DNA of 62,770 bases, counting the filler, from Rhabdomonas costata (Eukaryota), in the NCBI GenBank assembly GCA_019059605.1. It is 36 parts of 36 records of this genome, joined end to end, with 100 filler letters (N's around TTAATTAATTAA, not from the genome) between each part and the next. Parts side by side here need not be neighbours in the genome. Positions count along the whole stretch, not along the records: positions 1,746 to 3,392 come from JAHMHO010011343.1; 35 more parts are not named here. One strand, written 5' to 3'. Positions 1-62,770 of the stretch are shown here, piece by piece. The notes beneath the pieces were generated by a model. It saw only the letters and a program-made list of their open reading frames with translations. It was not told the origin of the DNA and did not search any database. Position 1 is the stretch's first letter, and each line of letters opens with the position of its first letter. Made by a program: the position numbers and the translations under genes.

Positions 1-267
1 TTTTGGGGGTAACTCCACGTGCAGAATCATGTGACAGAATCCTCTCTCCCAATGCCCAGCGCGTGCACGCTTTATGGTACGCGATGCTGGAATTTTGTTG
101 TGCGTGCCAATTTTGGTGTGGGTGGGTGTGGTGAGGTTTCCCCTCCAGCACAGTCGTACCCTCTCCCCTGAGCCAAGCTGAATGCCCTGTGTGCGGCTCG
201 CTCGAGCATGATATCAACCACATTACACATGAAACCTCACCCCGCATTCGTGCTTTCACACCATACC

Positions 268-1549
268 CCTGTGTGCCAGTCTGTGTGTGCTGAGGGCATA
301 GCGCGCTGGCTGAGGTGAAGGTGATGACTCTCTCTTCTGGCGATTCCGCGTCTTCTGTGCTTGAGTGCTGCGCAAATGCCTGGAGTTGGCTGGCTGGCGT
401 GACGCAGATGCTTGCTAATTGTCATGCGGTACTTACCTCCGAGTTCTCTGTCACCGTGGTGTCACGGTACCCGCTTACCGCCACTGTAACATCGCCGGGT
501 CTCTGCAGACCTGCAGGGTTGCTGCCACTGCTGCTATTTGTGCTGGTGCGCGGCTGGCCCCACTTCTGCTACCACCTCTGTAGTTGTGGGTTTCACATAT
601 CACACTGTAATGCATCAACAAGTTTATGGGATAAAACTCCGATCATTACCACCCGGGGCCCGGGGTACAGCCTGGAGACAGCGTGGGCAACAGGGTTTTC
701 CCGAGCCCACTTTCTTACACAGTGCAACGATCACCACAAGTGGACCCCCCAACTCACCCCAACCAGCACATCAGTGAGGCCAGAGAGCGTCTGTTCGTCG
801 GTTCTAAGAGTTTCTGAGGTAAACCTGTCGTGCTCCTCGAGGAAGTTCAACCCCAAATTGGCCATGACCTCCTCCAACTCTTTCCGTCGCTCAACAAGCA
901 CTTCCGCGGAAAACTTAGGGTGCAACCTCGAAGCCCAGCCCTCCCTCCACGGTACCGCTCGCAGCGCGAGAAAAGAGCGCGTCATGCCTGAAAACCAGCC
1001 AGAACACCCACGGCATGCACGAGGCGTTGTGGTTTCTGCATCCAATGAGCTGTTCGAACTTCCTGGCCAGGATGGGTGGAGGTCCTTGGCAGACTTGGAT
1101 GGGGGATGGTACAGCGGTATTACGGTATTACGGAGCCATGAACTGAGAACACTTGCTCAAGTGCACTGCGTTGAGCCCATCAGCGAGAAACCACACGGAA
1201 TTTTGTGGCAGGTGCTGACCAAAACTTACCCGCAAAATCGGTGAGAGGTGATGTCCAGCGACCCATTCAAAAACCAATAATTGGAGGCCGAAGAGGGCGG
1301 GGCAAAACAGTTGGAACCAAAAGAAAGCCGTTCAAAAAAACAGAGCTGCTTCCTCCAAGGGCTAAAAGTTGGAACAGGACCTTGACATGTTACTTGGTTG
1401 ATGTCCAACTTTTCGACCTCCTTCGGGCACACGTAGCCCTCGGATCTCCACACACAGTGCAGCCGGTGCCCCTGCCGCAGCCACTGCACCACAGACTCTC
1501 TCAAAAGACCTGCCACAAGGAGAAGCACAAGAATAAGTGTGATGAGCAT
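268..1549 (-). CDS. Multi-exon hypothetical protein with N-terminal hydrophobic segment and very short introns (partial, tentative model)
   Basis: GT-AG joins keep one frame: MLITLILVLLLVAG...DINQ | LCFF...RFCG | ALEQVFSVHGS | SAKDL...TTP | RMTRSF...EHDR | RSLASLMCWLG | KWARENP... Candidate introns at 1094-1131 (38 nt), 988-1020 (33 nt) and 791-824 (34 nt); 11-nt micro-exon at 437-447. No family recognised. Confidence 0.5.
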
Positions 1550-1645
1550 GAGGAGATAGCGGGGTCACAGCCACAGCCAGTAAACAAAAGGCACGCAATC
1601 ACCCACCTGCCCAAACGTAGTCACCACAGGCCGAAAAAAACAAAA

Positions 1646-1745
1646 NNNNNNNNNNNNNNNNNNNNNNNNNNNNNNNNNNNNNNNNNNNNTTAATTAATTA
1701 ANNNNNNNNNNNNNNNNNNNNNNNNNNNNNNNNNNNNNNNNNNNN
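1646..1745. other. Artificial contig-joining spacer (N44-TTAATTAATTAA-N44); first of 35 copies at ~1747-nt intervals
   Basis: The same six-frame-stop 12-mer inside N runs recurs through the window, and the contigs between spacers are all about 1644-1649 nt, as expected for a length-sorted assembly. Confidence 0.99.
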
Positions 1746-3015
1746 TCCGGGCTCAGCTTCAGGGTGCGGTAGCAGGTCGTGCAATGAACTTGCCTTTCGG
1801 TCAACCTTCGCAGCGCACTCTGAAGTACCCAAACATACGCTTTCAGATGAACCTTTGTCTCGTCACGGTTCCGCAAAATCGCATTCACGCACCGGAACAA
1901 AAACGACTCCACCGTGTACAGACGAATCGCAGCCTCGAAAAGCTCGTCGTCGTTGCCGCTCATGAAAGCCTTCTTCAGCTGCTCCGCAATCTGCTCGGGA
2001 CTGGGATGCCGTGGCCAGAAGTCGCTCTGGGTGACTTCATTCTTTTGAAAGTGAGCTGCCCTAAGACTCGCCCATTCCGCGTAGTCGACCTTCCCGCAGA
2101 GGTATGCCCTTCCTTCCTGCAAGACCCCATTGCATAACTCCTCCACCGATACTTTCGTGCGATCGAAGAGAGCATTCCGATTTCCAATCAACGGGCTTTT
2201 TGCAACGGAGCGAGCAAAGGATCGGTTGTACGTCCGAATCGAGCTGGTGTCGCAGGCTCTCGGTTCGCTGTTCTCCGCATGTGATGCCTCTATTCGCAAA
2301 TAAGCTTCCAGTACTCGCAGGCCTTCCGGGTGCTTCTTAGATTGCCTCATGCATATGTCCAGTGGGCTCTCCCCGAAGTTATTGCGCAGCTTGCGCACAT
2401 CGAAGCTCCGCCGGTGGGCACCGTGGCGGTCCAGAAGCCACAATAAGGCCTTGGCGCGCCCCTGATCGGCCGCAGCGTGAAACGCGTAGCTCCCAGAGCG
2501 GGGCTCTGTCCAGTGCAGACAGCACACACCACATTGCTGGAAAACCTTCTCCATCGCCGAGACATTGCCAGCTCGTGCTTCATCATACAGCATCGATTCG
2601 CACACCACCTTCTCCTTCTCCTTCCGGAGTGACTCCGGTAAAGGCTGTAGACAAAGCACCAAACCAGTGCAGGTGGTAAACCACTTCAAAGAGCCCGTCT
2701 CTCAATGAAGGTTCTTCAATTCTTCAATTCACAATTAACCTAGAACGGGGTGCAAAAAGCAAGCAAAGTAAGAATATTGAACAGGACCACGAGCAGCTAA
2801 AAGTACAGACTCCGTTGTGCCGGGGTTGGCCCCTCTGAAAACAGAATGGTTGCACGCCATACAAGTTTGTCGTGGCTGCAGTCACACGTGAAGAGGGTTC
2901 GGGTGACCAGCCGGATCTCATGACCGAAGTGGCAGGCCTCCGCGCAAGCCTCACAGCAGCCATAGTCCCCCATAAGCCCGCAGGTCTCGCAGCAGAACAT
3001 GAGGTGCATGTCCAT
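1746..3015 (-). CDS. UBR-box zinc finger + ankyrin repeats + mono-ADP-ribosyltransferase-like domain (3' truncated by contig end)
   Basis: Exon 1 at 3015-2863 encodes MDMHLMFCCETCGLMGDYGCCEACAEACHFGHEIRLVTRTLFTCDCSHDKL (UBR-box C/H spacing). A phase-0 GT-AG intron spans 2862-2645. Exon 2 at 2644-1746 has ankyrin motifs (GSYAFHAAADQGRAKALLWLL, NNFGESPLDIC) and the ART signature AIRLYTVESFLFRCVNAILR...LQSALRRL...CYR. Confidence 0.82.
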
Positions 3016-6000
3016 CGCGATGCCGTGGCAAAGCGATGGCTTTCGCGTGCGAGAAAGAAAGGCAGGAAAAACACCGCGTTTGTTGGTGTGTCGGTGGGAT
3101 GGGGTGGGGGGAGTGAAGACGGGACGAGGGAAGAGAAGGTGAAGCCACGCACCACAGTTGTTTTCGGCATAAAAAATGCCGAGTTCCAGTTAGGGGCTTT
3201 GATATGTCCCACTGCTTTTCCAATGAAGAGCTGCATTCGCTCCTCCCGGTGCAGATTATTCAGGAAATTTACGGAATGTGTCCAGTTGCAAAAAGTGCAA
3301 CTGCACTGCACTGAACTGGCAACTCATACCATTCATTATCTCACCTCTCACACCCAGCACCGCATCAAAGTCCAACCCCTTCACCACAAACCNNNNNNNN
3401 NNNNNNNNNNNNNNNNNNNNNNNNNNNNNNNNNNNNTTAATTAATTAANNNNNNNNNNNNNNNNNNNNNNNNNNNNNNNNNNNNNNNNNNNNTTGTTTTT
3501 TAGGACACAGTTAGGTAACTATGTCACAGTTAGGTTACTATTTCAGCTACCTATAAATACATTGACTTTCACAAAATGGGGTCAGGTATGCTGTTTTTCT
3601 GACCCTTGGACGTACCCCCCCCCAAAAAAAAAGACTATTGAGGCAAAAATTGTCCCAAATGTGGCACAGCTTGCGCACACTCCGGGGCTATTCAAATAAA
3701 CGTGTCCACAGCGATTTTTCTGAGGAGCTCTCCATGACAGATTTGTTGTTTTTTCTGAGCGCATCCCAATTTTAAGCACCAATAATATCCGAAATACCAA
3801 GGTGTCGTGATTCATTTGCCAGACCTCGGTTCAGAAGGAAGTGCTTTGCAGACTTTGAATAACACAAAAATAAATTCTGCTTGAGAAAAACTCTTGCTTC
3901 CAGGGTTCAAGGGCTGGATGTTTCAGCAAAGTACATAGTAATTATCAACAGATCTCAGTGCGCTTACTTGGGACCCCTTGTGACAATGAATACGGGTATG
4001 CCCCAGAAAATATAGCCAGATTTAAGGAGCTTCACATGCTTCACAAGAAGCAACCGTGCTGTGATGATTCACAACGTGACACTTTTGCAAGTAACCAATT
4101 CTTTTGGTACGACTTTTTCACCTCTCTCGCTTTTAAGGTGGAACGGGCAACATTTACACGAGGTTACAGCCGCAAGAAGTGAGCAAGACCGATCAACAGC
4201 AGTCTGGGAAAATACCTACAGATCTGCATAACAACAGTTCTTGGCGTTCATGACACACTTTTCTTTCTCGAAAAAGAGAGGCAGCGAGAAGGAGAAGGGA
4301 AAGCGTTGGGCATTAGGGTTCACCTTTGCCAGACGTTACACGGGCGACGGGGATGTGCCTGCAGCCACGCCAACGTCCCAGCCACATCCTTGTTAACCTC
4401 TCGCCGCCGCAGAAAGCCATAACTCACGCGCTCAACTGAAAAGCGCTCAGCTGAAAGCGGGCTAGGCCGGAAGCAACGCACTCTCCCTCACACAACGCAC
4501 GGAACTAACGCTAACCCTGCTCTTTGAGAGCACCCAGTACGCGTGCAGTTGCAGGAGAACATTCAAACCCTATATGGCAGGGCCATGGAGACAAAGCTCG
4601 GAAGAAAGTACAGGGGAAAAGCTTAGAAAAGGCCAAAACAACGCGAACACCGACCGAACACCCTGACAGTGTGGGGTCAACTTTACCACGCATCTGCCCC
4701 AAATGGTAGTTTTTTTACGCACGCTCACAAGGAAAAATGGCCGTAAGCTTGCGTAAGTGTTCCCCAGAGGGAGATTGGCCAGAACAAGGCGGGGGGAGGG
4801 AAGTATCCACAAAAATTCATACAGTTACGAGAGATTCTCTGCATGCTGCCTTCCCGAAATGCTGAATATGGGTTCAAACTGTATGTGCTGGGCCGGAAGG
4901 CCGTGAACGCTGCTCTGTCCTCGGAGCTTGGAAGTACAATTCCGCGCTGTAGTCAATAGTTGCACTATCTTTTATTCCATTCGCAGGGGAAAGACGATCA
5001 TCCCCCGCATCCCCTCATGGAAATTCAAGCTGCCGCGTTGACGGATTATCGGAAAAATCACTTCTGGTAACCACCTCGTCTGTAGATCGCCATGGACACG
5101 TTTCTTTTGCATGACCAGAAACCGAACATCACACAAACCNNNNNNNNNNNNNNNNNNNNNNNNNNNNNNNNNNNNNNNNNNNNTTAATTAATTAANNNNN
5201 NNNNNNNNNNNNNNNNNNNNNNNNNNNNNNNNNNNNNNNCCCAGGCTGACGTGTGTGAATTTCCGCGCGCCGCGTGGGTTGGATGGATGTCTTGATGTGG
5301 TGGGCGGTTCTCCCATACCCGTGAAGTGCATGTGCGGCCAGGTGAGTAATAATTCATGAGCTTTTTTTTGTTTTGGTAAGGTCGGGCGCGGGGAAGGGTG
5401 GTGATTGGCAGCCCTTACAGCCAGTAACCGTTACCAGGGAGGGAATGCTGGAAGTCTTTAAAAGAAACTGCTCGGAGGCCCTCCAGGTCACGTGCCCGCC
5501 CCAGCGGCCCACTGCACCACGCCGCTGGCCGTCGCCCCTAAACAAACGTTGTCCTACTCCCTCCCTCCCGGCCAATGGCTGTTTCCTTGCCGCAGTAATT
5601 TTGAGGTTCCCAGCTAAAGCACTCGTTTTGGGAGCCCTCAGAACACGTACGGAGCTGAGCGGGTGCTAGCCCCCCCCCCCACCAGAACAGGGAAAAAGAA
5701 CAGCGTTTTGAACACGTTAGAAACTAGATACAAAAAAATAGCTGCAACTCATACAACAACAGGAAAAAGAAAAATACTGCGTACTAAACAAATGCCTCAT
5801 AAATACCTCAAATCTCAATAGATTTACAGACGAATTGTATTGCATTTCGCTATTCTAAGTTTTTCTTCCAAAAGTTTTCAAGGATTCCAGCGTCGTTTGC
5901 TCACGGAAACTTGATCCTTATTGTTTTGTTAAGAATGCGACATTTGCCAACAGAAGACTAAAAACGAAATGAAAGATGCAATTTCATGTCAATCTGCTGC

Positions 6001-6500
6001 CCTCCACAATACCCCAACGAATGTAAAAAATCGTCCCAACTGCCGGCACAACTTTTTCTAGCATCCCCTCTCGCTCCGTTTTCTTCCCTTAGGCCTCCGC
6101 CCGACCTGAAGACGAAGCCCTGCTGCCGCCCAGCGATGGTGGGTGCCCACGCTTACCCCTCACGTCGGCTGAAAGTCTTCACCCAATTCGGTGGGTGACT
6201 TCCCTTATTGCCGTGCTGGACCGGAGCCGGAGCCCGACCTTGTCGCGGGTATCATGCCTTGAGCTAGACTGGCCGTTTGGGCCAGGCCTTTTTTGTTAGC
6301 CGATTTTCCAATTCGCTTTGGGGGGCCTTTGCAGGCCTGCATACAGAGCCCAAGCCTTCGGGCGGGCGCTTTCATGCAAAGTCAGGCAAACCTTTGCCTT
6401 TCGACGATTAGCACCGTCAGGCAGAAAAGATTTCCACGCGACAGATTTGCCAGGAGGAGTGCTTTTGGATGGATTTCCTTTTGGGTCAATCTGAAGAATC

Positions 6501-6543
6501 TTAGGGCAACCACCCTAACCCTAACCCTAACTCTAACCCTAAC
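6501..6543. repeat. Interstitial telomere-like repeat: one TTAGGG facing (CCCTAA)x5 with one variant
   Basis: Sequence reads ttaggg caacca ccctaa ccctaa ccctaa ctctaa ccctaa c. Confidence 0.8.
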
Positions 6544-7289
6544 ATCCCACTGGCTCAGGGCATCACCCTTGCCTCCTCCGCGCATCCGATCCCAAGGGGG
6601 CCGCAGCCTCTGCTGCCCCTGACCGCCCCTGCACTGGCCCATGAAGAAGAAGAAGATCTGCTCGCGGGCAGGCAAAGCCCCCCCCCCCGTCCATCGCATT
6701 TGCTTCCCCGTGCACCACAGAAAGCAGCCGGTGGACCAGTGATAAGAGTTTTCCTTTCTTTGCGATTCTAGAAAGCCCCATGTGACCGGAAATTTCCGAG
6801 AATCTCCTTTCACTGCGCGAAAGTGACCGGGAAACCGAACCATTCCATGCCAACTCCAGCACCCCTATGAAAGTACCCCACAAACANNNNNNNNNNNNNN
6901 NNNNNNNNNNNNNNNNNNNNNNNNNNNNNNTTAATTAATTAANNNNNNNNNNNNNNNNNNNNNNNNNNNNNNNNNNNNNNNNNNNNGGGTGGTTTTGCTG
7001 CCAAATTATGGTCCGAACAGGCCATTTTTGCCCTGTTTTCGCCCATTTTAGCCCATGTATCGCCAGTTTCGGTGATTTTTCGACACTTTTTAGGTGAAGG
7101 CGGACGCGACAAAGGCAATTTTTTTCAATACCCGATTTTGTCGATACCCGACACAAAATTATGGGGCATTTGACTCCTTTGCGTCGCACAGGAGAGAGAG
7201 GGAAAACAGAAGCAATGCCCTTATTTCCACTGAGAGAGAAGGAAGAAGCCGTGGGGTGCGCAGGGTCTTTTGATGTGTCCGTGTGGCAG

Positions 7290-7450
7290 GGCACATCCCG
7301 ACCTCTTTGGGGGGATCTGTGAGGCGAAGACTGTGGCGGACCCGTACCCTGCCACCCGCGGCGCGGCCCGAGTGCTGACGAAGCGGCAGGAGTTCACCGA
7401 CCTGCTGGACAACAAGATGAGCCTGGGCTCCAACCTCACCGCCCAGATGG
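7290..7450 (+). CDS. Internal exon of an unidentified protein
   Basis: AG/GT-bounded, GC3-rich open frame AHPDLFGGICEAKTVADPYPATRGAARVLTKRQEFTDLLDNKMSLGSNLTAQM. Confidence 0.6.
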
Positions 7451-7451
7451 G

Positions 7452-7482
<31 letters not shown>

Positions 7483-8740
7483 TTTTTTGTGTGGGACGGT
7501 GAGTCCCATAAAAATTGCATTCTTGCCAAATGCACCAAGTGTGTGTGGCGGTGAAGGCCCAATGAGTAGAACCATCAAAAGTAAAGCACGCTACACCCCA
7601 AACTCGCTCGGTTGAATCCCTATCTTTGCTCCCTTCTCCACAAAGAGCCGCTTGCATAATTCACAATTCACTTCAAAGTATCAACTCACTGTGGGGAAGA
7701 AATCGCGCCTTCTCGGCTCAGTAGTCTCTTCGAAGCATCCCACATTGCTAGGTCCACCACCAAGAAAAATTTCTGGGTTCATCACAGAACATGTCCCCAG
7801 ACAGCGGCATTTCTATAGGCTAAAAAGACTTCCAAAAACAACCGTCACATACCATGTCTGAGTTTCCGGGGGTAACTTGCCTTACGTTGATCGTGCTCTT
7901 GCGTCCAATCCTTGTGGCCACCATACGAGCGGTGAGTTTTCATATGAATTTTTTGTGGGTGAGTTGTCTTGAGCTACCCAACGCAACTTGTTTCGCCCAG
8001 TGTAGTGGTTCTCTATCGATGAGCGTGTGTTGCTTCTTTCCTTTTGAAAATTTCTGTCCTTCCTTATCCCTCGTATGCTGACTGCTGTGCACAACTCAAA
8101 GCCGGTTTTCGTGGTTTTCGTGCGCAGGCTGGTTGTTTATTGTCGCAATTTTCCCTTTCTCGGTGTGTGAATTTTGGTCTGCAAGCAAAATGGCCGTCTT
8201 GTGCGTGTATTTGTGTGTCAGTTGGAGTGCACAGGGGAGGCAGTGGACGTAATAAAAAATGACTCCTTCACTTTGCCCTTTCACTTTGGCGCTGACAATG
8301 GATGCATTTGGCTCTAACTGACCGAAGGTAATGATTGTGCCCCAGCGGGCAAATGGGTTCCACGTTGAAAAATTGAAAAGTATGACAAATATGAAATGTA
8401 ATTTTTATAATTCCGCACAGGGCTGTCTTGCTCCGTTCACTTTGGGCTGTTGTCTGGCGCGCGTCATGTCAAAAGTGAGAGTTACAGCCGAGACGATAAT
8501 TCGGCAAAAACTGACCACGGAACTTCAAAGGCGAGATGTGATGACACTCATAAGGCCGTTTTAATGTCCGAAAAAGCCTAAAAATTCCCTGAAACGAAAC
8601 ACCATTTACCCCCCCCCTAAAAAATACAAACACNNNNNNNNNNNNNNNNNNNNNNNNNNNNNNNNNNNNNNNNNNNNTTAATTAATTAANNNNNNNNNNN
8701 NNNNNNNNNNNNNNNNNNNNNNNNNNNNNNNNNTGTGTTG

Positions 8741-8858
8741 TGTAGTTTTCTCTTCACCGTCACCCAGCCTCCAAATGTTTATGTTGTTGTTGTTCTGAAG
8801 ACAGAACAACAACAACATAAACATTTGGAGGCTGGGTGACGGTGAAGAGAAAACTACA
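8741..8858. repeat. Perfect 57-bp fold-back inverted repeat at contig start (probable amplification artefact)
   Basis: Arms at 8741-8797 and 8802-8858 with a 4-nt loop, directly next to the G/T-only end tag. Confidence 0.85.
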
Positions 8859-8874
8859 GGACACAACAAACTTA

Positions 8875-9066
8875 TGGCACTCCTTCAGCAGTGTACCTTT
8901 TTCCTGATGGAGCACATTCGCGATGCACTGATGGTATCGTTTTCTTGATCTCGCGTGGGGTTAGGAAGCGATGCACGTGTCCCCACGAACAGGATATTTC
9001 ATTTCGCAGGGGGTTTGGAAGCCACGCACGTGTCCCTAAATAAGGTACACTGCTGAAGGTATGCCA
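8875..9066. mobile_element. MITE-like element with ~25-bp terminal inverted repeats and two internal ~50-bp units
   Basis: Left end TGGCACTCCTTCAGCAGTGTACCTT (8875-8899) matches the reverse complement of right end AAGGTACACTGCTGAAGGTATGCCA (9042-9066) with 2 mismatches. A homologous copy lies at 41062-41213. Confidence 0.75.
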
Positions 9067-10972
9067 AACTTGTTTACTTACTTACGAACGCATCCTTTCT
9101 GCGTGCGCGCAGCAGTTGCAGTTGCAGAGGATTAAACGGTGAGCGTGAGGTAAACTTCCTGAGGTGTCTCAGCCCATTGGTCCAGGGTACCACCGCATCG
9201 ATACCAATCCCATTGAGATTTGTTCTCAGACGGATAAACGACCTCATCAGTTATTTAGATTCAGGCTCCATCCCGGAGGCAATTTGCCGCATGTGCAACA
9301 TGCGTAACAGAGCCCGGTATCGTGGGCTCAAACTAGTGCCACGGCCCTGACAGAGACGAATAATCCGAAGGTCTGGTTCTGCAGTCGAAGGACGGCACCT
9401 TCATTTGCCAAACCACCCATAAATTGAGCACAATAGGACTACCCTATAGAGCAAGCGAGAGAAAGCAACGAAGAAGACATCGGAGAAAGAGCAGCCAAAT
9501 CTATTGGTGAACTGGCGCGCGAGCTGGAAAACAACACACACACACACACACGTTGAAGACGACGGTGCAGGAAGGTCCGCCTGCTCTTGCCCACGCTCAG
9601 CGTCCTGGAGATGCTGCCACAGCTCCGGCCCAAAACCTTGAGAAGCGCTGCATCCCCCACACGCACCCACACAACGCGCACACCCACACGAATCCACTAA
9701 TCCGCAATGGCCACGCGTGCGGATTGGGTGGTTCGCAAATGTGCTCTGAAGTAAGGGTGGGAGGTACGCAAGAGCACCCACCTACCCACCAAAGAATGAT
9801 AGTGTGTCCATTGTCAGCTCAGAGTGTAAATTGGGAGGCCTCTGCTTTCATTCACCCAAACCCGGTTTACAGGCAGACGAGTGGGGTCCGTTCAGGAGGC
9901 CGAGGCCACTTGTGGCGTGGCGGAGCAAGCGGTATGGTGCAAGTCCACAACAATATACAACTGTAGAGGCAACAACCCGGGCCCCCCCATCCAGTTCCGC
10001 ATTTCATGAATAGCAGTGATATGCTGGTTTACAAGAGTCCCCCCTTCCCGAATTCCCAAAGAAGGTCCGGGGAGTGCTTGTGTGGCATAGAAAGGACAGC
10101 TTCTTTTGAGCCACAAGTACGGAAAGGAAGGAAAAATGTATTCCAGCGGTAACGACTGAGAGCATACACACCTCGCTGTTTTTCTCATTTTCTTTTCTCA
10201 AATGGGGTTTTTCTAATTTCACCGCATTCCCCTTCTGTGGGTAGATTTCTACCAATCCACCCGTACCACGTAGCCCACTGTGTCGCCGACCAACATGAAG
10301 ATGAAAAACATGTGCAGAAAAAAGAAGCAACGCAACCTGTAGAACGAGCACGCGGGCTTCCCTTCGCCACCCCAAAACANNNNNNNNNNNNNNNNNNNNN
10401 NNNNNNNNNNNNNNNNNNNNNNNTTAATTAATTAANNNNNNNNNNNNNNNNNNNNNNNNNNNNNNNNNNNNNNNNNNNNAGCAAGGATTCCTGCTGGGGG
10501 GTTTTTGCGATGAGTTGAACCACTGCTGCTATCCAAAATACGCATTTTCGCCGACCACTCGCCTGCACGGAGTCTATTGCGTTGCATTCCCGTTTTTTTT
10601 TCATCCCCCCCCCCCCTTTGGTTCAAGACGGTCTAGTGTGATAACTCTGATCTTTTTGGACCCTAGCGTGCCCACAGGAAATGAGGGATCAATTTAAATA
10701 CTGTTTGCGAATGTTGTGAATAGCAAAGCCAGTAGCAACCGACACGATAGAGAATTGTGCGAAATTGAACGAATTTTGATATGGTGCTAACGCTGGCTTT
10801 TTTCGGCTCCGCATAACCTGCTTTATTTTGTGCGGGATCATTTGTTTTTTGTACAATACCTTCCTTCTCGTCTCAGATTCCATTCATTCGACGGCATTGT
10901 ATCTTTTCTGCGCTTTCCCTCTCGCACACAACTCCGAACTTCGTATTCTCAAACCGCTCTTTCCTCGGAAGA

Positions 10973-11159
10973 ATGGCTGAGAAACGCCCTGCCCTATGGG
11001 GCTGGGCCCTTGCGATTGCTGCTCTGCTGCTGGTGCTGCACCCTGGGCACCTGGTGACAGCCCAGGAGCCAGCGGTTACCCCGCACCCCAAGATGTGGAA
11101 GCGGGCCATCGATTCCTTGGATTGGCTCTTCAAGGGCCGTCCGCGTCAGCACGTGCAGG
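10973..11159 (+). CDS. First exon of a signal-peptide-bearing protein
   Basis: MAEKRPALWGWALAIAALLLVLHPGHLVTAQEP... shows n/h/c signal-peptide layout, a pyrimidine-rich upstream region and a GT donor at 11160. Confidence 0.6.
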
Positions 11160-13253
11160 GTAGGCTTTGCCCGCCCCCCACGCACACACACACACACACA
11201 CGGGTTGTGAGCGTGCGAAAGTTCCCCAGAAAAGGGTGAAGAAAGCACATTTGCGAGGTCGCGGCAAACCTATTCAGGAGTGAGGGGATTAGGGTTTCCC
11301 AATGTTTGGTTTCTGGTGTGCAAACAGTTGTTAGGAAGAGCTGAAGACTGTGAGCAAAGACGATGGGATACGATGGCACAGAAAGCACGGCATCTCTCGC
11401 TGAACTTTGCATCAAGCCCATGTGCATGCAGGGTCACTTCTGTCGACTCACACCGCAGCCAATGACAGCAGGGGGCGTTGACTACTTCCGAGTTTCACCC
11501 TAGCTAGTTGCGGCGTGAGGAGTAAGTTGCGTTTTTTTCCTTTCGTCTCCAAGTAACAACAGCGTTTGCACGCACACTCTGCCCGAAATGTTTTCCTCGC
11601 TTGGAGCTTACCTCTTAACCCGTTTTCAAGAGTCTGTCCAGGGCGAAGCCTCCGATTAGACCCTGAAGCTTGCACAAGACCGTCCCAACCTGAGCAGACC
11701 AATCAGCGTTTGCATTAGTGTTCGGTGCTCGTTGGTACGACTCCTAAGACTTCGTGCATCTCACGCTGATGGATACCTACGGAATATCTGAGCAAATGGA
11801 AATGTGAAGAAAAAAGTGGAGAAAAGGGTGCAAGGCATGAAGCGTGTCATCGCACAAAGGAAAAAAGTATTCCCGGGGAAGAGGGGTGGAAGTGACGTGG
11901 AACTGGGTGGAAAGGGACGGAAGGGAAAGGGAGCAGCGTGCCTGTGCGTTATGAAGCAGGTGGAGAAAGTCGGCAAAGAAAGACTGGTTGGTCGAAAAAA
12001 GAAGAGACTAGCGCAGTATTTTGTGCAGCGACTGAGCATCAAGGGCGAAAAAATTGACGCGAAAAGGAAATTTTTGTACGAACCATCCAGGCGAACTCAG
12101 TTGCACCATCCCATCAAACCCCCCCCNNNNNNNNNNNNNNNNNNNNNNNNNNNNNNNNNNNNNNNNNNNNTTAATTAATTAANNNNNNNNNNNNNNNNNN
12201 NNNNNNNNNNNNNNNNNNNNNNNNNNGGTTTGTGTTGATGATTTTCTCACCCTCTTTCCCCTCTTCTGCTGAATGGCATCTTATTTCATCGTAGAGTGTA
12301 AGCTTATGGCTTAGGTTTCGTAAAAGCTGGCTGTATGTAATTTCCCCTGTGAGGTTTTCCTTTGGGTGGGTTTACTTCTTTTGAGTTTATTTTGCATTTC
12401 GTTGCTGAATATTGGCTACGCATTGACGGTACTTGCTATGCTTCTGTGGTGTTCCGCAGTGGCCCTTGCAGTGTCACTGTACGGAGAATTGATGGATGGA
12501 CCCTGAAGAATCGAAACCTCCCTTGAGCTCTTCTCCATCATGCAAGCATGCTTGCTTTTGCACTGACAGAATAGGCTGGTATTACCGGTAGTGGTAACCA
12601 TTGGCAATGTTTTCCTTGGCAGTAACAGAGTTCTTTTATATAGGGAACTTTGGTGGCCTAGAGAATGGGACAGCCTCTCAGCATCCCCCGTTCCCACCAG
12701 CCCGGGCATTGTTGTGGATCCGGCCAGCATACACAAATGCAGGCATAAGTACATATTTCTGTTTGCATCATTTTATTCAATGTTCTTATATTTTTTTCTT
12801 TTTATTTCTGTCCCAAGTCGCGAATACTGCTCACACAATCAGACTCTTTCCTTCTTTTATTTTGCGTTTTATTTTGTGCCGGCATTGGCCGAACAGCCAG
12901 CTTCCGTGCTGAAGAGACGGTTGAAGGGGAAGGCTTTGCTGCAATGCGCCTTCTTCCGCTCACCTATGTTTCTATTTTACGGTGCTCTAGAGTTCCCGGA
13001 AACTGATTGCGAGGAATGTGGCAGGGACAGCTGCGGTGGCAGTGCGGCTGATGTTGTTGCAGGAGAGCGATATTATCAAACCGGAAAGATTCCAGCTTCT
13101 CTCTCTGTTTTCTTTTCGCCTTCCTGCAATGTTTTCGTGCAGACCTTGTTCTAACGACTCCTCTTTCCCGAAGTCTTTACCTTGCAATACCTTGTTTCTT
13201 CCTCTTTCTGTTTCTGCTCTCATTTTGACCAACGCCGTGCAGTGGTTGTGGCG

Positions 13254-13873
13254 ATGTCCGTTTGTGCCGCTCACCTCCGCAAACAGATCAAGCAACTTCA
13301 CGAGAAGCCTGTCCCCGGGTTTTCTGTGGAAGTCATCGATGGTAGCCACTCCGAGGCTGACTTTTATTTGCGTAGTCACATAAGAATGCGATTTGTGATT
13401 TTTTATCAGGTGTAATGTTTGTGATAAATACAGAAGTTCCGCCAGTCGGGTGCAGGATGTTTGATATTGGGTATATGGAATGCGAGTCAGGCATAGCCGC
13501 TCACGTACACTCACCCCAATTTACAATTTACGTTTAGGTGCTGTGCAGTGTGTTGTTTGCTGTTCATGGGTTCTCCCCTGTCCTCTTGCTATACCATTCT
13601 GCCTTGCACTACCGAGACATTATGTGCAGGTACTGTTGATGTGAAGGCCCATGGGGTCGCCTTCTCTTTTGCTCTTCCCAGATGACATCACGAAATGGAG
13701 GGTATGGATCCGAGGGATTCGGAACACCCCGTACGAGGGGGGGATCTTCCGGGCCCGGCTGGAGTTTCCACAGGACTACCCCTTCCTCCCGCCGACGATG
13801 ATCTTCGAGTCTAAGATGTGGCACCCCAACATCTACCCCGACGGCAAGGTGTGCATCAGCATCCTCCACCCCC
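13254..13873 (+). CDS. Ubiquitin-conjugating enzyme E2, Ubc7/UBE2G-Cdc34 type (3' truncated)
   Basis: Exon 13254-13341 ([29 protein letters not shown]), GT-AG intron 13342-13681, then an exon from 13682 with [18 protein letters not shown] and [16 protein letters not shown] (HPN motif and catalytic Cys). Confidence 0.95.
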
Positions 13874-14021
13874 NNNNNNNNNNNNNNNNNNNNNNNNNNN
13901 NNNNNNNNNNNNNNNNNTTAATTAATTAANNNNNNNNNNNNNNNNNNNNNNNNNNNNNNNNNNNNNNNNNNNNAGGGCTTCACTTTGGGTCCCACTGAGC
14001 ACCTTTTGAACTGGGCTAACC

Positions 14022-15400
14022 GGTGTACGCGACACAATTCACGGAGCTTCCCGTCGCGGAGCTGCGGCAAATGCAGACGTGGATGGCCCAGCACCTCAAG
14101 CGCCATCTCATCTGTCCGGGCTGCCGGAAGGCTTGCTCCCCCGCCCACACGCACAGATACACACAAATGGCGTCTCGTCCCACTGCCACGGGAAAGGGAT
14201 GCTGGAGCACCTATTCATTAACTCAGAGCTGTATGACACATTAAAATGAGACCTACAAGCAGCTCTTTGGATAAAGAATTCACAGGTGGTGCAAGAAAAG
14301 AAGTTGCATCGCATCGTGAACTTCCCCCTATTCACTGCCCAGCCACATTTGAGGTCAATTGCTACGAAAACGCCATTGGTGCATTAAAAAAATGCAGACA
14401 ACAGCATTTACGTGGGGTGAGATATTTCCGAACGAAAATGCGCGATTACATTTACAGCTTTGGCATTTACCCAGCAGCAGGACGCCCATAAAATTGTGAC
14501 GTAGCCCACACTCCGCAACAACCGCTCCTCTCGATATCCAACCAGCATGCGAGAAGGAAGGCAGAATGCACGTTGTGGGGTGAAGGGGAGGGGAGGACGA
14601 GGAAAACGGAGCGCGTACTAGTGTCAGTGGGGACCGCAGCAAAGTGTTGGTGGATACCCCGGGGAGGAGGGACCAGGACTTGAGTGATCTCCTACAGGCG
14701 AAAACAGGCAAAGACACGAAAAAAAGGCATTGAAACCCTCCCTCGAACAATGACCTTGCTGCGGTTGATACATTCAGGCAACGCAATGAGCAGACATACG
14801 ATCCGAATCCAGAAGTCAGCAACAGCTTTGTTCGCATCGAGTCAAGCTCATGATGACCTGACAGGGGCCTGACTCTCACGGTGCCTCGTAGAGGCCCGAT
14901 CGGTGGCTCAACCTTGAAGACAGAATAGGCACAGCTCACAGATGAAGCGTTGCAGCAGGTGGGGGATGATGCGGGGGGAATGGCAAACAAGGGAAAAGGG
15001 GTCCTCCGTACCAGGCACTGGCGCAAGCTAGCATACACCTCGGCCAGCCCTCGGACCTCCCCGCTAAGCGGGGTGGGTTCCAGAGTAGTCTCCCAGTGCC
15101 GGAGCATCTGCCGGACTTCCCTTGCCAGGCTGCGCGGAAGCTTCCCGGAAGTGCTGCGCTGGGCCAGCGCCTGCAAGTGGCGGCCTGTTCTGGCAACTTC
15201 CTGAAGGATACGCACATGCACATCCATGGGGCCCAGCCCCGGCTTGCTTTTTGGTCTCCTTGAGATGAGTATACTCCATAAATCAAGGTAGGTAACTGTT
15301 TGTCATAAAACGAGCTGAGGGCTTCCGTACCGCCCCTAGGAACCCCCATCGCCCGCAACTCCTCCGCCTTTCAGTGGCCGAGGGCTCCTCTTTGCACTAG
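14022..15400 (-). CDS. Multi-exon hypothetical protein (partial, boundaries approximate)
   Basis: AG/GT-bounded minus-strand exons include AEELRAMGVPRGG...LIYG, EVARTGRHL...LRQCL (~15202-15013), RSLKSWSLL...PLTL and LPAARTDEM...LCRVH. No family recognised. Confidence 0.5.
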
Positions 15401-15561
15401 ACAGTATGCCCGATAGGCGGTGATTAATTTTTATTACTTATAACTATTCTTTATTTAATTACTCGGCAATATTTATGGCGGCTGCTTCAAGTGACCCTAT
15501 CTAGCACAGTTTGCACAGCCCCACACCCGCACCATTGGACAGCCAGCCCCTACTTGTGTGA

Positions 15562-15620
15562 AGTGAGTGAGTGAATGAGTGAATGAGTGAATGAGTGAGT
15601 GAATGAGTGAGTGAGTGAGT
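15562..15620. repeat. (GAGT/GAAT)n microsatellite; same motif at ~39903-39967, ~40040-40062 and ~43355-43405
   Basis: Read directly from the sequence. Confidence 0.95.
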
Positions 15621-17852
15621 NNNNNNNNNNNNNNNNNNNNNNNNNNNNNNNNNNNNNNNNNNNNTTAATTAATTAANNNNNNNNNNNNNNNNNNNNNNNN
15701 NNNNNNNNNNNNNNNNNNNNGGGGGGGTGGGTACACCGACTTTTCACCCCGAGCTAGGGATGTCGAAAACAGCAGGTTAATTTTGCAGATTCGAATGAAC
15801 AAAATTGGATAAGCTCGTGGTATTAACAAGTTTTGCTGGTCCTACCGTCAGCTCGCTGCTTTGTTCGATTCACGCTTCATGTAACGTGCGCCCGTTCCAT
15901 GATGCAGCTGTCGTCTGCGTGCCTTCAGTCTTCATGGTGCAACATCTTTCGCGTTATGTTTCCCAGGTTAACAAACGGTTTGGGCTTCGATTGCAATGAT
16001 TAACGGGATCGTCTTTTTGGTGCCACTTGGAGCCGCTTGCCCGCCGAGTGCAATTCCAAGTTCTCGGCCTGAGGCAGTGTTTGGGCTGTGTCGTAAGCAA
16101 GTGATCTGAGCACTTCTTCCCTGTGTGGTGGGCGCCCCATCGAACTGACGAAGAAACTTTCCATCGGGGCACAGTCGGGGAGTAAGTAGGAAGGGAAAAT
16201 TGTGACCACTTGACCAGCGTGTCTTCGGGCTGATCACGGCGCCCGCTAAGTAAGTAGCAACCCCTTTCGGCGAGCACAAAAGTGATGGGCGCATTGTTGT
16301 CGGTTTCATCTGAATTTGCGTCGCCCTAAACAGCAAGGGATGAGCCACCTGGGTTTGCCCCCTTGTTGCCCATTTTGCCGGCCTAAAGCCGGGGAAGAAA
16401 GGGAAGGGGTACGAAGGGGACGGACTGGCCGAGTTTGCCCCTTTTCAAAAATCATCCGGTAGCCCTACCCGCCTTCACGCTTTTCCCTACCGCCGTTGCT
16501 GCCGCGCAATCCGGGACGTGTTCTCACCCGCTCTTCTTTTCGGACTTTTCATTCTCCACCTTTTTGTTGGTGCCCCCAGTAGGTTTATACACCCATCCCA
16601 TCCCATGGATACCAATGTCCGAAACGCAAGCTCCACGACAATTCACGGGCAATTGCTACATGGGTTTGCGCATCGCAAAACCAGATGGGCAAACACGGGG
16701 TTCAACATGGCGTGGCTGAAAACCATGCCCTCACCATGCCGAAGGCCATTTTATTTCTTGACTTAAGGAGGCAGTAAGGCGAGGACCGGGGTTCGTTTCG
16801 AAGCGCCAGCGCAAGAGGCCATTTCCAGTCTCGACAGCGGCAAATAGGCCTAATTTGCCATTTGTATGAATCAAACCTTTTTTAGCCGGCAAGGAGGGAA
16901 CGGTGAGGGCGTGGAAAAGTCACAAAATAGTTATTTTGAAAGGTTGAGACTCTTTACCCGCAATGGGTCAAAACGATGTGTTGGGAAAGAATTTATGCAA
17001 AGAAGTATCGGGCAGCGGAATTGGGATAACAAACCATGGAGCACGCAAACGGCAGCAAAACTATAAACCACCGACATTTGATAACAATAGCAGACACACG
17101 CGCAGAATATGGAACCTGGCAAATAACCACAACCATGACATGCAAAGCCTAAAACAAACTGATGTTGAATTGCAAAAACTACGTCAGGAGAGACGTGCAA
17201 AAGGAACAACAACGGAAAAGTGGTACAACAAAACTAGAGTATCACAAAAAGACGAGACAAGTAGGCATTTACAGAGAAAAATTAGATGACAAACAGCAGT
17301 ACATTTGAAAGGCATAATGTGTTTTGGCGAAAAATAAAGGAACTTGTTTGCCTCAGGACAAACCACCNNNNNNNNNNNNNNNNNNNNNNNNNNNNNNNNN
17401 NNNNNNNNNNNTTAATTAATTAANNNNNNNNNNNNNNNNNNNNNNNNNNNNNNNNNNNNNNNNNNNNGGTTGTGGGGAACAAAAACCTACTTTCGCAGCC
17501 GCTTCTGTCGTGTTCAGGTTTGTTTTGCTAAAGAACTCTCTCTTTGTATTCTGGTCTTCACGCACGAGTGGTTGTGTTGAAACTTGGAAACTATCATCTG
17601 TGATGTTGTGCGTGGATCCTTGTTCTTGGAAACTATCTCTCTCTCTCTCTCATCCCAGAAGGAAGGTAGACATAGACAAGATGCATGGGAAAAGAGACAG
17701 ACTGCGAGAGACAGTGAGCGGAAGACAGCGGAGACAGGGGCAGAGAATGTAGCTGTTGGGTATGCAGGAAATCCAGAACGGGAGTAGCACACAGACAAAA
17801 CTGAGCAGGCAGGCAAGCAAGCTGAAGACTGGGTGGTGCTCCCCACGCGCAG

Positions 17853-18601
17853 GTGGACAACTCGGTTCGCCTGGCGACCGCGATGAACTGTCAATCCCTT
17901 CTGGAGTTCATGATAAGCACCTGCAACTCTCATGGCGATGATGTGGTGAAGATGGAGGGGGGCAAGCCGGTGTGCACTGGTCTTGGTTTTTTGTCATAAG
18001 GAGTGAGGAAACCCCAGTAGAGCCTTCCAACACCATTGGTTTGTTGTTGGGGGACGAATTGAGGGGGAGTTTGGCGGGGTGGTGGTTCAGAACGGCGGTA
18101 GTTACGGGCTCACGGAGTGCTTGTGATTGTGAGATCCTCTACTGTCGCACCCTGTGCAGCATGAAATGAGTGCGGCGTGAAATCGGTGATGTGGACCACG
18201 CTGGTCCTTCAGAAAACATTCCCCCAGTCCACTCCGCGAAAGGGTGCCTGTTCATCACACAAATTAGTGTGAAATCCTCTGTTGTATGTGTGCACAATAA
18301 AAAAGGTGACGCTGCTGCAAATGCTGCACCGGTACGGCATCATGACGGCGGATAGCCTCACTGTGGAGGTGTGCAGTTATCCAATTTCCAAATTTCGGTC
18401 CGACTTCGCTTTTTTGTCGTGAATCCTCCATGTTATGCTCGTACTCGTACTTGCCACACCCCAGGGGCTTGGCCTTCAGCCTGGACCCAAGAAACAGTTC
18501 CACCGCTTTGACATCTTCTCCACGAAGTACTCCCGTGGCGGAGAGGGCAGCGTGGAGCTGTTGCTGCTCTTTCTCAAGTTTAGGAATTACATCAAGGGCA
18601 G
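17853..18601 (+). CDS. AMP deaminase family protein, probably catalytically inactive (three internal exons)
   Basis: Exons 17853-17969 (VDNSVRLATAMNCQSLLEFM...DDVVKMEGGKP), 18306-18368 (VTLLQMLHRYGIMTADSLTVE) and 18465-18601 (GLGLQPGPKKQFHRFDIFSTKY...LFLKFRNYIKGR) splice in frame and follow the AMPD pattern VDTHxH..MN..LL.F / FHRFD.F..KY / FLK..N.I.GR. Confidence 0.88.
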
Positions 18602-19222
18602 GTGCCTCCCTGTGGCTGTGTGTGAATGTGTGGATGACGGCGCGATAGGATGCCAATCCATCTACACAAATGTAGATGTCGGCGAAGGAGGATGAGTGGA
18701 GAAAGCTCCCGAAAAGAGAGACACGAAAAGCAGAGTGGGCGAACGAGATTAACGAGCCAGCGAAGAAGACCACTGGGGATTCGAGAGAAGACCATCAGAA
18801 ACCCCCGCTTTTTTTTTCTCGGCTGTTCACCGTGCCTTCTGTTCTTTTTGTTGGTTTCCCCTTTCTGATCCTGGAAAAGACCACAGGGTTGCGTGCGCCC
18901 AATTAATCTCCGTTTTGAACGCTGTTGCCATTTATTTCCCCACACCACATTGCTCCACAATCTCTTGCAGGCCAGCTTCGCGGTTGGAAGGAACCTTGGG
19001 CTTCGTGCTCCATTAAGGGCAGCCTGAGTCACATTCAGCCACACAACCAAAAACATGTCCCGAAAGTTCGTTAAATATGAACCCCCCCCCCACATACATC
19101 CCCCTTGAGTTAAGNNNNNNNNNNNNNNNNNNNNNNNNNNNNNNNNNNNNNNNNNNNNTTAATTAATTAANNNNNNNNNNNNNNNNNNNNNNNNNNNNNN
19201 NNNNNNNNNNNNNNGGTTTGTT

Positions 19223-19365
19223 GGGGTTAGGAAGGGGACACACGTGTCCTCCAACAGAAGCTTTGCAGGGGTTAGGAAGGCGACACCCCTTTCCCCTGGG
19301 ATTCCAACAGAAGTTTTGCAGGGGTTAGGAAGGCGACACACGTGTCCCATGGGATTCCAACACAA
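19223..19365. repeat. Three tandem ~45-53-bp units (GGGGTTAGGAAG...CACGTGTCC...CCAACAGAAG), related to the internal unit of the MITE at 8875-9066
   Basis: Units start at about 19223, 19268 and 19321. Confidence 0.8.
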
Positions 19366-19658
19366 GGGGCGTGGGTTACCCGGATGTCAGACGTCTAACG
19401 CCCCCCCCCCCGCCCAACTGCGCATGATCCAGGCATTCGAGAGTGTTGTTTTGGTTATCTGAAAAAGGGGAGCAGCACAGAAACGAAATAAAAGAAGACA
19501 ATCAGACAAAACGGTGGGAAGGATGGAAGAAAGAACGAAGGCGAATAAGGAAGGAAGGAAGGAAGAAGGGCTATAGCAATATGAATTAGTGATAACAAAC
19601 ACCCAGGCCTCTCGACGACAGGATTGAGAGATATGCGTTTTCACACGTACGGGCAAAC

Positions 19659-20661
19659 CAGCGAGTCCATCCCAAGTGCCAGCCGGGACAGCGGCACCGT
19701 GAGGAGCCAGCTGATCAGCATCGCAAACCCCAGCGCCGCGATGACGACAAGCACTAGTGCAACCATCATGAAGACATTTGTGCGGGCGATGCCTTTCATG
19801 GTCGAGGATACGTTGGCCTCGATAGGGCCCATGATGGAGTCCCGGTCCAAAAGAAGGACAAGGTTCACGTTCAAACCCATCTGTGAGCCCATACCGGCCT
19901 CAAACTCAACCCGATCCCAAGCGCTCCCCAGCAAGGGAGCCTCCAGCCCTGCTCTCAGGAGCATGACAAGCGACCAGCTGAGGTGGTATGCACAACGGCG
20001 AGAACGTTGGCCTGGAACTCTAGCCCACCACGTTACAAGAAAATATTATACGCATTCAGACCAAATATCTCAATGCACGGTACTTCCTTGCACTTCACTC
20101 ACAGTGTGAAAACGGCAAGTTCATACAAATATGGCCCACTTCACATTAAAAATTAGAGTTTTAGAAATCCAACGATGAAAACGTGGGAAGCGTCAATGCA
20201 ATGAAGTGGGCAGCGTAGGAAGGGGTCATCTCAGTTCGGTTTTCATCTTTCAAACCTTTTTTTTTTTTGCTATTAAGTCCGAAATGCACTCATTTAAATG
20301 GACACTATCATTTTTCAAGTGAAGCGGACAATATCACGGTAAAGAGCACAACTCCTTATCCCCGTTTGGCTCAGCCCCATCCCCCATCCACTGGACTTAT
20401 ACTGGAATGACCACAGCTTCCTGGAGGGGTGGAAAGAGTCCTAGCACATACAAGGTCTTGGCTATGGCTCACGCGGCAGCATTCTCTCTCCCTTCGAAGA
20501 GTACCTTGGAGGTTACAGCCGCAGTGGACACCCAGAAGGTCTGATTCTCGAGGGTCTGCAGGTCGTGTGTGTTGGGGATGATGTCCCACGAGACGAAAGT
20601 GGACACTAGCCACACCGCCGAGGCTCGAATTGTTGGGTCCGTGGAGTCGAGTGGAGTATAC
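19659..20661 (-). CDS. Membrane receptor with extracellular sensor, TM helix and HAMP start (receptor adenylate/guanylate cyclase-like; catalytic domain not in contig)
   Basis: Exon 20661-20505 (YTPLDSTDPTIRASAVWL...FWVSTAAVTSK) joins in phase 0 to exon 19880-19659 (MGLNVNLVLLLDRDSIMGPI...MMVALVLVVIAALGFAMLISWLLTVPLSRLALGMDSL). PLxxLxxxM after a TM helix is the HAMP start. Confidence 0.75.
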
Positions 20662-21074
20662 CTTGGGCACCGAAATATAACAGGAGGCGTACCACAAAAG
20701 CACTAAAACCCATGCTCTTCAAGAAGTTCCAGAGTCAGTTCATTTTGGGGGTTGCAAGTTTGGCGAATAATCAACCAAAAAGTTGAAAAGCTTACTCCTG
20801 TCTTGGCGTTGTCCTGGCTTGCCCGAGTGGAACCGAACCTCACGGCAGCGTTTTTCAAACCNNNNNNNNNNNNNNNNNNNNNNNNNNNNNNNNNNNNNNN
20901 NNNNNTTAATTAATTAANNNNNNNNNNNNNNNNNNNNNNNNNNNNNNNNNNNNNNNNNNNNTGGTTGTCCCAATAGTTATATTATTATTATTATTATTAA
21001 AAATCTGCACGGCACGCCGTCACCAATGTTCGTTGGCCCTGGGGTGACAATAAAGGTGCTGCTTAACCTACCAG

Positions 21075-22075
21075 TGGCCGTGCTGGGTCACCCCACGTTC
21101 ACGGCGATGGCGTGGCTCGCCAGTGGCATGTTCAGCACTGCCCGCCTTTCGGAGGCGGTGAAGCTTGGCCCGGAAGTCTCGCGGCATCTCGCAATGCCTC
21201 CCAACCTGACCTTGACGCTTCTGGTGCTGATGTTCCTGGTTTGTTTGCTTTACTTTTGCGGGACTTCTTGCGCGCTGTATTCTACCGTGTTTATTAATGA
21301 GAACAGAAAGGCGCTGCAGACTGGCCTCTGTCACCAATATTAAACGCGTTCCACACATCTGTCGAAGTCCAGCAACCACCAGCAACTTCAAGTAACTTTG
21401 CACAAGCCACGAATCGCTGCTAAACGTAAAAGACCCGAATGTCCCCTCCCTTTTGCGCTATTGTTTGGTCATGTTTCCATGTTTTGGATTTGGGAACAGA
21501 GAGATGAAAGTCATGTTTTCATGCCAGTATGGCTCGCTTCTGCCTGCTTTCCTGTATAGGTCTTTCCGATACGAGTGACCCTTTTCCTGGCGCTGACCTG
21601 CTACCGCAAACTCCCCCTCGCCGTGCACCTCAGCCACTTCCTAGTTGCGCAGCGCCCTGCCTACCTCACCCTGCTGCCCGCCGTGGCAGTGCTGGGGATG
21701 GAGGTGGACAACCCTATCTTTTTGGGTGTCGTCGCTCCCGCGGCGGTGCTTCTCTCTCTGGTCGCGGAGCCGTGGTGCCTGTACCGCTTGTACCTCGGTC
21801 CTCTGCTGATCGCCCTGCCCCCGTTCAGCTTCCACCCAAAGGCTTCAGAGGGTGTGGTCAGGAGATCATGGGCGCGTCTTCGCAGGTGACCTAAAGCGGA
21901 TGGGATTTTTTTTGGCTTTCTTCTGGGGGAGGTGAAGCATATCTTTCAGCAGTTGCCTTCTGCACCTATGAGACTGGAGTGACACCAGCTTTGCGCTTCA
22001 CGGTGAATGAGCTCGAACTCCTTTGTGTCTTTGCACAGCTCGGGCAGGGTTGCCCCGAAACCTGAGGCAGTGTGA
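21075..22075 (+). CDS. C-terminal exons of a polytopic membrane protein of unknown family
   Basis: Exons 21075-21238, 21560-21885 and 22039-22075 (ending in TGA) splice in frame through GT-AG introns and encode several hydrophobic segments. Confidence 0.65.
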
Positions 22076-23588
22076 AGAATTCGTCACAGGAACTGATGGA
22101 TCCTGTCGGCGCTGGCGCTGTGGGAAGTCTTCGGGGTGACGGTGTGGGACTTCGCCTTGCAGCGCGCTCATGGGCCTTCTCTGGTTTTGCATAATGTTCC
22201 CAATAGTGCTTCGGTTTTTTGTGTCATGGCAGGTAGCCTGCCTGGTGAATTACATTGCCTGTTTCCCCTGCAACGCTTGCAGGTCCTCCGATTATGGATG
22301 CGAGATGGTTGGGACCAAAAAGGAAGCAGCGTAGCAGGACGGGGACGGGGAACGACAAGAAAAACCACAACAGATTATGGGAGGGATAAACTCTTGACTC
22401 GAGCTGCCTTAGGCAAAACTGCTGGTCTTCAGGCTTGCCGAAAGGAATCGGGTGTGGCGTCTGATTTTGTGAGACTGAAATGTTAAATGGGAGACCTTCA
22501 CTCTTGTCATCCCTCCTTGACCTTTGCAGCACCGGATTGTTTTTTTTCGATTTCCTTTTTCCGGCGCTGTTCCACGAATTCCCCCCCACCCCCAACCACA
22601 CCCAACACNNNNNNNNNNNNNNNNNNNNNNNNNNNNNNNNNNNNNNNNNNNNTTAATTAATTAANNNNNNNNNNNNNNNNNNNNNNNNNNNNNNNNNNNN
22701 NNNNNNNNTGTTGTGGTGGGCGGTCATTGGCCACTGTGATCGCTCGAATCACTGGTGAGCTTTATCACTGCGTTTGGGTAAATATGTGCATATACCTTCA
22801 ATGTAGGTGATCGCATTGTCACTTTTCATGCGTACTCCAAGTGCAGAAAGAACATTGGGTGTCCCTCGGTAGGCAACAGACAGAGAGTCATGTGGGCACT
22901 GATCAAGGGAGTGTTACGCAGCCCTCCGTGTAGTCAGGTTTACCTTATTTGTCATTCATTTTGGTGCGCAGTCCGCGTCACTGCATATGTTGAGTTAGCA
23001 CACTGCGCGGTGCTGGAGCAGGGATCAGCAGCTGATGGGATAGCTGACATCCGCACCCGTGGGGTCACAACAGATCGCTTCTTGGCACCCGTCAGTCTCC
23101 TGAAGTGTGTCATTGTTTTCGGGTGTCCACACACGCAAGCGCGCGCGAAGACAAGACAATAAAGCGAGACTTCTCCTCCCTCCTCGCTGCGGGAAGCTTC
23201 CTAAATTTCTTCGGGGGCGGGGGTCAGGTATTCAGGGTTTAGCGTTTGTTTGGGTAAAGCACGGCGAAGGCGCATTTCCTTCTTTCCTGACCGTTATGTC
23301 TTCTCCCACATGAGTGGTGTTTCGGATCCGTGAAGTGACGCAAGAGGACCAGCAGCCTCCTCTTCCCAGATCTCTCTCTCTCTTTCCCTTTCAACTATTG
23401 AACTCTTTTTATTTCCGCTGTCTTTTTGCTTGTACCACCCGCCCGCCTTCGAGGTGTTGGGCAGTGGTTTCGTGTGAGACCCTCCGAGCCTGTCGCTTTT
23501 CCCATTCTTTTTGCCTCTTTCCGAGGGCTCTTTTGCGAGCCTCTCTCTCTCTCTTTTGGAGTCCGCAAAGTTCGGGCCGCGCCCAACA

Positions 23589-23861
23589 ATGCTTCGGGGT
23601 ACGTTTCGGCAGTTGGGGTACACTCGCCGCGGGGTTCTGCGCTCCGCGGTACGGCTTCCCACCCTGCACGGGCTAGCCTCCCCAGTGGCCTGTCTCCCTG
23701 CGGCTGCTGTTAGTGGTGGTGGTGGTCGTGGTGGTGGGTCACCGGCCGGCGCTGCCCCCTTGCGGACGGTTCTGCTGCGGACCCCTCTGGAGGGCGGGGC
23801 CTCGGGGATGCAGGATGTGCATCAGATCCTGGCCTCCCGAGGAGACCTTGTGTCTGCATGG
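23589..23861 (+). CDS. First exon of a probable mitochondrion-targeted protein
   Basis: MLRGTFRQLGYTRRGVLRSAVRL... is an Arg-rich, acid-free presequence. A (CT)n tract + AG lies upstream and a GT donor at 23862. Confidence 0.55.
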
Positions 23862-24688
23862 GTGGTCTGCGCTTTGCGTTAGCGATGTTGGTTTTTTTTC
23901 CGGAGACTGGCGTGTCATTGCGCCTGCAAGGGATAAGAAGCTGCACTTTTGGTTTTTCACTTTTAAAACTCTTGAATGCGGACCATTGATAACATTCACT
24001 TTATTGTCACCACATTTCCTGAGACTCCTTTCTGGGATCCCCACTGACCTTTTTGATTTTAAGAGTCGAAATAAAGAAAAAAAATACGAACTTTTGTGAT
24101 ACACTTTCCAAAACTGCCTCTGTGTGCCTGTTCTTCTCTGCGTTCCTCCTTGCAGTTAGTGGTTTTTGGGGAGGGAGATTGGGCGTAAACCGTAACTTCT
24201 CTTCTTCAATTTTGTCTTTCTCTTCTTCAAGTGTGTCCAAGCTCTCTCAGACGCCTCCTTCGGAGCAGAAGGTTGGTTGACTCAGTGGCATGGGTTTCAC
24301 CGACCCAAACCAGCTTTCAGAGGATGCAATGCAGAGAAGAACAGGCACACACAACNNNNNNNNNNNNNNNNNNNNNNNNNNNNNNNNNNNNNNNNNNNNT
24401 TAATTAATTAANNNNNNNNNNNNNNNNNNNNNNNNNNNNNNNNNNNNNNNNNNNNTTTTGGTTTTCGGATTTGAAAAAAAAAATCCAATTCAAATTCGAA
24501 AAGCAAAAGCAAATTGGAGAGAAAAGAGTGGTTTTATCCTGGAAAAATGAAACGAGTTTCGTTACTTTGGATGCTTTTAAAAAGTTCTATGGAGCCCGTG
24601 TCCATGTCCGCACAACAACGGAGCAAACTTTTGCGGCCGTAGTGTTGTGACACCTGTGTCCGCCAAAAAACTGCAAAGGGTAACATAC

Positions 24689-24930
24689 TTAACTCCCTGG
24701 CTCACGGCCTCCTGGGACTCCAGGTACACCCCCAGCTTCCTGGTGTGGGGCCCCAGGTGAAAATCCCCGGTCGCAGGTCGCAGGGTAGACAGCAGCCGGA
24801 ACGAGAGCCGCCCCAGGGGAAACACCGGGTCCCTCTTCACCCCATCGCCGCCTGCGCGGGGCGCCAGAAAGCACCGCAGGGGAAGCGGGCCCAGGTGACG
24901 GACAATCGTGAAGGACTCCAGGGGATCCTC
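24689..24930 (-). CDS. Internal exon of a hypothetical protein
   Basis: AG/GT-bounded GC-rich frame EDPLESFTIVRHLGPLPLRCFLAP...SQGVK. Confidence 0.5.
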
Positions 24931-26202
24931 CTGCCAAAAAAGGGCGAGGGGAGGGGAGGAGGTGCAATTGAAAAAAAATAGAAAGGAAAGTCTGAGTTGC
25001 CCCCAGCCCATCCATAGATGCCGTTCAGCGAATCTGCGTCAACCCTTGATGCCGAGAAGTACAACTCGCCATCCCAACCCCCCGGTTTGATGCACAGGCG
25101 TGAGTTAGTGGCGTTCTTTTCGCCCTCCCCCCTCCCGTTTCGCCGCAGCAAAACTACTCTGGGATAGGAACCTCTCCTATGAACTTAGTATGCGACATGC
25201 AAAGCCCTTTTCCAGATAACACCGGCCAGCTGAAAGACTGGAACTAAATTGTTCTGTCGCAGCACAACCATCCGTGGAACCACAGAGCACACACCACTTC
25301 TGCGAAATCCGTACCTCAAAACTCCAGTATGTCTTCGGAACCCTTCCCTCCCTGCGCTCCCGCCTTCCAACAAATGCTTTCCTCCCGTGTTTGCCAATTG
25401 CCAAAACCTCTTTGATTTGTTCTGTTTTTCTCTGATTTGCCTCGTGCTGCTGAATTTTTTGTTGTCCCTCCTGAATCCCTATCTTCGTCGCTTTTCTCGT
25501 ACTGTGTAATGCACAAACGGCATCATTATTGATGTTTCTCATTTATTTGATCTCTATTTGATTTGGTTTCTGTGCTGCTGCTGAAACCAAATCTGCTGCT
25601 GATCCTTCAGCACATATCCACCACACGCAAAGCAAAAATCCTCCTTTCCAGCCAACACCAAAAAGGAAGCAGCTGCCGCGCCACCGTCACACACCACCAG
25701 GGGAGGTAGCTCGGGCCCCATAGCTTCTTCAGTCTCTGTGTCCTCGTCGTCCGCGCCTTCCTCCTCCATCCCACAAAATGCAAACACGGTGCAGCTACGC
25801 AAAACAACAGGGGCTAAGCACTTCCCGCCCACTGCGAAAGGAGAGCACTAACAATACACCAATGCACCCTACCCCGGCGCGGTACATGGTGGTCTCTTGA
25901 AACTCTTCGAGTCCCAGTTGAGTTTATTAAGATAGGTGAAACAAAGGAATTTTTTTTGTAAATTCTCACAGTTTAGTTAGAAAGCGATGCAAAATTCTCT
26001 GCTGCATCACCAGGAAGCGTGGGGAACTTTCACTCATCCAAAATGAGCTCGCGGATTTGAAAAAAAATTCCTTTGTTTCACCTATCTTAATAAACACAAC
26101 CCNNNNNNNNNNNNNNNNNNNNNNNNNNNNNNNNNNNNNNNNNNNNTTAATTAATTAANNNNNNNNNNNNNNNNNNNNNNNNNNNNNNNNNNNNNNNNNN
26201 NN

Positions 26203-27849
26203 GCACCGTGAAGCGGAGGAGCATTGATGCCAAGGCCGAAGAGCCGCCCGTGCACGCAATGAGTGGTGCTGCCCCAGCTGCAGAACCCGCTGCAACACCG
26301 CCGCAAGGGCCTGTTTTGGAAGGCGGTGCTGCGGGTGGGAGTGCGGGGATGCCGGTGAAGGGTGCAGAGATCAGCGCTGAAGGACGGCGTGGATCTGGAG
26401 GGCTCGCTATGGGAGGCACTGGGGAGGGAAGGCCTCCGGCCACAGTTCCCGCAGAGGGTCCTGAGCCAGCGGTATACGCTGTTCTCGCAGCGGTTGAGAA
26501 GCCCGCGGAAGCTCCAGGTCCAAGCTCAGGACGGCGGCGTAGCTCGGTCGACAAGGCAGCGGATGGTGAGCAGAGGTCGATGAAGGCCGCAGCCGCCCAC
26601 CCCGAAGAGAGTTTGTTGCAAGGCCAGGCATTGGAGGGTGCCTCTCAGGAGGCTGCTGCAGGGAGCGGTGTGCCTTCGAATTCCGGGGATCGGCGTGGAT
26701 CTGGGACTATCGCACCCGCAGCAGGCACCGTGAAGCGGAGGAGCATTGATGCCAAGGCCGAAGAGCCGCCCGTGCACGCAATGAGTGGTGCTGCCCCAGC
26801 TGCAGAACCCGCTGCAACACCGCCGCAAGGGCCTGTTTTGGAAGGCGGTGCTGCGGGTGGGAGTGCGGGGATGCCGGTGAAGGGTGCAGAGATCAGCGCT
26901 GAAGGACGGCGTGGATCTGGAGGGCTCGCTGTGGGAGGCACTGGGGAGGGAAGGCCTCCGGCCACAGTTCCCGCAGAGGGTCCTGAGCCAGCGGTATACG
27001 CTGTTCTCGCAGCGGTTGAGAAGCCCGCGGAAGCTCCAGGTCCAAGCTCAGGACGGCGGCGTAGCTCGGTCGACAAGGCAGCGGATGGTGAGCAGAGGTC
27101 GATGAAGGCCGCAGCCGCCCACCCCGAAGAGAGTTTGTTGCAAGGCCAGGCATTGGATGGTGCCTCTCAGGAGGCTGCTGCAGGGAGCGGTGTGCCTTCG
27201 AATTCCGGGGATCGGCGTGGATCTGGGACTATCGCACCCGCAGCAAGCACCGTGAAGCGGAGGAGCATTGATGCCAAGGCCGAAGAGCCGCCCGTGCACG
27301 CAATGAGTGGTGCTGCCCCAGCTGCAGAACCCGCTGCAACACCGCCGCAAGGGCCTGTTTTGGAAGGCGGTGCTGCGGGTGGGAGTGCGGGGATGCCGGT
27401 GAAGGGTGCAGAGATCAGCGCTGAAGGACGGCGTGGATCTGGAGGGCTCGCTGTGGGAGGCACTGGGGAGGGAAGGCCTCCGGCCACAGTTCCCGCAGAG
27501 GGTCCTGAGCCAGCGGTATACGCTGTTCTCGCAGCGGTTGAGAAGCCCGCGGAAGCTCCAGGTCCAAGCTCAGGACGGCGGCGTAGCTCGGTCGACAAGG
27601 CAGCGGATGGTGAGCAGAGGTCGATGAAGGCCGCAGCCGCCCACCCCGAAGAGAGTTTGTTGCAAGGCCAGGCATTGGAGGGTGCCTCTCAGGAGGCTGC
27701 TGCAGGGAGCGGTGTGCCTTCGAATTCCGGGGATCGGCGTGGATCTGGGACTATCGCACCCGCAGCAGGCACCGTGAAGCGGAGGAGCATTGATGCCAAG
27801 GCCGAAGAGCCGCCCGTGCACGCAATGAGTGGTGCTGCCCCAGCTGCAG
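26203..27849 (+). CDS. Intronless coding tandem repeat, 522-bp / 174-aa unit, ~3.15 copies, Ala/Gly/Glu/Pro-rich (both ends truncated)
   Basis: Units start at 26203, 26725, 27247 and 27769. The frame is open throughout, with only a few substitutions between units (M/V, E/D, G/S). Confidence 0.88.
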
Positions 27850-27949
27850 NNNNNNNNNNNNNNNNNNNNNNNNNNNNNNNNNNNNNNNNNNNNTTAATTA
27901 ATTAANNNNNNNNNNNNNNNNNNNNNNNNNNNNNNNNNNNNNNNNNNNN

Positions 27950-28222
27950 TCGCAGCGCAGGCAAAGCTTGCGGGAGACCTTCTTTGAAGCGGCGAAGCCT
28001 GAGGTGCCAGTGTTCCAAGACGAGAATCGAGAGACGAATCCCTTGTTGTCAGTTGCTTTCGTTGAGAAGGCCAAGCTGGCTAGGAAATCAGTAGTGTCAG
28101 CCAGCAGCAGTACGAGCCAGAGGGAAGTGCGGTTCAGTGAGCCCGTGGAGTGCGAATGGAGTGCTGTTGGGGACATTGAGCCCGCGGATCTTTGGAAGTT
28201 GACGAAGACGCTTATCAGCCTG
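27950..28222 (+). CDS. Exon of a hypothetical protein (5' truncated)
   Basis: Open frame ...RETFFEAAKPEVPVF...LWKLTKTLISL ends at a GTGAG donor. Confidence 0.5.
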
Positions 28223-30292
28223 GTGAGACTGCTGGGGCCGATGGATTCCGGAGTGGGATGAGTGGGGTGGGGGTGTGCGCATGGTGTGCTTGTGTAGGGT
28301 AGCGAATTCCACCAGCTGGTCTCTAAATATCCCCTGCCCTCTCCTTATCATCTCGAGGGGCGCATGGCTGATCTCTTCTCCGCACCCTCGAAGAACGTTT
28401 CTCTAATGTGCATGTCGCCCTTGGTTAAAATTTAGAGCCTTGGAGAAGGAAATCGAAGCAGAGTACAGAAAATCCAGCAGCGTAAATGACGTACATGTGG
28501 GCAGGTGTGGGCAGGACGAGCAATGCGGGACGTTGAGGTTCTCACACAATGCCAGTTTACGTCAGCTCAGTCACAGCGGACTGGTTCTCCTCTCATTCCG
28601 TCTTTCGCGTTCCTCTCATTTCTTTGATCTGGTTGCTTATACTCTCCGAAATGGAGGGAATGACAGTTGTTTCCTTTTTCTTTTTCGTTGACTTTTGACT
28701 TTGTCCAAGGCATTGCACAAATGGAATGGAGCGCTTTGTACGGGAACGGCAGGAGGGGTGACTTGCAAGGGGCATGAGAGTCTCCGTTTTGGTCCTTTTT
28801 ATCCACTCCTAGGACGGGTTTGGCGTGGTTGACGGGGCAAAGGCTACACTCTCGAACATCATTCGTTTCGAGTTGCTATGATTTTTCGTAGCGCTGAAAC
28901 TCTCCATTTGAACCACCTGATAGAATTTGTTTGGTCTTTGTGGCCGTGAATAGCTCATGCATGGCGCGATATTTCCACGGAACGAAAAGCTGCGAAGAGC
29001 GTTCAGCGTCAAGCGGAACAGCCGCCCAAAGGAAAAAGAATGAGGCAAGCTGGAAAGGAATTTGTCCCGGCCGGCGCTGGCAGGTGTTACCGCCGGACTT
29101 GACGGCATCATTTTTGGCCACTTGACCCATTTGGCAAGGAAACGCCCACAAATTGCCCATCACAAATGTCGCCGAAGAAAGTTTTGCCAAGAAAATCAGG
29201 AAACGAGGCATGAAACAAAAGGGCTAAATTTCTAGAGGGCGGGTCAAAAGCAGCAAGCAGACATCCAGCGCAATGGGGGGGATTGAACGACGCACTGACC
29301 GCGCAAACTTGAACGAAAAAACCCGGACGACCGCGCCAAGAACGAGCAACCGCCGGGAAGAGCCACCAGAACTCGGACCACACCTCGGACAACACAAGGG
29401 CAAACCACGATCTTACCCAGGAGTTGCTGCGCAGAGTGGTTGCTGGGCCCCCGGCAGAAGGTCCGCATAGTGGAGGAAGGGCGCTCGCATCCACAGTCCC
29501 AGAAGTAGCCGGAGCGTCGCGAAAAGTTGCAAGAGAAAGATCCAAAGCTCCCAATTTACAACGGGAATCCAGGAAATTTCTTGCCCTGGTTAATTTNNNN
29601 NNNNNNNNNNNNNNNNNNNNNNNNNNNNNNNNNNNNNNNNTTAATTAATTAANNNNNNNNNNNNNNNNNNNNNNNNNNNNNNNNNNNNNNNNNNNNAGGT
29701 TTCCTTCAGGCTGCGAGTTAGTGAACTACGTTTGTGCTTTTTTATGAAGTGCCGAGGAAGTGTCATGTTAATGATGATCTATCCACTCGGTTTTCTGGGA
29801 AGCGGGTGGGAATCAGAGTAGACTTCGAGAAATGATCTTTTCTCTGCGGAAACATTTTTGGGAAAGCTGGCTTTGCACCAGGGGATCAAGGCAACTCCCG
29901 GTACTGTTGCTATGATACTTGGTGAGGGGGGCATGATTAGCTATAATAATCAAGATCAGCAGTGGCATCGGATTGCACTACTGCATATCTTCATGGTGTG
30001 GAATATGATTTTTAGAAGCTCGCGGAGTCTCGTAGGGCAATACCTGTGATCACGGATTGTTATTGAGGTCGAAGGTCTACTGGGTCTCCGCGGCCCATAT
30101 GATCCTAGGTGCTAGGCGGTCGGCCTCACAGTGGTTTTTGGGGCTAGACACATGTTCCATAGATGAGATTCTGAGATTCTTGTTGTTGCAGTGTGTTGGG
30201 TCGAACTCCCCTTCGATTCGATCGCAGTAAGGCGCGCCGTTCGCTCGGCTTAATGCGCTAACGTTAAGTCGTGCTGCCTTTGTGCTGTATCA

Positions 30293-30541
30293 TACCTCTT
30301 CCCGGTCCCTTCCTCGGCAGTGAGGATACCAAAACGTGGTTGGAGTTTGGAATATCGCGACCAAGGCACCTCCATCCGCAGCACACAAAAAAAGGACAGA
30401 AGCAGAGTGGGAAAGGAAACAAGTATTGGAAAAGAAACCTGGGACGGCTGGACAGTCGATGGCGTCAGTCAGGCTCAGCAGGCTGAACCCCACAAGGGCC
30501 ATCGAAACCAAGAACATGTTCACAGAAGTGCAGCGCATCAT
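30293..30541 (-). CDS. First exons of a secreted/surface protein
   Basis: MMRCTSVNMFLVSMALVGFSLLSLTDA-IDCPAVP looks like a signal peptide. A GT donor and an in-frame second exon (GALVAIFQ...DREE) follow. Confidence 0.5.
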
Positions 30542-31773
30542 TTGCAGCGAAAAAAAGCTGAGCACACATATGGGGGGAACGGGGTGGGCATGGCAGGGAA
30601 AAACGGAAACCACAGGAAACACAAAAGACGCCACATGCACACCATTGGACACATCAAAGATGCGAGAAAAAGTCCTATGGGTGCTCCGGAAAAGGGGGAG
30701 AATGCGCTCTGCGGCTTGCAACCCTCCTTCCCAGCTGACCTGCCTCCGTCCTCGGAAAATCATTTCGAAGAATCTTCAGTTGATTCCTGACCAGATGCAC
30801 AGCGCCGATTCGTGTGAGCGCTTGCACAACAGATGCCCGCTTCATAGCCCACCATGCCTTTTTACCGGCTGTCCCACAGATCCCAATATCCCTCGCCCAG
30901 CAAAGCAACTCCAACGTCCAGTCTTACCGGACAATCTATCACTTTCGAGCACCCGCCATTCGGACCGCCCAAGAATCCACATCACGCAGCATCCCCCTCT
31001 TCATCCAAAAAAGGGCGTCCAAGAAACAACGTCCGATGACATGAAATCGTTGCGGGGCAGCAACAACAAAAAACATCGTTCGCGTCCTTTCTCTCTCCGC
31101 TTCGGAATTCTTCATTCTCTCCCCAAAAGCATCGAAAGGTTGCTGCTTTGCCACAGCCGCTGAAAAGAAGGAAGTAGCATATACTCTGCGGAAAGGTAAC
31201 AGGGTGTCACGACGACGGTAGGCCGCCGTGAATCACAACAGACCCCACCGCAGAAAGTGGAATCCTTCCCCCATTGAGGCCAAGCTGGGTGAGTTGGGGA
31301 CTTCGGTGTGAATCCAAAAACAAGAAAAAAAAAAAAAACAAANNNNNNNNNNNNNNNNNNNNNNNNNNNNNNNNNNNNNNNNNNNNTTAATTAATTAANN
31401 NNNNNNNNNNNNNNNNNNNNNNNNNNNNNNNNNNNNNNNNNNTTTTGGGGGTCACAGTGGTTTGTGATTGTGTATATGTGTGGGATGTGTGGGTTGCATT
31501 TTCTGGGTTCCATAGCCTGTTGTGCTAGCGTGTCTTACCTGTGAAGGACTGAGAACAGAAACGGTTCCACATGTGCCCCCATATATGCATGTTCCCTTTT
31601 CATGACTGTTTTTGTTTTTGATGATGCAAACGTCAAACACTATCGCTAACCAAGAGTTAGTTGTCTTTATTTTTCGTGTCTTCGCTGGGTGCATTCTTGA
31701 AATGTAAGGGAGCCGCATTGCGGAAGTAATTCCTTGCGGAAGTTATTCCATCCCGTAAAACTTTCCCGAACAG

Positions 31774-31953
31774 CTGGTCGACCCCATCACGGGCAAGCGC
31801 ACCCTGACAAGCGTCTGGGAATACCTCCGCATCTCCTACGGGCTGCGGTATGGCGACACCTGGGTGTTTGCGGGGGCGCTGATCGCCTCATGCTTTGTCA
31901 TGCTGATCTGTACCCTCGTGGCCCTGAAGTTTGTCTGCCACCTCAAGCGCTAA
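31774..31953 (+). CDS. Last exon of a PDR-type ABCG transporter
   Basis: After CAG: LVDPITGKRTLTSVWEYLRISYGLRYGDTWVFAGALIASCFVMLICTLVALKFVCHLKR*. This fits the PDR/ABCG tail (V..YL...YG, final TM helix, ALKF..H.KR*). Absent from the ORF track. Confidence 0.8.
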   Translation: MVDPITGKRTLTSVWEYLRISYGLRYGDTWVFAGALIASCFVMLICTLVALKFVCHLKR

Positions 31954-34900
31954 CCTTATGCATGGCCCTTCCTTGGAGAGGACGAGAGTCTCCTCATGGC
32001 GGTGCCTGTTCTTGCCTTGTTGGTTTAGGATAGTGTGGATGCAAGCCTGGTGGTGTGGTGGAGCTCGGAAGCGTTTCCGTTTCTCCTCTCCCTCAGTGAC
32101 CCGCCTTTTTCGGAGTTTTTCTCCGTGCATTGCGCCCCCACTGTTGCGCACTTTTGCTTCTTGTCGATATGAGCAACTTGCATTTGTATTCCGCACTGCC
32201 CCCGCATTAGAACAGCTCCGTGGTTGGCGGTCTTTGTCCCTTCAAAGACCCCCTCCCCCTGCAATGGATGCAAATGACGTGCATAGCATTTGTTTGACTT
32301 CTGCTCCCAGTGCAAGAGTACGGGGAATGTGCTCTGTTTTTTTTCTATGAAAGCCTTATGAGAGGTTGTAAGTTCTGGGGTTAGTTTCTTCATTGCGCTG
32401 TTTATACGCTTCGCCTCTGTAGATAGTAAATTGGTGCGCTTTAACACACTCTGGCCTTTATTTTTCGGTGCAATGTGGACTGTTGGCCATGATGTTGTGC
32501 GCCCTTACCGCTTTCTTTCCGGAAACCTCCCGTCTTGCGAACTGACACGGACCTGAGCTGAACTTTGCGTTTCCGAGTGCAGTTGAGCTTTGCGGGCTGC
32601 AGCTATGCAGTGGGCATGCATTTCGTCAAGCCATGACCAGATTGTCCTTGCTTTTTTTTGTATTTGCTATATAGTAGTTGCTCTCAATATTCTAGTTAAA
32701 TACCCTTGTGATCACCAAGTTCATGGTTTTCTGTGTGGCTGGTATGACGTAAGATTCCCTATAAGGTGGTGAGAGTCATGGGACTTCTCTTTCCTTCCAA
32801 TAGTGTTTATCCACCAGGTGACAATAACCGATGGAGCGAGGGGAAACAAAGCGCAGGCTGGCTGATATTTCACACTTGAGTTGGAAAGATCAGCTTTCCG
32901 TCACTCATCGCCCAGTGGAGAAACGTGGCAGAAATGGTCCTCGTTTTTTTTAGGGGGGGGGGCACTTTACTCGAATTGATCCAGGGAGCACAAAAAGAAA
33001 GCGGTGCATGGTCGAAAAAGGACAAAATGCAAAAAAGAACAAAATGCAAAAAAGGACAAATTTCAAAAAAAGACAAAATTCGGAACAGNNNNNNNNNNNN
33101 NNNNNNNNNNNNNNNNNNNNNNNNNNNNNNNNTTAATTAATTAANNNNNNNNNNNNNNNNNNNNNNNNNNNNNNNNNNNNNNNNNNNNGGTTGGGTTTGT
33201 TGTCACCTTCGGTTCGTTGGATTTCTTGGTTTTGGTTGTGGGAGTATGTGGCTGCGAGTGTTTGGATGCGGGCGCCGAACAAGGGGCTGTCTCATCAAAC
33301 CTGATATTATAAACTAGTGTGTGTGTGGAAAGACAAATGCGAAAAGGCCAATGTAAATTTCCAGTTCTACCACCAGTTTGTGTGTTTGACATCGGTGCTT
33401 GGTAAACATATACAAGCTAAAGTGATGTTCAAGCACGCGCAAATACAACTGAGGTGGTTGTATTTTATTAAGCCACGAATACAGCCACACGTCAGAGGGG
33501 CAGTGCATGAAGTGCAGATGCACATGAATGTCAAAGATAGTGTATTTTTTATGGATTGTTATATACGCTACTTATATACCACGGTTTATAGAAGCACACT
33601 GCTTGTGACATTAGAAGATTAAATCAGTAAATGTCACCAACGGACCCGCTTGTGAATGATGAAACGTTTGGCGTTCGAGTGATGAATTGTAGGCAACTTA
33701 AAGTTTGGCAGCAACGGTCCCATAAATAGCAGTTATGATTACAGGCTACATAAAATGCAGGTAAGCACAGCTAAAAACCAATGCGCATGGCGTAGGCAAA
33801 TGTTCGGAATGGTTGAGTAGCAGGAATGGTTGATGAGACAGATGTTTTGAATGGCTGTGGTCTAAGTGGATATGTTTGGATTGCTAGATGATATATGCCC
33901 ACTAATACATTGAAACATGGAAAGCAGATAAATTGATTTTGAAATTAGACTACCATACTATGATACACAGATCACGTGGATACAACTCACGTAGCTTACA
34001 GGTTGTTTGTTATGCCGTTAAGCTTGTGCTACATTTAAAATGCATGTTGCCCAGTCTGTAGTTTAATTGCGTTATTCAATATAATAATGCAGCAGCCTGG
34101 ATAGCGATAGATGCAGATATTAAAATGGCCGCATCTAAAGAAGACGACTGATGTGAAAAGATTACTGTGACTGTGTTTTTACCATATGTTCGTAAAAAGA
34201 AACTAAGTCACATTGGCATCCACCATAAATGGCGTGATAAAAAAGAGGAAATTGGTTTGAACTGAAGCGCTGAAGACTGCGTTTCATAGAATAAACCCAA
34301 AATGAGAACAGAGCCAAATTGCTAAAGCATCCTGTTCTTGTGAATTCAAGAAGACGATGGTGCTTCACACCTATGCTTCGAACGTGTGTATTGTAGCTAC
34401 ACTTCCGTGTGAATGTGAGTAAGTGAAGTTACAACACTGTATGGAAAGCTTTTGGCAGAAACAACTATCAATTCAATGATAAGGATATGTTAGAGTTTTG
34501 TGAATAAATACTTTCAGAATAACCACACACCGTCACAAACATTATTGAGTAGATAGAAAGTTGCAGGTATATTACGATGAAGATTTATCATGTTAATTGA
34601 TTGAAATGTGGCAGATGACTCTTTGTTGCGTCTACAGCATCATTCATGGATGGTGAAGATGTGGCAATGTTTCCAATTGTGAATGATGAATGAATGACAC
34701 GATAGACAGATATACCAAAGTAGCTGAGAGATGAGAGCACATACAGTGTTCCACTCCGGAGACATCATTCACAATTGGAAACATTGCCACATCTTCACCA
34801 TCCATGAATGATGCTGTAGACGCAACAAAAAACCNNNNNNNNNNNNNNNNNNNNNNNNNNNNNNNNNNNNNNNNNNNNTTAATTAATTAANNNNNNNNNN

Positions 34901-35203
34901 NNNNNNNNNNNNNNNNNNNNNNNNNNNNNNNNNNTGTGGGTGTGTTTGGTGGTTGTGGGATAAAGGTGGCCACAGTGGTGACGTTCGAGCAGAGAAGCCC
35001 ACAGAGAACCCTGTGCCCATAATGGGATCCCGCAGCTCTTGACATGCCCAACGAAATACGGCTGAAAGACTGGAGGAATGCGCAAAGGAAAATTGGGGTG
35101 TCAGCAAGAAGAGTCGTCATCGCTGACCATCCGTGAGCTGTTTGTGTACCACTTGAAAAAAGAAGCGCGGGCTGGCATTGAAAATGGGTGGGGGGCGGGC
35201 CAG

Positions 35204-36580
35204 GACCTCACCAGAATCAACTTCGAGCTGATTGAGCAGCTTCTGGTCTTCCTGTGCCAGCCCGGGGACGGTACGAACAGCGCCGGGGTCTCCGCGCTCG
35301 CGCGGGGTGGGGCGGCGCTGATCTTCCTGCCTGGGCTGGCGGAGATCCAGTTGCTCCACGACCAGCTGATGGTGCGGACTTTCCTGCCCCTGCGTGCGAG
35401 CGTGGGCGCGCGTGCCCTGCATTGTGTGTGTATGTGTGTGTGCGTGGACGGTCATATCACAACGAAAAGCAACAGAGAAGGGCGTATGGAATTCATCGTA
35501 ACCATTTGCATACAGTGTGCGTGAAAGAAGACTGTTTTGTTATCACGGGTGTGTTGTGTCAGGAGCAATCCCTTCCCACGTTCTTATTTTGGTCGCTGTG
35601 AGGTTGCTGTCGTGGTCCTTTGGCCATTAAACCATCGATCGTATGTCTGCGATGGAAAAAGAACGCTGGACCTGAAGGAAGTCACTTGTTTCCCGTCTGT
35701 GTTTGCAGGGATCAAGTTTTGGTTTCAGCAATCCTGCGAGGTTCCAGATCATCACGTTGCACTCCCTGCTCTCCCCTTCGGAGCAGTGCCAAGTGTTTCG
35801 GCAGCCCCCTCGAGGGTGTTGGCTTGAAACCTTTCCTTGTGCCTTCTATGGAGAGCTGGAATGGGTTTTGTAGCGGGTTTTTATGTCGATACACCACGCA
35901 CTCTGTTTTGCGCTCGGAGCAGTAGATGTTATGGGAGTCTCACGGAGGAATCGCCCCCCCCCACTCACACACAAATTCCAACCAGAGATTCCCTGCCCTT
36001 GCTCTGCTTTCTGGATCGGTTCTATGAAAGCTATGTTTTGCTTTTTAATTCGGCACCACACCTGAATTCCGCATGCGTTTCTCCCTCTCCCTCGAATTCT
36101 CGTGCCCTCGCTTGCTCCGTTTTCTCCACAGGGTTGTGAAGATTGTGATCGCCACCAACATCGCGGAAACCAGCATTACCATCCCTGACGTCAGGCATTG
36201 TCCCCTCCTTCCCACTGCATGCCACTGAGCAGTACGACAGCGCAAGCAGGCCTGCTGAAAATTGCGGCACTCATAAAGATGTGCTTCAGTAGAAAGACAT
36301 TCTCGAACACATTCTTGGCTAGCGACAGTTTGTCTCATTTCTGATGTTGCTTATATATGTTGTCCTTTTCTTTCGTACAATCTGTGAACATTGCTCTGAA
36401 TGAATCGGAAGTCATAATAATGAAAGCAATTTCAAGGAATTCCATCGCACGGGTTCTGAGTTTTCTCCAGCGGTTGGTCTCTCTTTTTACGCTCATAATG
36501 CGGTTTCCTGGGTTGCTCCATTCTCTCAGTGTTGTGATTGACACGGGTCGGATGAAAGAGGTGCGGCACGACCCACACCC
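35204..36580 (+). CDS. DEAH-box RNA helicase, DHX29/DHX36/DHX57-like (RecA2 region, partial)
   Basis: Exons 35204-35371 (ALIFLPGLAEI, motif IV), 35709-35815 (TLHSLLSPSEQCQVF), 36132-36194 (KIVIATNIAETSITIPDV, motif V) and 36530-36580 (VVIDTGRMKE). Confidence 0.93.
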
Positions 36581-37784
36581 NNNNNNNNNNNNNNNNNNNN
36601 NNNNNNNNNNNNNNNNNNNNNNNNTTAATTAATTAANNNNNNNNNNNNNNNNNNNNNNNNNNNNNNNNNNNNNNNNNNNNGTTGTTGGGGGCGACACAGA
36701 AGCATGATATCCATCACACCATCTGACTTTGGTCTCAGTTACTCACTGCTGAGCGGTGCCCAACTGTTAGACAGGCTATCAAGCTTCTGTGTCGCCCTCA
36801 ACGAACCCGCGCAGAGATGGACCCAACGCGCTGAGACATAAGTGGACCATCAAGCACCTTACTAGTCAGAGCCGTTTTGTTGCCTCCAACGGGCATCAAC
36901 GGTACGCAGACGCACCAGGCGAAGAGTCACTAAGACAGCGCCGGATAGTGGAGATTTGGCGGAAGAGGGCAGGAAGAGGCCGCTATGCAACCACAGAGTG
37001 ATGTGCTGGCACGCCTGCAGATACCGTTGCACATATCGAAGGAAAAGCTGAAAGGGTCTCTTCAGCGAAAAAGCCCCAGCCCCCCCCCCCTGAAAAATAA
37101 GGAGTGCGGAGCCTCACACACGGGAAGCTGTTGGAAAAAAGTTGCTGCGGCGGCAAAGGCCTGCGACCCGTGCGGTAGGAGGGAGGGTTTCACGCGTGGC
37201 ACGTTTGGTGGTTAGCCGGCACCCCACTGCGTCGTGCGCTCGAAGGTGTACCTCTCGCGAGCACCCGTGACCAACAGCGCGTGCGCCCGTCAGTCCACAG
37301 CGGGCACCTGGACCTGTCCACATTAAATTTGATACCCCGTCCACTTGGCCGAGAAGAGCCCATCTGGCAAGGCACCCGTCAAGACATTTACGCCAGTCTC
37401 CCACTACAGGCCAAAGGTAATGCATAAACCTTGTATTTGCACGGCAAAGAACGGCTTCGCTTCTTCTCCCCTTATCCTGTCCGGTGATGTGCTAGTGGGT
37501 TGAGGGCCCCTCAGTGAAGTTGCCCAACTTCTTCCAGTGGTCCGTCCTGCAAACCCACTGCAGGTGTTGGTTTTGGATGAATGGAAAGCAACTCTTTTGC
37601 GATCATTCCGCAATGCAGTTCCCGAACTTCCATTCATTTTGTTGTCGTCCTCCTCCTTTTCCCCGTTATTTTTATGCACCCTGCGTGACACTGCAGTGTC
37701 GTGTATTCTTTCATTGGCCAATGCAAGCCATGTCCCACCACATTCCTCGCCCTACCCCTACCCCGGGGAGAAGTCTTCACCGAT

Positions 37785-38326
37785 ATGGCTTTTTCCGACC
37801 TTATTGCTCCCAAGCGCGCCGACATGCGCCCCCTCGTGGTGGTACGCAGCTTCGTTAGATTTGAACCTGTGAACTTTTCTCCCACTTGCTTCGAGAAATG
37901 GAACTTGACTATATTGAGGTTGCTGCACAAACGCGCCTGCGGTTTCCCTACTATCGCACCACGGTGCTGCTGGATCCCGATGTCCGGAATGAGGCGGGCA
38001 GAGCCGTGGCGCCAGAATTTGTCGAGATGGCGAATGGTGTCATGGCCATCGTGGCGCGAGACCGGACCATCGATGCGGCTGGGATCACTCCCTACCTCGC
38101 CCTGCTGCTGGCTCCCCCAGTTGAGGCCAGGCAGTTGACCCTGAAGGAGAGGGCAAACCGCGCTGATGCCTTGGGCCGATTGTTGCCCCTCCCCGCCCTC
38201 AACGCAATGCGGGTTCTCAACGTCACAGGCACCTTCGCAGAGGCCCTGTGGTTTCTGATGCGGCTAAACCCGGAAACCCCTGAGGACGTGGGCTGCCTTC
38301 TGCGGGACTACTTTTTGGCCCGCTGC
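37785..38326 (+). CDS. Coding region of unknown family with an apparent one-base frameshift near 37875 (or a short intron); 3' truncated
   Basis: MAFSDLIAPKRADMRPLVVVRSFVRFEPVNF continues as SHLLREMELDYIEVAAQ...DYFLARC if one T is added to the T4 run at 37875-37878. Confidence 0.5.
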
Positions 38327-38823
38327 NNNNNNNNNNNNNNNNNNNNNNNNNNNNNNNNNNNNNNNNNNNNTTAATTAATTAANNNNNNNNNNNNNNNNNN
38401 NNNNNNNNNNNNNNNNNNNNNNNNNNGTTTTTTGATATGCACTTTTTGAGCAAGCGGCGCGAGGGGTGGCGGAGGTCCTGTTGTCTGGAGAGCGGGCGGT
38501 GTACTCTCCGTCTTTTCATCACAACAACATACCAAACTAATCCAAAATAAAAGGCCTCCCTCCCCCGGATCCCCACAATCCACCGACTCTGAATGCGATG
38601 TTAAGCGATGAGCCCAAATATGGACGCGATACAAAAGTCCAGTCCAATCGTACAATGTACCCCCTCCCCTACCTAAAGAAGCCAATGCTGGCATCGGTCG
38701 AGGTGGATGTGCCTTTCGCTTGCGCCCTTTGATTCATCCAGGGTCTCCATAATGAGCACTTTTCCGATGCAGGGCTGGAAACAGAAGAAAGCTGAACGTT
38801 CCGAAAAAGGGTACGAGTCATAC

Positions 38824-39885
38824 GGGCGTTGAGGCATAGCGCGCGCTCGAGCTGTGCCAGCACAGGCGACGAGAGATCGTTGCCCGGAAGGAGGAGCTTG
38901 GTGCAGGTCGGGTTGACCTCCAGGACAGCCAGCAGGTCCTTCGCCCCCAAGTCACTGATCTGAGCGGAACCACAGAACATTACATTTGGATGTGCTACAA
39001 CGGCAAAAGGCAAATGGAAAACGAAACTATACAGCCCAGCCATGGGGCAGCGTTGATGGCGGGACAGCGCGTTTCTTTCTCCCGCCCTGAGGCGGAGGAC
39101 NNNNNNNNNNNNNNNNNNNGATTAAGATACGATGAGGAGGACGTGGGGGGGGGGCAGGAAAGAGATGAGCTGCGCTGTTCATGCTGCTGCTGTCATGTGC
39201 AACTTTGCTTCATTGTCAAAGTCCCCTTGCTCTCTTGTTTTTCACTTGCGCGCTTTAGCGAACTCGGGAGTAACTATCACCACAAAATATCGCTATGGAC
39301 ACCGGGATTTAACCCAGAATGCATTTTGTGACAAAACGCGAACTCTTTCTTGACTTAAGACAGGTTTTGGGAGAAAAAGCACTCCTCCTGGATCTAACCA
39401 TCCGTCTGGATAGTTACGTTTTCAAAGTAGTCAGAAATGCTTTGTTGACCCCAAACACCGGGGTAAAATGAGGCATTTCGACTGGGTTTTACGTCTTGGA
39501 GTTCCTTCCCTGTGAAGCCACAGCTGTTGTAAACCTAGGCAAGCGACGATTACTGATCATTTCCGGGGTGGTGAAATAATCGTGTCCACAGCGATGTGAG
39601 GGAGGAGCAGCGTTAGGATCTGGAAGTGGTCAGATCCGGAAGGGAGCACGCGCTATCACCCTTAACGCGGGACAGTCTTCACTTCCGTTCAGTACAGCTA
39701 CTGCAGTCACAGAGAGCTCCTGACAGCACTGGAAACAGAAGCAAGAACGAAAAACCACCATCCAGAGAAAAGCATTAAGTAGCACCTCATTGTCGGCGAG
39801 GTCCACCTCGGTCAAGGTGCGGTTCTTCGTGAGCAACGTCACCACGTGCTTGGCCTGGTGCGGCAGGATGCGATTCCCCCTTAGT
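38824..39885 (-). CDS. RNI-like leucine-rich repeat protein (two exons, partial)
   Basis: Exons 39885-39786 (LRGNRILPHQAKHVVTLLTKNRTLTEVDLADNE) and 38959-38824 (ISDLGAKDLLAVLEVNPTCTKLLLPGNDL...) give 28-residue LRRs. Confidence 0.85.
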
Positions 39886-41061
39886 CTGCACATGAAGTGT
39901 GGGTGAGCGAGTGAGTGAGTGAGTGAGTGAGTGAGTGAGTGAGTGAGTGAGTGAGTGAGTGAGTGAGTGTGTGTGTGTGTGTGTGCTGAGCGGATGTCGA
40001 GCAGGCTTTTGTGGAACTGCTCAGCACACACACACACACACACTCACTCACTCACTCACTCACCCAACCCNNNNNNNNNNNNNNNNNNNNNNNNNNNNNN
40101 NNNNNNNNNNNNNNTTAATTAATTAANNNNNNNNNNNNNNNNNNNNNNNNNNNNNNNNNNNNNNNNNNNNGGGTTTTTTGACTCTAGCCCTTTCCCACAC
40201 ATACTGCCCATTCAGAAAGTGCGTCCGTCCCCCGCGGAGGGCGTTGCGGCGATTCCGTGGCTGAAAAGCTCCCCCGCCACGGAGCCCAACCGCCACTCAA
40301 GGGCGGAGGAGCCAAAGCACAAAGGCTCGTATGTATATGTGGTATAAACGCAAACCCAACTCGACAACCTCACCTCAACTGACACCGCACTAATCAGCTG
40401 CTTCCACACGAGTGGTGCGCTGCCGACCTGCTCCTTATTTTCAGGCGGTGAGTCGAGAAAAGCTTGAAAAGAGCACTTGCATTCGCAGAATAAGCAGCTG
40501 CCACCTTAAGTATTCTGGCCCATTTGGTTGCTCGTACGTTGCTCTCGCGGCTTTGTGCTTTTGAGCAAACCCTCTGAAAAGCAATACACGGGCTTTACCG
40601 CTTCTTATTTTTGCGGAGCATGACCTCCCGGCACCTAACATCAGTTGGTGACCCGTGCGCATCCTCTCCGTTTGCGTGTCCCAGTACGTATATCCTCCCT
40701 CCTGGTAGATGGTTCCGACCGCATGCGTGCGTCCTTGAGAGTCGGGATTTCGCTTATGGCGCCCCCCCGTGAGAGTCCGGATTTTGGTTCGGGTAGGCCT
40801 TCCTCCCCACCACCACCCTTGCCGACCCTCCACTGTCAGTCCGTTTATGTGAGCGGTCGTCTTTTCCTTCGTCCTTCGTCCTTCCTCCTGTGCCGTCGTG
40901 GCCGTACCAATCAAAAATACTATAAAATATATAGCACTCCCTTTATTGCTCATGTTGACACTTTATGATGTTCTGGACCTCCGCAGTGACGAAGCAAAGC
41001 TCCGCGAGTGGTTAAGAGGTTTTCTTTTTGAGGGGCTATATAAAGGAGTTCCAGTGAAGAG

Positions 41062-41213
41062 CAAACTTGCATGGCAAGGACTCCTTTCTTTCGTTGATGG
41101 AGCACATTCGTGATGGACATTTGCACTCATGGTATCTTTAAATTGATCTCTCGTGGTGTTAGGAAGCGAGCACGTGTCCCCCAAAACAATGGTACACTAC
41201 TAAAGGTATGCCA
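41062..41213. mobile_element. Second, more decayed copy of the MITE-like family at 8875-9066 (one internal unit)
   Basis: Shares TGATGGAGCACATTCG, ATGGTATC..TTGATCTC, GTTAGGAAGCGA.CACGTGTCCCC and the right end GGTACACTACTAAAGGTATGCCA. Confidence 0.75.
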
Positions 41214-42783
41214 AAGGGAGGGAAGGGTTGGGAAGGGGAAGAAGGGGGGTAATGGTCCGACTTAGGCACCAACTCACTTGGAACTTAGGTGCCAATTCAC
41301 TTGGAGCTTGGGACTGAACCCGATGTGAATTTTTTATGCAAAATGAAACTTTTTGAAGAAAAAATCGAATTTATGAAAATCTATTCCTTCTTGGCGTGGC
41401 ATCTCATATGCCGCACATGATGCTTTCTGCTCCACGCCCTTGTGTTTCTCAGTGCGAGCAGGCTGGGGTCCGGTATACTTGGAAGGGTTAAGGGAGCTAA
41501 ACGATAGAACGGTGTTATATGATATAAAGTTGTTATACGATACGACAAAGGACGAAACCAAACCACGGGGGCCCGGCCTACATAGACACTAGTGTGCATG
41601 CTTCGGTTTGACGTGTACCGTCACGTAGTGTTGAAATCTACCCCCAGGCAACGTCCCTGCCTCAGCGTCCCGCTTCAGCCGCGGGGGCCGCTGGCTTCCT
41701 CGGCCCGCCGCCCGTAAACTAATCCGTTGGGTAAAGCCCGCTAGGAATGAGTTCCTACCACCAATACTGACCAGCGTGAAAAACAACAGCAAGACAAAAA
41801 TCGTTTTTTCGAATANNNNNNNNNNNNNNNNNNNNNNNNNNNNNNNNNNNNNNNNNNNNTTAATTAATTAANNNNNNNNNNNNNNNNNNNNNNNNNNNNN
41901 NNNNNNNNNNNNNNNTGATTCCCGCGCAGGTGCCTCTGTATTTCCTCCGGCGGCTGCCTCCTTCTTTTTGGCTCTCGCCTGTCTTCCTGTTGCTTTCCTG
42001 CTCTGACTGCTGCGACTCCGATGGTGTTTCAATTGGGCGGCGGCACGGAACTTACCGATATGCCATGCCCGCACTCTTACTCCGTCTTTGCGTGGAGGTA
42101 ATAGGTGTGTGTGTGTGTGTGTGTGTGTGTTGGGCTCAGAGCGCGCTGGCTGTTGCTTGGTTGACCGTTGGTGACCACTGGACTGGCATGCGCTGTTGGC
42201 CACACGGGTGCTCGCAAGAGGTACCAATGGAGCGAACGACGCCGCGGGATACCGGCTCACCGCCTAACGTTCCACATGTCTTCGTGTGTGCGCGTGCGTT
42301 TGTGACTTCTTTGCCACACCCTATCACCAATCCTTGCAGTAGTGCAACTATCCAACAGCATTTACAAAGGTTCAGAGGTCAACAAGCGGCAGGGAATGAC
42401 ACAAGCATCTTCTCTTTTCCAGTATTCCAACATGGCGGCACGCGTCCCCTGGGATTTCTGGGGGATGGAAGACGAAAAAGGGCGATTTTTTGTGATGAAC
42501 GGGCTCCTTAAGCTACCTAAGCTACTTAAGGTAAGCGACTGTGCACTGTTGCCGGCTGGGCCCCAGACAAACTAAGGAGCCCCCGTCTGCATCCCTATGC
42601 AGCGCAATGGGCCCATAGGCGGACTCACCACCGGAGGAAAAATCTATGGGCAACGCCTAAACCGAACAATGGACACGCACATTGGAATCGCCTGCGCACG
42701 TCAACCCCCCCCCTCCCACACATGCACACCCACACACGCACATGCAAAGGTGGCCTGCTGCACAGCACCCCACCCAAACGAAC

Positions 42784-42952
42784 CTCAGAGATCTCCCCCT
42801 CCGTCCGGAGGTAAGACAGGCTCAGCTCCTCAGCCGCGCTACGCTGAAAGGCTTCCTCCGCAAGCAGCTCATGCAGGGCCTCACGCGCTACTACGGAGCT
42901 GCGTGCGGCTGCCAGTGAAGACCGGGCGGTGCTCTGAAGTTGCGCTGCCTCA
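42784..42952 (-). CDS. Exon of a coiled-coil-like protein
   Basis: AG/GT-bounded frame EAAQLQSTARSSLAAARSSVVAREALHELLAEEAFQRSAAEELSLSYLRTEGEISE. Confidence 0.55.
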
Positions 42953-43664
42953 CTGCACAAGGCCACCCCCAATGCACAAAGCCTGGCACGAATCGATAGG
43001 GATACGTCTTCCACAAATGTACCAAGGGGCAAACAGAAAAAGTCAGAAGCAGAGAACCCACCACGACTAGAGAGTAGGGAGCTCGCAAAGTCCAAAAATC
43101 TTCTTTGTTTATTTTCCAAGCAAATTAGTCAGCAAAACAAAGGCAATTGCTCGGAGTGGGAGCAACGGGGGGCAAAATAGCAAACGAAGGCGGGCACGAC
43201 ATCATTGTTGATGTGTGCCGACTTCTTTAGCAAATCTCTCCGTGGTCTCTTTTCTTCTACGCTTGGGACGAGCTGAGGATGTGCTCCGAATCTGCGGGCA
43301 GGCGTGTAGCCCACGTTGATAGGAAGGGTGCTCACCTCTTACCCCTCACAAATGTGAGTGAGTAAGAGGGTGGATGAGTGAGTGAGTGAGTGAGTGAGTG
43401 AGCGAGTGTGCTAAGAGGGTATAAAGGGGTTGATAAAGGCAAAAAAGAAGAATCCTGGGGAATCTAACCGTTTCCGGGCAAGGGCTTCTCACCGAATTTC
43501 GGGAACACATTGGGGCATGTGGGAAAGATACCATCTCCTTCCTGTCCCACCTTCCGTTCACTACNNNNNNNNNNNNNNNNNNNNNNNNNNNNNNNNNNNN
43601 NNNNNNNNTTAATTAATTAANNNNNNNNNNNNNNNNNNNNNNNNNNNNNNNNNNNNNNNNNNNN

Positions 43665-44032
43665 TGTTTTTTGGGTCAAATCCGGTAGTTTTGTTGGGAT
43701 GTGTTTTGGTCTAGCAAAAGGGGGTTTCCAATCAGATTCCTTTAGTTTTGGTCGAATGCGGTAGTAGATTTTAAAACAAGCCGGCAGGGTCAAGTGACCA
43801 AAAGGTCCGCGGGGGAAAAGCGGAACCAAAGGAAACCAAATGCAGGAAGAAAAGCACGAAAAATACAACGTGTATTGGGCAGGGAAAAGAAAGTACCAAT
43901 GGTCAATGGGAATGGCAGGAAATGTCATTTGACTAAAAAGGGAATTTCGTCAGGGGGAAAACGTGGGTGAAAGTACGTGTTGTGGAAATACGTGTTTCCG
44001 GGCTAGGAGTGATCCTTAGCCTGGGGAGAAGA
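43665..44032. mobile_element. Dispersed non-coding repeat family, copy 1 (at least 365 bp, runs off contig start)
   Basis: Aligns end to end with 47376-47744 on another contig. Similarity stops sharply after GGGGAGAAGA. Confidence 0.85.
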
Positions 44033-45614
44033 ATCGGTTGCCATCCTTTGCTGTGTAAATATTGTCTGCCCTCCTGTGCTGTTTACTTTATCGGTCTTCC
44101 ACCGCGTGTGCCGTTGCACCGTTCGGCGCTTTGGGTTGCAGGGTTTTGTAAACCCACCCAGTCCGCGAATGGCCCGCCATGGCTCTGAACCCATTTGCGC
44201 CATTTCTTTCACAAAAAACTGGGTTCTTCCTTCAACCCCTCCCGGTTATTTTGCCCAATCTTCTGACAGTTTTCATCCAGAAAACTTCCAAGACGTGCCC
44301 GGTCTGACCTGGCTTTTGTGGGTCGAATCCTGCTTCTGCTTGGGTTGTTTGGTGCGTTCGGCCGCGTCGGTTTTTAAAATTTGCCTGCATGATCCTGCTT
44401 TGCCCTTTGTGGGAAGAAAGCCAGTTTGCTGGAGGAGGGTTGCCTGCAAAAAATCGGGGTGATCAGCGTGTTGAGAAAAATAAACCACATCAGAAACAAA
44501 AAGGGCAGAAGTTTCGGGCGAAGAAAGACACAGAACACAGAGCAAGCGAACATAAAAAGAAATAGCGGCCCATACAAGAAACCAAAGCTACGCGCGCCAA
44601 GGTATGGGCGACGAATTCCGCCCTGTCGATATGTGAGCAACGAAAAACCGGTCAGCGCGAACCGCGAACCAGTGGCATACTGTGTCTCCAAGTCCAATGG
44701 ACCTGCTGGATTTGAACGAATTGACGAATCCGTATCCTTTTCTCAAAGCCTCGCATTTGCCAAGCAAATGCTTCGATCACCGCTTAATCAAGCGGTTCAT
44801 TGGGGTCCACGGCGTGCAAAGAAAGCCATCACCCAGAACACTCGCATCGGACAGTGCAACGTACGTACATTCGATTGTGCAGCTCTCTGTGCAGCACATG
44901 AGCTGAACACAGTCCTTGCCTCTCAACGCGCACAGCAGGGCTCGCTTCATCAGTTGCAGCCTTGAGCCCCTGAAGAAGGGACACCCAGCAATTTGAGTCC
45001 TTGCGTACGTGTCCTCCTCACAACCTCCTACATACACAAGAGACAGAACGAAATATACGTGGCAGAAAGTCTAAGAACGTATCAGAAGCCCTTTAGTTGG
45101 CTTTGGGCGATTTTGAGCCATCAGTTCGACCGTTTGGTTTCGGTGGCGCAAAAAAAAGGCCCAGCGTGAAACGGCGCATCCACTGATTCCATTCTGATTC
45201 CATTCTAGCTGCAATCACGTGACTTGCTCGGGATCAAGGGACGGGTATGTCAAGGTAAGGCTACAAAGAAAGACGTGCACAAAAAACATACAAAACTCAA
45301 AATCGAGACNNNNNNNNNNNNNNNNNNNNNNNNNNNNNNNNNNNNNNNNNNNNTTAATTAATTAANNNNNNNNNNNNNNNNNNNNNNNNNNNNNNNNNNN
45401 NNNNNNNNNGTGTTTTGTGCCTACTTTCTCCAGAGCAGAAGGGCACACCCAGTATTTCGCTGAGTACAGGCAGCGAGTTTTTTCATCTAGTCCAAGCGTG
45501 AACAAAAATGAAACGAAAACTACTCATTACCCGTGCCTCCACTCGCGGTGTTCCGCTGTGATCTGGTGGAGTAACAGAGTACAAGGGTGTGGGCGGGTGC
45601 GAAGCGGGCCATAC

Positions 45615-47040
45615 GTCGTCGTACTGGTACGAGCGAGTGTGGATGTTCTTGATACGGTTAATGTACGTCAGCAGCTGCACGAAGAACCGGATCGCGTCGG
45701 CGTACCGCCGCACCATCATGTACACAAACCCAGTGTAGTAGTAGAGCGTCATCTGGCAGGCCACCACCTTGCTAAACAGTTGGACCTGGGTGAGGTGAAT
45801 ATACCTCATCCACCCACAACAAAATACACGAATGAGGCGGTGAGAACCACATCTGAGGAAGGCCACAGATTTGTCAAGCGATTTTAAAAAGAAGGGAAGC
45901 TTGCCTGTCACCAACATCTATGCAGCCAGGGCACGTTCCAACCAATATTTATTTTGCCAGACCAGCAACTCGCAAAAGTCCCCCAAGGCCCGAGGCCTCT
46001 TGGCCTCCAAAGGGCCCTCCGAGCCTATGTAAAGACAAAAAAGCCGTTAGTGCAGCACAAGAGCATTCAGCCCATTTCGGTAACCGCATGAAGCGCTTAG
46101 GCTCAGTAGGGCACCCCAGGAGCTTGAAAAAGCAGTAAAGTCCAGAAAGGCCCAGATTGGACCCTTCAAGAAGCCATAAATGGGCGTAGCGATGCAGCCA
46201 GAGATCAGGAGCACCACAATTCCAAACGGCCAGTCCAGCTCATGTTCAGCTGCTCGTCCTCCGTCCGCCTCCGCCTCCGCCTCCGCCTCCGCCTCCGCCT
46301 CCGCCTCCGCCTCCGGTACCAAGGGGCCATGTCGGAAGTTCCCAGTGAGAAGGCAGGGCCGGCACTTTTATGCAAAAACTTTTGGCCCCATTTTTTTTTT
46401 TTGCAAATTTTTGCACTGCAATAGGGTGAATGTGAATGATACCCTCAAAACAGCAAAAACAAGAATTCACGTACACACCCGAGAGACGAAGTCAATGCTA
46501 TCGATGCTGCGCAAGGCGGTGTAGTAGTCTCCCAGCAGGGTGTGCACGCGCAGCAGCCCAATCATGGAGTAGTATCCGAGCATCCGAACAAAGTGCGTTG
46601 GGCTGGACACCTCCAGCACCTCCAGAGCTCTAAACGTCAGAAAATCCATAAGTTCCAAACAAGGTCGTACCAATGGTCAACGTTTTACCAAAATTGTGAG
46701 GTTATTGAGGTTCTTGTCCATCTGTCTGAAGTTGCGGATGTTATGCATGGCCTCAGCTAGTCCGTCCCCACTCCCTTCCTGGTGATAGCGTTCGCTGTCG
46801 ACTTTTAGACGAAAGCGAATGCTATCAATGATGTTCCAAACTTGTTGCAAAAAACATTTCCCTTCTTGATAATGAGGATTGTTGTCACTGTCGTTTATTT
46901 TCGTCACTATCGTCTTTCAATTTTGACAGCACTCAGGAGGACACACACCCAGTGCGCTTCTCCTTCTCCAGGAACTTCACGATCTCAGACTTCGCCACAA
47001 GCCCGTTCAGGGTCTGAATGACGTACACTGGGCTCCAGAT
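45615..47040 (-). CDS. EIF3L: Eukaryotic translation initiation factor 3 subunit L (three internal exons)
   Basis: Exons 47040-46949 (IWSPVYVIQTLNGLVAKSEI...), 46629-46479 (RMLGYYSMIGLLRVHTLLGDYYTAL) and 45785-45615 (CQMTLYYYTGFVYMMVRRYADAIRFF) splice in frame and match eIF3L motifs. Confidence 0.95.
46264..46314. repeat. (GCCTCC)n microsatellite inside an eIF3L intron
   Basis: Read directly from the sequence. Confidence 0.95.
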
Positions 47041-47375
47041 CTGTGAAAAAAAAAANNNNNNNNNNNNNNNNNNNNNNNNNNNNNNNNNNNNNNNNNNNNT
47101 TAATTAATTAANNNNNNNNNNNNNNNNNNNNNNNNNNNNNNNNNNNNNNNNNNNNGGTTTGTGGTTTACTTTTAACGCTTTAGTTTAAAGTCCTCTCTTT
47201 CTCAATACCAAAACAAAAGCGTTAAAAGTAAACCGAAAAAACAGGTTCCACTCCACTTCGGAATTAGGAAAATACGGGAATTGAAGGAAGGGAGAAGAGT
47301 GTGTAAAAACTTGGAAATGAAAAGCAAAGGTGCATGAGAAGAATGGTGGATATTTACAACAATTCATTGGACTAA

Positions 47376-47744
47376 GTTTTCGGGTCAAATCCGGTAGTTT
47401 TGTGGGGGGTGTTGGGAGTTTTGGTCTAGCAAATGGGGGTTTCCAATTAGATTCCTTTAGTTTTGGTCTAATGCGGTAGCAAATTTCAAAACAAGGCAGT
47501 AGAGCCAAGTGACCAAAAGGTCCGCGGTGGACAAGCGGTACCAAAGGAAACCAAATGCAGGAAGAAAAGCACGAGAAAGGCAACGGTTTTGGGCATGGAA
47601 AAGAAAGTAGCAATGGTCAATGGGAATGACCAGAAAGGTCATTTGGCCAAAAGGGAATTTTTTTAGGGGGAAAACGTGGGTGAAAGTATGTGTTGTGGGA
47701 GTATGTGTTTCCGGGCAAGGAGTGATCCTTGGCCGGGGAGAAGA
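47376..47744. mobile_element. Dispersed non-coding repeat family, copy 2 (may extend left to the contig start at 47156)
   Basis: Homologous to 43665-44032 with scattered substitutions and small indels. Confidence 0.85.
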
Positions 47745-49383
47745 CGCGGTTTCTGACATTATGGGGACCGTTACAAATATGTAGAAGTGAACAAAGAAGC
47801 GATGATGTGTCATGTGATCTCAAAAGTTGTTGTTACCGCGGAGAATAGCCGATGCACTGAAATCGTCTGGATTCTTGTGTTAGGTTTTTGAAAGGCGTGA
47901 AGAGGCAAAAAACCTCATAGGCAGAACTTTGTCCAGAATTGATAGGATCGGCCATCCGAGGTCCAACATTTTATAACATTATTATTTCTTTAATATTATG
48001 TTAATGTTCGACATTAACTACGATAGCGGCCGTTAAACGCAAGCTTGTAAGGCGGAAAAATTCCGAGTGAAAAATCCACTGCGTGAATCACAAGCGCTGC
48101 AGAATAATATCACGCCGTCGCAGAAGACTTTGCTGCGGACACCAAAAAAAATGCTCTCATTTTTACGCGCTTGCATTTTGCATGGGGTTACGTTTCACGT
48201 GGTTGTAAAAAGAGGCTTGTGCTGTATGAAGAGCAAAAAAAAAGACGAAACAGTGACTTTGATTTCCACCCATAAAACACGCACTAAGCCGCCAGCTGAT
48301 AAAAAAAACAATTTACGTAATAGCCGTCCACGGATCGGGTGGACACGCCAGGGTTTTTCAGGAATAGCCGACCCCCTATCCACTTCCAAAACGATTATCG
48401 TGAAGTTTGCGGATGTTCCCCTGAGCTTGGAGAAGCCCCTCCGGCAGAGAACCGTGGCAGACCTCGCTGTTGCGGGCTCTACTGCAGCGGCACAGTCCAC
48501 CACAGGGATGGAAGTGGCGGGTTTGAGCAGTTGCCGTATACGTGCCAAAGGGTCTCAGGAACAGACGGCAAAAAACGCAGTGAAAAGACCTGGACAGAAT
48601 TATTTCGGCGGGACAACAACAGTTCCGAACTCCTCGCTCCTCTGATGGATTCCAGAACAAAGCAAACCTCGAAAAAAAAACCAGGAGCAAGCGCAACTGG
48701 GCCTTGAAGGCAAGCGTACCCGGATAGTCAGTTCCATATGCGGGAAAAAACGCGTCCACCTCTCCAAGCAGGTGGAGCATAAATTATGACTCACAACCAA
48801 CNNNNNNNNNNNNNNNNNNNNNNNNNNNNNNNNNNNNNNNNNNNNTTAATTAATTAANNNNNNNNNNNNNNNNNNNNNNNNNNNNNNNNNNNNNNNNNNN
48901 NGTTTTTGTGGTGTTCCAGGTATGACGGGCGAGAATAGTGAGTGGGGTTGAGGGGTTTTTTGCACCTGTTGCTGCGTGTGCAGTTGCTCCCCTCCCGATG
49001 AAAGTGTGTGTGTGGGGGGAGAGTCTTCCTGGTTGGGGCGTGTTTGAACATGATATGGATTCGAGCTCGGTGCTTGACAGTATCCGTACCAGTGTTCTCC
49101 CTTCACACCCAGCTCTCTCTGTGTCACCCTGGCCAAGTGCACAGTGTGTTGTTGTGATTTTGTGTGGTCTTTTCCCCGCGGAAAGGATTAGAACAAAGAG
49201 TGTGTGTGTTCGCACAGCTGGAACCGAACGTTTGCATTCTTGCGGCCGGTTGTCGGGTTGATGGCGGTTTTTGTCTTGTGAGAAATTCTTCTTCTAGCCA
49301 CCCCAAAAGAGCGTTACAAGTATTTTTTTTGTGATTCTGCTCGAGTGCAAATGCAACAATCCGAGGAAAACGTGTCTTGGTAG

Positions 49384-50530
49384 GTGGTTACTTTTCGGAC
49401 CGTACTCCCCACGAGGAGCTGCAAGCGTTTGTCAGCTCTTTGAGCGCCGAGGTGTCCGTAGAGCGGCGAGAGCTCATCCTCCAGATCTTTCCAGACTTGC
49501 ACTCCACAGTATGCCCCTTGCGTACATCCACCCACTTGTCAAGCCGCTGTTTGCATAGCAAGAAAAAGTTTCCGGTCGGCGTGCGCCACCCCACACCTCT
49601 TAGCACATTGAGGAATTACGTTGTTTTAAAACAGAGCATTGAGGAAGTACGTTTTAAGCAGAGCCAACGTTGGCAAACGTTTGGACCTTCTAGCCGCATC
49701 TCGTTGTTGCACCCGCAAACAATTCCATTGCATCTCTCTCTGCGTGGTTGTTTGTGTTTGCAGATTATCCAGTCTTCGAAGGAATTGTGTGCTGCAACCG
49801 GCTCGCGTGTATTTGTGGCTGCGAGCGGCCGATCTTCTTCCTTTGGCCAATTGATCGTAATGTATCACCTGCTTCAAAAGGTCAGCTCCTCAATACGTTT
49901 TTTGTGTTCTCTGACATCCGTTTGGGGGTGCATGTGAATTCTGAACGTTCTGAAGTGTGTAATTGTTTTCGAGTTCCACGTATGCAAGCGCGCGCGAGGA
50001 CAAGAAACAAAAGGAGACATGTTCAGCAAAACAAACCTGCACATGACAGCAACAGTGAAGAGCGACAGGCGCAGTCGGTTTCTGCCCGTCCACACACACA
50101 AGAATTATACAAAATGATGTCCCCTGTTCCCCGCCCGACCTCCTTACTGAGTCCTACTCACGTCCACCGCCTCAAGGCGGGAGCTCTTCACTTGAACTTT
50201 TTCACTTGAACTTTTTCACTTGAACTTTTTTGTCTCGTTGAACTGAGAGGTTTGTCTGACATTCACTTGAATTTTGACGAGTTTAGAACGGCAGCATTGC
50301 AAGGAATCAGGGCAAGCTTGGGCGCAGTGCTGGAGCACTAGAATTTATTTGAGGAGTTGCCAGCCTGCGTCGGGCGGCATTCACTCACTCTCGACCTTTT
50401 CTCTCAGGAAAGGATGAAGTTTCTGTACGACACACGACACAGCTGTGAACGAGGAATATCACACCCTGGCGCAACGGTTGCTGAGACGGAGCGGTGGCTC
50501 CGGAGCAAACTCAGCTTCGAGAAGCTGCAG
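49384..50530 (+). CDS. Multi-exon hypothetical protein with a candidate 12-nt micro-exon
   Basis: Exons 49384-49508, 49635-49646 (SIEE), 49764-49880 and 50408-50530 all join in phase 0. No family recognised. Confidence 0.55.
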
Positions 50531-50975
50531 GCAATTCCCACACTACCNNNNNNNNNNNNNNNNNNNNNNNNNNNNNNNNNNNNNNNNNNNNTTAATTAAT
50601 TAANNNNNNNNNNNNNNNNNNNNNNNNNNNNNNNNNNNNNNNNNNNNAGGAATCGTGGATCAACCATTTCTTGCGTTCTGGGGTAAATTTTTGGACGTTT
50701 GCATTCCCCTCACCCCTATGCCCTCCTCCCACCAACCATTTTTTGTGCACCTACCACACACACGCGTCTTAAGTTTTCCTGCGCACCTTGCACACAGGAA
50801 ACGCTCCCGCTGCTCCCACTCCCAGTGCTTTTTCTCTTCCCCTCCTATTCTTCTCTGCTCTCCACTGTTCTTCGGTGCAGTCTGGCGAGCACTGGAAAGG
50901 CTGATCAGTGAAGAGCGCCTAAATGGGTATGCAGCAACGTGGCTGAAAGCCAACTCCCACACGCGCACGCCGCAG

Positions 50976-51767
50976 GCTGGAGACCTCGCCGAAGGAGATC
51001 GCTCTGCACTACCTTAAAACGTGGCTGGTGGTAGACTTTCTGGCATTTCTTCCGGTGGACGTGATCCTGCACTCCGTGGGGAGTGGGGAGCGGCCGGAGG
51101 CCGTCACGATGACCTCTCTGAGGCTCCTCGCGGTCACCAAAGTGCATCGGCTGTTCGGAACCAGCGAGGTGAGGGACCCACACGCACACTCACTCACTAT
51201 ATACTCAAACATACTCCTCCTTTGGGCGGACCATAAATTCATCCGGAAAACGCTTCTGTTGATTCCGAGTCCTTTGTAGGCATTTTTCTGTGGTTGGTCG
51301 GGTAACTATACAAACCTTCCGTCCAGGCGTTGTGCAAGGTGTGTTCAGTGTGTTCAGTGTGTCGACTTTTGGACGAGTTTTGTGGGCGTGCATGCTATCT
51401 GGATCCTGTTGCAGTCCCTTGCTTCTGCGCTGCGTGTATCCCCGCTGGTTTCTGTGGCGCATAAGTTCGTTGATGACCAAGGTACTGGTTTGCGCATGCA
51501 AAAGGGGTTGGTCTTGTGAAGTGTGAGGTGGAAGTGATCCCAGACTGTGCTCTCCAGGGCATCCTTGATCTCATCTCAGGTGGACTACTACATTAGTGCG
51601 GCGTATATCCAGTTCAACAACCACATTGTGCCCATGATGAAGCTCCTGTTCTGGTCCGTCGTGCTGGTCCACTGGGGCGCCGTGATCGCGATGGCGCTAA
51701 ACATCGGCCACCACTACGGCTCCTCTCAGTACCTCACCTGCCTGTACTATGTCATGTACACCATCAG
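50976..51767 (+). CDS. CNBD-type cation/K+ channel (EAG/HCN/CNG-like), S2-S3 linker to pore helix (partial)
   Basis: Exon 50976-51168: SPKEIALHYLKTWLVVDFLAFLPVD...SLRLLAVTKVHRLF. Exon 51580-51767: KLLFWSVVLVHWGAV (S5)...YLTCLYYVMYTI (pore helix). Confidence 0.85.
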
Positions 51768-53259
51768 GTTTGCGTGTGTGGGTGTGAACCTTCCAAATCT
51801 TCCAAATCTTCCAAATCTTGACTATGAAAATTTAGGACCCTTTCGGGACAGCAAAGATTTTCGGGGCGCGGAGTAGCAGGAACCGGCGAGAAAAACCGGC
51901 GGTGGAGGACATGGAGCAAGAGAGCAAATATGGTGAGCCTCGAAACACGAATTTTGAACTTGTGCGTGTGAGAATCGAAAAATAAGCGAAGCTAATATAC
52001 AACGAAAGCCAAAAGAAAGTCCAACCGAAAGCCAAAAAACGAGTCCTGATAAAATGCCCTGATTCACATCACAGCATACCATCTTCAGCTGTTTGGGGGA
52101 CCCCATGCATGGTTCCATGGCGTCACGAGGACGGATGCTGAGGCACAGTCTTGAAGAAAGCTCATGAAAGCCTCCTCAACTGCGTTCCTGAAGGTGGAAC
52201 GCCCTTTAAGGGGAATAGGAGCAGCAAGGAGCTGGATTCATTGGCACAAGCAAAAAAAAACTAAGGAACTTTTAAACTACAAAACAACACACCNNNNNNN
52301 NNNNNNNNNNNNNNNNNNNNNNNNNNNNNNNNNNNNNTTAATTAATTAANNNNNNNNNNNNNNNNNNNNNNNNNNNNNNNNNNNNNNNNNNNNGGTTGTT
52401 GGGCAAATATAAAGAGACTCATTTTTAGTTTCCTAAATACTTTTAGTGCAATTTTGAGCAGTCTCTCGTTCACTGTTTTGACAGTTTTCACATTTTGGCT
52501 TCGAATCGTCACATAGGGTACCAGTCCAAGCCGAGGTGTCTGTTGGTGTCTGCGGTGAGGTGTCCGAGGTGTCAGCGGAATTTCTGGATTTCTTTTTCTT
52601 GCTTGCACCGGAAATCATGATGAGGACAAAAAATTACAGTGGGACAACGGTCAAAGAGAGACTTGACACGAAAAGGAGGGGATAAGAACAAGAACCATGG
52701 GATGAACAAGAGACAGAGAAAAAAGTTCAGTTGAAACTGCTGCATTACAAGCGGGAATCAAAGGAACGAAATGGGGCCAGATGAATGTAATTTTTTGTTG
52801 GTTCCAAACACGTTACTGCCCTTGCTTTCCAGACCATATGGTTCGGACTACATAAGAGGTATATGAAAAGCAAGTATAGTCAAACCTTCTTTTTCAAAAA
52901 AAACTTACATCAAAACTAAAAATCCTGCATCTATTAGAATAAGAAAGACAAAGTAGGAGCAGTTAAAAGCGGAAGCATGACACTTGACACCATACCATTG
53001 TAGTAGCGTCTTTTAAAGGAACCTACTGTGGCGGTTATCGGTTTTCTGCTGCTCTCTCCAGGAAAACTCGACAGTATTACTGTAAATTAAAACAATTTAT
53101 TGGTTTAAGAATATGGGTTTTTGCAATTTCCAACACAACTGCTGAGCAGAAATTAACCCCCCGAATGGTATTAAGCCTGGCCCGGTGTCATGCACTCACC
53201 TATAAGTCATGTTTTTTAGGAAGGGGGGGGGCTTCAACGGTGGTGATTTTCATATGTTG

Positions 53260-53467
53260 CTTCACCTTCCGTAGCTCCTGCAAAGCTCCGCGACTATGTC
53301 AAGTGAGGGAGTTGCAGGTCAACTTTGCTGCACGATCCAGCGCTTGTTAGGGGGGTCCTTGTGCATCTTGACGGCCCCGTACAGAAGGCTGTACGAGCTG
53401 ACGCAAACTCTTGGTCCAGCTCCTGGGTCAGCAACTTTTGCTCCTGAATCTTGGTGACCGCCTCCTC
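53260..53467 (-). pseudogene. Decayed Penelope-like element reverse transcriptase fragment
   Basis: LLYGAVKMHKDPPNKRWIV resembles the PLE motif LYxxPKxHKxxxxxRxI. Flanking coding-like pieces are in other frames (at least 2 frameshifts) and contain stops. Confidence 0.6.
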
Positions 53468-53470
53468 TTA

Positions 53471-53879
53471 GCATTTGTGCTTTTTGTGCTTATGCTAAAC
53501 ATAAATGCATTTCAGATGCATAAATGTGGTTGATATAAATGCTTACAATGCCTTTATGCTTGACAAAAATGCATCACAAATGTATGTTTGTGGTTAACAC
53601 GTGCAGAAAATGCTTACCCCCCCCCCGGCTCTTTGTCTTTTGTGGGCCCTCCATCCTGTTTCGGCATAAGCCCCCTCTTGGCATGTAAGCGTTCACATCC
53701 CGGGGTTGCCAACAGAATTTTTAGGTGGCGAGGCAATTACAGGGCGACATCAAAGCAGGGGGTCTGGGGGGGGGGACGGAGCCCCCCCCACACCTTGCAA
53801 CATGTCTCGAGATAACACCTGGGATTTATGCTAATAATTCATGCTTGACAAATGCTTCACTTATGCTTTGCAAAAATGC
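53471..53879. repeat. Probable non-autonomous element: AT-rich arms of repeated TTATGCT/AAATGC motifs around a GC-rich core
   Basis: Imperfect 10-bp inverted ends (GCATTTGTGC / GCAAAAATGC) and an internal GGGGGGG-ACGGAG-CCCCCCC hairpin at ~53766-53788. Confidence 0.4.
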
Positions 53880-54987
53880 ATCCATGCATCCAGACAGACT
53901 GAGAGCTGCCGGACAGGTGATTTGCCCGTTGCCCGGGAGCCTGCCGAGGAGCTTCCATGTGAGGCCCGAGGACCTGCGCAAAGCGAGAGAACACGAGAAA
54001 GCCTGGTGGAGAAATTTGCGTCACCCCATACACACCAACNNNNNNNNNNNNNNNNNNNNNNNNNNNNNNNNNNNNNNNNNNNNTTAATTAATTAANNNNN
54101 NNNNNNNNNNNNNNNNNNNNNNNNNNNNNNNNNNNNNNNGGTGTTGTGGAATTGGATGCTGCTTCAAGCGTGTGGGTTAAAGCCTCCGAAGGAGTGGTCC
54201 TTTCCGATATTCTGGAGGAGTAATTTTGTTCGTACATTCAAATCCCACAGTGTGCTAAGAAGTATTCTGACCTCTCGCGAGAGTTTTTGGTAACCATCTG
54301 CACGATGCATCACGACGCTTTTTGGCTGTGCTCGTTTGCCTACACAGGGGAACCACAATCGCCGCGACCGTGCACTCAGAAAGCACTTTGTTGCTGTGAC
54401 GGGTCGATGAGCCTTCACTTGTGGACTGGCGCGCTGCATGGATGGATGGATTTCCTCCATCACCATTTGCGATGGAGGGGGAGCGTTGTGTTTACGAGGT
54501 GAGCTGCACCGAATTTTCAAACCTGCAGGACAGGCTTCCAGCATTGGGATGTTTTGCTATGTTACACTTGATGACGCACTTGATGACGCACTTGATGAGC
54601 TCGACAAGTTATGCTTATGCTGAGCACATTTGGTCACCGGGGCAACTCGTCGAAAGAGGGGAAGAAAGCAGAAGAGAAACACTACCAGTAAGACCGCGTT
54701 CTGCGGGCTATGTTGGTCATGTCAATTGATTTTTAGTTATCATGATGCAGAAAGCGACAACCCTGGCAATCCTGGCAGACGTGGTCGCGATTTCGGATCG
54801 CCGCATCGGGTTTTTGTTTCCTTTTCCCGCCGTAAATTCTTGGAGTGCCGGATCGATGCCGCAAAGGCCTATGCCTGGTTTTAGGCCCACTCGCTTTGCT
54901 TTGGTTCGGCGGTTTTCGACGGAAATTCTCGGGATGCCCAAAGTTTGAGCGAGAGCGTCAGATTCGAGGACATTTTTGGAAATTATC

Positions 54988-55025
<38 letters not shown>

Positions 55026-56374
55026 GAAATCGATCGATACCTCCCAACAAAACCCTTTCTTCCCACCAAGCCCGTGAAAACGCATTAACCCGTTGAACGA
55101 CCCAGTTATTTTGCCGTTATTCCTTAAGGGCACCCAATCGCCGAATTCCTCGTCATAATCCAAATCATAACGATCACAAGCTACGATTTGACAACCGCGG
55201 CCCGAAACGAACCGCCGGAACTCAAGCCAGCGTTTCTCCAGAACTCTAATAAACGACTTATGATTAAGCCCACTGGAGCATGAGATGTTGCTTACACATT
55301 GCTGAAATATTTGATGCTAAACATGATGCCGGTGTTGAGTCTTATATTGAGCCGACACACTAATGAACACAAATGAACACAAAATGAAACACACAAAGCA
55401 AAAAACCATCGACGAAGCAGTTGAGAGCACTCAGGAAACTTTCCGCACATCTCAGAACCCATCTTTGATAAATATAGCGGAACAGAAGATGTAGAGACCG
55501 CACGGGAAAAGAGCTGCAGAACGCAAGAACGGCAACAGATTGCGAAGTTGAAAGCGCAGGAAAACATGAGAACTTTGCTCATCGGGACATTCATCTCTCG
55601 ACTACCGCGGTAGGGCATGTCCCTCTGCGGTGCAGAAAACCGCTGGGCTTCCGCGTGTCATCATGGGATACACCCCACGTTCGGCTTAATCATCTTCAAG
55701 GCAGTGGGGGAAAACAAGCTGTAGTTGAGTTTGGCTTCATCTACTTAACCATATGTGCTACGCACCACACCGCGTCATTGTATACCNNNNNNNNNNNNNN
55801 NNNNNNNNNNNNNNNNNNNNNNNNNNNNNNTTAATTAATTAANNNNNNNNNNNNNNNNNNNNNNNNNNNNNNNNNNNNNNNNNNNNGGGGTTGGGGTGTG
55901 CAAAATCGTGGTGGTGGTCGGTGAGTTAATGGACTGTGGTTTGGTTCACCCCCTCCCTCCAATATTGTGTAGCGATGGAGTGCGTCCGCTCTAGTGACGC
56001 ATTGACTCTTCTGTCCTTTGTGGCGCCGGCCAGCATCAGAATCAATGAAAACGATTACTCACGCCATTTTTTCCTGCTCATTTTTCTTTTTCCCTCCCGC
56101 AATGCTTTGGCTATTTTTAATGTAAACCAACAACTCGAAACACGCTTTCCTAGCGTGTTTCTACTTTGCAAGATGGTAAGCTGAGGGTGAGCATCCTGAA
56201 CAGCATTGACCCAGATGGGTGACTGAGGAAAGAATTGGGAATAAACTTTCACGACGTGCCGTGTGGTAGGAAAAGGCCATTCCGTCGTGCACGTGCTCTT
56301 TCACTTTCCCGTGCACACCGCTCGCACAGCCATATTCACCGCCACAGGCACATGGGCCGATTTTTCGTTTACAG

Positions 56375-57361
56375 TCCCGTCCTGCGCGTACTTCACGGGT
56401 GACTGCCCCTTGGGGTACGTGGTGAGCACCAGCCGGCACCCCTACTTCTCCCCCGTCGAGTGCTGCGGTGTGTACCAAAATAACGCGTCTGCAGAAACGT
56501 CTGTTGGGTAGCGTTGAAACAGTCGAAACCTGCGCTTTCTGGTAGGTGACCTATTCCCGGCTCCCCGTTGGGCCCACCAGGGTGCACCATCTTTATCTTC
56601 ACCGGGAAAAATGACTGCTCTTGTCCCATACTTTTCGTTCGGCTCTGCCACCTCGTCAACAGTTCAGAACGTTTGCGTCCGTCATAAAGCGTTCCCTTTG
56701 TCTCAGGCGATGTATTGCAATGGCGACTGGGGCGCCGAAGTTTGTTGGATGTGTTCGATTACTGGGCATTCTCTTTGGTAGGGTTGACAGTGGGTGTTTG
56801 TGCGTGGTTGTTTGCAGTTCCCACGTGTGCCTTGTTCACGGATTCCTGTCCTGTGGGAACCATCCCCGAGCCCAGCAACACGCCTTGCCCTGGGGGCTGC
56901 AACGCTGGTGGCTGCTGTGGTGTGCACCCCTTTTCGGTTGGTAAAACAGTGCTGAGCGGTCCGCCGTATTTATTGAACCGCTCTGCATATTACACGTACG
57001 TGGGCAGGTGGCCAAAAAAAAGCAAGGTGCGCATGCCAGTTAGATGAGTTGAAGGAGGCGTCTGCTAACGTCACTGGCGCTGCAGAAGACGGTGGTTGCA
57101 CCACCTTCTGGTTAAGAGCATTCCCTCCCAAGTCAAAGAATAAAATTCCCTCTCCCATTCCCGCGTATGGGGAAGCATTGGTTGGGATGCACGCAGCTCC
57201 TGCAAGCTGCTCAGCGACCAACGCCCCGGTGGGGTACGTGGGGTTCTGCCCCTCGGGCACCGTGTGCACAATGGCGGTGACCTGTGCTGCAGGCTACTCC
57301 GGGAACGCCCCCGCGGCGAAGTGCCTGGGCCAGGGCCAGCCCTTCACTTACACGGGCTGCA
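56375..57361 (+). CDS. Cysteine-rich modular extracellular protein (three phase 1-1 exons)
   Basis: Exons 56375-56467 (VPSCAYFTGDCPLGY...VECC), 56818-56919 (VPTCALFTDSCPVG...AGGCC) and 57197-57361 (APASC...VTCAAGYSG...FTYTGC). Confidence 0.85.
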
Positions 57362-57639
57362 GTACGCGACTTGAGAGCAGAGGAGGGAGAGGAGGAATCG
57401 GATGGTGGATGTGTCGCACACTTTACTCCCCTCACTAGTGCCGACCAAAGGTCGTAGGGGGATGGGGGAGGAGGTGCATTGGCTCTACTCACAGAATGAG
57501 GTTAGCCCAGGTGCACCTCCTCCCACACCCCCNNNNNNNNNNNNNNNNNNNNNNNNNNNNNNNNNNNNNNNNNNNNTTAATTAATTAANNNNNNNNNNNN
57601 NNNNNNNNNNNNNNNNNNNNNNNNNNNNNNNNTTTTGTG

Positions 57640-57797
57640 TTGAGTCCCATACGCGTGTTCAGGATGGACCAAATACCGCATGATTATGGCTGCCCCGCGT
57701 AATATGGCCTACCTCTCACTGACGGTAGGCCATATTACGCGGGGCAGCCATAATCATGCGGTATTTGGTCCATCCTGAACACGCGTATGGGACTCAA
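57640..57797. repeat. Perfect 74-bp fold-back inverted repeat at contig start (probable amplification artefact)
   Basis: Arms at 57640-57713 and 57724-57797 with a 10-nt loop, next to the G/T end tag. Confidence 0.85.
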
Positions 57798-59891
57798 TAC
57801 AAAATGATCACTAACAGAAGCTTTGAACCAGTTGCTGAGACCAAGGAAAACCATACATCACGCTCTAAACCCGCGCAAATTCTTCTATTGAAATGCCACG
57901 GGAACCGGGCACAGCTTCAAAACCTATGCTTCTGCTCAGAACGGTCCGGGCACCCCCGCTCACTTCTTCTTCTCACTTCTTCACAGGCAGAAAAACAGCT
58001 GCTGTGAAAGCCCAACATGCGGCTGCTTATATTTTTGGGTAATGGTCACTGGTAGGCATAGTTACAAACCACCGCTGCACACGACTCAGCGCGGCATGCG
58101 TGGGAAAGAAGGAAAGCTTCAGTTCAGTTTAGCATACCTTGACAGGTGCCACGTCCCTTTCCCCGGGCTGCATCGATGGTGCCTCACTCTCCGAGACTCA
58201 CATCACCCGTTGTCACTCACCTCAGAGGGACAACTGTCCGAAAGGGAGGGGGCAAGGACACAGCACACACAGAGCATGTGCCACGCACTCCATCCTGAGA
58301 GGAAACAAGGTCCGTGGGGCCAAGATGACGCGAAAGACAACATCCCCAAATAACTCGGCGCAAAAGTGTATTACAGCATAAAGTATCGTGACCCACCATC
58401 AACGCACAGTCATGGACTGGCGTTCCAAACGCAACATTCAAGGGCATTCATTGGCATGGTTTCAAACGAGAACGGGAGGAGGATTTGTTCATTTTTGATC
58501 GCCACGCGCACTCGATCTGAATCGCCTCGTTGAATGCTCCTTCGGTGTTTTTCGGCTTTACAAAATGGCAGCCAGGAGGACGGTACTGCAACATGGGCAC
58601 AAAAAACAATCAAACAGATGCAGGTAAGACGAGGTTTTTATTCAAGCCGTTTTGCCGTTGGTTTGCCTCTTACTTAAAGCTCCAACTGTTACGTCGGCTC
58701 TGAGAACCGGCTATGGGCATCGTGACAACACAAGTAGTTTCACAGAGATCAGGTCACGCAGAAACTAACACGTGCCAGACCACACGGATTGTCAAGCAGT
58801 CGAAATACAGCCCCTACGAAATCCCCAAGTGCTGAGTGCAGCTGGGATACAGGAGCCCAACTTCTGTGCACCAGCCAGCAGCCGCAACAATGCGCCCCGT
58901 GTGTCCAGATCCTCCTGCAGAGGGCTTTGCGAAAACGCAAGAGATGAGGGGTCTGGCCGAGATCAGCTTGTCGGCTCGTCAGCATTGTCCTCGTCATCCG
59001 AGGCGTTATCCGTGGAATCATGCTTGCGCTTCCCTCCTGCCTTCTGCCGCATATGCAACGACAACGTGACAGCGAAAGTGAAGAGAAGCGAGGTAACCAC
59101 ACGTTCATTTCAAACTCATAACAGCAATCTGAATCGTCTTTGTGCAGCAGATATTTTCTCCTATCACTTTAAAAGGTGACAGTTGCAGTGTTGCGAGCCT
59201 TCCGAGCAGGGGTGGTAACTCGGGGATCTGTGAAGAGCTTGGAGGAATGTCATGCCATATTCACTCCATCCTAAAGCCNNNNNNNNNNNNNNNNNNNNNN
59301 NNNNNNNNNNNNNNNNNNNNNNTTAATTAATTAANNNNNNNNNNNNNNNNNNNNNNNNNNNNNNNNNNNNNNNNNNNNTGTTTTGTGGTTCAAGAGTGTT
59401 CCAAATATGCGTTAATAGTTCGCGGCGCGGGATTTCGGATCTTTCATTTTTGTTGTGTAATGGGCTATGCGCACCGCTTTTGTGTTGGCTCACCTTCGCG
59501 CCTTGAATGGGACGGGATCCCTTTACTTCTGTGTGCTGTCCAGGGTGTTCCTTTTCCTTTTTGTTTAACGGTTAACGTTTGACCACCTTCTAGAATGGTC
59601 GTAGTGGAGCGGCACCACTGTTTAGAGAAGACAATTCACAACAATGAAATAGTGTAGGCTGAACCGCTGCTCCCATATTCAGCACAACAGGGCATTCCAA
59701 ATTTGCTTCCAAAGTGGCGGAAGGTTTAGCACCTGATCCCGCACATGCGACCTCCATATCCAGAAGCTCTCAATGCAAATGGTACTTTAATTAGAATTAT
59801 AAACGGCAGATGTGCGGTCGCCAATGCACAAAAGACATCCAAAACTGCACAGAGCCGCAGCAGAAGAGGAGACCTCGCGGCTTGTAGCAGC

Positions 59892-60077
59892 TCAGTTGAT
59901 GTCGTTCCCCTTCATATATTTCCCCCTTGAAGTGCGCTTGGGCCGGACCAGCACCGGGTGCCCCCTCAGTAACACATGGTTCAGCTCGCGGACTGCTTTT
60001 CGCGCGCAGAGCTCCTCCTCAAAGACAACAGTTGCCGTTGCGGAGGAACTGGTAGCGGACATCTCTTGCACGATGCA
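59892..60077 (-). CDS. Last exon of an RRM-like RNA-binding protein
   Basis: ATATVVFEEELCARKAVRELNHVLLRGHPVLVR...* fits RRM beta3-alpha2-beta4 (A.V.F.....A..A...LN...L.G..V.V). Absent from the ORF track. Confidence 0.6.
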   Translation of the reverse strand, partial: CIVQEMSATSSSATATVVFEEELCARKAVRELNHVLLRGHPVLVRPKRTSRGKYMKGNDIN

Positions 60078-61496
60078 CTGTAAAAGTATTCATACAACCT
60101 ATACACCTACCATCTTTATACATGCATCGCTCAAAGCGCTCTGATCTTGTTGCACTGGAAAGAACAACTACATACACACATCTGTTTCCGTGAAACAGAA
60201 ATCCAGACGGTTCTCATCAGTAGTTTGATTTCACTCATTAACCCATATACAACACATAAGCTCCGACCCAATACCATTATCGCCACTACTACTGCGCGTG
60301 GGTTCCTCTTGGTGAGTTGTACCATGCATGCATGCATCCACTCCTACCATGACTCATGCAATAGGTTCATGCGAAATGAGGGTAGAGCGCCAGACTCTGA
60401 GAGGCCATCAACCATTGCCACTGCGCGTGGTTTGTCGGCTCACCTCTCACCCCATGATCGGGTTCACCATCACTACTCGCAATTGTAGATACACGTTTCA
60501 CCGTCATCCTGCGCCTTACCTTATCATGACGCTGGTTTACGCCATGGCCTAGCATTCATCACAACTTCCAACTGACGCCCAAATACGTCAGGAATCTTCC
60601 ATGTGGCCTACCCGAACCATTACACACGTGTTTCCAGGCGTACCTGAGACCACCAGGCAAGGAACTGCACGGGCGTCCCCATTACTACTCGACCTTACTT
60701 GGATACCTTGGCTTGTTCTCTTTTCGTGTGGAAGGATAATGAAGGGTCCTACAGCATCAGTGACCTGCAGCCGGCTATACACGGATACCTGTGATTTCCC
60801 TGAGGGACATCGAATGACACCGAATCCAAAAACAAACACCCACGCGAGAAATCCACACGACCACAGAAAACGTCATCCAACACGTCACCATCCACAGAAC
60901 CCACCACCATCACCACCACCACCAGACTCAGAACCACCAGCGCCACCGTCCCAACCCACGCAACCAAAACCACCCGCACCACCCACCACTCCCACCAACA
61001 GACCCACCCATAACGCCACACCANNNNNNNNNNNNNNNNNNNNNNNNNNNNNNNNNNNNNNNNNNNNTTAATTAATTAANNNNNNNNNNNNNNNNNNNNN
61101 NNNNNNNNNNNNNNNNNNNNNNNGGGGTGGGGTTCATTGGTGGCTTTCCAGTCTGGCTGCATCTCCGCCGCAACTTGAAGGGTCCATTTACAAATGGAAT
61201 TCTTGGAGCACCGGAAGCGCCCAACACACAGCTCGGTTACTGGGTTGCCGTTCGCACCGGTCGCCGCATCAACGCAAAGGTAACTAAGGTAACAAGGTAA
61301 CCAGCATTTCAATTACGCCGCGGCCCACGAACGGCAGTGCTTTTTCGTCCTGGGCAATTTTTTGGGTGGGAGGGAGTAGATTCCAAGCCTTGAAAATTTC
61401 CATGTTTCTGAAAATTTTGGTTCAAGAATTGAAAATTCGGTCTTTTCTTTAAAATGGCGAACCCATCAAAGTGGTAATTTTCAACCTAAAAAACTG

Positions 61497-61507
61497 AAAA
61501 GAAAGAA

Positions 61508-61583
<76 letters not shown>

Positions 61584-61584
61584 A
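61497..61584. repeat. (GAAA)n microsatellite, about 21 units
   Basis: Read directly from the sequence. Confidence 0.97.
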
Positions 61585-61849
61585 AAATTGGATCTCTCTT
61601 TTTCATGTTATTTTCATTTCGGACGGGGCTTAGCCCACAAGGCTTAAAAACTCACAGAACGAGGGGGAAGGATCGCGTAAACGCCCACTTAAGTGAACTC
61701 AACAAAACGCTGGGTTGATGAGGATTAATTTCAGACTTTGTTCTTAACGCGCTCTTGAGACCACTTCACTTCAGGCTCTGCTCAACTGCTACGTCACCGT
61801 CGGGCGTGCTTAGTTTCTGCTTCGATCTTGCAAATTAAGTGACAAGCAC

Positions 61850-62743
61850 CTGTCTTCGTTGAGAATGTCCAGGGCGTCCTTTTCGAAATCCGCCTGAAAG
61901 CGGAAGAACATGATACAGGCACACTCCACAATCTAGTGCAGATTAGTGGCTAAGCATTCACATAACGCACCGCTGCTGAAGGTGGGGGCAACATCCCGTC
62001 AATGACACGAGAAACGCGTTCCAGATAGCTGAGCAGAATTCCACAGCAGAACCAAACGAAAGTTAGAAACGGTGGGGAAACGAAGAAAATCAGAGCAGTC
62101 TTACCTGGTCGCATTACTTCTCACACGAGTGGCTAAGTCAAGGTCGGACTCTGCTAAGTCAGCGAGATCGAAAATAAATGTTCGGACACGCCTATCGGCA
62201 ACGAGTTGCTGTGGGAAACACCACCAGAAAGAGCAAAGCAAGTCTGAGCAACTTAAACGTGTCCGCCTCTGCATGCCTAACGTGTGAACACGGGTTTCTA
62301 AAAGTTCAGTTGACTGCACGACACGTTCCGTACAACAACTGCACATGGCTCCAATCTGTAAAATACAATCATACTTCCATGGAGACGTGCTCGTGAAGAC
62401 CACCCCGATTGGCCAAAGGTGAAGCAAAAGTTTCTATGTTCCAAGTTTTAGGACGTCGCAATTTTTCCTCTTTTCCTCTTTCCAATTGTGGACAACACGA
62501 GTCAAAACTAAATCATCATTTCCTTCCATACATGGAATTGAGTGTCCAACCACAGTCTGCTGCTGTTTTGCGCCTTTTACAGTCAAACGATCGCAGAGAG
62601 GTACCAAGAAAAACTGCTCCTCACACCAGCTGCTCAGCATAGGTGTGTTTTCCGGTTTCATCTCTAAAATCCCTGAGAAAGCTTTTTATGATTGCACAAT
62701 CTTGAATGTAGTTGACGTTTTTCAATGGTTTGGGTTTATCCAT
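61850..62743 (-). CDS. MCM7: DNA replication licensing factor MCM7-like, N-terminal exons 1-4
   Basis: Exons 62743-62627, 62208-62105, 62028-61971 and 61893-61850 give MDKPKPLKNVNYIQDCAIIKSFLRDFRDETGKHTYAEQLQLVADRRVRTFIFDLADLAESDLDLATRVRSNATSYLERVSRVIDGMLPPPSAAADFEKDALDILNED, matching the MCM7 pattern (FL..F, Y..QL..A.R, DL.D, N...Y, D.LD). Confidence 0.8.
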
Positions 62744-62770
62744 CTGTCATTGCGTCTGGGGATATTCCCA

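Follow-up and report, generated by a model that had tools for sequence, protein, structure and literature searches.

The gene analyzed here is probably a domain variant of the known Ank-ART-TPR family, in which ankyrin repeats, an ADP-ribosyltransferase (ART) domain and tetratricopeptide repeats (TPR) occur together. On balance, the gene appears likely to be a euglenid paralogue of this family, its contig carrying the first two exons that can be recognised, with a UBR-type zinc finger spliced on as leader. The window, i.e. the whole stretch of 62,770 nucleotides from Rhabdomonas costata that was analyzed, consists of 36 unrelated contigs of about 1.65 kb each, separated by N linkers; since the adjoining contigs are unrelated, they provide no genomic context. 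The gene is encoded on the minus strand of one contig (positions 1746-3392, 1647 bp) and its 3' part is cut off by the contig end at 1746. Re-reading of the sequence showed that the coordinates and reading frames given in the first-pass annotation were correct: the start codon ATG is at 3015-3013, both exon edges are in phase 0, the proposed intron opens with GT at 2862-2861 and closes with AG at 2646-2645, and exon 2 (2644-1748) comprises 299 open codons (299 aa). The features are listed in Table 1. A tblastn search of the whole window with ten family proteins yielded no second piece of the gene (other matches had E >= 0.12), and neither a profile scan of metagenome contigs nor a search of them for an exact 35-nt match turned up a continuation of it. 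An Rfam scan of the window and a search of phage proteins gave no match. Only two of 80 other long open reading frames scanned in the window matched any Pfam family.

Table 1. Features of the gene, with positions in the window.
Feature	Positions	Strand	Evidence
Pyrimidine-rich tract (3071-3051), then AG (3041-3040)	3040..3071	-	Read from the sequence
Exon 1, Met1-Leu51, core of a UBR-type zinc finger, UBR4/FBXO11-like	2863..3015	-	Pfam, solved boxes, GC3
Proposed phase-0 GT-AG intron, 218 nt	2645..2862	-	Splice signals, GC, homology edges
Exon 2, ankyrin-repeat region, P0002 residues 18-112	2309..2593	-	Pfam (sub-threshold), espin, relatives, AF2
Exon 2, family-specific helical linker, residues 113-237	1934..2308	-	Alignment with relatives, AF2
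Exon 2, residues 238-299, N-terminal portion of the ART domain with Arg293	1748..1933	-	Pfam ART, relatives

An exhaustive search retrieved 39 relatives with E <= 1e-3. The best four named relatives are R. costata proteins from EukProt (P0003, P0004, P0005 and P0009), which share 44-56% identity with the window protein, and over residues 3-298 phmmer matched three R. costata proteins with E values of 1e-81 to 6e-68. In a quick tree the window protein and its four R. costata relatives formed one clade (SH-aLRT 95). The window protein is collinear with the family over the ankyrin repeats, the linker with its SPLIG(D/N)R motif and the start of the ART domain. The order of domains in the family is a variable N-terminus, ankyrin repeats, a helical linker, an ART domain of the R-S-ExE type and TPRs resembling those of kinesin light chain. 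Among 18 relatives scanned, seven matched ART with E <= 0.01, seven had TPR_10/TPR_12 matches above the cut-off (many of those without a TPR match are fragments) and none matched zf-UBR; a regular-expression scan for a UBR-like Cys/His motif was likewise negative in all 40 relatives. The R. costata relatives differ from the window protein in having low-complexity leaders, some of which begin with MG..C, and an extra ankyrin-like helix pair. Leaders of several relatives resemble an acylation signal of the MG..C form and would then anchor the protein in a membrane, and one distant relative has a WWE domain as N-terminal module. As judged from these sequences, the N-terminus is the variable part of a multi-copy family. 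A protein identical or near-identical to the gene product was not found, although the collections searched included a proteome derived from a euglenid transcriptome. Word-index searches with exon 2 against proteins of near and longer lengths gave no match either, but these are weak negatives, because they missed relatives found by the exhaustive search.

The first-pass annotation had proposed that ankyrin repeats and a helical region are followed by an ART of the R-S-E type, and this was borne out. In exon 2, GC content differs between codon positions (67/57/44%) in the manner typical of coding sequence. Its Pfam Ank matches are sub-threshold (E 0.008-0.06), it matches the ankyrin repeats of espin with E 0.0018, and in the AF2 model this region forms helix pairs with pLDDT values of 83-95. 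The linker is modelled as helical with two low-confidence loops and matches no Pfam family. The ART match (PF01129; residues 238-296, profile positions 67-131 of 222) scores 22.1 bits against a cut-off of 22.3, the domain being truncated. The assignments in exon 2 are nevertheless secure, because relatives align over the same columns and pass or outscore: P0003-P0006 exceed the Ank cut-offs, and P0007, P0012 and P0024 reach 33.1, 33.7 and 30.0 bits with ART.

The arginine of the catalytic triad is present in the window copy as part of a CYR motif (residues 291-293; Arg293 codon at 1768-1766). It is also kept in nine of 12 relatives that cover this column and lost in the other three; P0004 has lost it, unlike the window copy. 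The relatives run on into the S-x-[ST] and ExE motifs past the end of the window copy, in agreement with the earlier statement that the S and E motifs lie beyond the contig end at 1746, and ExE is kept in seven of 11 relatives and lost in four. Their (Y/F)-R, S-x-[ST] and ExE motifs are those of R-S-ExE mono-ARTs such as the vertebrate ecto-ARTs (PF01129), VahC, C2-I and Certhrax. Among solved ARTs the best sequence match was XopAI, with a marginal E value of 0.3. The AF2 model of the relative P0042 (pLDDT 86.9) superposes on solved R-S-E ART domains, and Foldseek aligned it with those of VahC, C2-I and Certhrax over 225-235 columns (E 3-6e-5). The ART fold anticipated for the gene was thus recovered in a relative, while the window fragment comprises the leading helices of the domain only. 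In contrast to these vertebrate and bacterial enzymes, the family has the domain positioned between ankyrin and TPR repeats, and the window copy displays the Arg motif alone. The C-terminal TPRs of the relatives share 38% identity with those of KLC1/KLC2 (Foldseek E 7e-12 for the P0042 model) and match TPR_10/TPR_12, but they follow an enzyme domain and not the kinesin-binding coiled coil. In the window copy the contig ends before any TPRs come into view. With S, ExE and TPRs expected past this end, and with Arg or ExE lost in some relatives, activity of the window copy is uncertain.

Exon 1 encodes 51 amino acids that match Pfam zf-UBR (PF02207) with 28.0 bits (E 2.4e-6; cut-off 25.2), which substantiates the UBR-type finger noticed at the protein start. 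The match covers only positions 10-57 of the 69-position profile. In comparisons with solved structures (PDB 8j9q, 5vmd), exon 1 was closest to the box of UBR4, an N-recognin (E 7.4e-6), followed by that of FBXO11/UBR6 (E 3e-5). It shares with both the C-x2-C, C-x2-C, H-x2-H and C-D-C spacing, and the homology extends from Met1 to residues 47-51, i.e. up to the donor. The nearest ESM Atlas clusters are zf-UBR, and GC3 is high (41/51, 80%). A word-index search for longer proteins with exon 1 as query found none, again a weak negative.

According to PMC10687169, a full UBR box has 11 Cys/His ligands for three zinc ions, arranged as a C2H2 site and a seven-ligand two-zinc site. Ligand mapping from HMMER alignments placed eight of these 11 between Met1 and Leu51. 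Because the alignments span only the region from Met1 to the donor (positions 16-61 of the 73 in the UBR4 box), the N-terminal strand that carries the first Cys is missing from the finger, as is the C-terminal tail that holds the last two ligands. Beyond the CDC motif, neither the spliced nor the unspliced reading offers a Cys or His at the expected distance. The position of the first Cys falls ahead of Met1, and this residue would belong to the gene only if the codons at 3039-3016 are coding. An exon beginning at 3039 is in frame and brings a Cys five codons ahead of Met1; with this extension the zf-UBR alignment reaches profile position 2, although the score drops from 28.0 to 25.5 bits. Reading through past the donor raises it to 31.0 bits, and both extensions stay above the cut-off. 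The pyrimidine tract and AG, 24 nt 5' of the ATG, are a possible spliced-leader or cis-splice acceptor. Since three of the 11 expected zinc ligands are missing if Met1 is the start, it may be that the finger is degenerate or that the gene model is 5'-incomplete.

The join of the two exons is supported by several features. The donor reads GTATGG and the acceptor combines 13 pyrimidines in 20 positions with CAG. The intron has a GC content of 0.46 versus 0.56-0.60 in the exons, and GC3, which is 67% in exon 2, is 10/21 (48%) in the read-through past the donor. An eIF3L exon in the window, delimited by homology, likewise ends at a GTATGG donor, and PMC8219788 reports that the 29 complete introns examined in six R. 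costata genes are all of the GT/AG type. Phase match alone is weak evidence, because an open in-frame join results from 11 of the 65 GT x AG pairs. The proposed pair shares the best acceptor context of these 11 with one other, and it alone of the two keeps all homologous residues; the competing pair, with its equally pyrimidine-rich acceptor, cuts out homologous residues. The remaining pairs have poorer acceptors, and some of them bring in non-homologous residues. Homology to relatives begins at the first codon past the acceptor (PLPESLR versus PSPEQLR), and an upstream exon is expected because all four R. costata relatives have at least 70 residues before the PS.EQL motif. We infer that this GT-AG join is the best conventional splice at the locus. 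The intron was also considered as a place where a remnant of the first ankyrin helix pair of the ancestor might survive, since ETGS and VL.LQ in it look like sequence of the relatives. Its in-frame score of 65 compares with 66 +/- 7 for shuffled sequences (1137 of 2000 shuffles reach 65), and the best score in the other frames, 88, came from one short match; a significant coding relic was not detected inside the intron, and the idea was rejected.

The two exons could alternatively belong to separate transcription units, which we regard as unlikely but worth weighing. The UBR exon would then be part of another gene, for instance closing an upstream gene whose stop is the TAG at 2799-2797 or forming a small stand-alone UBR protein, and the Ank-ART gene would start by spliced-leader addition at AG 2645, with Met18 of exon 2 as its translation start. 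A trans-splice acceptor resembles a cis acceptor, and the in-frame Met 18 codons into exon 2, the slightly higher zf-UBR score of the read-through and the pyrimidine tract with AG ahead of the ATG, which fits an internal or terminal exon, are all consistent with such an arrangement. The UBR box of FBXO11 is C-terminal and offers a model for a last-exon UBR, small stand-alone UBR-box proteins exist (mean 157 aa in the nearest ESM Atlas cluster, a lead only), and UBR plus ART was seen in none of the 40 relatives. Trans-splicing of a leader onto mRNAs is described for euglenids in PMC8219788. Against separate units, residues 1-17 of exon 2 look coding because they align to relatives (P..E.LR), and these relatives all have long N-terminal extensions. 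Furthermore, GC3 falls just past the donor, UBR homology stops there and the read-through brings no Cys or His ligand. The two coding blocks also lie only 218 nt apart on one strand, in a window where Pfam matches are as scarce as noted above. It is less probable still that the gene is a decaying or dead copy, i.e. a non-expressed duplicate, or a pseudoenzyme that has lost its S/ExE motifs, with a UBR exon that stands beside it by chance or through chimeric assembly of a very fragmentary draft. The frequent loss of catalytic residues in the family, the incomplete finger, the short contig of 1647 bp and the lack of an identical protein, including in the transcriptome-derived proteome, would fit decay, but 299 open codons with 44-56% identity and coding GC bias, the retained Arg293, and the high GC3 and intact Cys/His spacing of the UBR exon argue against it.

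The least probable reading, and a very doubtful one, is that of the first-pass annotation, in which the UBR box reads basic N-termini and directs the ART to its substrates. The closest solved box is that of an N-recognin, the Asp of the C-D-C motif is kept, and the architecture would couple reader and writer physically if the splice is real. According to PMC10687169, this Asp binds the alpha-amino group of the ligand in UBR2 and UBR4, Phe1713 of UBR4 contacts the ligand and forms an aromatic patch with Phe1671, and Asp153, two residues past the CDC motif, is the selectivity residue of UBR1/2. In the finger Phe1713 is replaced by Thr, the position of Phe1671 falls before Met1 and the equivalent of Asp153 is His. 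Alignment showed that the C-D-C Asp is also present in FBXO11, for which PMC5606531 reports no binding of N-degrons. Of the contact residues of UBR1/2/4-type N-recognins the finger keeps the Asp alone, and the full set of 11 ligands was not found in it. N-degron reading is therefore not supported, given eight of 11 zinc ligands and the exchange of the ligand-contacting Phe, and the finger does not look built to read N-termini. There is a slight chance that it works as a peptide reader after all, perhaps made whole by the in-frame Cys ahead of Met1 or by ankyrin-domain residues, and guides an arginine-specific ART to certain N-termini or to short degron-like motifs.

Under the favoured reading, a UBR leader spliced to an Ank-ART exon, the family enzyme would be an intracellular R-S-ExE mono-ADP-ribosyltransferase, for which ExE suggests arginine specificity on the basis of family knowledge. 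Repeat modules that bind proteins would lie on both sides of it, ankyrin repeats ahead and TPRs like those of kinesin light chain after it, with a leader that varies from copy to copy. In the window copy this leader would be one exon encoding a trimmed zinc finger of the UBR4/FBXO11 type, followed by a GT-AG intron and the Ank-ART exon. The finger would most likely serve as an alternative targeting or partner-binding module and not as a canonical N-degron reader. Full-text literature searches, judged by titles and abstract openings, gave no UBR+ART protein. In ESM Atlas, the clusters nearest to exon 2 (score 0.95, likened by feature space and not by alignment) are annotated as 'NAD(P)(+)--arginine ADP-ribosyltransferase', are commonest in Rotifera and Mollusca and list Ank with or without ART Pfam families, but no UBR. 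Because Ank plus ART thus seems, as a lead, to be annotated already in other eukaryotes, only the UBR add-on is unusual.

The weight of the finding is limited by a gene fragment on a 1.65-kb contig, with the catalytic S and ExE expected past its end and a finger short of N-degron features. If the splice is real, a UBR-type finger is coupled to an ADP-ribosyltransferase and not to a ubiquitin ligase, a domain pairing that appears unusual. A working peptide reader would mean that the recognition logic of ubiquitin ligases has been rewired to ADP-ribose writing, in a protist degron-to-ADP-ribose pathway with no described counterpart. If the favoured reading is true, the gene would lend itself, as a compact natural construct, to asking which partners UBR boxes other than N-recognins bind, and the Ank-ART-TPR family would diversify by swapping its N-terminal targeting module, with acylation-like leaders in some members, a WWE domain in a distant one and the UBR-like finger in the window copy.

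Both reading frames lie on the minus strand. An ATG at 3015 starts a stretch of 51 codons that ends at 2863, with GTATGG next at 2862. The second frame, 299 codons long, opens after an AG at 2646-2645 with TGGTTTGGTGCTTTGTCTAC in front of it and reaches the contig end. Exon 1 matches the Pfam family zf-UBR (28.0 bits, cut-off 25.2, E 2.4e-6, profile positions 10-57 of 69) and, among solved structures, the UBR boxes of UBR4 (E 7.4e-6), FBXO11 (3e-5), BIG and UBR5; the ESM Atlas clusters nearest to it are zf-UBR. Exon 2 scores 22.1 bits against the Pfam family ART (ADP-ribosyltransferase; cut-off 22.3, residues 238-296, profile 67-131 of 222). All ankyrin families remain below their Pfam cut-offs in this exon, which is matched by the ankyrin repeats of espin (E 0.0018). 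Its own structural model (pLDDT 80.0) is all helical, as expected for ankyrin repeats, a linker and the leading ART helices. The first-pass annotation, which had described a UBR finger, ankyrin repeats and the beginning of an ART domain, was accurate in its coordinates and its domains, the ankyrin and ART matches of exon 2 being below cut-off.

Relatives of exon 2 were collected with phmmer, run exhaustively over 1.84 billion representatives; it returned 39 at E <= 1e-3, five of these at E <= 1e-30. The best share 55%, 49% and 44% identity across nearly all of exon 2, and another 56% over 120 residues. All four of these are EukProt proteins of the euglenid Rhabdomonas costata, and the remaining relatives are ENA predictions. 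A quick maximum-likelihood tree with 18 members of the family groups the window protein and the four R. costata proteins in one clade (SH-aLRT 95). The window DNA therefore derives from a euglenid or a close kin of euglenids. Pfam scans of 18 relatives together with the alignment give the family order as a variable N-terminal leader, two to three ankyrin repeats, a helical linker that is particular to the family and carries the conserved motif SPLIG(D/N)R, the ART domain, a short helical region and TPR_10/TPR_12 repeats. ART matches at E <= 0.01 occur in seven of the 18 relatives, three exceeding the cut-off with 30-34 bits, and the TPR repeats are likewise found in seven of 18. Relative P0042 is 53% identical to the window protein in the overlap, and its AlphaFold model (pLDDT 86.9) was searched against the PDB. 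The C-terminal half of the model matches the kinesin light chain TPR (E 7e-12, 38% identity), and the mixed alpha/beta core matches ART domains, namely those of VahC, C2-I and Certhrax (E between 3.3e-5 and 5.8e-5, 225-235 columns). The aromatic-Arg motif, CYR in the window protein, is present in nine of the 12 relatives covering the column and is followed in the family alignment by the S-x-[ST] motif. ExE is present in seven of 11 relatives, the other four showing ECK, EHQ, ETK or a garbled sequence. Across the relatives P0004, P0008, P0011, P0015, P0016 and P0024 either the triad Arg is replaced (C, W, C) or the catalytic Glu is lost (ECK, EHQ, ETK), which indicates that the family includes likely pseudoenzymes. 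ESM Atlas neighbours of exon 2, taken as a lead only, are ankyrin-bearing clusters that go by the name arginine ADP-ribosyltransferase and are most frequent in rotifers and molluscs. Together with the family scans, these clusters indicate that Ank+ART(+TPR) is an already existing, though uncharacterised, kind of eukaryotic protein.

The weak point of the finding is the membership of the UBR exon in the Ank-ART gene. When the 130-aa stop-to-stop frame around exon 1 was compared whole with solved structures, the UBR alignments started at Met1 (one a residue earlier) and stopped within the final codons ahead of the GT (residues 47-51). Family homology starts with the first codons past the AG (PLPESLR versus PSPEQLR), and BLAST reaches just 1-7 codons further. 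GC3 is 41/51 in exon 1, 200/299 in exon 2 and 10/21 in the read-through past the donor, and the proposed intron has a GC content of 0.46 versus 0.56-0.60 in the exons. All four R. costata relatives carry at least 70 residues before the PS.EQL motif, so an upstream partner is expected for exon 2. The donor GTATGG also ends the eIF3L exon of this window, whose limits were set by alignment to solved eIF3L chains, and in R. costata all 29 fully mapped introns, from six genes, were GT/AG (PMC8219788). The first-pass annotation had joined the exons by a phase-0 GT-AG intron at 2862-2645; among the 11 open in-frame pairs, its acceptor context (13 of 20 pyrimidines, then CAG) ties for best with a single further pair, and of these two the annotated pair alone retains all homologous residues.

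Against the join, open in-frame joins are frequent (11 of the 65 GT-AG pairs in the interval), and a spliced-leader acceptor would look identical to a cis acceptor. A UBR-like Cys/His pattern occurs in none of 40 relatives. Word-index searches found no protein containing exon 1 or exon 2; these negatives count for little because known relatives were missed too. The annotated intron is a predicted join, which we consider moderately likely to be real. A segment at the intron end in frame with exon 2 (ETGS...VLCLQ) was rejected as a relic of the extra ankyrin-like helix pair of the relatives, as its alignment was no better than shuffled sequence (score 65 versus 66 +/- 7; 1137 of 2000 shuffles as high).

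A UBR box holds three zinc ions: a C2H2 site takes one, and the other two share seven ligands, which are seven Cys in UBR4-7 and six Cys and one His in UBR1-3 (PMC10687169). Met1-Leu51 harbors eight zinc ligands (C-x2-C, C-x2-C, H-x2-H, C-D-C). The solved UBR4 box aligned at positions 16-61 of 73 only, so there is no counterpart to the N-terminal strand that bears the first Cys or to the tail that bears the last ligands, and in both the spliced and the unspliced reading no Cys or His stands where the spacing calls for one. On the 5' side of the ATG lies a pyrimidine tract of 21 nt, with an AG at 3041-3040. In-frame extension is possible from there and includes a Cys five codons before Met1; the Pfam match then starts at profile position 2 and its score is down to 25.5 bits. 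The UBR exon could be an internal one of a gene that also continues past the opposite end of the contig; alternatively, this AG could be a spliced-leader site leaving a 24-nt 5' UTR. The checkable residues do not support the suggestion that the finger reads N-degrons, which is an unlikely but tenable reading. [quoted passage not shown] The same Asp is shared with FBXO11, one of the two best matches, which does not bind N-degrons (PMC5606531).

The window of 62,770 bases consists of 36 pieces of 1644-1649 bp each, with N runs around a TTAATTAATTAA linker between them. It is not one locus but short contigs of a highly fragmented assembly strung together. Adjacent features are therefore without physical linkage, and the rest of the window provides no genomic context for the gene, whose own piece (1746-3392) comprises 1647 bp with a GC content of 0.54. 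There are 167 stop-to-stop frames of at least 100 aa. Among the 80 longest outside the gene's contig, only two matched Pfam families, the eIF3L/Paf67 exon and an Fe-S motif, which shows the assembly to be gene-poor. The acceptor of the eIF3L exon is ambiguous, with two candidate AGs, and the Fe-S match probably represents a short exon encoding part of an Fe-S cluster protein. The GC-rich contig encodes an Ala/Pro/Gly-rich unit of ~174 aa (522 nt) in >3 copies; the repeat has no Pfam match and was missed by TRF because its period exceeds 500.

Features on other contigs of the window
Feature	Position	Strand	Evidence
Internal exon of eIF3 subunit L	45612-45809	-	Pfam Paf67 77.8 bits; solved eIF3L chains E 3e-14
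FeS (PF04060) short match	12996-13070, inside ORF 12567-13151	+	25.8 bits vs cut-off 23
GC-rich contig	26203-27849	+	GC 65.5% vs ~51% elsewhere; one frame open end to end
Low-GC outlier contig	33189-34834		GC 39.6%

The enzyme family and both domains are already known. The UBR+Ank-ART combination would be new if real, and depends on a predicted splice in a gene fragment. Full-text literature searches linking ADP-ribosyltransferase with UBR terms or Euglena, judged on titles and abstract starts, found no such protein, though an earlier mention is conceivable.

The family looks like a group of intracellular repeat-guided mono-ADP-ribosyltransferases. In R-S-ExE enzymes the ExE motif is associated with arginine as acceptor, and by analogy it points to arginine as the predicted acceptor here; the S and ExE motifs of the window copy fall outside the contig, and catalytic residues are missing from several relatives, which makes the window copy a putative enzyme. 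Partners would be selected by the ankyrin and kinesin light chain-like TPR modules. The varying part of the family is the N-terminus. The relatives P0005, P0009 and P0017 start with MGCTSC, MGSVCS and MGAKC. These starts resemble signals for dual acylation (myristoylation/palmitoylation) and suggest that much of the family may be membrane-anchored. The distant relative P0039 (251 aa, ENA record) has a WWE domain (Pfam 38.7 bits) ahead of the ART start, and thus another reader module of the ubiquitin/ADP-ribose system fused to such an ART. In the window copy the UBR-like finger would be the N-terminal module, and a swap of targeting modules is the simplest reading.
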